The notes: generated by a model from the sequence alone, not told the origin. Counted from the stretch's first letter, positions 1 to 51,970 are shown. The stretch is DNA of 51,970 nt from Treponema sp. (GCA_031275325.1 JAISOX010000031.1:1-51970), one strand, 5' to 3'. Numbers and translations are program-made.

Positions 1-692
1 TTCGGCGCAGGCGTGGTCCCAGCAGTTCCCTTTCCGGCTCATGCTCAGGCGGACCGTGGGGCACAATTCCTCAAGACGGCCCCGAAAGGTTTTCGCACAA
101 TACTGTACTCCCCGGTCAGCGTGGAACCGCAGTCCATCCTGAGCCTTCCGGTTGACCAAGGCCATCTCCACGGCGGGTATGGCGGTATAGACCGTTTCCA
201 GGCCGCCGCTTAAGGCCCCGCCTATGACCTTCCGGTCATAAAGGTCAAGAACTACCGTCAGGAATACCCAGCCTTCCACGGTACGCAGGTAGGTGATATC
301 CGACACCCATTTTGCTCCGGCCTGTTCAGCGTGAAACTTCCGATTCAGGATATTCCCACAGACCGGAAGCCCGTGCCGGGAGTCGGTAGTCTCGATGGAT
401 TTTCTCCTCCTGCGGGCATTTAGACCGTTTTCACGCATCAATCGGGCCGCTTTCTTGGCACGTACCCGCTTCCCGTAGCTATGCTTCAGTTCCTCCTTCA
501 CCCGGGGAATGCCGTACCGATAGTGGTGTTTCTCTTGTATTCGGCGAATAAGCACGCATCGGCTTCCCTCCGCCGCTCTGATACCCCATACTTTGCCCAT
601 GTGTAATAGGCGCTGCAGCTAACCCCCAAAAGTGCGGCCATCTCCCTAACGGTGAACCGGTCCTGGTTCTCTTGTATAAACCGGTACCCCAT
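1..692 (-). pseudogene. IS3-family transposase OrfB (integrase/rve core), frameshifted near 545-565 and cut by the window edge
   Basis: Track ORF 498..692 reads MGYRFIQENQDRFTVREMAALLGVSCSAYYTWAK... and then stops. Hand translation of the adjacent minus frame continues LIRRIQEKHHYRYGIPRVKEELKH...KWVSDITYLRTVEGWVFLTVVLDLYDRKVIG...RFHADRGVQYCAKTFR...SMSRKGNCWDHACAE, which is the IS3 DDE/rve signature. Confidence 0.8.
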
Positions 693-922
693 TACGGGGG
701 GGCTCCCTGCGCGAAGATGACCGCCCCTTTTTTTAAGATTTCATTCGCCGTCCTGAGCGCCTTACCTTCCTTCCGCAAGCGGGTAAGCTCCTCGTCCCGT
801 GTCCGGGAAAGGGCGGCAAGCCTGTACCTCCCGCTCCTTGGGCAAGGCCGTGTCCAAGCTAATGAGCGGTTCCCTATGTCTAGCGGAACCGGCTCCCTAT
901 GTCTACCGGAACCAGACAGCAA
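692..922 (-). pseudogene. IS3 OrfA C-terminal (leucine-zipper) fragment lacking the N-terminal HTH
   Basis: ...DEELTRLRKEGKALRTANEILKKGAVIFAQ matches the conserved OrfA tail (LKKA..FFA type). The upstream 40 codons look like non-IS sequence containing a 23-bp doublet. Confidence 0.6.
728..734 (-). promoter_or_regulatory. A7(G) slippery run for programmed -1 frameshifting between orfA and orfB
   Basis: The minus strand reads ATC TTA AAA AAA GGG in the OrfA frame (ILKKG). orfB starts in the -1 frame just downstream. This is the classic IS3 A AAA AAG-type motif. Confidence 0.6.
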
Positions 923-1100
923 TTACCAGACTTTTATATGCGCTCGCCCTGGTTGAGGCGCTGCGCTTTATTGACAGACTTCTATGAATCAGCAATAATC
1001 AAATTGTTACCTTATATTTAGGTTCTAATACAATGAATCCTAAGACTATTTCAGAATCAACGGTCTTGAGAGAGCCCCCTTTGCCCAAAGGAGATAAGCA

Positions 1101-3290
1101 ATGAAAATAGGCAGAAAGCTTATTATAATGATAGTCGTCTTAAACCTTGCAGGAACTGCTGTGTTGACCGGGACTATCCTCACCCTAGCGCAAAGGCATA
1201 TCCATAGCCTGATTGATCACGAAATTACCAATCTGGCCCTTGAGCAGAGCCTGGCCATCCAATTATGGCTTGGACACTACATGGATGCCACCCGGACCGC
1301 TGGACAAATCATGGCGAAATACGAAGACCTAGAACCAGCGGTACGGCGGCCTTTCTTTAACCTGATACTCCGCGCCTTGGTTGAGGAGAATCCTGAGATA
1401 ATCGCCTCTGGAGGCTGCTGGGAACCTAACGCCCTGGACGGGTTGGATGCGGAATTCGTCAATACCACAGGAACCGACCATACCGGACGGTTTATCCCCT
1501 ATTGGGTCCGCACTGGTTCAACGATAGAGCTCCAACCCCAGCTTGGCTATGACCAACCGGATGAGGATTTCTACCTGCTCCCGAAACAAACCGGCCAGGA
1601 GACCATCACCGAACCCTATACCTATACGATCAACGGTAAAGAGGTCTTGATGACCACCTTGGTTATGCCTATTCACCATAATGGCCGCTTTGTGGGAATG
1701 GCGAATATTGATCTTGGGGTGGGCATCATTCAAGAGCGGGTAGAAAAAATAAAACCCTATGCAGGCACCGTCGCGGTAGTGTACAGCCATGGCGGCATGG
1801 TGAGCGGCCATTTTGATCCCCAACGGATCGGCAAACTCATGGAGGATACCGAACAGGATGTGGCAGGTCCCTATCTGAAGGACCTTATGAAAGCCATACA
1901 AGCGGGAGAGCAAATTACCTTTACCAACTATGTCTCGAAGCTCAATGAAACCATGTTTTTTGTCTGCGTTCCCTTTACGGTAGGAAATACCACCACCCCC
2001 TGGTCCCTTATGCTGGGTATCCCCCGCAGGGTTATGACCGCCCCCATCTACCGGATGCTTCTCATCGGTATCATTATTGCCGTGCTTATGCTGTTCTTCA
2101 TTTCCGTAGGGGCTTTCGCCCTGTCTCAGTCCATCAGTAAGCCCCTCAAGCAAATGGTATTGGTCTTGGGCGATATTGGAGAAGGGGATATGACCAAGCG
2201 GCTTGAGGCTAAGAGCAAGGACGAGATTGGAGATATGACCCAGTCCTTTAACCAGACCTTGAATAAGATAGGGAACCTTATCCAAATGATCCGGCACAAA
2301 GCCCAATCCCTCTCCAAAACCGGTTCGGATCTCTCCATGAATATGACCACCACCGCCGCGGCGATCAACGAAATTACCGCCAATATCCAGAGCTTAAAAA
2401 AACAGGTCAGCCATCAGAGCGACACGGTTGCGGACACGAGCCGGGCTATGGAAAAAATAAATACCCATATTGTCGGCCTCAATGGCCAGATCGAGCAGCA
2501 GGCGGACAGCGTCTCCCAATCCTCATCGGCCATCGAAGAAATGTTTGCCAATATCCAGTCTGTTACCAATACCTTAGTCAAAAACGTGGATAATGTCCAA
2601 ATCTTGGCGGAGGCTTCCGGGGTAGGCCGGGTGGGGCTTGAAGAGGTAGCCGGGGACCTGCAGAGCATAGCCCGGGATTCCGAGGGGCTTTTGGAGATCA
2701 ACGAAGTGATGGAGAATATCGCAAACCAGACGAATCTCCTCTCCATGAACGCCGCCATTGAAGCGGCTCATGCAGGAGAAGCGGGAAAGGGTTTTGCGGT
2801 GGTGGCTGATGAGATTCGTAAACTGGCCGAGTCCTCAGGAGAACAGTCCAAGACCATCAGCGAGGTATTAAAAAAAATAAAAGAGTCCATTGATAAGATC
2901 ACCCGGTCCACCAACGAGGTGCTGAATAAATTTGAGGCCATCGACAAAGGGATAAAAACCGTGGCCGAACGGGAAGAAAATATTCGGAGCGCTATGGAAG
3001 AACAGGGCGTGGGAAGCAGGCAGATCCTTGATGCGGTGGGCCACCTCAACGATATAACCGGGGAGGTTAAACAGGGTTCTAAAGCCATGAACGCCAGCAG
3101 CAAAGAGGTTATCGCTACCAGTCAAACCCTGGAATCCATCACCCAGGAGATAAGCTACGGGATGCAGGAAATGGCTGCTGGTGCGGATCAGATCAACACC
3201 GTGGTAAACCAGGTGAACGAAATCAGCGGCCAGAATAAGCAGGACATTGATGAGCTGATCCAGGAGGTCAATAAATTCAAGGTAGATTAA
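1101..3290 (+). CDS. Methyl-accepting chemotaxis protein (Cache-like periplasmic sensor, HAMP, MCP signalling domain)
   Basis: 729-aa ORF with AAAGGAGA upstream of the ATG. It has two TM segments flanking a ~300-aa periplasmic domain. The invariant hairpin motif [38 protein letters not shown] is present. Confidence 0.95.
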
Positions 3291-3308
3291 ATAAATCTAT
3301 CGTACCTG

Positions 3309-3345
3309 AGGCTGTTTCAAAACTAACCGAGTTTTGAAACAGCCT
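3309..3345. terminator. Bidirectional hairpin between the convergent MCP and arfB genes (palindrome family 1)
   Basis: AGGCTGTTTCAAAAC (3309-3323), loop TAACCGA, GTTTTGAAACAGCCT (3331-3345). This is a perfect 15-bp stem. The T-tract is weak. Confidence 0.6.
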
Positions 3346-3396
3346 TTCTATTTTGCCAGGCAGCTAAACGGGTTATGGTATTCCAGTGCAGTTCCC

Positions 3397-3855
3397 TCAA
3401 AAATCTTCAGGAACAAGGCGCCGGGCCGACTTTTTCGTACCGTGGATCCGTTTGGCCTGGAGCCGCTGTTCCCGCTTTTGTTTGGAAGGTGTGGTGGGTT
3501 TACGGTATTGAGGAAGCCGGGCTGCAGCAGTGATGAGGGTTTCCAACCGGGAAAAGGCCCGTTCCTGGTTGGTCTTTTGGGACCGCTCCCCCTCAGCGGT
3601 GATGACCAGTCCATCCTCTCTGGTGATCCGGGAAGCCAAGGTTTCCCGCAGACGGTCCATCTCCCTTGCAGAGAGACCTTCCAGGTCCTTCAGCAGGATC
3701 CGCAGGCTGACCTTGGTGTTGACCTTGTTTACGTTCTGCCCCCCAGGGCCGCGAGATCGGGAATAGGTAAGATCCGCGGCAGCATGGAGGGACCTGTGAA
3801 GGAGCGCCTGGTTCATAGGTCCCTGCTTTTTATGCTGATCCCCGTAGGCAAGCAT
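3397..3855 (-). CDS. arfB: Alternative ribosome-rescue factor ArfB (peptidyl-tRNA hydrolase, GGQ domain)
   Basis: SRSRGPGGQNVNKVNTKV GGQ motif plus a basic C-terminal tail, KQKREQRLQAKRIHGTKKSARR. The ATG at 3855 overlaps the metK stop (TGATG). An internal ATG at 3816 would fit the usual ~140-aa length better, so the start is uncertain. Confidence 0.85.
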   Translation of the reverse strand: MLAYGDQHKKQGPMNQALLHRSLHAAADLTYSRSRGPGGQNVNKVNTKVSLRILLKDLEGLSAREMDRLRETLASRITREDGLVITAEGERSQKTNQERAFSRLETLITAAARLPQYRKPTTPSKQKREQRLQAKRIHGTKKSARRLVPEDF

Positions 3856-5024
3856 CAACCCAGCGCACGGGTAAGTTCCGCGGCTTTATCGGTTTTTTCC
3901 CAGGGGAATTCCCCGCGGCCAAAATGACCGTAGGTAGCAGTTTTCCGATACATAGGACGCCGAAGATCCAAGGCGGCAATGATCCCTGCGGGGCTCAGGT
4001 CAAATACCTGGGTAATCGCTGCTTCTATCAGGTGCTCAGGAACCGCAGCCGTGCCGAAGGTATCCACCATGACCGAAACCGGGAAGGGGACCCCAATGGC
4101 ATAGGCCAATTCAACTTCACAACGTTCCGCTAATTGTGCGGCCAAGATGTTCTTTGCCACATACCGGGCCATATAGGCCGCGGAACGGTCCACTTTCGTC
4201 GGATCCTTGCCGGAGAAAGCGCCCCCTCCATGGCGGCCCATACCGCCGTAGGTATCCACGATGATCTTCCTGCCAGTAAGACCTGTATCGCCGAAGGGTC
4301 CCCCCACCACGAAACGGCCGGTGGGATTGATGAAATACTTCGCTGTTTTGTCTAAGAGGCCAGTGGGTTCTAAGATAGGTCTGATGATCTGGTCGATGAT
4401 GGTTTCTTTGATGGTCTTGTAGGCAATGCCATCATCGTGCTGGTGGGACATCACGACCGTATCAATCCGTATGGGCTTGTGTCCCTCATATTCAACGGTT
4501 ACTTGGGTTTTTGCATCCGGCCGTAGCCAAGGAATCGTCCGGGTTTTCCGTTGTTCTGTAGCCCGGATCAGGATCTGGTGAGCCAGGGTAATGGGCAGGG
4601 GCATAAACTCCTTAGTCTCGTTACAGGCAAAACCAAACATCATCCCTTGATCCCCCGCGCCCTGCTGGCCTTGATATTCCTCAAGACCGCTGCCGGAAAC
4701 CCCCTGGCTTATATCAGGGGACTGGCTGTGGATCATATCCAAGACCGCCATGGACTGGTAATCCAAGCCATAAGCAGGGTCAGTGTATCCCACATCTTTG
4801 GCTACATCCCGAACCACATGCTGAAAATCCACAAAGGTTTTAGTGGTTATTTCTCCCCCAATGAGCACCAGAGACGTGGAAGCGAAGGTTTCGCAGGCAA
4901 CCCGGCTTTGGGGATCCTCTTGTAAACAAGCATCTAATATAGCATCTGAGATCTGGTCACATAGTTTATCAGGATGACCTTCTCCCACAGATTCGGAAGT
5001 AAAGAAAAATCGCCGCTGTTTCAT
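3855..5024 (-). CDS. metK: S-adenosylmethionine synthase
   Basis: [34 protein letters not shown]... and [19 protein letters not shown] motifs. I moved the start to ATG 5024, which has AAGGAG upstream. The 76 extra N-terminal codons in the track ORF look non-coding. Confidence 0.95.
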
Positions 5025-5130
5025 ACTGAGTACGCTACTCCTTATAGTTGATAGGTAAAAGTGCGTCTTAACTTTATTAGGATTTGCGTATTTTGTATAT
5101 ACCCTGGTCTTGCCGTACTCCGGTGTAAGG

Positions 5131-5175
5131 GGGAACCTGTATAGGGGTATACCCTGCCGGTTCCCTTGGGTATAC
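5131..5175. promoter_or_regulatory. Compound dyad in the divergent metK/copZ promoter region (candidate metal-regulator operator)
   Basis: GGGAACC (5131-5137) pairs with GGTTCCC (5159-5165). GGGTATACCC (5145-5154) is a perfect 10-bp palindrome. TATACCC pairs with GGGTATA (5168-5174). The dyad ends 24 nt before the copZ ATG. Confidence 0.35.
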
Positions 5176-5198
5176 TGTTTTTTATGGAGGAATATGCC

Positions 5199-5399
5199 AT
5201 GACAACCAGCCTCAAAATTGAAGGGATGTCTTGTGAACATTGCGTTAAACATGTAAAAGAAGCGCTTGAAGCAATCAACGGAGTAACGTCAGCCAATGTC
5301 AAGCTCAAAGAAAAATCTGCGGTGGTGGACCACGGGGATGAGGTAGGTCTGGAGACCCTCAAAGCCGCAGTGGTCGAAGCCGGTTACGAGGTCGCCTAG
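5199..5399 (+). CDS. copZ: Heavy-metal-associated (HMA) domain copper chaperone
   Basis: 66 aa. [23 protein letters not shown] contains the GMxCxxC metal-binding motif. GGAGG lies 7 nt upstream of ATG 5199. Confidence 0.85.
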
Positions 5400-5590
5400 C
5401 CCCCCAGGGGGTTTAATGCCCCTGTAGGGCCTTGGCGGTAAGCAAGCGGGCCGCTCCTTGCTTCGGTTTTTTGCCGTTTTGGAGTCAAACCCACCGTATC
5501 AGTGAGAAGAATCCTTCCGATGCAGGAACGAAGGGACGTGCGCCGTACCCTCCCACTCCGCCGCACCCCATAAGGCCCGCCGCAGGCGCC
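5400..5590 (-). repeat. Composite intergenic repeat element (core-X-Y), copy 1
   Basis: The reverse complement aligns by eye at about 75% identity with 29686-29855 plus 29994-30016. Shared strings include ACGTCCCTTCGTTCCT, CTCCAAA(A/G)CGGCAAA and AGGGGCATTAA(A)CCCC. Confidence 0.7.
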
Positions 5591-5595
5591 CGAGA

Positions 5596-7737
5596 TCATG
5601 GATTGGTACTTTTTGGTTCCTGGTAAAATCCATTTTTCCAATTGAACCGGCTCGTATGGGGGAGGGGCCTGTTGTTCTTCACTTCCCGTATCAAGTCTTG
5701 ATAATCCCCTTTCTTCAAGGGAGGACCTGAGAGATCCAGAATGAACCGGCTAAACCCTGCAGCTTTTAGAAAAGGCATTTTATCGATAATAGAAAAAGGT
5801 TTCTCCGGGATAACCAGAGAGCCTTCAGGATTACTGATAAGGGTGAAGGATTCATCCCGGCGATCAGAAAAATGCCGGAACCCATAGGTTGCCCCTAGAT
5901 CTGCCCGTATATGGAAAAGCGCAGGGTAGGCAAAAAGGGTAATAAACATGCAGGAACGCCGGTGAGGTTCCACGGTCTGTTCCAGGTTCTGCCGGTTATT
6001 CTCCAAGGGGGTAATGGCATAATCCAGGCCTAAGCAGGAAAGAAACGCCAAAGCCCAGCGGTTAAAGCCGTAGAGATAGGGACCAGCAATCACCGCGGCA
6101 TGGGTAGTACGAAAGTACGGGCAATGCCCAAGGTTGTTCACCACAAACTGACCATACCCCTGGCTGATGAGCAAAGGTATTTCTTTCTCTAGAACCTGTT
6201 CCAGGGTTTGAGGGAAATAGGGGTCCAAGACCAGGATGATCTCCCCCGGATTAAAGGGGAGCATCTTAGCCTTCCCCAGAAGATAGGCTGCGGTTTTGGG
6301 GGTATACTTCAGCATGACCCTCACCGGCCTTGATGATTGGAGGAGATACAGGTCTTCCACCCGGGAAACAGCGATGTAAAGACCCTCTGGAAAGACCGTT
6401 TTGCCTTTCTGTCCCTTAGGGGCTTTGGGCAGGCTCAGAGGCGGGGCGTGTTCCCAACCAGGCCTCCGCCTAGAAACATCCCTGCCTGGAGGAATCACCG
6501 GAGCGTACCGCTTGGACATGCCCTTGGTCTGGATGAGGTAAACCGCGTCTCCTGGTTCAAAGCCATCAGGAATGGAAATCCATCGCATCCCCGGCCCTTC
6601 TTGGGGAGCCTCTTGCATAAACCTTACCTTGTAGGATTGGCGGTCTGTGTCGTCTGCCCGGTGAAACCGCACTGAATCGCCCAGGCCAGGCACAAGCGCT
6701 CCTCCAGGGATAAGAGCCTGCCGCTCAGGCCCTGTACCTTTCACCTTGAGGAGCCTGCCCAGGGAAATGCCGGTTCCGCCGCTCCTATCTGCCTGAAGCC
6801 AATCCACGGGGCTTGTACTTTTCTGGGTATGCCTCGGATGCGTATCGTAAAAGGAATAGAAAACCGTCTTTTCCCGGGCAAAATCATTACGCAATAGCTG
6901 CAGCCCGCTTGCCAGGGCTTGTTGGATCCGTTCCTCGCTCCCGGAGAGGGCGTCGATGAGCTGCCGGTACGCGGAAACCACGGTACCCACATAGTCGGCG
7001 CTTTTCATCCGGCCCTCGATCTTGAAAGCATGGATCCCCGCGGTTACCAGATCAGGAACCTGTTCAAACAGTTGCAGGTCCGAAGGACTGAAATAATAGC
7101 CGCCGGTAGCAGGGGAATGTCCGGGGTCACTGGGTCTGAAATACCGCCTGCACCCCTGGGTACAAAGCCCCCGGTTCGCAGACTTACCCCCCAAAAAACT
7201 GGAAAACTGGCAAAGCCCTGAGGCGCTTACACAAAGGGCGCCGTGAACAAACACCTCTAATTCCATGTTGGTATGGATACGGATATCCCTGATCTCAGGG
7301 AGGCTCAGTTCCCGGGCAAGGACCACCCGGGAAATACCGTATTTAGAAAGGACATTCACCCCCCGGCTTGAAGCGATGTTCATCTGGGTAGAGGCGTGGA
7401 GTTTCAGGGCAGGAAAATGCTCCCGGGCCATGGTGAGGATCCCCAAATCTTGGATAATGAGGCCGTCCGGCCCCAGGGAAGCCAAATACCGCAAAAGCTG
7501 ATAGAGCCGATCCGCTTCTCGCTGTTCAAAAACCGTGTTGACGGTTACGTAAACCTTACGGCCCATGCGGTGCAGCCTATACAAGGCGCTTTCAAATTGA
7601 GCATAGGTAAAATTGGCGCTCCGCATTCGGGCATTGAAGTTCTTGAGCCCCAGGTACACCCCATCCGCGCCTTCACTAACAGCCGCGTCCAAGGCTTCCG
7701 GGGAACCTGCCGGGGCGAGCAATTCAACTGACTTCAT
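5596..7737 (-). CDS. U32-family peptidase-like Fe-S protein, long 713-aa form
   Basis: MKSVELLAPAGSPEALDAAVSEGADGVYLGLKNFNARM... is the U32 N-terminal signature. A conserved Cys cluster is present: HGALCVSASGLCQFSSFLGGKSANRGLCTQGCRRYF. Confidence 0.9.
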   Translation of the reverse strand: MKSVELLAPAGSPEALDAAVSEGADGVYLGLKNFNARMRSANFTYAQFESALYRLHRMGRKVYVTVNTVFEQREADRLYQLLRYLASLGPDGLIIQDLGILTMAREHFPALKLHASTQMNIASSRGVNVLSKYGISRVVLARELSLPEIRDIRIHTNMELEVFVHGALCVSASGLCQFSSFLGGKSANRGLCTQGCRRYFRPSDPGHSPATGGYYFSPSDLQLFEQVPDLVTAGIHAFKIEGRMKSADYVGTVVSAYRQLIDALSGSEERIQQALASGLQLLRNDFAREKTVFYSFYDTHPRHTQKSTSPVDWLQADRSGGTGISLGRLLKVKGTGPERQALIPGGALVPGLGDSVRFHRADDTDRQSYKVRFMQEAPQEGPGMRWISIPDGFEPGDAVYLIQTKGMSKRYAPVIPPGRDVSRRRPGWEHAPPLSLPKAPKGQKGKTVFPEGLYIAVSRVEDLYLLQSSRPVRVMLKYTPKTAAYLLGKAKMLPFNPGEIILVLDPYFPQTLEQVLEKEIPLLISQGYGQFVVNNLGHCPYFRTTHAAVIAGPYLYGFNRWALAFLSCLGLDYAITPLENNRQNLEQTVEPHRRSCMFITLFAYPALFHIRADLGATYGFRHFSDRRDESFTLISNPEGSLVIPEKPFSIIDKMPFLKAAGFSRFILDLSGPPLKKGDYQDLIREVKNNRPLPHTSRFNWKNGFYQEPKSTNP

Positions 7738-7920
7738 AAGTAGGCCCCATTATAGAGATTCCGAGGCTTCAGTACAAGCGTGGATTTTTTCCCCAGTTCT
7801 CTATATATTTAAGAAATATCCTTGGGCCATCCCCTTTTTACCCAGGGATTCTGGAGAAAGGCAGGCGTGTGTATCACACCTAAAGGAGGCTGATCCTTTT
7901 TCCATGAGTAAGGAGTTTCT

Positions 7921-8244
7921 ATGAGTACGAGTATACAAATAACCGAGGCTAATTTTGAATCTGAAGTCTTACAATCCCTCAGCCCGGTCTTGATAGAGTT
8001 CTGGGCGCCCTGGTGCGGACCCTGCAGAATGATGGCCCCTTTGCTGGATGAGCTTGCTGAGGAATATGCAGGGATCATTAAAGTGGCGAAAATCAACGTG
8101 GACGAAGAGCCCCATCTGGTAGAACGGCACGGTATTGCATCGGTGCCGGTCATGGTCGTGTATAAGCAGGGAGAACTCGTCCGGCAAAAAACCGGATCCC
8201 AGACCAAAGCGGTCATAGAAAACCTCTTTAAGGATCTGCTATAG
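7921..8244 (+). CDS. trxA: Thioredoxin
   Basis: 107 aa with the WCGPC active site (FWAPWCGPCRMMAP). AAGGAG lies upstream. Confidence 0.95.
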   Translation: MSTSIQITEANFESEVLQSLSPVLIEFWAPWCGPCRMMAPLLDELAEEYAGIIKVAKINVDEEPHLVERHGIASVPVMVVYKQGELVRQKTGSQTKAVIENLFKDLL

Positions 8245-9220
8245 CCCCATACCCCGCTTTCCAATGCCAAATCGAGCGGGAAAGTTCCGATGAAAAGGGC
8301 TGGACCCGGCTAAAATCCGGGAGCCAGCCTGTATCGGGAACCAATTCCTGGTAAAAGCCCTCGGTAATTGCAAACGTATCAAGCCAGTCTAAGACCTGTT
8401 CATATTCCTGGATATTCACCTGCCGCTCTAGCGTGCCTGGGCCGGGACTTCCCTGGGGAGGCTTTGGGGGAGTATCACCCCGTACCGGCGTATACTGCAT
8501 CATCACCGAAAGAAGGGCCCTGCCCTGGGCCTTTTCCGCAAACCACTGGAGGACCCTTTTGGTGGACTCAAGGTAACCGGGCAGCACTAAATGCCGGATA
8601 ATGACCCCGGAAACCACGCGCTGAGCCGCATTAAACCGGAGGGGGCATGTTTCCAGCATCCAGAGGATTGCCTTTTCCGCGTGTGCAGGGTAATCCGGGG
8701 CATTGAATAACCGGTCCCCCAGGACCGGATCCAGGGTTTTAAGGTCCGGCAGATACCCATCCAGCACTGATTCCATGAGGGACAGGGTCCCGGGGAGTTC
8801 ATAGGCTGAAGAATTCCAGAGCACGGGAATGGAAAGCCCCTGGGATCGGGCCTGTTGGATTCCCGCGGCGAGGGCGGGCGCCGCGTGGCTTCCCGTAACC
8901 AGGTTGATATTCTCCGCTCCCTCCTGTTGCAGGACAAGGCAGAGCCGGGCAAAGGCTTCAAGGGAGAGGGTGTTCCCCATCCCTTCCTGGGAAATCTGGT
9001 AATTCTGACAGAACCCGCAGCCTAAGTTACAGCCGCTTATAAAGATCGTTCCTGAACCGCCGGATCCGGTAACAGGCGGTTCTTCTCCCCGGTGGATGGA
9101 TGCAGCGGCAATACGGAGGGCTGCGGTTTCTCCGCAATACCCTGTTTTCCCGCCTAAACGGTCCGCGCCGCAGTTTCGGGGACAGAGGGTACAAGGGGTA
9201 TAGGCGGTGTGCATACTCAT
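8228..9220 (-). CDS. Radical SAM protein, PflX-like (pyruvate formate-lyase activase homologue)
   Basis: CNLGCGFCQNYQIS is the CxxxCxxC radical SAM motif. The N-terminal Cys-rich region is CTLCPRNCGADRLGGKTGYCGE. I set the start at ATG 9220 (MSMHTAY...). Confidence 0.85.
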   Translation of the reverse strand: MSMHTAYTPCTLCPRNCGADRLGGKTGYCGETAALRIAAASIHRGEEPPVTGSGGSGTIFISGCNLGCGFCQNYQISQEGMGNTLSLEAFARLCLVLQQEGAENINLVTGSHAAPALAAGIQQARSQGLSIPVLWNSSAYELPGTLSLMESVLDGYLPDLKTLDPVLGDRLFNAPDYPAHAEKAILWMLETCPLRFNAAQRVVSGVIIRHLVLPGYLESTKRVLQWFAEKAQGRALLSVMMQYTPVRGDTPPKPPQGSPGPGTLERQVNIQEYEQVLDWLDTFAITEGFYQELVPDTGWLPDFSRVQPFSSELSRSIWHWKAGYGAIADP

Positions 9221-9308
9221 TCCTAACGGTGAGGCTTCCCTGTTTTTACCGGGCGAAGATCCCTTCCCCCAGGAAGGAGCCGCCGACCCTGATGCCACAA
9301 CCACCCCC

Positions 9309-9788
9309 TTACGGCATCTTATTGCGAGCCATAATGCCTTGTTGCAACTGTTTAAGGGTTTCTTTCAGTTCCGTATCCTCAAAGGTATCATACAGGCTGG
9401 ATTCCCGTTCCTGGAGGGTTTCTTTAATTGCGCTCCCGCTCCCTGGTTCCGGCTCCAAGGGGTATTCCGGTACTTCCCGTTGCACAACCGGCCCTGGTTT
9501 ACGGCTCAACCGGAAGGAAATTCCCGTAATATCGGGAAACCGGCTCTGCAAGGCCCGGAGCAATTCCCGCTGTTTGGTTTGCAGGAGCTGAATCCACCCG
9601 GGATGATCCGCTTCAACCAGGAGTACATGCCGTTCCAGTTCCACAATCCGGGAATGGTCTACTGCAGCGGGAATTCTATGAGCCTTCACCACAGAAGCCC
9701 AGGAAGCAAACAGGTCCGCATACCCCTGGGCTTTATCCAGGGTCTTTTCGTCAAAAAAAAATGAGAGCAATTCCCCTGCTTTTTTCAT
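9309..9788 (-). CDS. DUF721 (DciA-like) domain protein
   Basis: 159 aa. HSRIVELERHVLLVEADHPGWIQLLQTKQRELLRAL resembles the DUF721 core from memory. The C-terminal half is acidic and low-complexity. Confidence 0.55.
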   Translation of the reverse strand: MKKAGELLSFFFDEKTLDKAQGYADLFASWASVVKAHRIPAAVDHSRIVELERHVLLVEADHPGWIQLLQTKQRELLRALQSRFPDITGISFRLSRKPGPVVQREVPEYPLEPEPGSGSAIKETLQERESSLYDTFEDTELKETLKQLQQGIMARNKMP

Positions 9789-9991
9789 ACCGCCATCTGA
9801 TTCCTTGCCTATACCAGCATAGCAGATTCGCCGGCTACTTCATACCCTCTTAAAAGTCATGGCCGGAGCCGTGCAATGATAAGAAAAACGCGGTTTTTAC
9901 GATAGACCTGCTCGAAAGGCGCAGCCCTTGTTAAGGGATCCTGAGGCTCAAGGCAAAGCCAGGGGGCAAGCGGGGTCCGGCGCATTTTTAG

Positions 9992-10180
9992 GCCAGGGCC
10001 TGAAGAAAAAAAGCCATGGCCTAAAGAAATAAAGCCAGGGCCTGAAGAAAAAAAGCCAGGGCCTGAAAAAATAAAGCCATGGCCTGAAGAAAAAAAGCCA
10101 TGGCCTGAGAAAATAAAGCCAGGGCCTAAAGAAAAAAAGCCATGGCCTAAAAGAATAAAGCCCTGGCCTAAAAAGAGGGA
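9992..10180 (+). repeat. 21-bp tandem array A (9 units): GCC(A/G)(T/G)GGCC core followed by an A-rich tract
   Basis: Units start at 9992, 10013, 10034, ... 10160. Examples are GCCATGGCCTGAAGAAAAAAA and GCCATGGCCTAAAGAAATAAA. There are no indels. Confidence 0.95.
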
Positions 10181-10316
10181 TGCCCCATGACGCCATTCCC
10201 CTGCCTCAGCGGAATCCCGCTCCTTCGCAGCGGAGTAAAAGCCCGGCGGCCTTTCAGGGGCAAAAAGCCCGGCGGCCTTTTTGCGCTTCGCCGAAGGCAC
10301 GTTATCAAAGATACGC

Positions 10317-10345
10317 TCGACACTATACCCCTAACCTTTTATTAT
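10317..10345 (+). promoter_or_regulatory. Candidate sigma70-type promoter of the hybrid kinase gene
   Basis: TCGACA (10317-10322), 17-nt spacer, TATTAT (10340-10345). It is followed 2 nt later by the 14-mer ATAAAAACAGAGCA, which is shared with the ald promoter. Confidence 0.4.
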
Positions 10346-10381
10346 GTATAAAAACAGAGCAGACCTCACAGGAAGGGTGAA

Positions 10382-12796
10382 ATGAAGCGAGAGGAACCAA
10401 ACCTATTCGGGGATCCTTCTTTTGCATATACGCCGCAGGTATTGTCCTCCCAAGGGCAAGGCGCATTTTGGGAGTATGATCAAGCCGCAAACCGTATGTG
10501 CGTCTATGGGCATTCCTTTATTAAAGACATCTACGGCCTGGATGTTCCTTCCATTGCATACGATCTCGCGGTATATAGTGAAACCTTCTGCCCTGAGGAC
10601 CTTACCCCCTCTATGATGGATGAACTCAAAAGGGCTATGGTAAACCGGTTCGGATACGACCATAGCTACCCGGTGCTCAACCAGCGCCTGGGAACCTATC
10701 GGATGGTTCACGCGGCGGGTATCGTCCGTGACAGGGGACCGCAGCTTATGCTCTGCGGCTGTCTGCAGGATATACGGGAGAGCACTGGATTTGAACGGTG
10801 GAATAGCGTCAGTGCAGAGGTTAAAAAACATATCCGCAGTATCTTAAATATAACCCCCACGGCATGTATCATCTGGAATGATCGGTATCAGATTATTAAT
10901 TGCAATAACCAGGCCATTGCATTATTCCAATGCAGTTCAAAAGAAGCCTTATACCAGCGGTTCCCCGGCTTTTCTCCAGAATACCAGCCTGACGGCAGGA
11001 AGAGCAGTGAAAAACAGCGTGCCTATCTGCGGAAAGCCATGGAATCGGGGATGGAAGTCTATGACTGGCGGTACCAGCTCCATACCGGGGAAGATCTGCC
11101 CGCAGAAATTACCCTGGTGCGGTTATTCTGGGACGGCGGCTACTGTATCGCGAGCCATATCCGGGACCTTCGCCAATTCAAGCAGTATCTCACCACCATT
11201 GAACAAACCAAGGAAAAACTGATTGCCGCTCGTAACCGGGCGGAGGAAAGCGACCGGACCAAAAGCGAATTCCTGGCTAATATGAGCCATGAGCTCCGGA
11301 CCCCCATGCATGGGATTCTGGGCATGACGAAGCTGCTGCTCCAGAGCGAGATGACCGAAAAGCAGCGCTTTTATAGTACCACCATTGACCAGTCTGCCAA
11401 GCAATTATTGCGTATCATCAACGATATTCTTGATTTCTCGCTCATTAACGAGGGTAAGCTCTCTTTTGAGCACGTCCCCTTCTCTTTACAGCAGATTTTG
11501 GGGGAGGTGATTGATTCGGTACTGCCGCGCCTCCACGGCCTTACCATGACCTTTGTCCAAGAACCGGGTATCCCGGATACCCTTGTGGGGGACCCCCTGC
11601 GGCTCACCCAGATTCTGGTGAAACTCCTGGATAATGGGATCAAATTTACCAAACAGGGAGGCGTCTCTTTAAAGGTCTACACGGACAAGTCCCTGGAACG
11701 CGGCCAGGTGAAGCTCGGTTTTTCCATAAGCGATACAGGTATCGGGATGAGCGAAGAGCAAATAGCCCGGGTGTTTATCCCCTTTTCCCAGGTCGATTCC
11801 TCCCTTACCCGCAGGTATGGCGGAACCGGTCTGGGGCTTACGATCTGTAAAAACCTGGTTACCCTCATGGGCGGTTCCATTGCGTGTGAAAGCGTTGTGG
11901 GCGAGGGTACTACGGTTACGTTTACCGGATGTTTCGGTAAAGCCTCGCCTCAGGAATTGCCGGTCTATCACCGGGTCGCGGGAAAGCGCGTTTTTGCCTT
12001 GATGGATGATACGCAGGAGTATGCGGCCTTGCGCGTGCAATGCCAGATCCTTGGCTGCAATCTTCTGGGGTATAGCACAGACAAGGATACGTGGGAACAG
12101 GCCCTCCCCCTGGCGCTTGATGTACTGCTGATTTCCTGGGCAGCGTTGCACGCGCATATCCAAGAGGCCATAAAACGGTGGAAAGCTTTGCTCCAGGGTA
12201 CATCAAGACCATGTCTCTTGATTCTCGTGAAGGATCAGGAGGATCAGGCCTTTATCACTGCCTTGGATGCATCCTGTCAGGTTTTATATAAACCGGTCCG
12301 TATCGCTTCCCTCTACAGTCATATTGATGCCCTCTTGAGCGTGGTTTCTGAGCAGGAGGCCGCGCCCCCCGTAACCGGAGGGGATCCTATACCGGTGATT
12401 CCCGACCAGATCCGAGGCGCCTATGTACTCTTAGTAGAAGACAACGAGATTAACCAGATCATGTCCAGTGAACTGCTTACCCTGGAAGGGTTTAAGGTGG
12501 ATATTGCTTCCAATGGCCAGGAAGCAGTTGAAATGGTAGCCCAGCATGACTACGATATTGTGCTCATGGATATTCAGATGCCTGAAATGGACGGGTTGAC
12601 CGCGACCCGCATCATCCGGCAAAGCGCCAATACCATTCCAATCCTTGCCTTGACCGCTCATACCTTAGCCCTGGACCGGGAAAAGAGCCTTGAGGCAGGG
12701 ATGAACGATCATATTACCAAGCCCATTGATCATAACCTGTTGTTTAGCGCGATGGCCCGCTGGGTTCGTCCTCATCCCCGGAAACTTCATGGGTAG
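10382..12796 (+). CDS. Hybrid sensor histidine kinase/response regulator (PAS-HisKA-HATPase-REC)
   Basis: SEFLANMSHELRTPMHGILGM is the H-box. DTGIGMSEEQ...RRYGGTGLGLTICK are the G-boxes. The C-terminal receiver is VLLVEDNEINQ...IVLMDIQMPEMDG...KP. Confidence 0.93.
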   Translation: MKREEPNLFGDPSFAYTPQVLSSQGQGAFWEYDQAANRMCVYGHSFIKDIYGLDVPSIAYDLAVYSETFCPEDLTPSMMDELKRAMVNRFGYDHSYPVLNQRLGTYRMVHAAGIVRDRGPQLMLCGCLQDIRESTGFERWNSVSAEVKKHIRSILNITPTACIIWNDRYQIINCNNQAIALFQCSSKEALYQRFPGFSPEYQPDGRKSSEKQRAYLRKAMESGMEVYDWRYQLHTGEDLPAEITLVRLFWDGGYCIASHIRDLRQFKQYLTTIEQTKEKLIAARNRAEESDRTKSEFLANMSHELRTPMHGILGMTKLLLQSEMTEKQRFYSTTIDQSAKQLLRIINDILDFSLINEGKLSFEHVPFSLQQILGEVIDSVLPRLHGLTMTFVQEPGIPDTLVGDPLRLTQILVKLLDNGIKFTKQGGVSLKVYTDKSLERGQVKLGFSISDTGIGMSEEQIARVFIPFSQVDSSLTRRYGGTGLGLTICKNLVTLMGGSIACESVVGEGTTVTFTGCFGKASPQELPVYHRVAGKRVFALMDDTQEYAALRVQCQILGCNLLGYSTDKDTWEQALPLALDVLLISWAALHAHIQEAIKRWKALLQGTSRPCLLILVKDQEDQAFITALDASCQVLYKPVRIASLYSHIDALLSVVSEQEAAPPVTGGDPIPVIPDQIRGAYVLLVEDNEINQIMSSELLTLEGFKVDIASNGQEAVEMVAQHDYDIVLMDIQMPEMDGLTATRIIRQSANTIPILALTAHTLALDREKSLEAGMNDHITKPIDHNLLFSAMARWVRPHPRKLHG

Positions 12797-12814
12797 GGTC
12801 TGGCCGAAACTGCC

Positions 12815-13618
12815 TTAAAAAAAGAAATGGGTCCCATACTGATCAACCAAGATCAGGATCCCCAGGACCCCAACGTACAGGGCAAAGCCCCAGAGGGATC
12901 CTTTCCGAACGAGATTGAGCATACCCTGTATTGAAAAAAATCCCACTACCCCTGCAGTCAGGGTTCCGGCTATGAGGTTTGCAGCGCCAATACCCTCTGT
13001 ACCGCCTGAGGCGTTTCCCAGCGCAGCCGGGACTTGTAAAACCAGGGCGCCCAGGATTGCCGGGATGGAAAGGAGAAAGGAGAAGCGAGCGGCAAAATTC
13101 CGGTCCACTTTTCGGGAAAGCGCAGCGGAAAGGGTGGCCCCTGAACGGGATAGCCCCGGAATGATCGCCACCCCCTGAAGGAATCCGATGATGACCGCAT
13201 CGTTCCACTGCAGGGTTCTTTCCGTTTTGGTCATGCCCGGTCTTTTGGACAATCGGTCGGCGATGATGAGGAGCAGCCCGGTACTCAGAAAGGCAAAACC
13301 CAGAAAGGCCGCGGACGCAAAAATTGCCTCAATGAGGTCCTTAAAAACCAGGGCAATAAGGACCGTAGGCAGGGTGGCCGCTATAAGGAGGCTGGTGAGT
13401 CTCTGTATAGGATGGCGCAGGATATTCCAGATATCCGCCCATAACACGATAAAAACCGCGGCCAAGGTACCTACATGGACCATGGTATCGAATAAAAGCG
13501 CGGGTTCTGTTATATCGAAGATTTTCTGGAGAAGCACCAGATGGCCTGAACTGCTTACCGGTAAGAATTCGGTGATACCCTGGACTGCGCCCAGAATTAT
13601 GGCCTCAAATATACTCAT
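12815..13618 (-). CDS. uppP: Undecaprenyl-diphosphate phosphatase
   Basis: MSIFEAIILGAVQGITEFLPVSSSGHLVL... is the BacA/UppP signature. The protein is polytopic and 267 aa long. Confidence 0.93.
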   Translation of the reverse strand: MSIFEAIILGAVQGITEFLPVSSSGHLVLLQKIFDITEPALLFDTMVHVGTLAAVFIVLWADIWNILRHPIQRLTSLLIAATLPTVLIALVFKDLIEAIFASAAFLGFAFLSTGLLLIIADRLSKRPGMTKTERTLQWNDAVIIGFLQGVAIIPGLSRSGATLSAALSRKVDRNFAARFSFLLSIPAILGALVLQVPAALGNASGGTEGIGAANLIAGTLTAGVVGFFSIQGMLNLVRKGSLWGFALYVGVLGILILVDQYGTHFFF

Positions 13619-13957
13619 AGTTTACCATACCAATTATGGCAGAAACAGAACAAGGGCAATGGAGGGGATTGCAGCATAGATCCATAGAAAACTTCCGGTG
13701 GATTTTGGTCGCCCCCTTCCTATGCCCTGGACGGTAACCTGCAAAAGGCCGGTTCGTTCCAGGGGACTGTTTTTTATGGGACTTCACCCTGCTTGTAAAG
13801 ATGAGGAACCCAGGGTCAGCGGGGTCAAAAGGTAATACCGGGCGAGTCAAGAGTTGTACCGAACAGATCAAAAGGTATAACGAACAGGTCAAAGGTTTCT
13901 ATGGATTGACCGGCAGTACTGTCCGGGATATGCTTACCCTGCATAGGATCCGAGGTT

Positions 13958-14341
13958 GTGGTAAAAATTGTATGTAAACTTCCTGCGTTGTTTATAAGCG
14001 GGATGATTTGGTTTCTCTCATCTCAGAGGGTACTTCCTGTTCCCAAGGGTATTTTGGGGTTTGATAAGGTTCAGCACCTGCTTGCCTATGGGGCGCTTGC
14101 AGGGGCCCTGGGATTGTGGTTTTCTCTGAACCAATGGAAAAAGAAGCCCTTCAGATGCATGGTATGGGTTATGAGTATTGCCGCCGTCTATGGGATTAGT
14201 GACGAGATACATCAGGCTTTTGTACCAGGCCGGGACTGTAATGTGTGGGACTGGCTTGCAGATACCCTAGGGGCTGTCATAGGGGCAGGACTGGTCATGG
14301 TAAGCGCCCGGAAGCTGGAACCAATCCCTCCCGGATCCTGA
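13958..14341 (+). CDS. VanZ-family membrane protein
   Basis: FDKVQHLLAYGALAGAL ... ISDEIHQAFVPGRDCNVWDWLADTLGAVIG are VanZ motifs. The start is GTG and is uncertain. Confidence 0.75.
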   Translation: MVKIVCKLPALFISGMIWFLSSQRVLPVPKGILGFDKVQHLLAYGALAGALGLWFSLNQWKKKPFRCMVWVMSIAAVYGISDEIHQAFVPGRDCNVWDWLADTLGAVIGAGLVMVSARKLEPIPPGS

Positions 14342-14390
14342 GAGCTGGCGGCCTCCCTTGCTCTAAGGCTTCTCTTAGAGGGGCGCTGTT

Positions 14391-14419
14391 TTTGCTTTCT
14401 TGTCTGCTTTGTAGTATAA
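14391..14419 (+). promoter_or_regulatory. Candidate sigma70-type promoter of ald
   Basis: TTGCTT (14391-14396), 17-nt spacer, TATAAT (14414-14419). The 14-mer ATAAAAACAGAGCA follows at 14421-14434. Confidence 0.45.
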
Positions 14420-14493
14420 TGATAAAAACAGAGCACGTACTATGCATCTCCCCGCAAGGGTTCTATAGATCATTATTTTCCAGGAGACAGAAC

Positions 14494-15609
14494 ATGAAAA
14501 TCGGGACAGTTAAAGAAATCAAGAACCATGAATACCGGGTCGGTTTAACGCCAAAAGCTGCGGAGGCTTACAAAAACCATGGGCATACGGTATTGGTTCA
14601 AAAAGGCGCTGGAGAAGGTTCAGGTTATCCTGACGAGTACTATGTGGCGGCAGGTTGTAAACTGGCGGATCGGGCTGAAGATGTATTTGGTGAAAGCGAC
14701 ATGATTGTCAAGGTGAAAGAGCCATTGCAAGCAGAATACCCGCTCATCCGGGCAGGGCAAATTCTGTTTACCTACCTCCATTTGGCTCCGGATCGTCCCC
14801 AGACTGAAGCGCTTTTACGCCAGAAATGTATCGGCGTGGCCTTTGAGACCATCAAAGACCGGAAGGGCGCGTTGCCCTGCCTCAAGCCTATGAGTCAGAT
14901 TGCAGGATGCCTGGCGATCCAGGAAGGGGCCAAATACCTTGAGCGGCCCTTCGGCGGTAAAGGGGTTCTCTTGTCAGGAGTACCAGGGGTTCCTGCTGCA
15001 GAAGTGATTGTATTAGGCGCAGGGATCGTGGGGGCCAATGCCGTAAAAATCGCCGCAGGCTTTGGCGCCCATGTAACAGTGGTGGATATTGATCTTGACC
15101 GTCTTGAGTACCTCGAAGATATCTATGGCAATAGGATCAGTACCGTGTACTCCACCCCTGAAAACATTGATGAACTTCTGCCCAAAGCGGACCTGGTTAT
15201 CGGCGCGGTGCTTATTCCCGGTTCAGCCACCCCAAAACTCATTCGCGAAAAGCACTTGAAAACCATGCAAAAAGGTGCGGTCATCGTAGATGTGGCTATT
15301 GATCAAGGGGGGTGCAGCGAGGTAAGCCGGGTAACTTACCATGATGATCCGGTCTTTATCAAAGACGGGGTGGTCAATTACTGTGTGGGGAATATGCCGG
15401 GAGCAGTGGCCAATACCTCAACCAATGCGCTGGTAAACGCGAATCTGCGCTATGGTCTTTCGATTGCAGACTTGGGACTTGAAGGGGCGCTTAAAAAAGA
15501 TGCGGGCCTGCTTGAGGGCTTAAATGTGTATAAGGGTACGCTCACGTACAAAGGCGTTGCAGAAGCCCATGGCTTGCCTTATACGCCCGCGACAGAGGCG
15601 TTGCGGTAA
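14494..15609 (+). CDS. ald: Alanine dehydrogenase
   Basis: MKIGTVKEIKNHEYRVGLTP... has the typical Ald N-terminus. The NAD fold is VIVLGAGIVGANA. The start is ATG 14494 with AGGAGA upstream. The longer track ORF is an artefactual extension. Confidence 0.93.
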   Translation: MKIGTVKEIKNHEYRVGLTPKAAEAYKNHGHTVLVQKGAGEGSGYPDEYYVAAGCKLADRAEDVFGESDMIVKVKEPLQAEYPLIRAGQILFTYLHLAPDRPQTEALLRQKCIGVAFETIKDRKGALPCLKPMSQIAGCLAIQEGAKYLERPFGGKGVLLSGVPGVPAAEVIVLGAGIVGANAVKIAAGFGAHVTVVDIDLDRLEYLEDIYGNRISTVYSTPENIDELLPKADLVIGAVLIPGSATPKLIREKHLKTMQKGAVIVDVAIDQGGCSEVSRVTYHDDPVFIKDGVVNYCVGNMPGAVANTSTNALVNANLRYGLSIADLGLEGALKKDAGLLEGLNVYKGTLTYKGVAEAHGLPYTPATEALR

Positions 15610-15751
15610 CTACCTAAACCACGTTTTCATAGCCTTGTCTTATGAGGGGTTTGCAGAGGGGCTGCCCCTTTCACAAGGCCCGCTGCCTTTTTGGGTAGCG
15701 GTTTACCCCCGGATAGGGGATTTTTATGGTTGAGGCAGTTTCAAAACTCGG

Positions 15752-17134
15752 TTACTTGAGTTTAGTCCTGGAAGGAATAGGATCCCTATCCCTATCATCA
15801 ATAGCGCCGAGATAACGCTTGGTTTCCTTCACAATGAGGTTACTCAACAGCAGTACCGCCACCAAGTTGGGAATGGCCATGAGGGCGTTTAGGGCATCGG
15901 CTATATCCCATACCAGATCCAGGGCAACCATAGAACCAACAAAGGTAACGATCACATAAAGGAACCGGTAGGGGATGTTGATTTTGGAGCCGAACAGGTA
16001 TTCTGCACAGCGCTCGCCATAATAGGACCAGCCCAGGATCGTGGAAAACGCAAAGGTTATCAAGCCAAAGGTAAGCACCACCGTACCGAGCAAGGGGATC
16101 TGATCAAAGGCTGCATGGGTAAGCACGCCGCCATTAATGGTCGCGCTGTCTATGGAAGGATTGGCAATCACCGAACTGACAATCACCAAGCTCGTGATAG
16201 CGCAAACTACCACCGTATCCCAGAAGGTGCCTGTGCTTGAAACCAGCGCCTGACGCACGGAATTACGGGTTTGGGCTGCGGCAGCCACAATAGGCGCGGA
16301 ACCCATACCGGATTCATTGGAAAAAAGGCCCCGGGCAATCCCATACCGGGCAGCGCTCATCACCCCCGCGGCAATAAACCCGCCTCCTGCGGCCCTGGCT
16401 GAAAACGCGGAACTGCAAATTTCCTTGATTGCCGGAATAATATAAGCATGATGGATCCCCAGAATGATGAGACACCCCAGGACATAGAGGAGCGCCATGA
16501 GCGGTACTAAGCGGATACATACACTGGTGATCCATTTGATGCCTCCAAGCAAAACCAGGCCCACCAGTAAGGACATGGTTATGCCGGGAATCCACAAGGG
16601 AACATGAAAGGTTTCATTGATGAGGGAAGCCACTGCATTGGCCTGCACCCCGTTTCCGATACCAAAGGCCGCAAAAGCCGTAAAAGCCGCAAATAGAACC
16701 GCCAGCCATTTCATTTTGAGTCCCCGTTCCAGGGCATACATGGCCCCGCCCAGCATGGCACCGCTTTCGGTTTTCACCCGGAACTTCACCGCAATGAGGG
16801 ACTCTGCATACTTGGTTGCTATACCGAACACGCCGGTAAGCCACATCCACAAAACCGCTCCGGGACCTCCCAGGGCAATGGCAGTCCCCACCCCGATGAT
16901 ATTACCCGTCCCAATCGTTGAAGCAAGAGCCGTGGTCAGGGCGCCGAATTGGGAGACATCCCCTGCGCCGTCAATGTCTTTTGTAACTGATAACTTAATG
17001 CCCAGACCCAACTTACGCTGAATAAATCCGGTTCGTATGGTCATAAACAGATGGGTACCAAACAACAAAACCAACAACCACGGCCCCCATAGATACCCGT
17101 CAACCATTTTTACGAAAGCGCCAAATTGTTCCAT
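15752..17134 (-). CDS. Alanine/glycine:cation symporter (AGCS family)
   Basis: 460-aa polytopic protein. LWGPWLLVLLFGTHLFMTIRTGFIQRKL and GLFSNESGMGSAPIVAAAAQT are typical of sodium:alanine symporters. Confidence 0.9.
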   Translation of the reverse strand: MEQFGAFVKMVDGYLWGPWLLVLLFGTHLFMTIRTGFIQRKLGLGIKLSVTKDIDGAGDVSQFGALTTALASTIGTGNIIGVGTAIALGGPGAVLWMWLTGVFGIATKYAESLIAVKFRVKTESGAMLGGAMYALERGLKMKWLAVLFAAFTAFAAFGIGNGVQANAVASLINETFHVPLWIPGITMSLLVGLVLLGGIKWITSVCIRLVPLMALLYVLGCLIILGIHHAYIIPAIKEICSSAFSARAAGGGFIAAGVMSAARYGIARGLFSNESGMGSAPIVAAAAQTRNSVRQALVSSTGTFWDTVVVCAITSLVIVSSVIANPSIDSATINGGVLTHAAFDQIPLLGTVVLTFGLITFAFSTILGWSYYGERCAEYLFGSKINIPYRFLYVIVTFVGSMVALDLVWDIADALNALMAIPNLVAVLLLSNLIVKETKRYLGAIDDRDRDPIPSRTKLK

Positions 17135-17338
17135 AGCTTTCTCCTTTCCAAAGTAATGAAATTATTCATGTTGACTATAGGGTGTTCTTGGGTACCTGTC
17201 AAGAATTTTATATTTTAGACCGGTTCGATCCAAAGGCGCGGAATCCATAGGCCAACTAAAAACTAACATAATCCTCATCATATTTTAACCCTGTTTGTAT
17301 AGGTTTGAGTCAATCTTACTGTTATAGAGGAGAATATA

Positions 17339-18187
17339 ATGCATCGTAAACGGATAGGAGCGGCCCTTTGTTTTGCCGCAGTTTGCCTTGGGCCGGTTTT
17401 TGCCGGAGGATCGAAAGACCGCGGTACGCCAAGCCCTGAAGCACAGGCCGTGCCTTACACCATTGAAGTAGCGGGATCCACCTCAGTTACCCCGTTGATG
17501 GAGCTTTTAGCCGGGGATTACGCCCGGGTACGGAGTAATGTGAAGATCAACATCAACGGTACAGGCTCTTCCGACGGTATCAATGCCGCAGCTGCAGGAA
17601 CCAGTGAGGTAGGGATGTCCAGCCGGGAACTGAGCCCTGTAGAAAAAGGAGCGGGCCTTAGGGAATTGGTCATCGCCATAGACGGTATCGCGGTGATCGT
17701 CCATGGGACTAACCCGTTGACAGGACTTTCTATAGCCCAGTGCCGGGATATTTACTCAGGCAGGATACAGGATTGGAGCGAAGTTACTCAGGGAAAACAG
17801 GGAAAAATTGCCGTGGTTTCCCGGGAGCCTGGGTCTGGAACCAGAGGGGCCTTTGAGGAGCTTATTGCGCTTAAAGACCAACTGGTACCTGGGGCCATTG
17901 AGTTTGACGGAACCGGCGCGGTAAAGGCTGAAGTCTCCCGGAATGTGGATGCTATCGGGTACATTTCCCTGGGTTCGGTGGATAGTTCGGTAAAACCTCT
18001 GGCCATTGAAGGGGTCGCGGCCAACAGCGGCAACGTGATCAATGGCGCCTACAAGATTGCCCGTCCCTTTATCCTGCTCACCAAAAGCACGTCTGTACAC
18101 CAGGAAACCCAGCGGTTTCTGGAGTGGATCCTGTCTCCTGCAGGGCAGAGCATCGTCAAAAAAAGCTGGATTTCCGTAAAGGGTTAA
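17339..18187 (+). CDS. pstS: Phosphate ABC transporter substrate-binding protein
   Basis: Signal peptide followed by GSTSVTPLMELLAGDY...NGTGSSDGI... (PstS/PBP type). It is the first gene of the pstSCAB-phoU string. Confidence 0.9.
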   Translation: MHRKRIGAALCFAAVCLGPVFAGGSKDRGTPSPEAQAVPYTIEVAGSTSVTPLMELLAGDYARVRSNVKININGTGSSDGINAAAAGTSEVGMSSRELSPVEKGAGLRELVIAIDGIAVIVHGTNPLTGLSIAQCRDIYSGRIQDWSEVTQGKQGKIAVVSREPGSGTRGAFEELIALKDQLVPGAIEFDGTGAVKAEVSRNVDAIGYISLGSVDSSVKPLAIEGVAANSGNVINGAYKIARPFILLTKSTSVHQETQRFLEWILSPAGQSIVKKSWISVKG

Positions 18188-18197
18188 GGGACAAATC

Positions 18198-19379
18198 ATG
18201 CTGCATCGCCGGAATAAGGACATCCTTTTTAAGCGCCTGGTAAGCCTCGTTTCCGGCTTTTCCATCCTGGCCCTGGGAGGGATCCTCCTCTTTGTGTTCA
18301 TCCAGGGCGCAGGACCCTTCCTCTTTCCCACGGATCCAGGTATCCGGTTGGTTCTCGAAAACATCCGGGAAATCCAGGTCAACGGAGCATGGTACCAGGA
18401 TACGCCCCTGATACCGGTTCCCCCCTCAACCTCGTCATTGCACCTGCGTTTTTCCGGTCTTGAAGGAGAACAGGTCCTGGAAGCGCTGGTATTTGCCGGG
18501 GAAAAAGACCCGGAAAAGATGATCCGGTTTACCGCATATTCCGGGGGAACCCTTTCTACTCCTGAAGCTGCGGTATATACCCTCAGTTACCCGGGACTGC
18601 CGGGATTAAGTCCTAAGATTCACTTCATCCTGCCTGAAGCCCCCTACAGCCTCCCCCGGTTCTTGACCGGTACGCAATGGCATCCTACCTACGAGAAGGT
18701 CTACGGTATTTTTCCCATGATCATCGGTACGGTTCTCGCAAGCCTGGGAGCGGTCCTCTTGGGGGTGCCTCCGGCTTTGCTCTGCGGACTCTTTCTGGGG
18801 GAATTCATGCCTGATAAGCCTGCGGCTCTGGCCCGGGCAGGGATAGAAGTCCTGGCAGGGATTCCCTCGGTGGTTTATGGATTTTTCGGCTTAATGGTGA
18901 TCGTCCCTGCGGTGAAACAGATCTTTGCCGTGCCTTCGGGAAACAGCCTGTTTTCCGCGATCATCATGCTTTCGGTGATGATCCTCCCTACCATCATCAC
19001 CATTACCGAGACTTCGATTCGCGCGGTTCCCCGATCCCATTGGGAAGCCTCCCTGGCCTTGGGGGCAAGCAAGATGCAAACCCTCTGGTTTGTGGCGCTG
19101 CCCCAGGCCCGCTCTGGGGTTATCGCCGGGATTATGCTGGGGATTTCCCGGGCAGTAGGGGAAACCATGGCGGTGATCCTGGTAGCGGGGAATTCCCCCC
19201 AGCTTATCCATAGCCCCCTGGATAGCGTGCGGACCCTGACCGCCACCATTGCCTTGGAAATGGGCTACGCGCAAGGGAGACACCGGGAACTGCTCTTTTC
19301 CATCGGGGTAGTCCTCTTCATGCTTATTCTGCTGCTGAACAGCGGGGTCTTGTACCTCCGGCGGCATAAGGAGGTATAG
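18198..19379 (+). CDS. pstC: Phosphate ABC transporter permease PstC, with a ~140-aa extra loop after TM1
   Basis: The [44 protein letters not shown] permease signature is present. At 393 aa it is longer than the usual length of about 300. Confidence 0.9.
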   Translation: MLHRRNKDILFKRLVSLVSGFSILALGGILLFVFIQGAGPFLFPTDPGIRLVLENIREIQVNGAWYQDTPLIPVPPSTSSLHLRFSGLEGEQVLEALVFAGEKDPEKMIRFTAYSGGTLSTPEAAVYTLSYPGLPGLSPKIHFILPEAPYSLPRFLTGTQWHPTYEKVYGIFPMIIGTVLASLGAVLLGVPPALLCGLFLGEFMPDKPAALARAGIEVLAGIPSVVYGFFGLMVIVPAVKQIFAVPSGNSLFSAIIMLSVMILPTIITITETSIRAVPRSHWEASLALGASKMQTLWFVALPQARSGVIAGIMLGISRAVGETMAVILVAGNSPQLIHSPLDSVRTLTATIALEMGYAQGRHRELLFSIGVVLFMLILLLNSGVLYLRRHKEV

Positions 19380-19380
19380 A

Positions 19381-20229
19381 TTGACGTATAAGAAAAAAAG
19401 CCGCGCGGTCAAAGATGGGGTCCTCTATGGGGTTATGGCCGCGTCATTAGTCGTGGTACTGGGGGTCTTGGCCTTTATCCTGGGGTATATCCTGGTCTGC
19501 GCTTCTGGGCAGGTGAACCTTTCCCTCATATCCCGGGCAAATCCCCGGGGTATCTTTCCTATGTTGGTAACCACCTTGTATGTGGTACTGGTATCCCTGG
19601 CTATTGCCTTACCTATCGCCCTGATAACCGCCATCTTCCTGAACGAGTATACAGGCAATTCCGGTCTTGTCCGGGCCTTACGGCTGGCCATAGAAACCCT
19701 TTCAGGGATCCCCTCAATTATTTACGGCCTTTTTGGGCTTTTGCTGTTCTGCCGGTTCCTCAAATTCGGTCAGTCCATTCTTGCGGGATCCTGTACCTTG
19801 AGCATTATGATCCTGCCGGTGATCATCAGAACCACCGAAGAATCCTTAAAGACCATCCCCCCTTCCTTTCGGGAAGCATCCCTGGCCCTGGGGGCCACCC
19901 AGTTTCAGACCATTCGTTATGTGGTGATCCCTTCAGCCATGCCAGGGATCGTTACCTCCACTATCTTGGCCGTCGGACGGGTGGTAGGGGAGTCCGCGCC
20001 GGTACTGCTCACCGTGGGGATCACCCGGAACATCCCTGCATCGGTGTTTGACTCAGGCCGGACCCTCACCATCCACCTCTATTACCTCACCAAAGAGGCG
20101 ATAAACCCGGAGGATTTCGGCGTTGCCTTTGCCACGGCCACGGTCCTTATCATCCTGGTCATCCTCATCAACACCGCTACCAAATTGGTTTCCCGTTACC
20201 TTAATCAGCACCGGAGTATGAACGTATGA
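19381..20229 (+). CDS. pstA: Phosphate ABC transporter permease PstA
   Basis: [50 protein letters not shown] start 2 nt after the pstC stop. Confidence 0.9.
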
Positions 20230-21005
20230 ACCAGCAGGAACTAGAAAAGACAGAAAAGCCGAAACTGGATGTGCAGGAACTGGATGTGTTCTACGGGGCG
20301 TTTCACGCGCTGAAAAAGATCACCTTTACCCTCCAGCCTCGGGAAATCGCCGCGTTTATCGGCCCCTCAGGATGCGGAAAGTCAACCTTTCTCCGGGTGT
20401 TTAACCGGATGAACGACCTCATCCCCTCCTGCCAGATTACCGGAACCGCGCTCATAGACGGGGAAGACATCTACCGCGGCATGGACGTAACCGAATTGCG
20501 GAGCCGGGTGGGGATGGTCTTTCAGAAACCCAACCCCTTTAACATGAGCATCTTCGATAACATCGCCTATGGCCCACGGATGCAGGGCCGGCGGGACAAG
20601 CGGATCCTTGCCGAACTGGTGGAGGCTTCCCTGGTAAAAGCCGCGCTCTGGGATGAGGTGAAGGACCGGCTTAAACGCTCGGCTATGGGCTTGTCCGGGG
20701 GACAGCAGCAGCGGCTCTGTATTGCCCGGAGTATTGCCATGCAGCCGGAGATCATCTTGATGGATGAACCTACCAGCGCGTTGGACCCCTTGGCCACCAG
20801 CAAGATCGAAACCCTGATGGGGGAACTGAAAAAGGAGTACACCATTATCATCGTAACCCACGCCATGCACCAGGCTGCCCGGGTGAGCGACAAAACCGCG
20901 TTCTTCCTGCTCGGGGATCTGGTGGAATACAACGACACCAAAGCCGTATTCACCAATCCCCGGGACAGCCGGACCGAAGCCTATATCTCTGGCCGTTTTG
21001 GTTGA
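20226..21005 (+). CDS. pstB: Phosphate ABC transporter ATP-binding protein
   Basis: Walker A is GPSGCGKST, the signature motif is [13 protein letters not shown], and Walker B is [11 protein letters not shown]. It overlaps the pstA stop by 4 nt. Confidence 0.95.
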
Positions 21006-21103
21006 CCCCGTGGAGGCTGCTTCACCAAAGGAGAAACCAAGGGACCTGCGGCGCTCAAGGAACGCAGCCGCAATCACTCGCAAAAGGAGAGGTAAGAAAG
21101 AAC

Positions 21104-21739
21104 ATGTTTTTAATGAACCGGTTACGCCACGATATATTGGCTATGGCCTCTAAGGTGGAGGAAGATTTGGGCAAGGCCATTACTGCCCTGAAAAACAACG
21201 ACGATGAACTGGCCAAGGAAGTAAAGGCCGCGGACGCCATAGTAAACGGGATGCAGCTTAAAATTGAAGACCAGGCAGCGATCCTCATCGCTACCCAGCA
21301 GCCCGTGGCCCGGGACATGAGGGAACTGGTAAGCATCATTAAACTGGCAGGCCACCTGGAACGGATCGGGGATTACACGGTCCACATCGCCAAGGCAGCC
21401 CTCAAACTGTCCGGGGAACCGGCCTTCCGATCCTTGGAACGGCTTGAACGCATGGCCGCCATCGGCGCGGAGATGCTCCGGGCATCCATTACCGCGTACT
21501 TGAACCGGGATGTCCAGGCCGCCCGGATCACCGCTTTGTTGGACGATCAAATAGACGCGGAGCACAAGGCCCTGACCGAGGAAACCTTAGGGCTTATGTA
21601 TGAACATCCAGAACTGATAAAGAAGGCGGTCCGGCTGCTGCGGACTTCGGGCTTTCTGGAACGCCTGGGGGACCATATTACCAATATATGCGAAGGGATT
21701 ATTTATATGGTAGAAAGTACCCACGAAGAACTCAACTAA
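21104..21739 (+). CDS. phoU: Phosphate signalling complex protein PhoU
   Basis: Two PhoU repeats are present (ARDMRELVSIIKLAGHLERIGDYTVHIAK and FLERLGDHITNICEGIIYM). The start is ATG 21104 with AAAAGGAGAGG upstream. Confidence 0.9.
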   Translation: MFLMNRLRHDILAMASKVEEDLGKAITALKNNDDELAKEVKAADAIVNGMQLKIEDQAAILIATQQPVARDMRELVSIIKLAGHLERIGDYTVHIAKAALKLSGEPAFRSLERLERMAAIGAEMLRASITAYLNRDVQAARITALLDDQIDAEHKALTEETLGLMYEHPELIKKAVRLLRTSGFLERLGDHITNICEGIIYMVESTHEELN

Positions 21740-21743
21740 TAAA

Positions 21744-21773
21744 CTTGTTCGGAAACTGAAGTTTCCGGACAAG
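21744..21773. terminator. Bidirectional hairpin between the convergent phoU and recQ genes (palindrome family 2)
   Basis: CTTGTTCGGAAACT, loop GA, AGTTTCCGGACAAG. This is a 14-bp stem with one G-T wobble. Confidence 0.6.
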
Positions 21774-21774
21774 T

Positions 21775-23604
21775 CTAAGGACTTTCAGTGTGGGATCGGT
21801 GTTCCCGGATCAGGCGGGTAAAAATTTCGCCGTACTTCTCCATCTTTACCTTTCCTACACCAGAAACCCCTAAAAACTGCTCTGGATTCAGGGGCATTTT
21901 CCGGCACATATCCTGAAGGGAAGCGTCGGAAAAAATAATATACCCGGGTATACGGGCTTCCTGGGCCAGACGGTTCCGCACTGTCTTGAGCTTGATAAAG
22001 AGGCCCTGGTCCAATTCCGCTGTGTTGTCCGGTACGGTTGGGCGGGACTTCTCTTTAGGCAGCATCATCACCAGGGGCTTTTTTTCAAAGATAATTTCCC
22101 TGGAACGGGGAACGGAACAGACTACCGGATAGGCGTCGCCCTCAAGAGCCAGGTATTCCTGGGCGATGAGGTAATCCAGGATGGTTCTGATGCGGTGAAC
22201 ATCCATGTCCGCCATGATGCCGTAGGTGCTCAGGGAGTCCAGGCCCTGGGTGAGGAGTTTCTGGTTTTTGGTTCCCCGGAGTATATCCGCCACCATAGTC
22301 TTACCAAAACGTTTCCCCCGCTGTTCGATACGGTACACACAGGAGACAATTTTCTGCGCGGCCACCCGTATATCCATGGCTTCAAAGCGGGTCGTACAGT
22401 TAGAGCAATTGCCGCAATAGTGGGAAGGGGTATCCCCAAAATAGGCCAGCAGCCGGGCGCGCAGGCAATCGGTGGTGGTAGCGTAGTAAGTCATAGCTTT
22501 AAGCAGTTCCAGGTTATGCCTTACCAGGGCAGGATCTTTTGGCGGCTCTCCAGGCTGGCAGTTGGTGATGAGGAAGGTATTAGTCCGCCAATCCTGGGGG
22601 CTGTAATAGAGGATGCAATCCGCCGGTTCCCCGTCCCTGCCTGCCCTGCCTGCTTCCTGATAATAGCTTTCGATGTTCTTGGGCAGGTTGTAATGAATGA
22701 CAAAGGATACATTGGACTTGTCGATCCCCATGCCAAAGGCATTGGTGGCCACCATGAGGGGCTTCCGATCATAGATAAAGTCATCCTGGTTGGTCTGCCG
22801 TTCCTGATCATCCAGGCCCGCATGATACCGGGTGGCCTCATAACCGGCCGCGTTGAGGGCGGCGCTGAGTTCTTCCACGGTTTTCCGGGTGGAACAGTAG
22901 ACAATCCCGCTTTTGTCCTGGTGATTTTTCAGGTAGTCCTGCAGGGCCTGTACTTTATCCGGGGACTTGGGAATGGTTTGTACCGCAAAATAGAGGTTCT
23001 CCCGGTTAAACCCCGTGGTAAGGACATAGGGGTTTTCCAGGCGCAATATGCGGAGGATGTCTTCTTTGACCTTGCCTGTAGCAGTGGCGGTAAACGCGGC
23101 GGTGATGGGCCGCTGGGCAAGACTCTGGATAAATTCGTGGATTAACAGATAGCTGGGACGGAAGTCATGGCCCCATTGGGAAATACAATGGGCTTCATCA
23201 ATCACCACCATAGCAATACCCCCGGCCAGGCGCTGTACGGCCTCCCGCTTGAGCCCTTCAGGGGCGATATAGAGGATCTTGTAATCCCCCTGTACGGCCC
23301 GGCTTATGGTGGCCTGGTAGTCCCCTGGGGTGAGGGAACTGTTGAGGTAGGCCCCAGGAATAGCCCCTTCTTGCAGCCCGTTGACCTGATCCTTCATCAA
23401 GGAGATCAGCGGGGAAATAACCAGGGTGAGCCCCTCAAGGAGCAGGGCCGGAACCTGATAACAGAGGGACTTGCCCGCGCCTGTGGGCATCACTGCCAGG
23501 ACGTCCCGGTGTTCCAGGAGGGTATGGATGATTTCCTCCTGTCCCTGCCGGAATTGGGTAAATCCAAAATAGGTCTTGAGAATACTGCGTATATCCTGAT
23601 CCAT
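21775..23604 (-). CDS. recQ: ATP-dependent DNA helicase RecQ
   Basis: FGFTQFRQGQEEII...MPTGAGKSLCYQ (motif I), VIDEAHCISQWGHDFRP (DEAH), the Zn-binding CGNCSNC and a C-terminal HRDC-like region. The start is ATG 23604. Confidence 0.95.
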   Translation of the reverse strand: MDQDIRSILKTYFGFTQFRQGQEEIIHTLLEHRDVLAVMPTGAGKSLCYQVPALLLEGLTLVISPLISLMKDQVNGLQEGAIPGAYLNSSLTPGDYQATISRAVQGDYKILYIAPEGLKREAVQRLAGGIAMVVIDEAHCISQWGHDFRPSYLLIHEFIQSLAQRPITAAFTATATGKVKEDILRILRLENPYVLTTGFNRENLYFAVQTIPKSPDKVQALQDYLKNHQDKSGIVYCSTRKTVEELSAALNAAGYEATRYHAGLDDQERQTNQDDFIYDRKPLMVATNAFGMGIDKSNVSFVIHYNLPKNIESYYQEAGRAGRDGEPADCILYYSPQDWRTNTFLITNCQPGEPPKDPALVRHNLELLKAMTYYATTTDCLRARLLAYFGDTPSHYCGNCSNCTTRFEAMDIRVAAQKIVSCVYRIEQRGKRFGKTMVADILRGTKNQKLLTQGLDSLSTYGIMADMDVHRIRTILDYLIAQEYLALEGDAYPVVCSVPRSREIIFEKKPLVMMLPKEKSRPTVPDNTAELDQGLFIKLKTVRNRLAQEARIPGYIIFSDASLQDMCRKMPLNPEQFLGVSGVGKVKMEKYGEIFTRLIREHRSHTESP

Positions 23605-23686
23605 AAGCAGTTCATTATACCGGCCCTGAAAAAAAAGAAAAAGGCCGCATGCTGGGGGCCTCATCGGTGAGCATCCGCTTGAGCCT

Positions 23687-24715
23687 GGGGGTCAGTTTCA
23701 AGACTCCGGGTTAAAGTCTTGAGACTACAGGTTACAAGCTGGAGCTTCTGGGTTAAAGGCTAGAGCTTCTGGGACAAAAGCTAGAGCTTCCGGGGAAAAA
23801 GCTGGAGCTTCTGGGACAAAAGCTAGAACTTCTGGGACAAAAGCTAGAGCTTCCGGGACAAAAGCTGGCGCTTCTGGGTTAAAGGCTAGAGCTTCTGGGT
23901 TAAAATCTAGCGCTTCTGGGACAAAAGCTGGAGCTTCTGGGTTAAAGGCTGGAGCTTCTGGGTTAAAGGCTAGAGCTTCCAGGGCAAAAGCTGGAGCTGC
24001 CGGGTTAAAGGCTAGAGCTTCTGGGGCAAAAGCTAGAGCTTCCGGGTTAAAGGCTGGAGCTTCTGGGTTAAAGGCTAGAGCTTCTGCGTTAAAAGCTGGA
24101 GCTTCTGGGACAAAAGCTGGAGCTTCTGGGGCAAAAGCTAGAGCTTCTGGGATAAAAGCTAGAGCTTCTGGAGCAAAAGCTGGAGCTGCTGGGTTAAAGG
24201 TTAGAGCTTCTGGGTTAAAAGCTAGAGCTTCTGGAACAAAAGCTGGAGCTTCTGGATTAAAGGCTAGAGCTTCTGGGACAAAGGCTAGAGCTTCTGGGAC
24301 AAAGGCTGGAGCTTCCGGGGCAAAAGCTAGAGCTTCTGGGGCAAAAGCTGGAGCTTCTGGAGCAAAAGTTAGAGCTTCTGGATTAAAGGCTGGAGCTTCT
24401 GGGGCAAAAGCTGGATCTTCTGGGATAAAAGCTAGAGCTTCTGGGACAAAGGCTGGAGCTTCTGGAGCAAAAGCTGGAGCTTCTGGATTAAAGGCTGAAG
24501 CTTCTGGTACAAAGGCTAGAGCTTCTGGGTTAAAGGCTAGAGCTTCTGGATTAAAGGCTAGAGCTTCCGGGACAAAAGCTCTAGTCTACGGGTCAAAGTC
24601 TCAAGCCTGCAGGTTAAAGTCTTGAGACTACGGGTTAAAGTCTCAAGCCTGCGGATCAAAGGCTTGAGCCTACGGATCAAAGGCTTGAGCCTACGGATCA
24701 AAAACACAAGCCCCA
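23687..24715 (+). repeat. 21-bp tandem array B: 49 units in perfect register (40 core units at 23729-24568 flanked by an older unit type)
   Basis: The core unit is GGG-NN-AAA-R-GCT-R-GAGCTTCT. The flank units are GGGTTAAAGTCTTGAGACTAC, GGGTTAAAGTCTCAAGCCTGC and GGATCAAAGGCTTGAGCCTAC. All checked unit starts (23708, 24002, 24317, 24569, 24611, 24695) equal 23708+21k. Confidence 0.97.
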
Positions 24716-24891
24716 CAGTCTCTGGGGGCGAAAGCAGGGTTTCCTGCTTTGAGAATCTATTAAACAAAACTCCAAAAAACGATAAAAGACACCAAAAATC
24801 GACGGACGGGTAACCCTTATTGGCGGTGCGGTGAAATAGGAACTGGAAACGCCTTTTGGGGCAGGGGTTTATAGGACGCCCTTCCCTCTAT

Positions 24892-24952
24892 AAAAAAACG
24901 CCACGGTAAAAAAGGAGACGAACCGGCCTGCCTTCCCTCCTTTGCCGTGGCG
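24892..24952 (-). terminator. Intrinsic terminator of the TPP-enzyme gene
   Basis: On the minus strand, CGCCACGG (24952-24945), a structured loop, then CCGTGGCG (24906-24899) followed by T7 (24898-24892). It begins 7 nt after the stop codon. Confidence 0.7.
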
Positions 24953-24958
24953 GTTTTC

Positions 24959-26587
24959 TTATTCCCTGCGGCGGGCTTTCTTCTTCCGCTGTCTTGCAGC
25001 CTCAAGACATTCCCGTTTAAAAATCACCACGGAAAGTCCGGGATAGATAATTTCCGCGCGCAGACGGGCAGCGTTCTCCTGGATAAGGGGCTTTTTCGCT
25101 TCCAACTCAATAAGATGTTCCTCAGGAACCCCCAATCCCCGGATGAGTTCCCGGAGCTTGGAAGAGGGAACCATAGTTTCCTGACAGCCGGTCATGGCCA
25201 CAATGGCATTGTCCAGAATGACCAGGGTCATAGGGGTATTAGCCGCCGCCGCATCAATAAGACCGGTGATCCCTGAATGAAGAAAGGTGGAATCCCCGAT
25301 AACCCCAACCACATGGCGTATTCCCGCGTCTGCTGCGCCTTTCGCCATGCCCACCGAAGCGCCCATGCAGACAATGGATTCCGGCGCCTCATAAGGGGGC
25401 ATGGCCCCCAAGGAATAGCACCCAATATCCGCAGTAACCGCGGTGTTTTCAAGACCTGCCAGAGCCTGCTTAATGGTTTCGTAACTATCCCCGTGCGGAC
25501 AGCCTTGGCAAAGCTGAGGAGGACGGTTCGGCAGAGGAGGAATGGTAAGCCCTCCAGATAAAACACTGGGCCGAGGCGGGAGGCCAAGGCTTCTCCGCAC
25601 CTGATCTGGGTCCAATTCTCCAGTACGGTTTACCGTGCCGTCCAATTTCCCGGAGATACTACAGGAAGAAGGCAAAAGTCCCCGGATCTTTGCTTCGATG
25701 AACGGCTGCCCTTCCTCAATGATCAGGATCTGCTGGGCATCTTCACAGAGCCTGCGTATCAAAGAAACCGGCACAGGATACACCCCGATGTGGAGCCGGG
25801 CCGGCGGCTTCCCCTGGCGGAAACGGACCAGGTCTTCCCGGTTTTCTTCGTAATAGTTTCCCCCTAAACCTGCCGTAATGATTCCCCAGGACCGGTCCTT
25901 CCCCTCCAGTTCCAAGGTATTTTTAGGATGGGCTGTGGACCAGGCAAGGATATCCCCTTGCTTTTCGATAAGGGCTGCATAGTTTCTCCGGGCAAACCCT
26001 GGAAGGAGGATCCACTGGGTCTTGTCCGATGCTTTGGATAGGGGGTTTTGCCCTCGGGCTGATCCTGGCGACACCCCGGCCCGGGCATGGGACAGCCGGG
26101 TAGTCAACCTCAGCAGCACCGGAACCTGAAACTGCTCAGAAACCGCGAAGGCTTCCTGGGTCATCTCGTAGGCTTCCTGCTGGTTCCGGGGTTCCATACA
26201 GGGAACCAAGGCAAAATCCGCATAAAACCGGGAATCCTGCTCATTCTGGGAACTGTGCATCCCCGGATCATCTGCCACGGCAATCACCAAGCCTCCCCTT
26301 ATCCTCAAAAGACTGCCGTTGATGAAGGGGTCGGAAGCCACGTTAAGCCCCACATGCTTCATCGTAACCAGAGCTCGGCGGCCTGCGAAAGACACCCCCA
26401 AGGCCGCTTCCAGGGCAGTTTTCTCGTTGGTACACCACCGGGCAATGGGACCTCCTTGGGTATAAGCGTCCAGGAGGTATTCCATGATCTCCGTGGAGGG
26501 GGTCCCAGGATAGCCGTAAGAGGCGCTTACCCCTGCATGGAGGGCCCCCAAGGCCACTGCCTCATCTCCTAATACAATGTGTTCCAT
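24959..26587 (-). CDS. Thiamine-diphosphate enzyme similar to the indolepyruvate/2-oxoacid:ferredoxin oxidoreductase alpha subunit (IorA family)
   Basis: The N-terminus is GDEAVALGALHAGVSASYGYPGTPSTEI. The TPP motif is GDSTFLHSGITGLIDAAAANTPMTLVILDN. I saw no CxxCxxCxxxCP ferredoxin motifs and no beta-subunit gene nearby. Confidence 0.8.
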   Translation of the reverse strand: MEHIVLGDEAVALGALHAGVSASYGYPGTPSTEIMEYLLDAYTQGGPIARWCTNEKTALEAALGVSFAGRRALVTMKHVGLNVASDPFINGSLLRIRGGLVIAVADDPGMHSSQNEQDSRFYADFALVPCMEPRNQQEAYEMTQEAFAVSEQFQVPVLLRLTTRLSHARAGVSPGSARGQNPLSKASDKTQWILLPGFARRNYAALIEKQGDILAWSTAHPKNTLELEGKDRSWGIITAGLGGNYYEENREDLVRFRQGKPPARLHIGVYPVPVSLIRRLCEDAQQILIIEEGQPFIEAKIRGLLPSSCSISGKLDGTVNRTGELDPDQVRRSLGLPPRPSVLSGGLTIPPLPNRPPQLCQGCPHGDSYETIKQALAGLENTAVTADIGCYSLGAMPPYEAPESIVCMGASVGMAKGAADAGIRHVVGVIGDSTFLHSGITGLIDAAAANTPMTLVILDNAIVAMTGCQETMVPSSKLRELIRGLGVPEEHLIELEAKKPLIQENAARLRAEIIYPGLSVVIFKRECLEAARQRKKKARRRE

Positions 26588-26617
26588 ACTATAACTTCCT
26601 CATAAAGTCCCAAAGGA

Positions 26618-28093
26618 CTATAGGGTACGGGATAAACCTGCAAAGGCCCGATCCACTAAGGATTGATGGGGGGCTTGGGTACAGCGGGAAACCACCGGCA
26701 CCACGATGAAGGGCGCCAGGATGGCGAAGGAGGCGGCTAAAGGTGAATTAGCCGCGCCCAGGATGAAAAACAAGGTGATTTCAGTTACCAGGCCCGACAA
26801 AAGCCCTGCATAAGCCCCGGCCTTGGTGGTCCCCTTCCAATAGAGGCCGTAGATATAGGGAGCGGCAAAGGATCCTGAAACCGCGCCCCAACTGAGGGAC
26901 ATGAGGGTAACAATAAAGCTGAACTGAAACCGGGATATGAAATACGAAATCATCACAAAAAGAGCGGAAAGAAAACGCATCATCGCCACAGACCGGTCTT
27001 TACCGGTTTTGGGGTTTACCTGGGAAGGGTACAGATCAATAGCCACCGAAGAAGAGGACACTAATACCAAAGACGAAAGGGTGGACATGGAAGCAGAGAG
27101 GACCAAGAGCAGGATCAAGCCCATGAGCGCTTCAGGCAAATGTTCGGTGAGCAGGGTCGGCACAATCGAATCGTAGAGGATGCCTCCGGCATCGTTTTTA
27201 GGCACCCTTTCAAGGGTGAAAAAAGCATGGGCAAAGATACCGGTGAGGTACGCAGCAAAGCCGATGACCAAGGCAAAAACCGTAGTAACCATAGCTGCCC
27301 TAGGGATAACCTGTTCGTTCTTTATGGCGTAGAATTTCTGGGCCATTTGAGGCAAGCCCCAGGTGCCAAAGCTGGTCATAAACACCAGGGACAGGATGGT
27401 GAGGACCGTAGGCTGCTTTTCCAAGGGAACATGCAGGGGATACTGCTCTCGCACCTTTCCGATGATTTCCAGGAGCCCCCCTTCCTGAGAAGTCAAGACC
27501 GCCACCATGGCTATGGCCCCGAAGAACATGACGATACCCTGGATAAAATCGGTAATGGCTATGGCAAAGTACCCCCCTAAGATCAGGTATACCCCGGTAA
27601 AGGCGATCATGATGAGCAGCGCGGTATCGTAGGGGATGTGAAACACCGCTTCAAAAAGGTGCCCTAAACCTTTGAACACCGAAGCCGAGTAGGGAAGCAG
27701 GAAGAAAAAGATCACCGATGCGGCCAGGGGCTTTAAGTGTTTGGCTCCGTACCGTTCCTGGAGGTACGCAGGCATGGTCATGGCATCCAGGTTCTGGGTC
27801 ATCCGCCGGGTGCGGCGGGCCAGAACCACCCACGCAGCCAGGGCGCCGATAAGGCCGTTTCCTAGGGCAATCCAGAGGGCGTTAAGGCCGAACTGCCAGC
27901 CTTGGGTCCCGGCAAACCCGATAAAAAGGACCGCAGAAAAATAGGACGTTCCATAGGCCACTGCAGAAACCCAGGGGCCCATGGTTCTGCCTCCCAAAAA
28001 GAAATCCCCCAAGGTTTTCGTTTTCCTCATTCCCCAGATACCGATAGCCGTCATCAGGATCAAGAACACTACCAGAAAAATGATACCGTACAT
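26618..28093 (-). CDS. Sodium:solute symporter (SSS family)
   Basis: 491-aa polytopic protein. GDFFLGGRTMGPWVSAVAYGTSYFSAVLFIGFAG is a typical SSS N-terminus. The start is ATG 28093 with GGGGAGGAAGG upstream. Confidence 0.88.
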   Translation of the reverse strand: MYGIIFLVVFLILMTAIGIWGMRKTKTLGDFFLGGRTMGPWVSAVAYGTSYFSAVLFIGFAGTQGWQFGLNALWIALGNGLIGALAAWVVLARRTRRMTQNLDAMTMPAYLQERYGAKHLKPLAASVIFFFLLPYSASVFKGLGHLFEAVFHIPYDTALLIMIAFTGVYLILGGYFAIAITDFIQGIVMFFGAIAMVAVLTSQEGGLLEIIGKVREQYPLHVPLEKQPTVLTILSLVFMTSFGTWGLPQMAQKFYAIKNEQVIPRAAMVTTVFALVIGFAAYLTGIFAHAFFTLERVPKNDAGGILYDSIVPTLLTEHLPEALMGLILLLVLSASMSTLSSLVLVSSSSVAIDLYPSQVNPKTGKDRSVAMMRFLSALFVMISYFISRFQFSFIVTLMSLSWGAVSGSFAAPYIYGLYWKGTTKAGAYAGLLSGLVTEITLFFILGAANSPLAASFAILAPFIVVPVVSRCTQAPHQSLVDRAFAGLSRTL

Positions 28094-28136
28094 AGCACCT
28101 TCCTCCCCTATAGGTATAAAAAATGTAATCAAGCGC

Positions 28137-28169
28137 GGCTGTTTCAAAACTTGCAATGTTGAAACAGCC
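28137..28169. repeat. Palindrome family 1 variant in a divergent promoter region
   Basis: GGCTGTTTCAA, 11-nt loop, TTGAAACAGCC. Confidence 0.8.
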
Positions 28170-28236
28170 TCCAGTCTATCACGAGTGCGTTGCTTATACC
28201 AGATGGATATGCTAATTTTGCTGTTTTTGCGTGGTG

Positions 28237-28266
28237 GTGGGTCGGAAACTGCAGTTTCCGACCCAC
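28237..28266. repeat. 30-bp perfect palindrome (family 2) 50 nt upstream of the dehydrogenase ATG
   Basis: GTGGGTCGGAAACTGCAGTTTCCGACCCAC. It shares the core TCGGAAACT..AGTTTCCG with 21744-21773. Confidence 0.85.
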
Positions 28267-28316
28267 TCTGTTGTACTTCTTTTTCAATTCGATTAGCCTA
28301 GAATCAAGGAGCCCCT

Positions 28317-29612
28317 ATGAAAACCAAGGCAGTGCGTATCCACGGGGTTCGGGATCTCAGGCTTGAGGAATTTGACTTGCCTGAAATCCAGGACCATGAA
28401 ATACTCGCCCGAGTCGAGTCTGATTCGATCTGTATGTCTAGCCATAAACTGGCCATGCAGGGGGAGAAACACAAACGGGTCCGCCAGGATATTGCCAAGA
28501 ACCCGGTCATCATCGGCCATGAATTCTGCGGTACTCTTATGCAGGTGGGCCCTCGATGGGCGCACGCCTTCAAAGCGGGTACCCGGTTTGCCATACAGCC
28601 TGCCCTCAATTATCCGGGTCCTCCTGGTCCTGACGGAAGCCCTGGGCCTGGAACCCTCTGGGCGCCGGGCTATTCATACCCCTATACCGGGGGAGACGCC
28701 ACGTTCATTATCATTCCTTCTGAGGTGATGGAGATGGCTTGTCTCTTGGAATACCCAGGAGATACCTTTTACCTCGGTTCTTTAGCGGAACCGGTTTCCT
28801 GTATAGTGGGGGCTTTTCATGCCCAGTACCATACTCAGGGGGGCTCCTACGTGCATCGTATGGGTATTGTGGAGGGCGGGTCATTGGCCCTCCTGGCTGG
28901 GGCGGGGCCTATGGGTCTGGGGGCCATTGATTATGCCATTCACCATCCCCGGAAGCCCTCCCGCCTGGTGGTTACGGATATTGACGATACGAGGCTGCGC
29001 CGGGCCCAGCAGCTTTTAACCCCTGCGGAAGCTGCCTGCCAAGGCGTAGAACTGATCTACGTCAATACCAAAGACATGGCGGATCCCCTAGCCCATCTTA
29101 CCGCGCTCAACCAGGGGAGACGGTATGATGATGTATTTGTCTTTGCCCCGGCGCAGCCGGTTCTCGAATTGGGAGACGCGCTCTTGGGCCCTGATGGGTG
29201 CCTTAACTTCTTTGCCGGCCCTACAGACCCTTCGTTTTCTGCACTATGCAACTTCTACAATGTTCACTACGAAGCCCATCACCTGGTAGGAACCTCTGGG
29301 GGAAATACGGAAGATATGAAAGAGGCCCTGGCCATGATGGCCAAGGGTGAACTCAACCCGGTATTCATGGTTACCCATGTGGGAGGGCTTAACGCGGTTC
29401 CTGAGACGACCCTTAATCTTGACGCCATTCCTGGGGGCAAGAAGCTCATTTATACCCACAAAAACATGGAACTCACGGCAATCAAGGATTTTGCTGAAAA
29501 GGGTAAAACCGATCCGTTCTATGCTGAATTGGCAAAACGATGCCAGGATCATCAGGGGCTTTGGAACAAAGAAGCTGAAGCCTATGTACGGGAACAAGCT
29601 CCGGAAATATAG
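28317..29612 (+). CDS. Zinc-binding MDR-family dehydrogenase (L-sorbose-1-phosphate-reductase-like)
   Basis: The N-terminus is MKTKAVRIHGVRDLRLEEFDLPEI. The Zn motif is VIIGHEFCG and the Rossmann motif is LLAGAGPMGLGAIDYA. AAGGAG lies upstream. There is a Pro/Gly-rich insert, PGPPGPDGSPGPG. Confidence 0.85.
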   Translation: MKTKAVRIHGVRDLRLEEFDLPEIQDHEILARVESDSICMSSHKLAMQGEKHKRVRQDIAKNPVIIGHEFCGTLMQVGPRWAHAFKAGTRFAIQPALNYPGPPGPDGSPGPGTLWAPGYSYPYTGGDATFIIIPSEVMEMACLLEYPGDTFYLGSLAEPVSCIVGAFHAQYHTQGGSYVHRMGIVEGGSLALLAGAGPMGLGAIDYAIHHPRKPSRLVVTDIDDTRLRRAQQLLTPAEAACQGVELIYVNTKDMADPLAHLTALNQGRRYDDVFVFAPAQPVLELGDALLGPDGCLNFFAGPTDPSFSALCNFYNVHYEAHHLVGTSGGNTEDMKEALAMMAKGELNPVFMVTHVGGLNAVPETTLNLDAIPGGKKLIYTHKNMELTAIKDFAEKGKTDPFYAELAKRCQDHQGLWNKEAEAYVREQAPEI

Positions 29613-29685
29613 TCCCTGGAAAAGTTCGGTTTATTTCACCGGTGAAACGATTCATTGCAGCATAGAAACCGGTTTCTGGAGACAT

Positions 29686-29855
29686 AGGTGCACCTGCGGT
29701 GGGCGTTAAGGGGTGCGGAGATGTTCGGTGGTACGGCTTACGTCCCTTCGTTCCTACATCGGGAAGAGCGTTCTCACCTATCCGTGGGCTTGGCTCCAAA
29801 GCGGCAAAGGCGGGAAGTAAAGGGCGCCTCGCTTTCTTTCCACCGCGGCCTTACT
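29686..29855 (+). repeat. Composite intergenic repeat element (core-X), copy 2
   Basis: It aligns with the reverse complement of 5424-5590, for example GGTACGGCTTACGTCCCTTCGTTCCTACATCGGGAAG. Confidence 0.7.
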
Positions 29856-29993
29856 GGATCAAGGTGTTTGATCCGCCCGGATCAAGGTGTTTGATCCGCC
29901 CGGATCAAGGTGTTTGATCCGCCCGGATCAAGTTGTTTGATCCGCCCGGATCAAGGTGTTTGATCCGCCCGGATCAAGGTGTTTGATCCGCCC
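29856..29993 (+). repeat. 23-bp tandem hairpin array D (6 units)
   Basis: The unit GGATCAAGGTGTTTGATCCGCCC occurs 6 times, starting at 29856, 29879, ... 29971. Each unit has a GGATCAA/TTGATCC 7-bp inverted repeat. Unit 4 carries one G-to-T variant. Confidence 0.95.
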
Positions 29994-30106
29994 GGGGCAT
30001 TAACCCCGCTGGCGGGTTTGGCTCCAAAGCGGCAAAGGCCCGAAACAAGGGGCGACCCGCCTTCTTTCCACCGCGGCCATACAGGGGCATTAAGCCCGCT
30101 GGCGGG
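29994..30106 (+). repeat. Y - X' - Y' modules (duplicated tail of the composite element)
   Basis: Y is GGGGCATTAACCCCGCTGGCGGG (29994-30016). X' at 30017-30082 repeats GGCTCCAAAGCGGCAAAGG...CTTTCCACCGCGGCC from 29790-29850. Y' is GGGGCATTAAGCCCGCTGGCGGG (30084-30106). Confidence 0.75.
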
Positions 30107-30118
30107 ATTCTTTGAACC

Positions 30119-30940
30119 CTAGAAACCTATAGGGGTTCCTGATTTAAGCAGATCCTGTATCTGTTCATAGGGGAGCAATACCTCTATAGAACCCATCACA
30201 TACGGGGCTATTTCATAGGGATCCCAGTGGAAACCCAAGCCTTGAGAGGTGAGGAAGAAATTGTCCGGTATCTCCACCGTATCCTCAAAAAAGCCCCCTT
30301 GAGAAAGGGGTTCATCCGGTTCAAGGTTCGCCTCTATCCGCAGGGCCTGGGCAATACGCTCTTCCACGAGAGGCCAGGAAGCTGGTTCTATAATGTCTGC
30401 CAGAGCCGCGGGCTGCACCTTATGGGTATCCTGGAAAATGACAAAATAGCGCTTTTCCCGCATACCGTGAGCGCCTCCCAGGTAATATTCGAGGTTCCGG
30501 CTTATCACCAGAACCTGGGACCATGGGGAACCAGCCTCCCAGGTTTCGGTATATTCCCAATTCAAGGACTCTGGAAATTGATCCCCATACTCATCGGGGA
30601 ATAGGGGGGAGTTCTTCATGGCGAAATACTGATCGGTATACGCTGTAATGAGCCGCTCGGTATATGCCTGGGGGTTCAGTCCGTCATATAAAAACTCCTG
30701 GATGAACTGCTCCAGAGCGCCGGAACTCTCCAATACGGTTATGTTCAGGGTCATCCGGGGGCTTCCCTGGTCAGGATAGAGGGGAAGGATCCGCTGTTCT
30801 GTATGACTGAGGAAGCGGGGCGGGTTGACTGGGGGAACCTCAGGCTTGGGCGTACCGGTACACCCGGTGAGGAGGCCCAGGAACCAGAGCAGGGATAGGG
30901 GTATATACCCGATCCCCTGTCTTCTGTTTATTTTCTTCAT
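30119..30940 (-). CDS. DUF3298/DUF4163-type lipoprotein (RsiV-like fold)
   Basis: The lipobox is LLTGC after a signal peptide. The YYLGGAHGM motif is characteristic of DUF3298. Confidence 0.7.
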   Translation of the reverse strand: MKKINRRQGIGYIPLSLLWFLGLLTGCTGTPKPEVPPVNPPRFLSHTEQRILPLYPDQGSPRMTLNITVLESSGALEQFIQEFLYDGLNPQAYTERLITAYTDQYFAMKNSPLFPDEYGDQFPESLNWEYTETWEAGSPWSQVLVISRNLEYYLGGAHGMREKRYFVIFQDTHKVQPAALADIIEPASWPLVEERIAQALRIEANLEPDEPLSQGGFFEDTVEIPDNFFLTSQGLGFHWDPYEIAPYVMGSIEVLLPYEQIQDLLKSGTPIGF

Positions 30941-30988
30941 ACGGTTAAGTATAGAACATTGATGAGCCCGTACCAGCCTAAGGCCCAG

Positions 30989-31879
30989 TTAGGTTAAACA
31001 AATCATCTCTTGGCCGGTTTTGGTGTAGACCATGGTGTCCGGCGGTACGGACGAGGTGATCCATACGTTCCCCCCGATGATGCATCCCCGGCCAATACGG
31101 GTTTCCCCGCCCAGGATAGTCGCCCCGGAATAAATGGTTACCTGGTCTTCGATGGTGGGATGCCGTTTCTGGTTCGCCTCTTCCTTTTTGACCGAGAGCG
31201 CGCCCAAGGTAACCCCCTGGTACAACTTGACGTTCTTACCGATCACCGTCGTTTCCCCAATGACTACCCCGGTGCCGTGGTCGATGAAAAAGGATTCCCC
31301 GATGGTCGCCCCAGGGTGAATATCAATGCCTGTACGGCCGTGGACCAGTTCGCTCATCATCCGGGGGATGAGCGGCACCTTCCGGTTCCAGAAGAAATGG
31401 GCCAGCCGGTGTACGGTGATCGCGTCAAACCCTGGATAGGAAAGGATCACTTCTTCAATGCTCTTGGCCGCAGGATCCCCTTTAAAGGCGGCTTGCATAT
31501 CCAGGGCCAAAGCCAAGCGTATCTTGGGGAGTTCTTCAAAAAAGTCGTCTACAATGAGTTCCGCTACTGCATGGCAGCCCGCATAGCCGCAGGATAAATC
31601 CCGGTACCCGATCCGGGAAGCAAAAACAATGCTCTTTTCCACTTCCCGCACCAGTTCCCGGGCAATGTGGTAGGACTTTTCTGCGGTAATTAAGTGCAGG
31701 TTATTATGATCCAGCCCTTCATTCTCCCGGAATCCGGGAAAGATGAGTTCGTCCAGGCCCCGCAGGATGTCTTCAATGCTCTCCCGGCTGGGAAGATTGG
31801 CCCCGCCTGTATGATTCACCAGCCCATAAGACCGGTAGGAATTAACCAGGGTTTCGATACTCTCATGCAGTCGATTCAT
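30989..31879 (-). CDS. cysE: Serine O-acetyltransferase
   Basis: The N-terminal SATase helical domain is followed by hexapeptide repeats, IHPGATIGESFFIDHGTGVVIGETTVIGKNVKLYQGVTLG. The start is ATG 31879 with GGGAGGA upstream. Confidence 0.9.
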   Translation of the reverse strand: MNRLHESIETLVNSYRSYGLVNHTGGANLPSRESIEDILRGLDELIFPGFRENEGLDHNNLHLITAEKSYHIARELVREVEKSIVFASRIGYRDLSCGYAGCHAVAELIVDDFFEELPKIRLALALDMQAAFKGDPAAKSIEEVILSYPGFDAITVHRLAHFFWNRKVPLIPRMMSELVHGRTGIDIHPGATIGESFFIDHGTGVVIGETTVIGKNVKLYQGVTLGALSVKKEEANQKRHPTIEDQVTIYSGATILGGETRIGRGCIIGGNVWITSSVPPDTMVYTKTGQEMICLT

Positions 31880-31938
31880 CGTGTCCTCCCTTGCGCGTGA
31901 ACATAGGGCCTTCCTCCCTGCCATACCGCCGCTTGGCG

Positions 31939-32832
31939 TCAATTACCGGAAAACTCCCTGCCGGAAAAAAAGGCCTGAATCTGGGGATCCTTTTTCAGGA
32001 CCGCCTGTTCCCCAAGTTCGATGAGTTCCTTTTTCCTGAAAAAGTTAAAAGGACTCGCCTGGTCTGCCGCGTAGAGGGTAAGATCCGCGGGGGCCCCCTG
32101 CTTCCGCTCCATCAGGTTAAGGGCTACTTCAATGGCCCGGTACACTATATGGGGTCCGGTTTTCATGTCCGATGCGGGTATGCTCCTAAAATGGTACAGA
32201 TCTACTGCCAAAACCCGCCTAAACCCCGCGTTCCGGGCAATATACACCGGCATATTGTCTGCCAAGCCCCCATCTACGAGACATTGGGATACCGAGCCTT
32301 CCTTCTCTTCAACCAAGGGTTCAAAAAAAGCCGGAAAGGACATCGAAGCCCGGATGGCTCGTGCCACGGATCCAGAACTAAACACCCGCTCTTTACCTGA
32401 AACCAGGTCTACCGCATTGCAGCGGAAAGGGATCTTCGTTTCTGCAAAGGTCTTTCCCTGGGTAAGTTCTTCAAACAGCTTGAGCAGGCCCTGTCCTGAA
32501 TCAACCCCGCGGCGGGTGGCGAAATTTCCCAGCATTTGGCCGGTTTGAAAAACCTTGCCTACCGGGCCGTTCAACTTAAACACGAAACTATCCAGGTAGG
32601 CGGTGATATCGAATTCTTCCAGCACAAACCGAATAAGCTCTGCAGGACCTATACCGCAGGCATAAAGCCCTCCGACAATGGCCCCCATGGAAGCGCCTAC
32701 CACGAGGGAAGGCTCCGGGAACCCCCGATCCGCAAGGGCCTTCAAAACGCCCAGATGGGCAAGCCCTTTAGCCCCGCCCCCAGAGAGCACCAAGGCCCAT
32801 TTCAGTTTTCCCTTCTTTTTATCGTGCTTCAT
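31939..32832 (-). CDS. Patatin-like phospholipase
   Basis: The oxyanion motif is LSGGGAKGLAHLGVLKAL, the nucleophile motif is GASMGA (GxSxG), and the catalytic Asp lies in VDGGLADNMP. Confidence 0.9.
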   Translation of the reverse strand: MKHDKKKGKLKWALVLSGGGAKGLAHLGVLKALADRGFPEPSLVVGASMGAIVGGLYACGIGPAELIRFVLEEFDITAYLDSFVFKLNGPVGKVFQTGQMLGNFATRRGVDSGQGLLKLFEELTQGKTFAETKIPFRCNAVDLVSGKERVFSSGSVARAIRASMSFPAFFEPLVEEKEGSVSQCLVDGGLADNMPVYIARNAGFRRVLAVDLYHFRSIPASDMKTGPHIVYRAIEVALNLMERKQGAPADLTLYAADQASPFNFFRKKELIELGEQAVLKKDPQIQAFFSGREFSGN

Positions 32833-33116
32833 CCCTCATCACATACCTGTCCTCGTTCCTTTTCTTGTTTAATGTAAGAAAGATGAAGCAGGATATTGAA
32901 ATGGCGTATCATGCCGAGGCTTTTCAAAAGGCTCATGGTTATACAAAGTAATACATTTCCGCCGGGTACACAAGGGGGCTTTACCGGTATAGGCCCTGTT
33001 CATTGAAAGGGAGCGGGACGACAGCCGTGGATGTTTCAGGTAATCCTGGGGGACATGCCAGCCTCGCGGGGCCATCGACTCATCCTAAGCAGGCCCGGGG
33101 ATACCAGGATACAAAC

Positions 33117-33145
33117 TTGACAGCCGGTTTATTTCTCCCTACCAT
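33117..33145 (+). promoter_or_regulatory. Candidate promoter of the LacI-family gene
   Basis: TTGACA (33117-33122), 17-nt spacer, TACCAT (33140-33145), 32 nt before the ATG. Confidence 0.35.
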
Positions 33146-33177
33146 AGGGTCGAGTATGGTTATCCAGGTTACGAGCA

Positions 33178-34206
33178 ATGACCGTTAAAGAAATCGCCGC
33201 GCTGGCCCAGGTTTCCATTGGAACCGTGGACCGGGTTATGTATCGCCGGGGCCGGGTATCTGCAGAGACCAAAGCGAGAATTGAGGCTATCATCGCTCAA
33301 TACCACTTTACCCCCAACCCCATAGCCCGGCGGCTCAAGCGGAACCGGGCCTACCGGTTCTGCGCGTTCCTGCCCCGCGGGGATCAGGACGCGGGTTATT
33401 GGGGCCAGGTCCTGGAGGGGATCCGGGAGGGCTGCAACGAGATCGCTCCCCTGGGGGTAGAAACGGAGATTATCGAATTTGACCGTTACAGCCCCAAGGA
33501 ATTGCGTAAAGCCGCGGGGGCCTTACTGGCGGAACCCTTTGATGGGATTCTTTTATCCCCTATCATGCCTAAAAAAACCAAACTATTGATTGATGCTATC
33601 CATGAAAAAAAGATCCCCTGTATTTTCTTTGATGCGGACCTTCCCGAAACCCAGCCCCTCTGCGCCATAGGCCAGGATTCGTTCCGGGGGGGGTATCTGG
33701 CGGGCAGGCTCATGCACCTTTTGGCGGGCAGCCGGGTCAGGAAACCCTTGGCGGTTCTGGATGCCCATGGGGAGGACTACCATATCACCCGGCGCAGGGA
33801 CGGTTTTTTACAGTACGCGGAGGAGCAGGGCTTTTCCACGGTGGTACAGGAATATTCCGGCTATCAGGGGGTGGAACTGTCAGTGGATGAAATTGCCCTT
33901 TTCTTACAGGGCCATCCTGATCTGGGAGGGGTTTTTATCACCAACTGTATGGCCCACCGGGTCGCGGAGGCCGCAAAAAGGCAGCAGAGCAAGCGCCCCT
34001 TTGTCTTGGTGGGGTACGATCTTATCCCCAAGAACCGGGAACTCCTCCGGGACGGCGGGATAGACGGGATCATCTCCCAGCGGCCCGAAGAACAGGGCCG
34101 GCTGGCCCTGCTGAACCTGTACCGCCACATCGTGCTGGAGCAGCAGATACCCCCTAAAATGGAAATCCCCCTGGATGTGTATTTTAAGGAAAATATTCCC
34201 CGGTAA
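33178..34206 (+). CDS. LacI-family transcriptional regulator
   Basis: The N-terminal HTH is MTVKEIAALAQVSIGTVDRVMYRRGRVSAETKARIEAII, followed by a periplasmic-binding-protein-like sugar-binding core. Confidence 0.9.
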   Translation: MTVKEIAALAQVSIGTVDRVMYRRGRVSAETKARIEAIIAQYHFTPNPIARRLKRNRAYRFCAFLPRGDQDAGYWGQVLEGIREGCNEIAPLGVETEIIEFDRYSPKELRKAAGALLAEPFDGILLSPIMPKKTKLLIDAIHEKKIPCIFFDADLPETQPLCAIGQDSFRGGYLAGRLMHLLAGSRVRKPLAVLDAHGEDYHITRRRDGFLQYAEEQGFSTVVQEYSGYQGVELSVDEIALFLQGHPDLGGVFITNCMAHRVAEAAKRQQSKRPFVLVGYDLIPKNRELLRDGGIDGIISQRPEEQGRLALLNLYRHIVLEQQIPPKMEIPLDVYFKENIPR

Positions 34207-34380
34207 GTAACCCGCTGCGGGCTTGCCGTGCCCGCGGGGCTGCTCGTTTTTCTTGTTTGACCGGGGAGATCCAGCGGGTGTACTGGACGAGGGCGCAGGG
34301 GTAAAGGTTTTTCACCCATTCCCGCACGGCCCTGTCCGGGCGGGGCATATAACCGGTCTGCATCGCATACCCCCTTTTTT

Positions 34381-34569
34381 AGGCCATGGCTTTTATTTTA
34401 TAGGCCATGGCTTTTATTCTTCAGGCCATGGCTTTATTTTTTCAGGCCATGGCTTTATTTTTTCAGGCCATGGCTTTATTTTTTCAGGCCATGGCTTTTT
34501 TTCTTCAGGCCATGGCTTTTATTTTATAGGCCGCGGCCTTTTTTCTTGAAGCCAGGGCTTTAATGCTGC
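34381..34569 (-). repeat. 21-bp tandem array A' (9 units), an inverted copy of array A
   Basis: The units AGGCCATGGCTTTTATTTTAT, AGGCCATGGCTTTATTTTTTC and similar start at 34381, 34402, ... 34549. They are the reverse complement of the 9992-10180 unit type. Confidence 0.95.
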
Positions 34570-34887
34570 AAGCGGGGGCGTAAAAATGCGCCGAACTCCT
34601 TTGCCCTGAAAGCAATAACCCCTAAGACTTTGTGGACACGTAAAAAACGGGATCTGGCGATTATGATGCTATTGCCATTGCCCAGGCTGAACGCGATGAA
34701 ATGAAAAAAGACCCGTCCCTCAAACGGGTTTACGATGGTTTACATTCCGGCGCGGAAGCTATGGACTACGGCTATAACCGGGCGGGAAGCAGGGGTCCAT
34801 GGGTCGTTCCCGCTCCTTTGGCTGGGGCGGCATAACCAAAACCGAGCCTCTTATATATTTTCGTTCAGGGTGCTATACTCATCCAGC

Positions 34888-35265
34888 ATGTCGGAATACA
34901 GAATTGAACGGGTAGGGCGTCTTATCCAAGAAAAAATCGGCGCCCTTATTGTAGAAGGTAAAATCAAAGATCCCCGGGTCCACCCTTTTCTTTCTATTAC
35001 CAGGGTTTCGGTGTCCAGGGATTTTGCGTGGGCTGAGGTGTATGTCTCGATCTGTAAGCCCCAGGGGAACCTGGCCAAAGGGGTCGCGGGCCTGCAAAGC
35101 GCCGCGGGGTTTATACAGAGTCAGATTGCAGGACAGATGCATATACGCCAGACCCCTCGGCTTCGTTTTCATGAGGATGCAAGTATTAAAGAAGGATTTG
35201 CGCTGATCCAGAAGATCGAAAACCTGCAGGGCGCTGAAAACCTGTACCGCCATGAGGAGGCCTAA
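34888..35265 (+). CDS. rbfA: Ribosome-binding factor A
   Basis: MSEYRIERVGRLIQEKIGALIVEGKIKDPRV...ITRVSVSRDFAWAEVYVS. No SD is visible. TGCTATACT lies 9-10 nt upstream, so the mRNA may be leaderless or have a short leader. Confidence 0.9.
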   Translation: MSEYRIERVGRLIQEKIGALIVEGKIKDPRVHPFLSITRVSVSRDFAWAEVYVSICKPQGNLAKGVAGLQSAAGFIQSQIAGQMHIRQTPRLRFHEDASIKEGFALIQKIENLQGAENLYRHEEA

Positions 35266-36211
35266 GCTGGGGGCAGGGGAACCTTCGGGCTGCCTCTTGT
35301 TGAACAAAAGACCAGGAATCACCTCTTTTGCGGCGCTGGAAAGGGTGAAACGAGCCTTTGCCACGGATAAGGTCGGCCATACCGGTACGCTGGATAAATT
35401 CGCCTCAGGGCTGCTCCTGGTCCTGGTAGGCAGGGCGGTAAAACTCTCCTCCTGGTTTTCTGGGACGGACAAACAATACGAAGGGACCGTCTGTTTCGGC
35501 AAGGAAACCGATACCCTGGACCCTGAAGGATCCCTGGTAGCTGAAGGGAGGATCCCTTCCTGGGAAGCCCTTGAGGCAGCGCTTCCCCAGTTCCGGGGGG
35601 ATATACTCCAGACCCCGCCTGAGTATTCCGCGGTCCATGTACAGGGGCGGCGTTCCGCTCAACTGGCCCGGAAGGGTAAACCCGCTGCCCTGCATCCGCG
35701 GCCTGTATCGGTGTATGCCCTGGAACTCAGGGGCTATGAAGTGCCTGGCGGGGACGGTGCTTATGCGCAGATCCGGGTACACTGTTCAAAAGGTACGTAT
35801 ATCCGCGCATTAGCTCGAGACCTTGCCCGGGCAGCGGGGTCCAGAGGGTATCTTACGGCCTTGCACCGGACCTGGATTGCAGGGTTTCAGGCCGCCCAGG
35901 GGGTAGATCTTGGGGATAGCGCGGATCCCCTGCCGCGGCTTGAAGCGGCGCTGCGGCCTGTAGATCAATCGGTTCTGGACGCGCTGGGGATACCCTATGT
36001 GAGGGTGAACTCTGAAGCGGTCTCGCAGATGATCCACGGTAAGCCTTTGCATGACCTCATTGATGAAGCCGCCCTGTACTATCCTCCCCGCCAGGGCGCT
36101 GCGGTTCCTTATGCCGGCGTTTTAGATGAAGCGGGAGAAGTAGCCGCCATTATCGAAAAGAGAGAACCGCAAAAAACCTGGAGTTATGGATATGTCTATG
36201 CGCGTCCTTGA
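35252..36211 (+). CDS. truB: tRNA pseudouridine(55) synthase
   Basis: GLLLLNKRPGITSF...VGHTGTLDKFASGLLLVLVG contains the catalytic Asp motif. It sits in the expected position after rbfA. Confidence 0.9.
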   Translation: MRRPKLGAGEPSGCLLLNKRPGITSFAALERVKRAFATDKVGHTGTLDKFASGLLLVLVGRAVKLSSWFSGTDKQYEGTVCFGKETDTLDPEGSLVAEGRIPSWEALEAALPQFRGDILQTPPEYSAVHVQGRRSAQLARKGKPAALHPRPVSVYALELRGYEVPGGDGAYAQIRVHCSKGTYIRALARDLARAAGSRGYLTALHRTWIAGFQAAQGVDLGDSADPLPRLEAALRPVDQSVLDALGIPYVRVNSEAVSQMIHGKPLHDLIDEAALYYPPRQGAAVPYAGVLDEAGEVAAIIEKREPQKTWSYGYVYARP

Positions 36212-36992
36212 CTGGCAGGCATTGGCAGGAGGGAGGATCCGTGAGCAGACCGCTATGACCATTGGGGTTTTTGATGGGGTACATCGGGGACACCAGGCGC
36301 TTATAGCCAAGATCCTCCGGCAGGGACTCATTCCTACGGTGATCACCTTTCGGCAGAGTCCTAAACGGATCTTAAGCCCTGAAACCTATAGGGGGGATAT
36401 TGTAAGCCTCCCCCAAAAGCTCGCCATCTTTGAAGACCTGGGGGTTTCTCAGACGATTCTCATTGACTTTTCAGAAAATTTTAGTACACTGAAAGGACAG
36501 GAATTCATTGATGCCTTGATCCGGTGGGGGAAGCTCGCGTATCTTGTCATCGGCAGTGATTTTCGTTGCGGCTACCGGCTTGATACGGATGCGGCCCGTA
36601 TCAGCGCGCTAAACGCAGATCGGGGAGTCATCACCGAGGTGGTCCCTCCGGTGAAAGAAGGGGCCTTACCGGTAAGTTCAAGCGGGATCCGCGCGGCCAT
36701 AGTAGCCGGGGATTTCACCCGGGCCCGGGCAGTTCTGGGCAGGAATGTGGCCATTGATATGGAGGGGATCCCTTCCAGAGCTGGAACAGAAGGCGTGGTT
36801 TTTGACCTCGTTTCTTCCAACCGGGTTATTCCTCCTGAAGGCCGCTATCGGGTTATAGTATACGAGCACCGGGGAAAAAATGGAGGGACGGGTACAGAGG
36901 TGGAGATTTCCATTAGCGCGGGAAAAATCTGTATCCCTTCAGATAGCAGGGTACCCTGGCAAGTAGGATACATAGAATTTGTAAGCCTATAA
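36186..36992 (+). CDS. ribF: FAD synthetase (RibF family) with a short, divergent C-terminal domain
   Basis: IGVFDGVHRGHQALIAKI is the nucleotidyltransferase motif. The riboflavin-kinase PTAN-type motif is not visible in the C-terminal ~95 aa. The start is ambiguous (36186, 36192 or 36198). Confidence 0.75.
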   Translation: MDMSMRVLDWQALAGGRIREQTAMTIGVFDGVHRGHQALIAKILRQGLIPTVITFRQSPKRILSPETYRGDIVSLPQKLAIFEDLGVSQTILIDFSENFSTLKGQEFIDALIRWGKLAYLVIGSDFRCGYRLDTDAARISALNADRGVITEVVPPVKEGALPVSSSGIRAAIVAGDFTRARAVLGRNVAIDMEGIPSRAGTEGVVFDLVSSNRVIPPEGRYRVIVYEHRGKNGGTGTEVEISISAGKICIPSDSRVPWQVGYIEFVSL

Positions 36993-37000
36993 AACGATTT

Positions 37001-37025
37001 TTTCAAAACCAACCGGGTTTTGAAA
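37001..37025. terminator. Hairpin after ribF (palindrome family 1)
   Basis: TTTCAAAAC, loop CAACCGG, GTTTTGAAA. The core and loop style match 3309-3345. Confidence 0.5.
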
Positions 37026-37073
37026 CGGGCTCAAAGGTATAGTTTTTGATGGTACTCAAGGAGTGTAATAAAC

Positions 37074-37343
37074 ATGGCACTAACTAAGGAACAGGTAGGC
37101 TCTATCGTGCATAAGTTCGGTAAAAATGAGCACGATACCGGCGCCTCGGAAGTTCAGGTTGCGCTGCTGACTGAGCGGATAAATCAGCTCACCGGGCATT
37201 GCAAGCAATTTAAGAAAGACAAATCCAGTCAACGGGGTTTATTGATGCTGGTCGGCCAACGCCGGCGTATGTTGAAATACGTTCAGCGTACGGATATGGA
37301 AAAATACCGGTCGCTTATTAAAGCGCTGGGACTCCGCAAATAA
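37074..37343 (+). CDS. rpsO: 30S ribosomal protein S15
   Basis: 89 aa. DTGASEVQVALLTERINQLTGHCKQFKKDKSSQRGLLMLVGQRRRML is the S15 signature. Confidence 0.97.
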   Translation: MALTKEQVGSIVHKFGKNEHDTGASEVQVALLTERINQLTGHCKQFKKDKSSQRGLLMLVGQRRRMLKYVQRTDMEKYRSLIKALGLRK

Positions 37344-37350
37344 GGAAATT

Positions 37351-39507
37351 ATGGTTCAACGCGTAACATACGAAATAGTGGGAAAAGAACTGATTCTTGA
37401 AACAGGTCGAATCGCAAAACAGGCCAATGGCGCGGTTTTTGCCCAATACATGGGTTCAGCGGTCATCGCCACGGTCTGTTGTTCCGAAGATGCAGTGGAA
37501 GGGCTTGATTATGTCCCGGTAACCGTGGATTACAACGAGAAATACTATGCCGCAGGGAAAATCCCTGGGGGCTTCATCAAGCGGGAAGGCCGGCCCAAGG
37601 ATAAGGAAATCCTCGTATCCCGGCTCATCGACCGGCCCATGCGGCCCCTCTTTGAGAAGCGGTTTGGCCGGGAAATTCAGATAGTACCTACTACGGTCTC
37701 TACGGATCAGGTCAATCCTCCCGACATCCTGGCCATCATTGCATCCTCTGCAGCAGTGCATCTTTCAGACATTCCCTTTAATGGTCCCATTGCGGGAGTG
37801 CGGGTGTGCCTGGTGAAAGACGAACTGGTGGTCAACCCTACCTATGATCAGATCGAGAAATCCAGCCTTGAAATCGTCGTGGCCGGTACTAAAGCGGGGA
37901 TCACCATGGTGGAGGGAGGGGCTGCGGAAGTGAGCGAAGATCAGATGATCCGCGCGCTGGAAAAGGCCCAAGAGGTGATCCTTGCACTCTGTACCTTACA
38001 GGAGCAGCTCCGGGGGCTTGCAGGAAAGGAAAAACTTCCCCTTACAGAGCATACCCTGGAACTGGAAAACCAGGAAACCATCCGCGGCCTGGCCTATCCC
38101 CGGTTGGAAAAAGCCTGTTTTCTTAAAGGTAAACAGGAACGCCGCGAGGCTATTCATCACGTTAAAGCGGACCTCCAGGAACAATATGCAGAACAGCTTG
38201 CGGAAGAAGCCCAGAAGAAACGGTTTAACGCGCTCTTTGAGGAGATGGAATATAAGATTCTTCGTTCCGCCATCCTGGATAAGGGACTGCGGGTGGATGG
38301 ACGGGGGACCGAAGACATTCGGGATATAAGCTGCGAGGTAGGGGTTCTCCAGCGGACCCACGGATCCGCTCTTTTTACCCGCGGAGAAACCCAGGCTTTG
38401 GCGGTTACCACCTTAGGTACGGTCTTTGATGAACAGGTCTACGATGACATTGAGGGGGATAAGCGGGAGCATTTCATTCTTCATTATAATTTCCCCCCGT
38501 ATTCAGTAGGTGAAGTGGGCCGTTTGGGCACAGGCCGAAGGGAAATAGGTCATGGAAACCTGGCCCGGCGTTCTCTTGAACCCATGATTCCCTCCAAAGA
38601 AGCCTTCCCCTATACGGTCCGGGTGGTCTCGGAGATTATGGAATCCAATGGTTCATCTTCTATGGCCTCGGTCTGCGGCGGTACGCTTTCGCTGCTCCAT
38701 GCAGGGGTGCCTATGAAGAAACCTGTGGCAGGCATTGCCATGGGGCTCATCACCGAAGGAGACCGCTATGCCGTGCTTTCAGACATCCTGGGCGAAGAGG
38801 ATCACCTGGGGGACATGGACTTTAAGGTGGCAGGCACTGAAGCAGGTATCACCGGCTTCCAGATGGACATTAAGATCGCCGGGGTAAGCCCGGAGATTAT
38901 GCGGAAAGCCCTGGATCAAGCCAAGCGAGGCAGGCTCCATATCCTCCAGATTATGCAGGAGACCATCAGCAAGCCTACCGCGCAGATCAGCGAGTATGCC
39001 CCCAAGATCCTCAGCCTCAAGATCGAGGTGGATAAGATCGGCGCGCTCATCGGGCCAGGAGGCAAAAACGTCAAAGCGCTCTGTGAACAATACGGGGTCA
39101 GCATCAATACCGAGAATGACGGAACCGTTACGATTTATGGAAAAAACGCTTCCGCTGCAGAGGAGGCCAAAGCTGCGGTCTTAGGCATTGTATCTGACCC
39201 AGAAACCGGACGAATTTACCAAGGCACGGTGAAACGGATCACCGACTATGGCGCGTTCGTAGAAATTCTCCCTGGTAAAGAAGGGCTGGTGCATATTTCC
39301 AAGCTGTCCCGGCAGCATGTCTTGGCTGTTACGGATGTGATTAAAGAAGGACAGGAGATTCCGGTCAAGCTCCTGGAAGTGGATAAGGCGGGACGATTGA
39401 ACCTTTCTTATATCGACGCCATTGATCCTGCCGGGGAAGAGGGACCCCGCAGGGATGAGTATCGCCGGGACTCCAGTCATCGGGATGAACGGCACCGCCG
39501 CCGTTAA
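37351..39507 (+). CDS. pnp: Polyribonucleotide nucleotidyltransferase (PNPase)
   Basis: Two RNase PH domains are present (ETGRIAKQANGAV..., RTHGSALFTRGETQAL), followed by KH and S1 domains (GTVKRITDYGAFVEILPGKEGLVHIS). Confidence 0.97.
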   Translation: MVQRVTYEIVGKELILETGRIAKQANGAVFAQYMGSAVIATVCCSEDAVEGLDYVPVTVDYNEKYYAAGKIPGGFIKREGRPKDKEILVSRLIDRPMRPLFEKRFGREIQIVPTTVSTDQVNPPDILAIIASSAAVHLSDIPFNGPIAGVRVCLVKDELVVNPTYDQIEKSSLEIVVAGTKAGITMVEGGAAEVSEDQMIRALEKAQEVILALCTLQEQLRGLAGKEKLPLTEHTLELENQETIRGLAYPRLEKACFLKGKQERREAIHHVKADLQEQYAEQLAEEAQKKRFNALFEEMEYKILRSAILDKGLRVDGRGTEDIRDISCEVGVLQRTHGSALFTRGETQALAVTTLGTVFDEQVYDDIEGDKREHFILHYNFPPYSVGEVGRLGTGRREIGHGNLARRSLEPMIPSKEAFPYTVRVVSEIMESNGSSSMASVCGGTLSLLHAGVPMKKPVAGIAMGLITEGDRYAVLSDILGEEDHLGDMDFKVAGTEAGITGFQMDIKIAGVSPEIMRKALDQAKRGRLHILQIMQETISKPTAQISEYAPKILSLKIEVDKIGALIGPGGKNVKALCEQYGVSINTENDGTVTIYGKNASAAEEAKAAVLGIVSDPETGRIYQGTVKRITDYGAFVEILPGKEGLVHISKLSRQHVLAVTDVIKEGQEIPVKLLEVDKAGRLNLSYIDAIDPAGEEGPRRDEYRRDSSHRDERHRRR

Positions 39508-39513
39508 GCAGTC

Positions 39514-39963
39514 ATGGCAGCTCTGGATTTAGAAATACCTGTATATACACAAGGGCCGGATATAAGGCTTCCCCAGTATGAGACGCCTGGAGCCGCGGGG
39601 ATGGATATTCGGGCCTTCCTTGAGCAGGGGGTGTGTATTTCCCCCTTAGAGCGGGTACGGATTCCTACAGGACTCATCTTCGAGATACCTCCAGGGTATG
39701 AAGCCCAGGTGAGACCCCGCTCAGGCTTGGCCTGGCGGCACGGAATCACGGTTTTAAATGCACCGGGAACCATTGATTCGGATTACCGGGGAGCCTTAGA
39801 AATCATGTTAATCAATCTTGGATCCGAGCCTTTCACGATCCGCAACGGAGACCGGATCGCTCAGTTGGTTATTGCCCCGGTGAGCAGGGCCGTACTGAAG
39901 GAAACCGATTCGGTATCGGTAAGCATCCGGGGAACAGGGGGATTCGGATCCACAGGAGTCTAA
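39514..39963 (+). CDS. dut: dUTP diphosphatase
   Basis: GAAGMDIRA, RPRSGLAWRHGI, GTIDSDYRGA and RGTGGFGSTG motifs. Confidence 0.95.
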   Translation: MAALDLEIPVYTQGPDIRLPQYETPGAAGMDIRAFLEQGVCISPLERVRIPTGLIFEIPPGYEAQVRPRSGLAWRHGITVLNAPGTIDSDYRGALEIMLINLGSEPFTIRNGDRIAQLVIAPVSRAVLKETDSVSVSIRGTGGFGSTGV

Positions 39964-39964
39964 C

Positions 39965-41233
39965 ATGAGCGACCGCCGTTCTCTATCCTGGACCCTGTTC
40001 ACCTATATTATTTCCGAAGCGGTATTCTCCTTTGTGGTGGCTTTTCTCTTTTTCTTTATTATCTTTTTTGTGAATCAATTGCTCCTGATGGCCCAGGAAA
40101 TATTGACCAAGAAGGTGCCTTTTCGACAGGTTGCCCTCTTGGTCCTCTATTCCCTGCCCCAAGTCATTGCCTTGTCCGCTCCTTTTGCCTCTCTGGTGGG
40201 AACCCTTATGACCATCGGGCGGCTCACATCGGATAATGAGATCCTGGTGATGCTTTCCTCCGGTCTTTCCTACAGTAACATCTTTATTCCCGCGCTGACC
40301 GTGGGCTTGCTTATTTCCATCCTTTCCTTTATTGCCAATGACATACTCCTCCCCGCGGGAACCGTGCAATTTTACCGGCTCTACCGGCGGATCCTGACTT
40401 CCACCCCTGCCCTGGAATTGGGGGCCAATTCAGTGAAGCGGTTCAAGGATACGGTGATCGTTACCGGGGAAGTACAGGGTAATTCCATTGCGGATGTGTT
40501 TATTTTGGATAAGACCAGTAACGGGGAACGGCGGCTCATCATGGCAAAAGAAGCGGAACTCAAAGACGCGGGCAGGGAAGGGCTCAGCCTGGATCTTTCG
40601 GAAGCCTTTGTGCAGTCTTCAAAGGAACTAAGCCGCCAGGACTACGACTATGCTTCAAGCGGATTTCTCCGGTATTGGGTGCCTCAGGAAGATATGATCC
40701 AGGCGGTTTCGTCCATCGGCCCCAGTCAAATGAGTTCCACTGATGTGGGCCGTGAAATTAAAAATAAAGTGGTGAACCTGCAAGAGAAACTGGATGAACG
40801 GTACAACCAAGTCTTGATTCAGGGGCTGGCTTTGGAAGACAGCCTGCGTAAAGGCCCCAAGAACGAGGCGTGGAACCGCCGGGCAGCGAACTTTTCCAAC
40901 TGGATAACCGAGACCCAAGCCGCGGCAGCCCTTAAAAAAGACCGGAGCCTGCATATTTATCGAGTAGAGTATTATAAAAAGTTTTCTATCCCCTTTGGCG
41001 CGTTATCCCTGGTGTTTCTGGGGGTTCCTCTGGGGCTTTTGGCCAAAAAAAGCGGCCAAGCCGTGGGTTTCATCTTGGGGCTCATCATCGCGGTGATCTA
41101 TTGGACCTTGCTCTTTGGAGGCCAAACCATGGGCTTACGCCTGGGGTATTCCCCGTTCTGGTCTATGTGGCTTCCGAATATCTTAGCGATCGCTATTGGG
41201 CTCTGCATGGGTATCCTCAGGATACGAAAATGA
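39965..41233 (+). CDS. LptF/LptG-family LPS export permease (YjgP/YjgQ)
   Basis: 422 aa with an N-terminal 3-TM block, a periplasmic beta-jellyroll-sized insert and a C-terminal 3-TM block. It is paired with a second family member. Confidence 0.85.
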   Translation: MSDRRSLSWTLFTYIISEAVFSFVVAFLFFFIIFFVNQLLLMAQEILTKKVPFRQVALLVLYSLPQVIALSAPFASLVGTLMTIGRLTSDNEILVMLSSGLSYSNIFIPALTVGLLISILSFIANDILLPAGTVQFYRLYRRILTSTPALELGANSVKRFKDTVIVTGEVQGNSIADVFILDKTSNGERRLIMAKEAELKDAGREGLSLDLSEAFVQSSKELSRQDYDYASSGFLRYWVPQEDMIQAVSSIGPSQMSSTDVGREIKNKVVNLQEKLDERYNQVLIQGLALEDSLRKGPKNEAWNRRAANFSNWITETQAAAALKKDRSLHIYRVEYYKKFSIPFGALSLVFLGVPLGLLAKKSGQAVGFILGLIIAVIYWTLLFGGQTMGLRLGYSPFWSMWLPNILAIAIGLCMGILRIRK

Positions 41234-41254
41234 TCCCCCAAGGAGGGTAAGCGC

Positions 41255-42319
41255 ATGATCTTGGATCGGTATTTGATGAAACAATTCTTCCCGATCTTTG
41301 TGGTGGCTATCTCCATGTTTGTGCTGCTCCTTTCCCTGATCGATCTCTTTGCCAATCTGTGGCGATACCTCAATTATGAAGTACCCTTAACGCAGATTCT
41401 CCAGGTCTGCGCGTATTATATACCGAAAAGTGTTTCCTATGCCCTGCCGATCTCCCTGCTCTTTGCCGCGGCCTATACCCTGGGGGACCTCTATAGCAGG
41501 AATGAGCTTACCTCTATTTTTTCTTCGGGGATTCCTTTTTGGCGTTTTAGCCTCTCCCTGCTCGGTATTGGCTTAGCAGCTTCCGTTCTTTCCTTTCATT
41601 TTGAGGATAAGGTGGTAATCCCCACCTTCAAAGTCAAAACCGATCTCTCCCGGACGCTGCTGCACCAGTCCCGGACCGAGAACAATTCCGACATTGTGAT
41701 CAAGGCCAAAAACGGCAGGCTCATTTATGCGGTTGATTATTACGATGCCCAGGCTCAGATCTTAAACGGCCTGAGCATCATCGAACAAGCTGAAACAGGG
41801 GCCTTTTTGTCCCTGGTCCGGGCTCCCCAGGCATCCTGGAACGGAACCTGCTGGGTTCTTTCCAACGCGCTCATGTATGCCTGGGAGGAGAGTTTATTAG
41901 AGGCCAAGCCCTTACCTGATACGGATATATACCGGGAACATCCTGATACCTTTCGTAGAAACTCCATGCAGGCGGAAGACCTTCCGGCCCGGGAAGCGGC
42001 GTTAATGGTGGAAGATCTCAAGATCGCCGGCCTTCCCTATATTAAGGCCCTGGCAGACTATTATCACCGGTATTCCTTTGCCTCAGTGTCATTTGTGGTG
42101 ATGATCCTGTCTATTTCCATGGGAGGACGCTTTAGAAAGAACATCCTCCTTATGAGCCTCATTTCCAGTCTTGGGGTAGCCGTCGTTTTTTACGTGATGG
42201 AGATGATCAGTATGATGATGGCCCGGCTTGGGTATATTCCCCCCCTTCTGGGGGCCTGGTTTCCGGTGGGCTTTTTTGTGAGTATTGGGATATTGCTGCT
42301 ACAAAGTGCGAAAACCTAA
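41255..42319 (+). CDS. LptF/LptG-family LPS export permease (YjgP/YjgQ)
   Basis: 354 aa. MILDRYLMKQFFPIFVVAISMFVLLL is the typical family N-terminus. Confidence 0.85.
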   Translation: MILDRYLMKQFFPIFVVAISMFVLLLSLIDLFANLWRYLNYEVPLTQILQVCAYYIPKSVSYALPISLLFAAAYTLGDLYSRNELTSIFSSGIPFWRFSLSLLGIGLAASVLSFHFEDKVVIPTFKVKTDLSRTLLHQSRTENNSDIVIKAKNGRLIYAVDYYDAQAQILNGLSIIEQAETGAFLSLVRAPQASWNGTCWVLSNALMYAWEESLLEAKPLPDTDIYREHPDTFRRNSMQAEDLPAREAALMVEDLKIAGLPYIKALADYYHRYSFASVSFVVMILSISMGGRFRKNILLMSLISSLGVAVVFYVMEMISMMMARLGYIPPLLGAWFPVGFFVSIGILLLQSAKT

Positions 42320-42326
42320 TTTCTTC

Positions 42327-42641
42327 ACGGCAGGATGTACGCTCCGGGCATGAAGTTTTAAGCTCTGATCAGCAAGTTTCATGTTCCGAACAGGGAGATC
42401 CTCGCTCCGAGCAGGAAGTTCCATGCTCCGAGCAGGAAGTTTCAAGCTCTAAGCAGGAAGTTCCATGCTCCGAGCAGCAAGTTTCCAGTTCCGAACAGGA
42501 AGTTTCAAGCTCTAAGCAGCAAGCTCCATGCTCCGAGCAGCAAGTTTCCAGTTCCGAACAGGAAGTTTCAAGCTCTAAGCAGCAAGTTCCATGCTCAGAG
42601 CAGGAAGTTTCAGGTTCTGAACAGGAAGATGACCCTGAAAC
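42327..42641 (+). repeat. 21-bp tandem array C (15 units) with a 63-bp higher-order period
   Basis: Units such as GCAGGAAGTTCCATGCTCCGA, GCAGGAAGTTTCAAGCTCTAA and GCAGCAAGTTTCCAGTTCCGA start at 42327+21k. The array begins 8 nt after the lptG-family stop codon. Confidence 0.95.
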
Positions 42642-42831
42642 AAGCAATCATTGATGTAAAAGAAGGCCGTCTGGGGATATATAAAGAATTTGTGTAAATA
42701 CCAAAAATATGATAGAAATACCAAAGTAGCAATACATGGCCGAAACACGCGGAAAAATGAACTGCCGGGCTGGAGCAGGCTGTAATGACGGGAAGCAGAG
42801 GGCCAGGCGCTGAAAAAAGGACGGTTCGTTT

Positions 42832-43632
42832 ATGGAAACGCATCCAGAAGAAGAAATATGTACCTTAGATCTTCATTATATTGTTTTCCGTCAGTGCAAT
42901 CCTGAGTGGCGGCTGCTTCCCCACAGGGTATCCAATTTTGACATTACCTATGTAATCCAGGGCAAAGCCTGTTATACCATAAACGGTGTAAAATATGATG
43001 TATCCGCGGGGGATATGGTATGCCTTCCTGAAAATGTCAAAAAAGAAGCGGTAACCTATCCCCGCCAGCTTATGCATTGTTTTTCGGTAAATTTCCAGCC
43101 AAAGAATCTGGATAGGCAGAGCGTAAAACTTCCCCTTCCCATGATAAACCACATCGGAGTAAGAAACGATCTTATCCAGCTTTTTGACGATCTTGTTTAT
43201 AGCTGGCGGGAACACCGGTCCGGTTATAGGTTAAAATGCCGGGGAATACTTTCCCTTATTCTGTACCATATTCTTGAAGCAACGGTATTTGAAACGTTTC
43301 CCTCTGATCTGGATAATCGAATTAAAAATACCCTGTTGTATATCACCAAGAATTACGCCCAAAAGCTCAGGGTAAAAAAACTGGCCGCCCTGGCCGGGCT
43401 TAATCCCGCCTATTTCGGTGTCTTGTTTAAACGGGTTACGGGGTTAAAGGTGAATCAGTACATCGCGAATGTCAGGATCCACAACGCAAAAACCATGCTG
43501 AAAAGCGGCGCATACCGGGTGGCGGAAGTAGCGGAATGCTGCGGCTATAATGACGCCTTTCATTTTTACAAACATTTTAAAAGTATTGCCGGCATCCCTC
43601 CGTCCCATTATATCCCAAGAATTTCCCCATGA
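42832..43632 (+). CDS. AraC-family transcriptional regulator (cupin sensor + HTH)
   Basis: An N-terminal cupin-like domain is followed by the C-terminal AraC HTH, LAALAGLNPAYFGVLFKRVTGLKVNQYIANVRIHNAKTML...GYNDAFHFYKHFK. Confidence 0.9.
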   Translation: METHPEEEICTLDLHYIVFRQCNPEWRLLPHRVSNFDITYVIQGKACYTINGVKYDVSAGDMVCLPENVKKEAVTYPRQLMHCFSVNFQPKNLDRQSVKLPLPMINHIGVRNDLIQLFDDLVYSWREHRSGYRLKCRGILSLILYHILEATVFETFPSDLDNRIKNTLLYITKNYAQKLRVKKLAALAGLNPAYFGVLFKRVTGLKVNQYIANVRIHNAKTMLKSGAYRVAEVAECCGYNDAFHFYKHFKSIAGIPPSHYIPRISP

Positions 43633-43955
43633 ACCAAGCTCCGCAGGTCCGCGACTTCCTTAGTGTAATTCGCGTCGTTCCCGGGCTTTTTTCTCTTTGT
43701 CGAACTCACGTTACTTAATAGTAATTTTGTTGGCGCATCCCTACTTGACCCTAAAATGGTTTTTATATACAGTAGTAACATACTTTCAGGATGGGTTTTT
43801 AAAACATTAGATGAGGGGGTTGCATATGAAAACATAGGTTTTTCAAAGTTTTGTAAATGTTTTTCCGGTGTATTACCGGTATCAGAATCGGACCAGGTAA
43901 CTACAAGCAAAAAGACAATCATATAAATCAATAATTTAAAAAACATTACCTTCAT
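43608..43955 (-). CDS. Hypothetical small secreted or membrane protein in an AT-rich patch
   Basis: The ORF from ATG 43955 reads MKVMFFKLLIYMIVFLLVVTWSDSD..., which looks like a signal peptide. I recognise no homology. It overlaps the AraC 3' end by 25 nt. This call is weak. Confidence 0.25.
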   Translation of the reverse strand: MKVMFFKLLIYMIVFLLVVTWSDSDTGNTPEKHLQNFEKPMFSYATPSSNVLKTHPESMLLLYIKTILGSSRDAPTKLLLSNVSSTKRKKPGNDANYTKEVADLRSLVHGEILGI

Positions 43956-44243
43956 TATCTGCAATTGCTGTTGAATCCGCAGATAATGCGGATATTTCAT
44001 CAGAAGAAACAACAAACAAGAGAAAATACCGGGAAGAAAGCGGCTGTTTTAAGGAATACTGAGAACATGTGGATTCGCATGGAATAATCTGAACATGCCT
44101 GTTATGTTCATTCTTTTTATAGAATTCCCCGTCGGCCCTTAATTTCACCCGTACTTTTGGGGGATTTTGTGATTCCCTTAATATATCAGGGCCGTCATTA
44201 AGAATTTTCAGGTTTTGAGATGTGTCCTTAGAAGGAGAGGCGT

Positions 44244-44798
44244 ATGTCCAAAGAAGTTGACGAAATTACCGCGCGGGTTAAGGTGCTTCGGGAAATTGAG
44301 GAAATATCCGGAGAAACTTTGGCCAAAGAACTGGGCTTTGATACGGCGGAGTATAACCGTTGGGAAGCGGGGGAGAAGGATTTTCCTATAGGCGCCCTGG
44401 TGGAGATTGCCGCACGGTTTAAGGTTGATCTTACCGAGCTTATAAGCGGACAGACACCCAAGCTCAAGACCTACTGCGTTACCCGCAAGGGGGAAGCGCC
44501 GGAGGTAAGCAGGCGTCCTATGTATACCTACTGGAATCTGGCGTATAAGTTTCATCATAAAAAAGGGGAGCCTTTCCTGGTTGAGGCAAGCCCTGATACC
44601 GAAGGAAAACCTCTCAGCCTGAATACCCATCCGGGCCAGGAGTTTAATTTTGTACTGGAAGGGCGGCTCCTCATCTCGGTAGGCGGCCATGAAACGGAAC
44701 TGGGGCCCGGGGATTGTATTTACTACGATTCAACCGAGCCTCATGGCATGAAAGCCCTGGGCGGGCAGCGTACCCGCTTCCTGGCTATGGTTTTGTAA
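44244..44798 (+). CDS. XRE-family HTH + cupin domain transcriptional regulator
   Basis: The HTH region is LREIEEISGETLAKELGFDTAEYNRWEAGEKDFPIGALVEIAARFKVDL. The C-terminal cupin is GQEFNFVLEGRLLISVGGHETELGPGDCIYYDSTEPHG. AGGAGAGG lies upstream. Confidence 0.85.
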   Translation: MSKEVDEITARVKVLREIEEISGETLAKELGFDTAEYNRWEAGEKDFPIGALVEIAARFKVDLTELISGQTPKLKTYCVTRKGEAPEVSRRPMYTYWNLAYKFHHKKGEPFLVEASPDTEGKPLSLNTHPGQEFNFVLEGRLLISVGGHETELGPGDCIYYDSTEPHGMKALGGQRTRFLAMVL

Positions 44799-44816
44799 GC
44801 TAAAAGAGAGGAATAT

Positions 44817-46595
44817 ATGAGCATAATGGCTGAACGGTATGTATCCAGGCTGGATTTTGATTCTTATGAAGATTTTTATCAGCATTTTCACGTTAAAATA
44901 CCGGATAATTTTAATTTTGCCTACGATGTGATGGATGAGCTTGCCCGAGAGAAACCCAACGAGCGCGCTCTGGTCTGGTGCGATGAAAAAGGAGCGGAAG
45001 CGGAATTTACCTATGCCGATCTCAAGGGGCTTTCCGATCAGGCGGCCAATGTCCTGGTTAATGCGGGGGTACACAGGGGCTCGCCTATCATGCTGATCCT
45101 CCAGCGGCGCTGGGAATACTGGCCTATCCTCCTGGCCCTGCATAAGATCGGAGCGGTCGCTATACCGGCAACGCATCTCCTTACCGCCAAAGATATGGTC
45201 TACCGCTGCATGGCTGCGGATGTTGCCGGGATAATCTGCGTCGATGATGAAAAGGTAATGAAGCGGGTAGATGAAACAGAGGCTAAGCTGAAACCTGAGG
45301 CGGGTGAGGGCTGCAAACTTAAGCTGAAGTTCTTTGTCCGTTCCGTTCATACCCCTGGGGAGGTAGCTAGTGCAGGCAGGGCTGCAAAAGCCTGTGTGGA
45401 TTTGGATGGCGAAAAGGGCGCCTCCCCTGTCTGCGGCAGCGGTTATGCTCCCTGGCTGGATTTTAAAGCCCTGCTGGAAAAGGCTTCGTCCGATTTTATG
45501 CGTCCCGTGAAGGTAAATGTCAACGAGGATAGTATGCTGCTTTACTTTACATCGGGAACTACCGGGATGCCCAAGATGGTACAGCACAATTTTGCCTATC
45601 CCCTGGGACATATCCTTACGGCCAAATACTGGCAGCGTGTCATCCCCGGCGGGCTCCACCTTACCGTAGCGGAAACCGGATGGGCTAAAGCTGCCTGGGG
45701 GAAGATATACGGCCAGTGGCTTTGCGGTACAGGGATATTTGTCTACGATTTTGACCGTTTTGTTCCTACCGCTATGCTGAAGGTCATCGCCAAATATAAA
45801 ATAACTACTTTTTGCGCTCCTCCGACTATTTACCGCTTCTTTATTAAGGAAAATCTGTCCAGGTATGATTTTTCCGCCCTAAAGAACTGTACTGTGGCAG
45901 GGGAACCCCTTAACCCGGAGATATATGAACAATTCAAGGAAGGAACCGGCATCAAGCTGCGGGAATGTTACGGTCAGACCGAGCTTACCGTAACAATCGG
46001 TACCTTCCCCTGGCTGGAGCCCAAGCCCGGATCCATGGGCAAGCCTTCCCCGGGCTACGATATAGACCTGCTTAACGATAACGGAGCTTCCTGCGGCATG
46101 GGTGAGGAAGGCCAGATAGTGGTACGCACCGATAAACGTAAGCCTGTGGGTATGTTCGGCGGTTATTACCGCGACCAGGAACTGACAGAAAGCGTATGGC
46201 GGCACGGTATCTACTATACCGGGGACGTGGCCTGGCGGGACGAAGACGGCTACCTCTGGTTTGTAGGCCGTGCCGACGACGTTATCAAAAGTTCAGGCTA
46301 CCGTATAGGCCCCTTCGAGGTAGAAAGCGTCCTGCATGAGCATCCGGCTGTCCTGGAGTGCGCCATTACCAGCGTTCCCGATCCTGACCGGGGCGCGGTG
46401 GTCAAGGCCACCATTGTCCTTGCCAAGGGTTGGATCCCCTCGGACACATTAAAACTGGAACTTCAGAACCATGTTAAGAAGATCACCGCGCCTTACAAGT
46501 ACCCGCGTATTGTGGAATTTGTTGCCGAACTTCCAAAAACCATCAGCGGCAAGATACGCCGTGTTAAGATCCGGGAAGACGACGGGGTGCATTGA
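44817..46595 (+). CDS. AMP-forming acyl-CoA synthetase (medium-chain/AcsM-like)
   Basis: The AMP-binding motif is LLYFTSGTTGMPKMVQH. YGQTE, YYTGDVAWRDEDGYLWFVGRADDVIKSSGYRIGPFEVES and the terminal PKTISGKIRR are also present. Confidence 0.92.
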   Translation: MSIMAERYVSRLDFDSYEDFYQHFHVKIPDNFNFAYDVMDELAREKPNERALVWCDEKGAEAEFTYADLKGLSDQAANVLVNAGVHRGSPIMLILQRRWEYWPILLALHKIGAVAIPATHLLTAKDMVYRCMAADVAGIICVDDEKVMKRVDETEAKLKPEAGEGCKLKLKFFVRSVHTPGEVASAGRAAKACVDLDGEKGASPVCGSGYAPWLDFKALLEKASSDFMRPVKVNVNEDSMLLYFTSGTTGMPKMVQHNFAYPLGHILTAKYWQRVIPGGLHLTVAETGWAKAAWGKIYGQWLCGTGIFVYDFDRFVPTAMLKVIAKYKITTFCAPPTIYRFFIKENLSRYDFSALKNCTVAGEPLNPEIYEQFKEGTGIKLRECYGQTELTVTIGTFPWLEPKPGSMGKPSPGYDIDLLNDNGASCGMGEEGQIVVRTDKRKPVGMFGGYYRDQELTESVWRHGIYYTGDVAWRDEDGYLWFVGRADDVIKSSGYRIGPFEVESVLHEHPAVLECAITSVPDPDRGAVVKATIVLAKGWIPSDTLKLELQNHVKKITAPYKYPRIVEFVAELPKTISGKIRRVKIREDDGVH

Positions 46596-46768
46596 GGTTT
46601 GTCTTAACTCATGTTACGCAGGGGTTCGCCTTCTAGCGGCGCAAAAAATTTCGCCCCCGGATGATTCAAAAAAACAGCCCCTCCGAAAGGATGGGCGTAT
46701 CTCAATTCTTCCCCAATAAAAAAACCAGGAACACGCTCCGGGGTATCTTCATTATAATTTTTCTCCGA

Positions 46769-46883
46769 AAAAAATAAGCCAAGTGAACAGCTTCACCCAG
46801 ACCAGGTGCATGTCATCACCTAAGCCAAGTGAAGGGCATCACCTAAGCCAGATGAAGGGCATCACCTAAGCCAGATGAAGGGC
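46769..46883 (+). repeat. 23-bp tandem repeat (3 near-identical and 2 degenerate units)
   Basis: ATCACCTAAGCCA(A/G)(G/A)TGAAGGGC occurs at 46815, 46838 and 46861. Degenerate units lie at 46769 and 46792. Confidence 0.85.
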
Positions 46884-46899
46884 TTCCCCGATTGTAGGA

Positions 46900-47898
46900 T
46901 CAGAGACCCAGCTCTCTAAACAATCTCTCCTGCAGGCCGTCGGAGAAATTCAAATCGTTGTTGGCGTACAACGGGGCAATGGCAGCCTGGAATTCCGCCA
47001 GATTTACTTCGGTAATGGTAACGCCTTGGTCTTTCATCTGCTGATAGTAGCCCGCTTCTTCGTTCGCAATTATCTGGCCGTATTTCCTGGCGGTTTCCCG
47101 GATAGTATCCAGGAAAACCTTCCTGTCCGCTTCCGGCATCTTATTGAGCAGGGCTTTGGAACACACGAAAGATGTCTGGTGCATGTAGTGTTTGGTCAAG
47201 GCCAGGTACTTGGCGATTTCGTAGATAGCCGAGCCGACCGCGGCAGCCTGAACTTCGCAGCCGTCCAAGGCGTTCTGCTGAATCGCCGAGGACACTTCGC
47301 CCCAGGATATACCGATGTTCGCAAAACCCAGATACTTGGCCAGGGCGTTGCCGATGTTGTTAGCGAAACCGCGGATCCGCAGCCCTCTAAGGTCCGCGAC
47401 TGTGCTAACCGGGGTAGTGGTGTAGAAACTGCGGAACCCATTGTACATATCCGCTATAAAGGTAATGCCCTGCTGTTCAAGCTGATTCTGCCACTCTTTG
47501 AAGATGGCCGTATCGGGCAGTTTGTCCAGAACCGCGGGATCCGTCAGCACATAGGGAGCCAGCAGGATATTGAGATCCGGAATGTTGAATTGGCTCGCCA
47601 GCCGTCCGGGATCACTGGGAACCACTAAGGGTACGCCGGTCTTCGCCTGGGTTACCAGGTCGTCGGTGTTGTTCGCCAGAGCGCCGTTCACCTGCACCAA
47701 CGCATCGAACCGCCCAGTAGCATTCAGCTTATCCGCTGCTTCCTGCATCATACGGCTTTGACCGGTAGAGACCGCTTCGGTACCCGCAAAGGTAACGATG
47801 ATTTTCGCCTCCGCCTGTCTACTACCGGCGGCACATACCATGCCGCCGGCAACAACCATAACGAGAAGGCTCAATAACAGCCTCTTGGTTGTTTTCAT
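46900..47898 (-). CDS. TRAP transporter substrate-binding protein (DctP family), orphan
   Basis: Signal peptide followed by a DctP-like body (..VTFAGTEAVSTGQSRMMQEAADKLN...LLAPYVLTD...). There are no DctQ/DctM genes in the window. Confidence 0.8.
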   Translation of the reverse strand: MKTTKRLLLSLLVMVVAGGMVCAAGSRQAEAKIIVTFAGTEAVSTGQSRMMQEAADKLNATGRFDALVQVNGALANNTDDLVTQAKTGVPLVVPSDPGRLASQFNIPDLNILLAPYVLTDPAVLDKLPDTAIFKEWQNQLEQQGITFIADMYNGFRSFYTTTPVSTVADLRGLRIRGFANNIGNALAKYLGFANIGISWGEVSSAIQQNALDGCEVQAAAVGSAIYEIAKYLALTKHYMHQTSFVCSKALLNKMPEADRKVFLDTIRETARKYGQIIANEEAGYYQQMKDQGVTITEVNLAEFQAAIAPLYANNDLNFSDGLQERLFRELGL

Positions 47899-47994
47899 AT
47901 CATTCCTCCCTCAATACATTTATATGACTTCCTTAATGAATATCATACCGGTATCCTATCATGCTTGTATACAACTTGTCAACTCTGGAGTTTC

Positions 47995-48117
47995 AAAAGC
48001 CGCGCATATCCGGCGGCGGAAGTAGCGGAATGCTGCGGCTATAATAAAAGTATTGTCGGCATCCTTCCTTCCCATTATATTCCAAGCATTTCCCCATGAA
48101 CCAAGCTCCGCAGGTCC
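47995..48117 (+). pseudogene. Relic copy of the last ~130 bp of the AraC-family gene, plus 18 bp beyond its stop
   Basis: It aligns with 43501-43650 at about 92% identity by eye (AAAAGC.GCGCATA...GGCGGAAGTAGCGGAATGCTGCGGCTATAA ... AAAAGTATTG.CGGCATCC...CCATGAACCAAGCTCCGCAGGTCC), with a 27-nt internal deletion. Confidence 0.85.
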
Positions 48118-48288
48118 CCTTGTCTACCCTGCCCCCCATCTAAAATTCATACCTAATTTTCAATACTTTATTGCTGGTGAATGGAAAAAAGGGAAATATA
48201 ATTTTTGATACGTGCCTGCGGCTTATGTATATGCAACATCGGGAAGCCGGTATGAATAAACCGCGGCGCGATTTTATTGGAGGTAGCT

Positions 48289-49920
48289 ATGAAAAGAAAA
48301 GGTATGCATTACAGAAAAAGCATTTCACCCCTTGTCCCCTTACTGTTCACCCTGCTTGTATGGTCCCCAGGATGCCAAAAAAAGGATGGCGAAAGGAAAG
48401 AAGGCGGAAGCCGCGCTTCGGGAAAAACGGTCTCCATTACCGTTGAAATCTATGACCGGGGAACCGACGGCGGTAAGTCGGATCCCACCAATAACAACTG
48501 GACCGATTGGATTAAGGCAAAAGTCCTGGAGGAGGAAAATATTGAGGTGCATTTTGTCCGGGTGAGCCGCTGGGACGAAACGTCCATCATCAATAACCTT
48601 ATGGCCGCTGGCGACGCGCCAGACCTCTGTTATACCTATAACTGGGATATGGTGAATTCCTACGGCCTTCAGGGAGGCGTATATGATTTGACTCCTTATG
48701 TAGATACCCTCTTAAAAGATTTAAAAGCATTTCTTGGCCCCGATCCCCAGATACCGGGAAAGGACTTTATCTGGCGGAGCCAAAACCAGGACAACCGCGC
48801 CCTCTACGGGATTACCAACCGGTATATGTATTCCGCTTCCTATAATGTGTTTATAAGAAAGGACTGGCTTGACAAGCTGGGTTTACCCCTGCCTACAACG
48901 GCCCAGGAATATTTTGACGCGCTCACCGCGTTTAAGGAAAAAGATCCCGGCCGCGTCGGCAAAAACCGGGGCGTTCCTTTTACGCTGACCACCGATGTAC
49001 GCTGGACCGCCGGAATCATCCTTGAGTCCTTTATCGATCCCTACCTCAGTTTCAAAGAACGGTTTATCAATACCGTGGTAGAACGGTATATGCTGGTCCC
49101 GGGCTATAAAGAAGGGATGCGCTTTTTGAATACAATGTACAACGCGGGGTTGATCGACAAAGATTTTCCCTTATACAAAGCAGAGGATATAATGAACAAT
49201 CTCATTAAAAGCGGCGTAGTCGGTTCAATCGCGGGGAATTGGGATCAGGTATACCGGGAGAATGTCCGGCTGATGACGGATTTGCAAAAAAATATACCCG
49301 GCGCCTTGTTTGTCCCGGTTGATTGTTTCCCCAGCGCTGACGGCATAACCCATAAGCGGGGCGCTCCGGTAGCCGGAGGTTTGACCTCCTTTGTCCCCAA
49401 AAACTCCAAAAATCCAGAAGCCGCCCTCCGGTACCTTAACTGGCTTGCCCGCCGGGAGAATATTTTTTTTCTCCAGTTTGGACAGGAGGGAATAAATCAT
49501 GAAATCGTTAACGGGATACCCAAGGCCATTAACGCCTCAGGCGGCTGGATAATGAACAGCGCCTCCAATGTTGACTATACGCCCTTTGTTAACGGTTACG
49601 CCATGGAAACCCCTGATTTGACCGCCCGTGTTCTTGCGGCCAGTTACCCTTCCTGGCCCGAAGCGTATATCGCCGAGGCTTACCGGATATCTTCGACCAA
49701 CGCGGAACCGGCTCCTGTTGTTCCGGTAACGCTCTACGAGGCGGGTCCCTTAACCGAAACCCTGGTCAATAAATCTACCACTGTTTATATTGAAAGCATC
49801 TGCGCCAAGCCGGAGGATTTTGACAAGGTTTGGGATGCGGGGGTACAAGACTGGCTCGTCTCCGGCGCGCAAAAAATCATTGATGAACGCAGGGCAAAAT
49901 ACATTGGGCCTGAAAACTAA
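48289..49920 (+). CDS. Extracellular solute-binding lipoprotein of a carbohydrate ABC transporter (large family-1 SBP)
   Basis: The signal peptide has the lipobox LLVWSPGC. The body is ~540 aa, as in oligosaccharide SBPs. GGAGG lies 5 nt upstream of ATG 48289. No permease genes are adjacent. Confidence 0.8.
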   Translation: MKRKGMHYRKSISPLVPLLFTLLVWSPGCQKKDGERKEGGSRASGKTVSITVEIYDRGTDGGKSDPTNNNWTDWIKAKVLEEENIEVHFVRVSRWDETSIINNLMAAGDAPDLCYTYNWDMVNSYGLQGGVYDLTPYVDTLLKDLKAFLGPDPQIPGKDFIWRSQNQDNRALYGITNRYMYSASYNVFIRKDWLDKLGLPLPTTAQEYFDALTAFKEKDPGRVGKNRGVPFTLTTDVRWTAGIILESFIDPYLSFKERFINTVVERYMLVPGYKEGMRFLNTMYNAGLIDKDFPLYKAEDIMNNLIKSGVVGSIAGNWDQVYRENVRLMTDLQKNIPGALFVPVDCFPSADGITHKRGAPVAGGLTSFVPKNSKNPEAALRYLNWLARRENIFFLQFGQEGINHEIVNGIPKAINASGGWIMNSASNVDYTPFVNGYAMETPDLTARVLAASYPSWPEAYIAEAYRISSTNAEPAPVVPVTLYEAGPLTETLVNKSTTVYIESICAKPEDFDKVWDAGVQDWLVSGAQKIIDERRAKYIGPEN

Positions 49921-49929
49921 GGAATAGGG

Positions 49930-51970
49930 ATGAACGACAAAAATGCGGCGCTTTTCAACGCGGACTGGAAATTCCTCCTGGGGGATCCGGAAAACGCCTT
50001 TCAGGAACAATATCCTGACCGGACATGGAAGCGGGTTGACCTGCCCCATGACTGGGTAATCAGCCAGCCTTTTAAGCGGGGAGAGGAAAAACCGTATACC
50101 CCTCAGAACATGCAGGGATTTTTTGCCTGGGAAGGGACCGCCTGGTACCGGAAAACATTTTTTCTGTCCGATACGGATATTGGCGGAAAGATAACGTATA
50201 TCTATTTCGGCGGGGCCTACCGGAACAGCGCCGTATATGTCAACGGAAAAAAAGCCGGAGGCCGCGCCTACGGGTACGCCAGTTTTGAATTGAACATCAC
50301 CGGCCTGGTAAAAGCCGGTGAAAACTGTATCGCGGTCCGGCTTGATAACGGCTGCGAAGACCCTGACCGCTGGTATTCCGGCTCGGGCCTGTACCGCAAT
50401 GTGTATTTACGGATCCTCCCTGCGGTACACATCAAAACCTGGGGCGTTCTTATCAAGACCAGAATAGCGCGTTCCTCAGGCCGTATTTCTTCCGCAGCAG
50501 TAACCGTGACCGTATCCCTGGTAAACCTCGGCGGCCCGGCAAAAGGCAGGGTTTGTGTACAGATTCAGGGACAGGATAATCAAAGCGCCGCTGAACTGTC
50601 TGAACCTTTCAACGCCGCCGGGGACGGGGAATACGCCGTACAACTGCGCGTGGCGGTTCAAAATCCGCTTTTATGGAGCGCTGAGGAACCGAACCTGTAC
50701 CGGGCCATAGTTCACCTGGAAGACGGTGAAGGAAAGGCCCTGGGTAAACCGGTGGAAGTCCCCTTTGGCATCCGGGCCATTGCAATTATGGCCCGTACAG
50801 GTATACAGGTGAATGATAAACCGGTAAAACTCAAAGGGGTTTGCCTTCATCATGACTGCGGGATAACCGGTTCGGCCTTTTACGAGGCCGCCTGGCGGCG
50901 GCGGCTCCTGGCCCTGAAAAGCATAGGCTGTAACGCGATTAGAACGAGCCATAACCCTCCGGCTGAGGAATTGCTTGATCTCTGCGACGAGCTGGGTTTT
51001 TATGTGATCGACGAGTGTTTTGACAAATGGAAAAGCGGTTACTACGGCGACCATTTTGATGACGACTGGCGGCGGGACCTGGGGGATTTTCTTTTGCGGG
51101 ACCGGAACCACCCCTCAGTGTTTATGTGGAGCGTCGGCAACGAGGTGGAAAACCAGGGATCCGAGGATATGCGGAACATTTTAAAAACCCTTGTCTCCTT
51201 TGTCCGTACCCTGGATGACCGCCCGGTAACCTGCGCGCTGCAACCTCATGTGCATCCCCCCGCGCTGATAGGCGCGCCCGTATCCCGGCTGGTAGAAATT
51301 ACCAAAACACTGGCGGAGGATGTGGATGTCCTGGGTCTCAACTATCACGAAGCCCTGTATCAGGACTATTCCGCCGGGATAGCTAAACCGATTGTGGGAA
51401 CCGAATGTTATGAATACTACAGCAGCACCGCATCAAACTACGAGGATGTAACTGAAAAAAATCCCTGGCGTTTTGTGCTGGAAAACGACCATGTTATCGG
51501 TCAATTTATCTGGGCGGGTATTGACTACCTGGGCGAAAGCGCCTGGCCCGCCAAGGGCTGGGCCGGGGCGATCCTCGACATCTGCGGTTTTTTAAAACCC
51601 AACGCCTTTTACCGGAAAAGTATTTGGTCGGAAGAACCGGTAGTTTTCCTCGCGTTCTACGATACGAGCCGCAAACCGGATTACGTCCGGGGGCGCTGGT
51701 CTTTCCCCAAACTTTCCGCCCACCTCAACCTTGACCACTTTAACCGTGAGACCGTCAAAGCTGCGGTATTTACTAATTGTGATGAAGCCGAGGTATGGAT
51801 CAACGGGAAAAAACTAGGCCGCAGAAGTCCCGGGGATTTTGAAAACCGCATCATCGAATGGACCTTTGAATATGCTCCGGGAGAAGTAAAAACCATCGGA
51901 TACCGGAAAGGGAAAGAAGTCTGTTCACATATACTCAGGACCGCCGGCCCTCCCCGGCGGATACTGCTGC
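49930..51970 (+). CDS. Glycoside hydrolase family 2 (beta-galactosidase/beta-glucuronidase-like), 3'-truncated by the window edge
   Basis: This ORF is not in the track because it has no stop codon. Hand translation gives MNDKNAALFNADWKFLLGD...DLPHDWVI...WYSGSGLYRNVYLRI...GCNAIRTSHNPPAEELLDLCDELGFYVIDE...NHPSVFMWSVGNE, which are GH2 sugar-binding and TIM-barrel motifs including the acid/base NE. Confidence 0.9.
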   Translation, partial: MNDKNAALFNADWKFLLGDPENAFQEQYPDRTWKRVDLPHDWVISQPFKRGEEKPYTPQNMQGFFAWEGTAWYRKTFFLSDTDIGGKITYIYFGGAYRNSAVYVNGKKAGGRAYGYASFELNITGLVKAGENCIAVRLDNGCEDPDRWYSGSGLYRNVYLRILPAVHIKTWGVLIKTRIARSSGRISSAAVTVTVSLVNLGGPAKGRVCVQIQGQDNQSAAELSEPFNAAGDGEYAVQLRVAVQNPLLWSAEEPNLYRAIVHLEDGEGKALGKPVEVPFGIRAIAIMARTGIQVNDKPVKLKGVCLHHDCGITGSAFYEAAWRRRLLALKSIGCNAIRTSHNPPAEELLDLCDELGFYVIDECFDKWKSGYYGDHFDDDWRRDLGDFLLRDRNHPSVFMWSVGNEVENQGSEDMRNILKTLVSFVRTLDDRPVTCALQPHVHPPALIGAPVSRLVEITKTLAEDVDVLGLNYHEALYQDYSAGIAKPIVGTECYEYYSSTASNYEDVTEKNPWRFVLENDHVIGQFIWAGIDYLGESAWPAKGWAGAILDICGFLKPNAFYRKSIWSEEPVVFLAFYDTSRKPDYVRGRWSFPKLSAHLNLDHFNRETVKAAVFTNCDEAEVWINGKKLGRRSPGDFENRIIEWTFEYAPGEVKTIGYRKGKEVCSHILRTAGPPRRILL

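Follow-up and report, generated by a model that had tools for sequence, protein, structure and literature searches.

A 49-unit array of 21-bp palindromic repeats upstream of recQ in Treponema sp. and a family of similar arrays in termite-gut spirochaetes

Bacterial minisatellites, or VNTR loci, of which the mycobacterial MIRUs are an example, are intergenic head-to-tail repeats of tens of base pairs, with a copy number that differs between close relatives and edge units that are more degenerate than the interior ones. Direct repeats are also found on plasmids and phages: the 43-bp repeats of F sopC, which contain inverted repeats, the iterons of 17–22 bp, and the iterons of the lambda ori. In spirochaetes, a block of 63-bp tandem repeats was reportedly described in 2000 by Casjens and co-workers on lp21 of Borrelia burgdorferi; we know of no palindromic 21-bp sub-unit in that block. 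In the REP families, the unit is palindromic, sub-families carry alternative complementary residues in the stem, and units with short stems form tandem arrays (PMC3733652).

Here we report the analysis of a tandem array located upstream of recQ in a stretch of 51,970 nucleotides from Treponema sp. (GCA_031275325.1, JAISOX010000031.1:1-51970), hereafter called the window. The array is composed of 49 units of 21 bp, 40 of a core type and nine of a flank type, the latter lying on both sides of the core. Its nearest likeness is to REP/BIME elements, and more precisely to clustered short-stem GTAG REPs such as the GTAG-1 arrays of Thauera sp. MZ1T (Di Nocera et al. 2013, PMC3733652). As in REPs, an extragenic unit of 20–40 bp is built around an imperfect palindrome (here 5+2+5), the stem changes in a complementary manner between sub-families (here across 26 arrays), the units form tandem clusters next to genes, and there is variation between strains. 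On the minus strand, the palindrome is accompanied by GTAG at the unit start in 5 of the 9 flank units, both flanks taken together, and by GCAG in 2 of the 9. The differences from REPs are that (i) the 40 core units carry GAAG and not GTAG, (ii) the stems are just 5 bp long with a 2-nt centre, (iii) REPs are mostly dispersed singletons or head-head or tail-tail dimers, whereas the units are found only in head-to-tail arrays, with no unit-like singletons outside the arrays in the 52-kb window, and (iv) no transposase, and hence no RAYT (IS200/IS605-type) enzyme, is encoded among the 36 window proteins that were scanned, the window being the part of the genome in view. Because only head-to-tail arrays and no single copies occur, GTAG is restricted to the flank units and no transposase is in view, the array is best called REP-like and not REP.

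The locus was also compared with the other described systems. Like minisatellites, the array consists of head-to-tail, non-coding 21-bp copies, which lie between the terminator of the upstream gene and the promoter region of recQ, its edge units are more degenerate than those inside, and its copy number varies among close relatives (see below); unlike them, it has an unusually high copy number (49) and unit diversity, its units are palindromic, its period is indel-free, and one unit family is present at many loci in many species. The direct tandem arrangement, the internal dyad symmetry and the spacing of an approximately integral number of helical turns are reminiscent of sopC and of iterons, whereas the array is flanked by recQ and an oxidoreductase gene, the copy number is 49 instead of ~4–12, several unrelated palindromes are found in a single chromosome segment, and the array is absent at this locus in relatives. 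Iterons and plasmid centromere repeats were rejected, as there is no rep or par gene in the neighbourhood and the 52-kb window holds four 21-bp arrays with three different palindromes, the recQ array included. With the lp21 block the array shares the character of a long non-coding spirochaete tandem array, the lp21 period being a multiple of 21 and the array having a 63-bp higher-order period; the lp21 block differs in sequence and is carried by a plasmid. Finally, the array is not a CRISPR, as the preliminary description had concluded: the units abut without spacers, the variable part is only 5–6 nt with 2–4 states, and no cas domain was found in the window proteins.

Organisation of the array and its surroundings

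The region comprises the following features.
21775–23604, minus strand: recQ, 609 aa, with DEAD, Helicase_C, RecQ_Zn_bind, RQC and HRDC domains
23614–23642, minus strand: recQ promoter-proximal region, with a T-rich tract (23629–23642) and a TATAAT box (23614–23619)
23687–23728: proximal flank, with two units of the flank type, GGGGGTCAGTTTCAAGACTCC and GGGTTAAAGTCTTGAGACTAC; window unit 1 is also represented in the short allele L001
23729–24568: array core, units 3–42, 40 units of 21 bp with consensus GGGTCAAAAGCTAGAGCTTCT
24569–24715: seven distal flank-type units, with palindromes AGTCT..AGACT and AGGCT..AGCCT
24730–24749: hairpin AAAGCAGG-GTTT-CCTGCTTT, just distal to the array and retained in L001
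24888–24960: bidirectional intrinsic terminator, ending the upstream gene (24959–26587, minus strand)

With a start at 23604, the recQ product has a length in line with that of its closest homologues (608–613 aa). The organism is a Treponema of the termite-gut type, and the best RecQ matches come from metagenome-assembled Treponema and Spirochaetaceae genomes. The TATAAT box is located 9 nt before the recQ ATG, and 45 bp separate the T-tract from the array upstream of it; the arrangement of T-tract and TATAAT box is kept in three related recQ loci (L001, L002 and L003, see below). A promoter scan gave no full −35/−10 match in the promoter-proximal region and no promoter-like site in 23300–25300. 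The array occupies the recQ-upstream side of the 1.35-kb gap between recQ and the terminator. The latter, initially placed at 24892–24952, was confirmed by folding on both strands (24888–24960: −32.1 kcal/mol on the minus strand and −28.2 kcal/mol on the plus strand), with U-runs after the stem on both; the gene that it ends encodes a protein with thiamine-diphosphate domains of the pyruvate:ferredoxin oxidoreductase type. We also considered whether a second terminator insulates recQ from the array, and discarded this idea, as the small hairpin followed by a T-run folds no better than shuffles (z=0.28). The remainder of the window is ordinary housekeeping chromosome (pst-phoU, metK, rbfA-truB-ribF, pnp, dut, lptFG).

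When positions 23687–24715 were cut into 21-mers, 49 abutting head-to-tail units were obtained in perfect register, with zero indels. TRF run on the window reported 23736–24580 as 40.2 copies of period 21 with 82% matches and 0% indels, the 63-bp higher-order period mentioned above, and the distal flank units in rows of their own. The unbroken register claimed in the preliminary description therefore holds, as does the position of the 40-unit core inside flank-type units, two proximal and seven distal. The core unit contains an inverted repeat, A-R-G-C-T (positions 8–12) and A-G-C-T-T (15–19), separated by a 2-nt centre (13–14), and a linker of 9 nt (20–21 and 1–7). The 40 core units comprise 31 distinct sequences in a non-periodic order, without indels. 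They vary at positions 3, 4, 5 and 21 (linker), 13 (centre) and 9, where either an A or a G is found and the pair with T18 is kept either way, as A-T or G-T. Two details of the preliminary description needed revision: position 15, listed with these variable positions, is nearly invariant (2 of 40 units differ), and the proposed core pattern GGG-NN-AAA-R-GCT-R fits exactly in 18 of the 40 units, or in 28 once GGR and TCY are allowed. In terms of per-position entropy, a few positions of the core are near-maximal and the remainder are almost fixed; together with the 31 distinct units among 40, this looks like constraint or a strong mutational bias and not like a recent clean amplification.

The flank-type units are more heterogeneous than the core type. 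As their arms (AGTCT/AGACT and AGGCT/AGCCT) are built on the same plan as those of the core, the changes between arms are compensating. In addition, adjoining distal units with CTCAAG and CTTGAG cores, which were expected to pair, form 9-bp inter-unit hairpins on both strands upon folding (−32.7 kcal/mol, z ~ −4). These data show that pairing is possible both inside a unit and between adjacent units.

The substitutions had also been described as codon-like. One frame per strand is stop-free, 23723–24622 on the plus strand (300 aa) and 24585–23728 on the minus strand (286 aa), and a frame search across the array on either strand confirmed that both lack ATG, GTG and TTG. Because any one frame of a random 21-mer has a probability of (61/64)^7 = 0.71 of containing no stop, such open frames are uninformative; by our own arithmetic, ~4 of the 6 frames are expected to be open for a random 21-bp unit, and the array, with 2, is below this expectation. 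The codon-like character did not withstand an entropy-by-phase test: the third positions (3, 6, ..., 21) hold 2.82 of 8.38 bits, i.e., 33.7% (permutation p=0.48; chance 33%), the first-codon positions hold more (45%), and positions 6, 12 and 18, which are four-fold degenerate third positions in the plus frame, are invariant in the 40 core units. Codon adaptation, calculated with 30 window genes as the reference, is 0.44 for the plus frame and 0.47 for the minus frame, compared to 0.715 ± 0.029 for the window genes and 0.566 for the same genes read out of frame. The sole Pfam match to the array is marginal and repeat-driven (a beta-roll repeat, 33 bits, no significant stretch). The entropy-by-phase test and codon adaptation rule out a codon signal, and with no start codon, chance-level third-position entropy and poor codon adaptation, the array is non-coding; the earlier statement that it is not conventionally coding stands.

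A family of 21-bp palindromic arrays

Three further 21-bp arrays are present in the window.
9992–10169: 8.5 copies of GCCATGGCCTGAAGAAAAAAA, with the palindrome GCCATGGC, in the gap that separates dciA from a histidine kinase gene
34375–34562: 8.9 copies of the GCCATGGC unit seen at 9992, in the opposite orientation, upstream of rbfA
42341–42628: 13.7 copies of GCTCCGAGCAGGAAGTTTCAA, no indels, between lptG and an AraC-type regulator gene
Three 23-bp hairpin arrays bring the total to seven arrays of period 21–23 in 52 kb.

We then extended the analysis to other genomes. A scan with a pattern for the GGGNNAAAAGCTNNAGCTTCY unit, verified on the window beforehand, identified 21-bp arrays free of indels in no fewer than 12 termite-gut Treponema/Spirochaetaceae genomes (MAGs), and a narrower pattern identified 12 further arrays in JGI metagenome contigs, which are taken to be from termite gut; several of the latter arrays are fully embedded and the longest (L094) has 36 copies. 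All the family arrays found are head-to-tail. The linker GGGTCAAA is common to arrays with unlike palindromes (AAGCTTAAGCTT, AAGTACGTACTT, AATCTTAAGATT, TGTCTTAAGACA and AAGTCTTTAGACTT), the palindrome differs between arrays within one genome, and array types abut or grade into each other in three cases (L030, L066 and L093), as in L030, where a AAGCTATAGCTT-type array grades into the GCCATGGC type. GTAG is found in some sister arrays (L049, L066) and GGAG in others. TRF rows at period 21 show 0% indels in 38 of 49 cases (mean 84.5% matches), compared to 5 of 14 rows at other periods; neutral slippage leaves this strict 21-bp period unexplained. Literature searches returned no description of these 21-bp arrays, and as far as such searches tell the family is undescribed.

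A palindrome of 10–14 nt is present in most arrays, including those that were not selected by the search pattern. When the consensus units of 26 arrays were placed in a common register, pair 10–17, which is not forced by the search pattern, was G-C in 15, U-A in 10 and unpaired in none, and pair 9–18 was A-U in 13 arrays and G-C in a further 7. Overall covariation scored 0.488, a value reached by 0 of 500 shuffles (0.213 ± 0.028), while slid partners scored at most 0.17. Paired cells amounted to 81% across the 26 arrays versus 65.5% in shuffles, figures to be read with the fact that the register was set by the best palindrome, which favours pairing, the shuffle tests being a fairer control for the arrays not selected by the pattern. 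These data show that the complementarity of the arms is kept across the family while the arm sequence changes. Within arrays, variation in a set of 15 falls on positions 21, 1–5 and 13–14 (linker and palindrome centre); positions 6–12 and 15–20 vary little on average, 15–20 and 10–12 being near-invariant. The constant and variable positions of the recQ array thus recur in 14 other family arrays, and its variable positions are better described as linker (21, 1–5) and palindrome centre (13) than as a codon phase. A substructure of three heptamers was not retained other than as a lead, as the lag-7 self-similarity is weakly raised (0.31 in the core, up to 0.44 in other arrays).

The orientation of the arrays relative to the flanking genes is mixed. 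A fixed orientation to the downstream gene held in the first four cases and failed on 29 arrays and on 12 gene-linked arrays; some arrays are located between convergent genes or downstream of genes. One association is constant: at 12 of 12 loci, a 21-bp array of varying unit sequence ends 27–94 bp upstream of the same conserved gene of 221 aa, which is absent from the window. Family searches with its product gave no match, and the protein models as a helical bundle and an FN3-like sandwich. According to our own reading of the unit orientations, the linkers on the sense strand of this gene are C-rich in ~5 cases and G-rich in 6. The presence of an array before this gene at 12 of 12 loci suggests a role, at least in that context.

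Alleles at the recQ locus

We compared the window with the closest recQ loci. Two of these, L002 (RecQ 88% identical) and L003 (83% identical), lack an array at the recQ locus and differ from the window in the genes that precede recQ. The third, L001, is a contig from a short-read de Bruijn assembly of run SRR14710916, and is the sole contig crossing the recQ upstream region. It is identical to the window over 20846–23650, has 3 mismatches in 23651–23664 and shares no 31-mer with it further upstream. Its array is limited to ~3 units of the flank type, whose counterparts in the window are unit 1, unit 48 and the proximal junction, and its distal flank, hairpin included, is 80% identical to that of the window. 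Another contig of this run (L099) is 100% identical to the window for 2,717 bp, up to its end within the 9992 array, indicating that the same or a nearly identical strain is present in SRR14710916. L001 may therefore consist of a recQ part from the window strain joined to the upstream part of a co-occurring relative; whether or not it is such a composite, a short allele with flank-type units only exists. A metagenome scan for the recQ-proximal junction returned nothing, and no contig was obtained when RbfA, the AraC-type regulator and the oxidoreductase encoded upstream were looked up as exact proteins.

Between close relatives, the copy number is thus 49 in the window, ~3 in L001 (which is possibly a composite of two strains) and none in L002 and L003, and the proposal that length and phase are conserved at this locus is not sustained. 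The short allele argues against a conserved long array and, being made of flank-type units, supports an expansion of the core from within, as had been suggested from the window sequence. The view that the flank units are the older, hairpin-forming type, inside which the core type expanded, is therefore supported.

On balance, the recQ array is likely to be a non-coding, REP-like, hairpin-prone minisatellite, a very large member of the lineage-wide 21-bp family. Slipped-strand mispairing and unequal recombination, both presumably favoured by the hairpins, would change the length of such arrays in either direction; templated correction or conversion between units would hold the stems uniform, leaving loops and linkers free to mutate. 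At recQ, the core unit type would have been amplified inside a proto-array of 2–3 units lying between the terminator of the upstream gene and the recQ promoter. For the expression of recQ, the sequence of such an array is probably of no specific importance, its one effect being to displace the upstream DNA by 1 kb.

Alternative readings

The array could instead be a functional DNA-level element, in which phased palindromes, one per two helical turns, are read by a structure- or shape-reading protein or form cruciforms, organising the local DNA or tuning the adjacent promoter, with the copy number as a contingency-like parameter. The strict 21-bp period, for which slippage does not account, and the constant position of the array before the 221-aa gene lend a structural function some probability; nevertheless, we consider this reading rather unlikely for the recQ array. 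It is favoured by a period that stays strict and indel-free despite the drift of the unit sequence, by the conserved arms and variable linkers of the 15 arrays compared, by the positional conservation at the 12 gene-linked loci, by the short distance (45 bp) between the window array and the recQ T-tract and −10 box, and by the lack of orientation preference, which is what is expected of a feature of double-stranded DNA. However, the relatives have no array at the recQ locus, and other arrays are located between convergent genes or downstream of genes. Furthermore, as the palindromes differ between the arrays of one genome, a single sequence-specific dimer cannot bind all of them, and no DNA-binding candidate was found, the predicted fold of the 221-aa protein being unlike that of a DNA-binding protein, so that it is no obvious candidate for binding the arrays. 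Nor does the period of two helical turns look like a design: the predicted curvature is ~20 degrees per unit, a bend equalled or exceeded by 27% of the arrays built from shuffled units. Designed curvature was rejected on these grounds, the path given by the wedge model (with parameters from the literature) being indistinct from that of shuffles and the other window arrays being uncurved.

In its boldest form, and one that we hold to be doubtful, this reading would mean that termite-gut spirochaetes carry an undescribed class of cis-elements: covarying palindromes repeated at exactly 21 bp that act through structure and phase and not through sequence, for instance as a cruciform or hairpin scaffold read by a protein, obligatory before the 221-aa gene and with the copy number as a heritable dial that changes rapidly. 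If this were true, the recQ array would rank as the largest instance known, and could even be a substrate that is kept stable by RecQ, a hairpin-resolving helicase.

A transcribed structured RNA appears less probable still. Here, a chain of hairpins on the recQ-sense (minus) strand, each followed by a U-rich stretch, would be a barrier to read-through or an insulator between the upstream gene and recQ, a leader that confers stability, or a sponge for a protein. The minus strand indeed folds far better than shuffles (−82.1 kcal/mol, z=−5.6; plus strand, z=−0.44), a terminator scan located six hairpin-plus-U sites in the array and one at its distal edge (24711–24727), all on the minus strand, and a G-U pair lengthens the arms on the pyrimidine-rich strand; REPs are thought to work mostly as RNA elements downstream of genes (PMC3733652). 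Against this, a strong minus-strand terminator precedes the array with no promoter-like site between, the orientation of the family relative to flanking genes is mixed, and Rfam gave no family match, with nothing at the gathering threshold and a chance-level raiA match only (E=0.35). A CsrA-type sponge is unlikely because GGA is present in just 8 of the 40 core units, and a CsrB/RsmZ-type sponge RNA was accordingly discarded, there being also no promoter-like site and no Rfam match. A G-quadruplex with hairpin loops was discarded as well: GGG recurs every 21 nt here, but the sister arrays have no G-run.

It is very unlikely that the array is an assembly artefact and that the true array is shorter or ordered otherwise. 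Such an artefact could account for the window-identical short-read contigs of SRR14710916 ending inside the 9992 array (L099) and for the 3 units of the only contig that crosses the recQ upstream region; a second assembly spanning the 49 units was not found. However, 31 distinct units in a non-periodic order and without indels are unlike the collapse or over-expansion produced by an assembler, family arrays of 17–36 units are fully embedded in independent metagenome contigs, and L001, as it has no window 31-mer upstream of 23651, represents another allele and not a collapsed copy.

The weakest alternative, that the array encodes a heptad repeat (G-x-K-A-[R/G]-A-S on the plus strand or P-E-A-[L/P]-A-F-x on the minus strand) or is a pseudogene of one, could draw on the single frame open for 286–300 codons per strand, on substitutions at positions 3, 9 and 21 that are synonymous in both frames and on the marginal beta-roll match, but is largely refuted, and most improbable, given the missing start codons, the chance-level third-position entropy with three invariant four-fold degenerate positions, a codon adaptation under the out-of-frame level, sister arrays that are intergenic, in either orientation and likewise devoid of start codons, and 23-bp arrays of the same style in the same window.

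Taken alone, the recQ locus is a hypervariable repeat of little consequence; it is usable as a strain marker, and it gives warning that arrays of this kind cause breaks when these genomes are assembled. More interest attaches to the family as a whole: a single type of 21-bp palindromic unit is spread over many intergenic regions throughout a clade of uncultured gut symbionts, keeps its period and the complementarity of its stems while its sequence drifts, and accompanies one conserved 221-aa gene in every locus seen. If these arrays are functional, they would represent structural regulatory DNA or RNA of a kind new to bacteria; if they result only from hairpin-driven slippage, they would offer a clean natural system for the origin and homogenisation of palindromic minisatellites.

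Sequence identity at the array edge and the recQ start

The window and L001, a short-read contig carrying recQ and about three flank-type units, are 100% identical over 20846-23650. Identity falls at 23651-23684, where shared 31-mers are lost within 35 bp of the array, and the distal flanks of the array are only 80% identical. The edge of the recQ-upstream array therefore falls on a boundary between alleles or on a recombination boundary. In the window (23604-23619), in L001 and in the array-less recQ loci of relatives (L002 and L003), the recQ ATG has a TATAAT or TATACT box 9 nt 5' of it (4/4 sequences), and no ribosome-binding site was evident by eye at the recQ start in any of them; as read from these sequences, the recQ mRNA may be leaderless.

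Other repeat arrays

The window contains three 23-bp tandem arrays, two of which sit between convergent genes:

29856-29995, 23-bp tandem array
46775-46883, 23-bp tandem array
867-913, 23-bp tandem array

The units of all three are also hairpins (for example GGATCAA-GGTGT-TTGATCC, 6.1 copies, 98% match). On three contigs from scans for sister arrays, array types with unlike palindromes adjoin directly or grade together, as in AAGCTATAGCTT -> AAGCCATGGCTT -> GCCACGGC, with the 21-bp register kept:

L030:6-475, joined arrays
L066:1643-2273, joined arrays
L093:240-995, joined arrays

The non-spirochaete matches of the genome scan (L005-L084) include long microsatellites with a 7-bp unit (AGTCTAA / AGACTTT type) in many genomes, from Prevotellaceae and other groups; some of these tracts have a higher-order 21-bp organisation. 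Genuine palindromic arrays with a 21-bp unit were also found outside spirochaetes, in Pyrinomonadales (L012, L028), Phycisphaerae (L078) and Prevotella (L023, L070).

A conserved gene adjoining sister arrays

A conserved protein of about 221 aa (N-terminus M.QRTDWLP) is encoded outside the window at 12 loci (L018, L027, L049, L053, L076, L085, L087, L090, L092, L096, L097 and L098). An indel-free 21-bp array precedes the gene in 12/12, ending 27-94 bp before the ATG, with unit sequences that vary from locus to locus; variable lipoprotein genes follow it. The protein has 973 homologues; within the best 120 listed, nearly all that carry an organism name are from termite-gut spirochaetes. It matched nothing in Pfam, PHROG or NCBIfam, and its predicted model (pLDDT 72) combines a helical bundle with an FN3-like sandwich.

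At four loci, the DNA 240-600 bp upstream of the gene holds perfect 7-bp repeats (GAGCCGT, GGCTTGC or TCACAAC; 10-15 copies, 100% match):

L027:443-541, 7-bp repeats
L053:272-343, 7-bp repeats
L018:458-538, 7-bp repeats
L076:1-103, 7-bp repeats

In L053 and L027, the repeats begin 2 nt past a TATAAT box oriented away from the gene. The arrangement looks like a phase-variable tract at the 5' end of a transcript.

In L098, a Wadjet cluster encloses the gene, along with a lipoprotein-like gene of 513 aa and a MazE/PIN pair:

L098:7124-17959, Wadjet cluster (jetA, jetB ... jetD, jetC)

This placement inside the cluster suggests that the 221-aa gene moves as a small module able to insert elsewhere.
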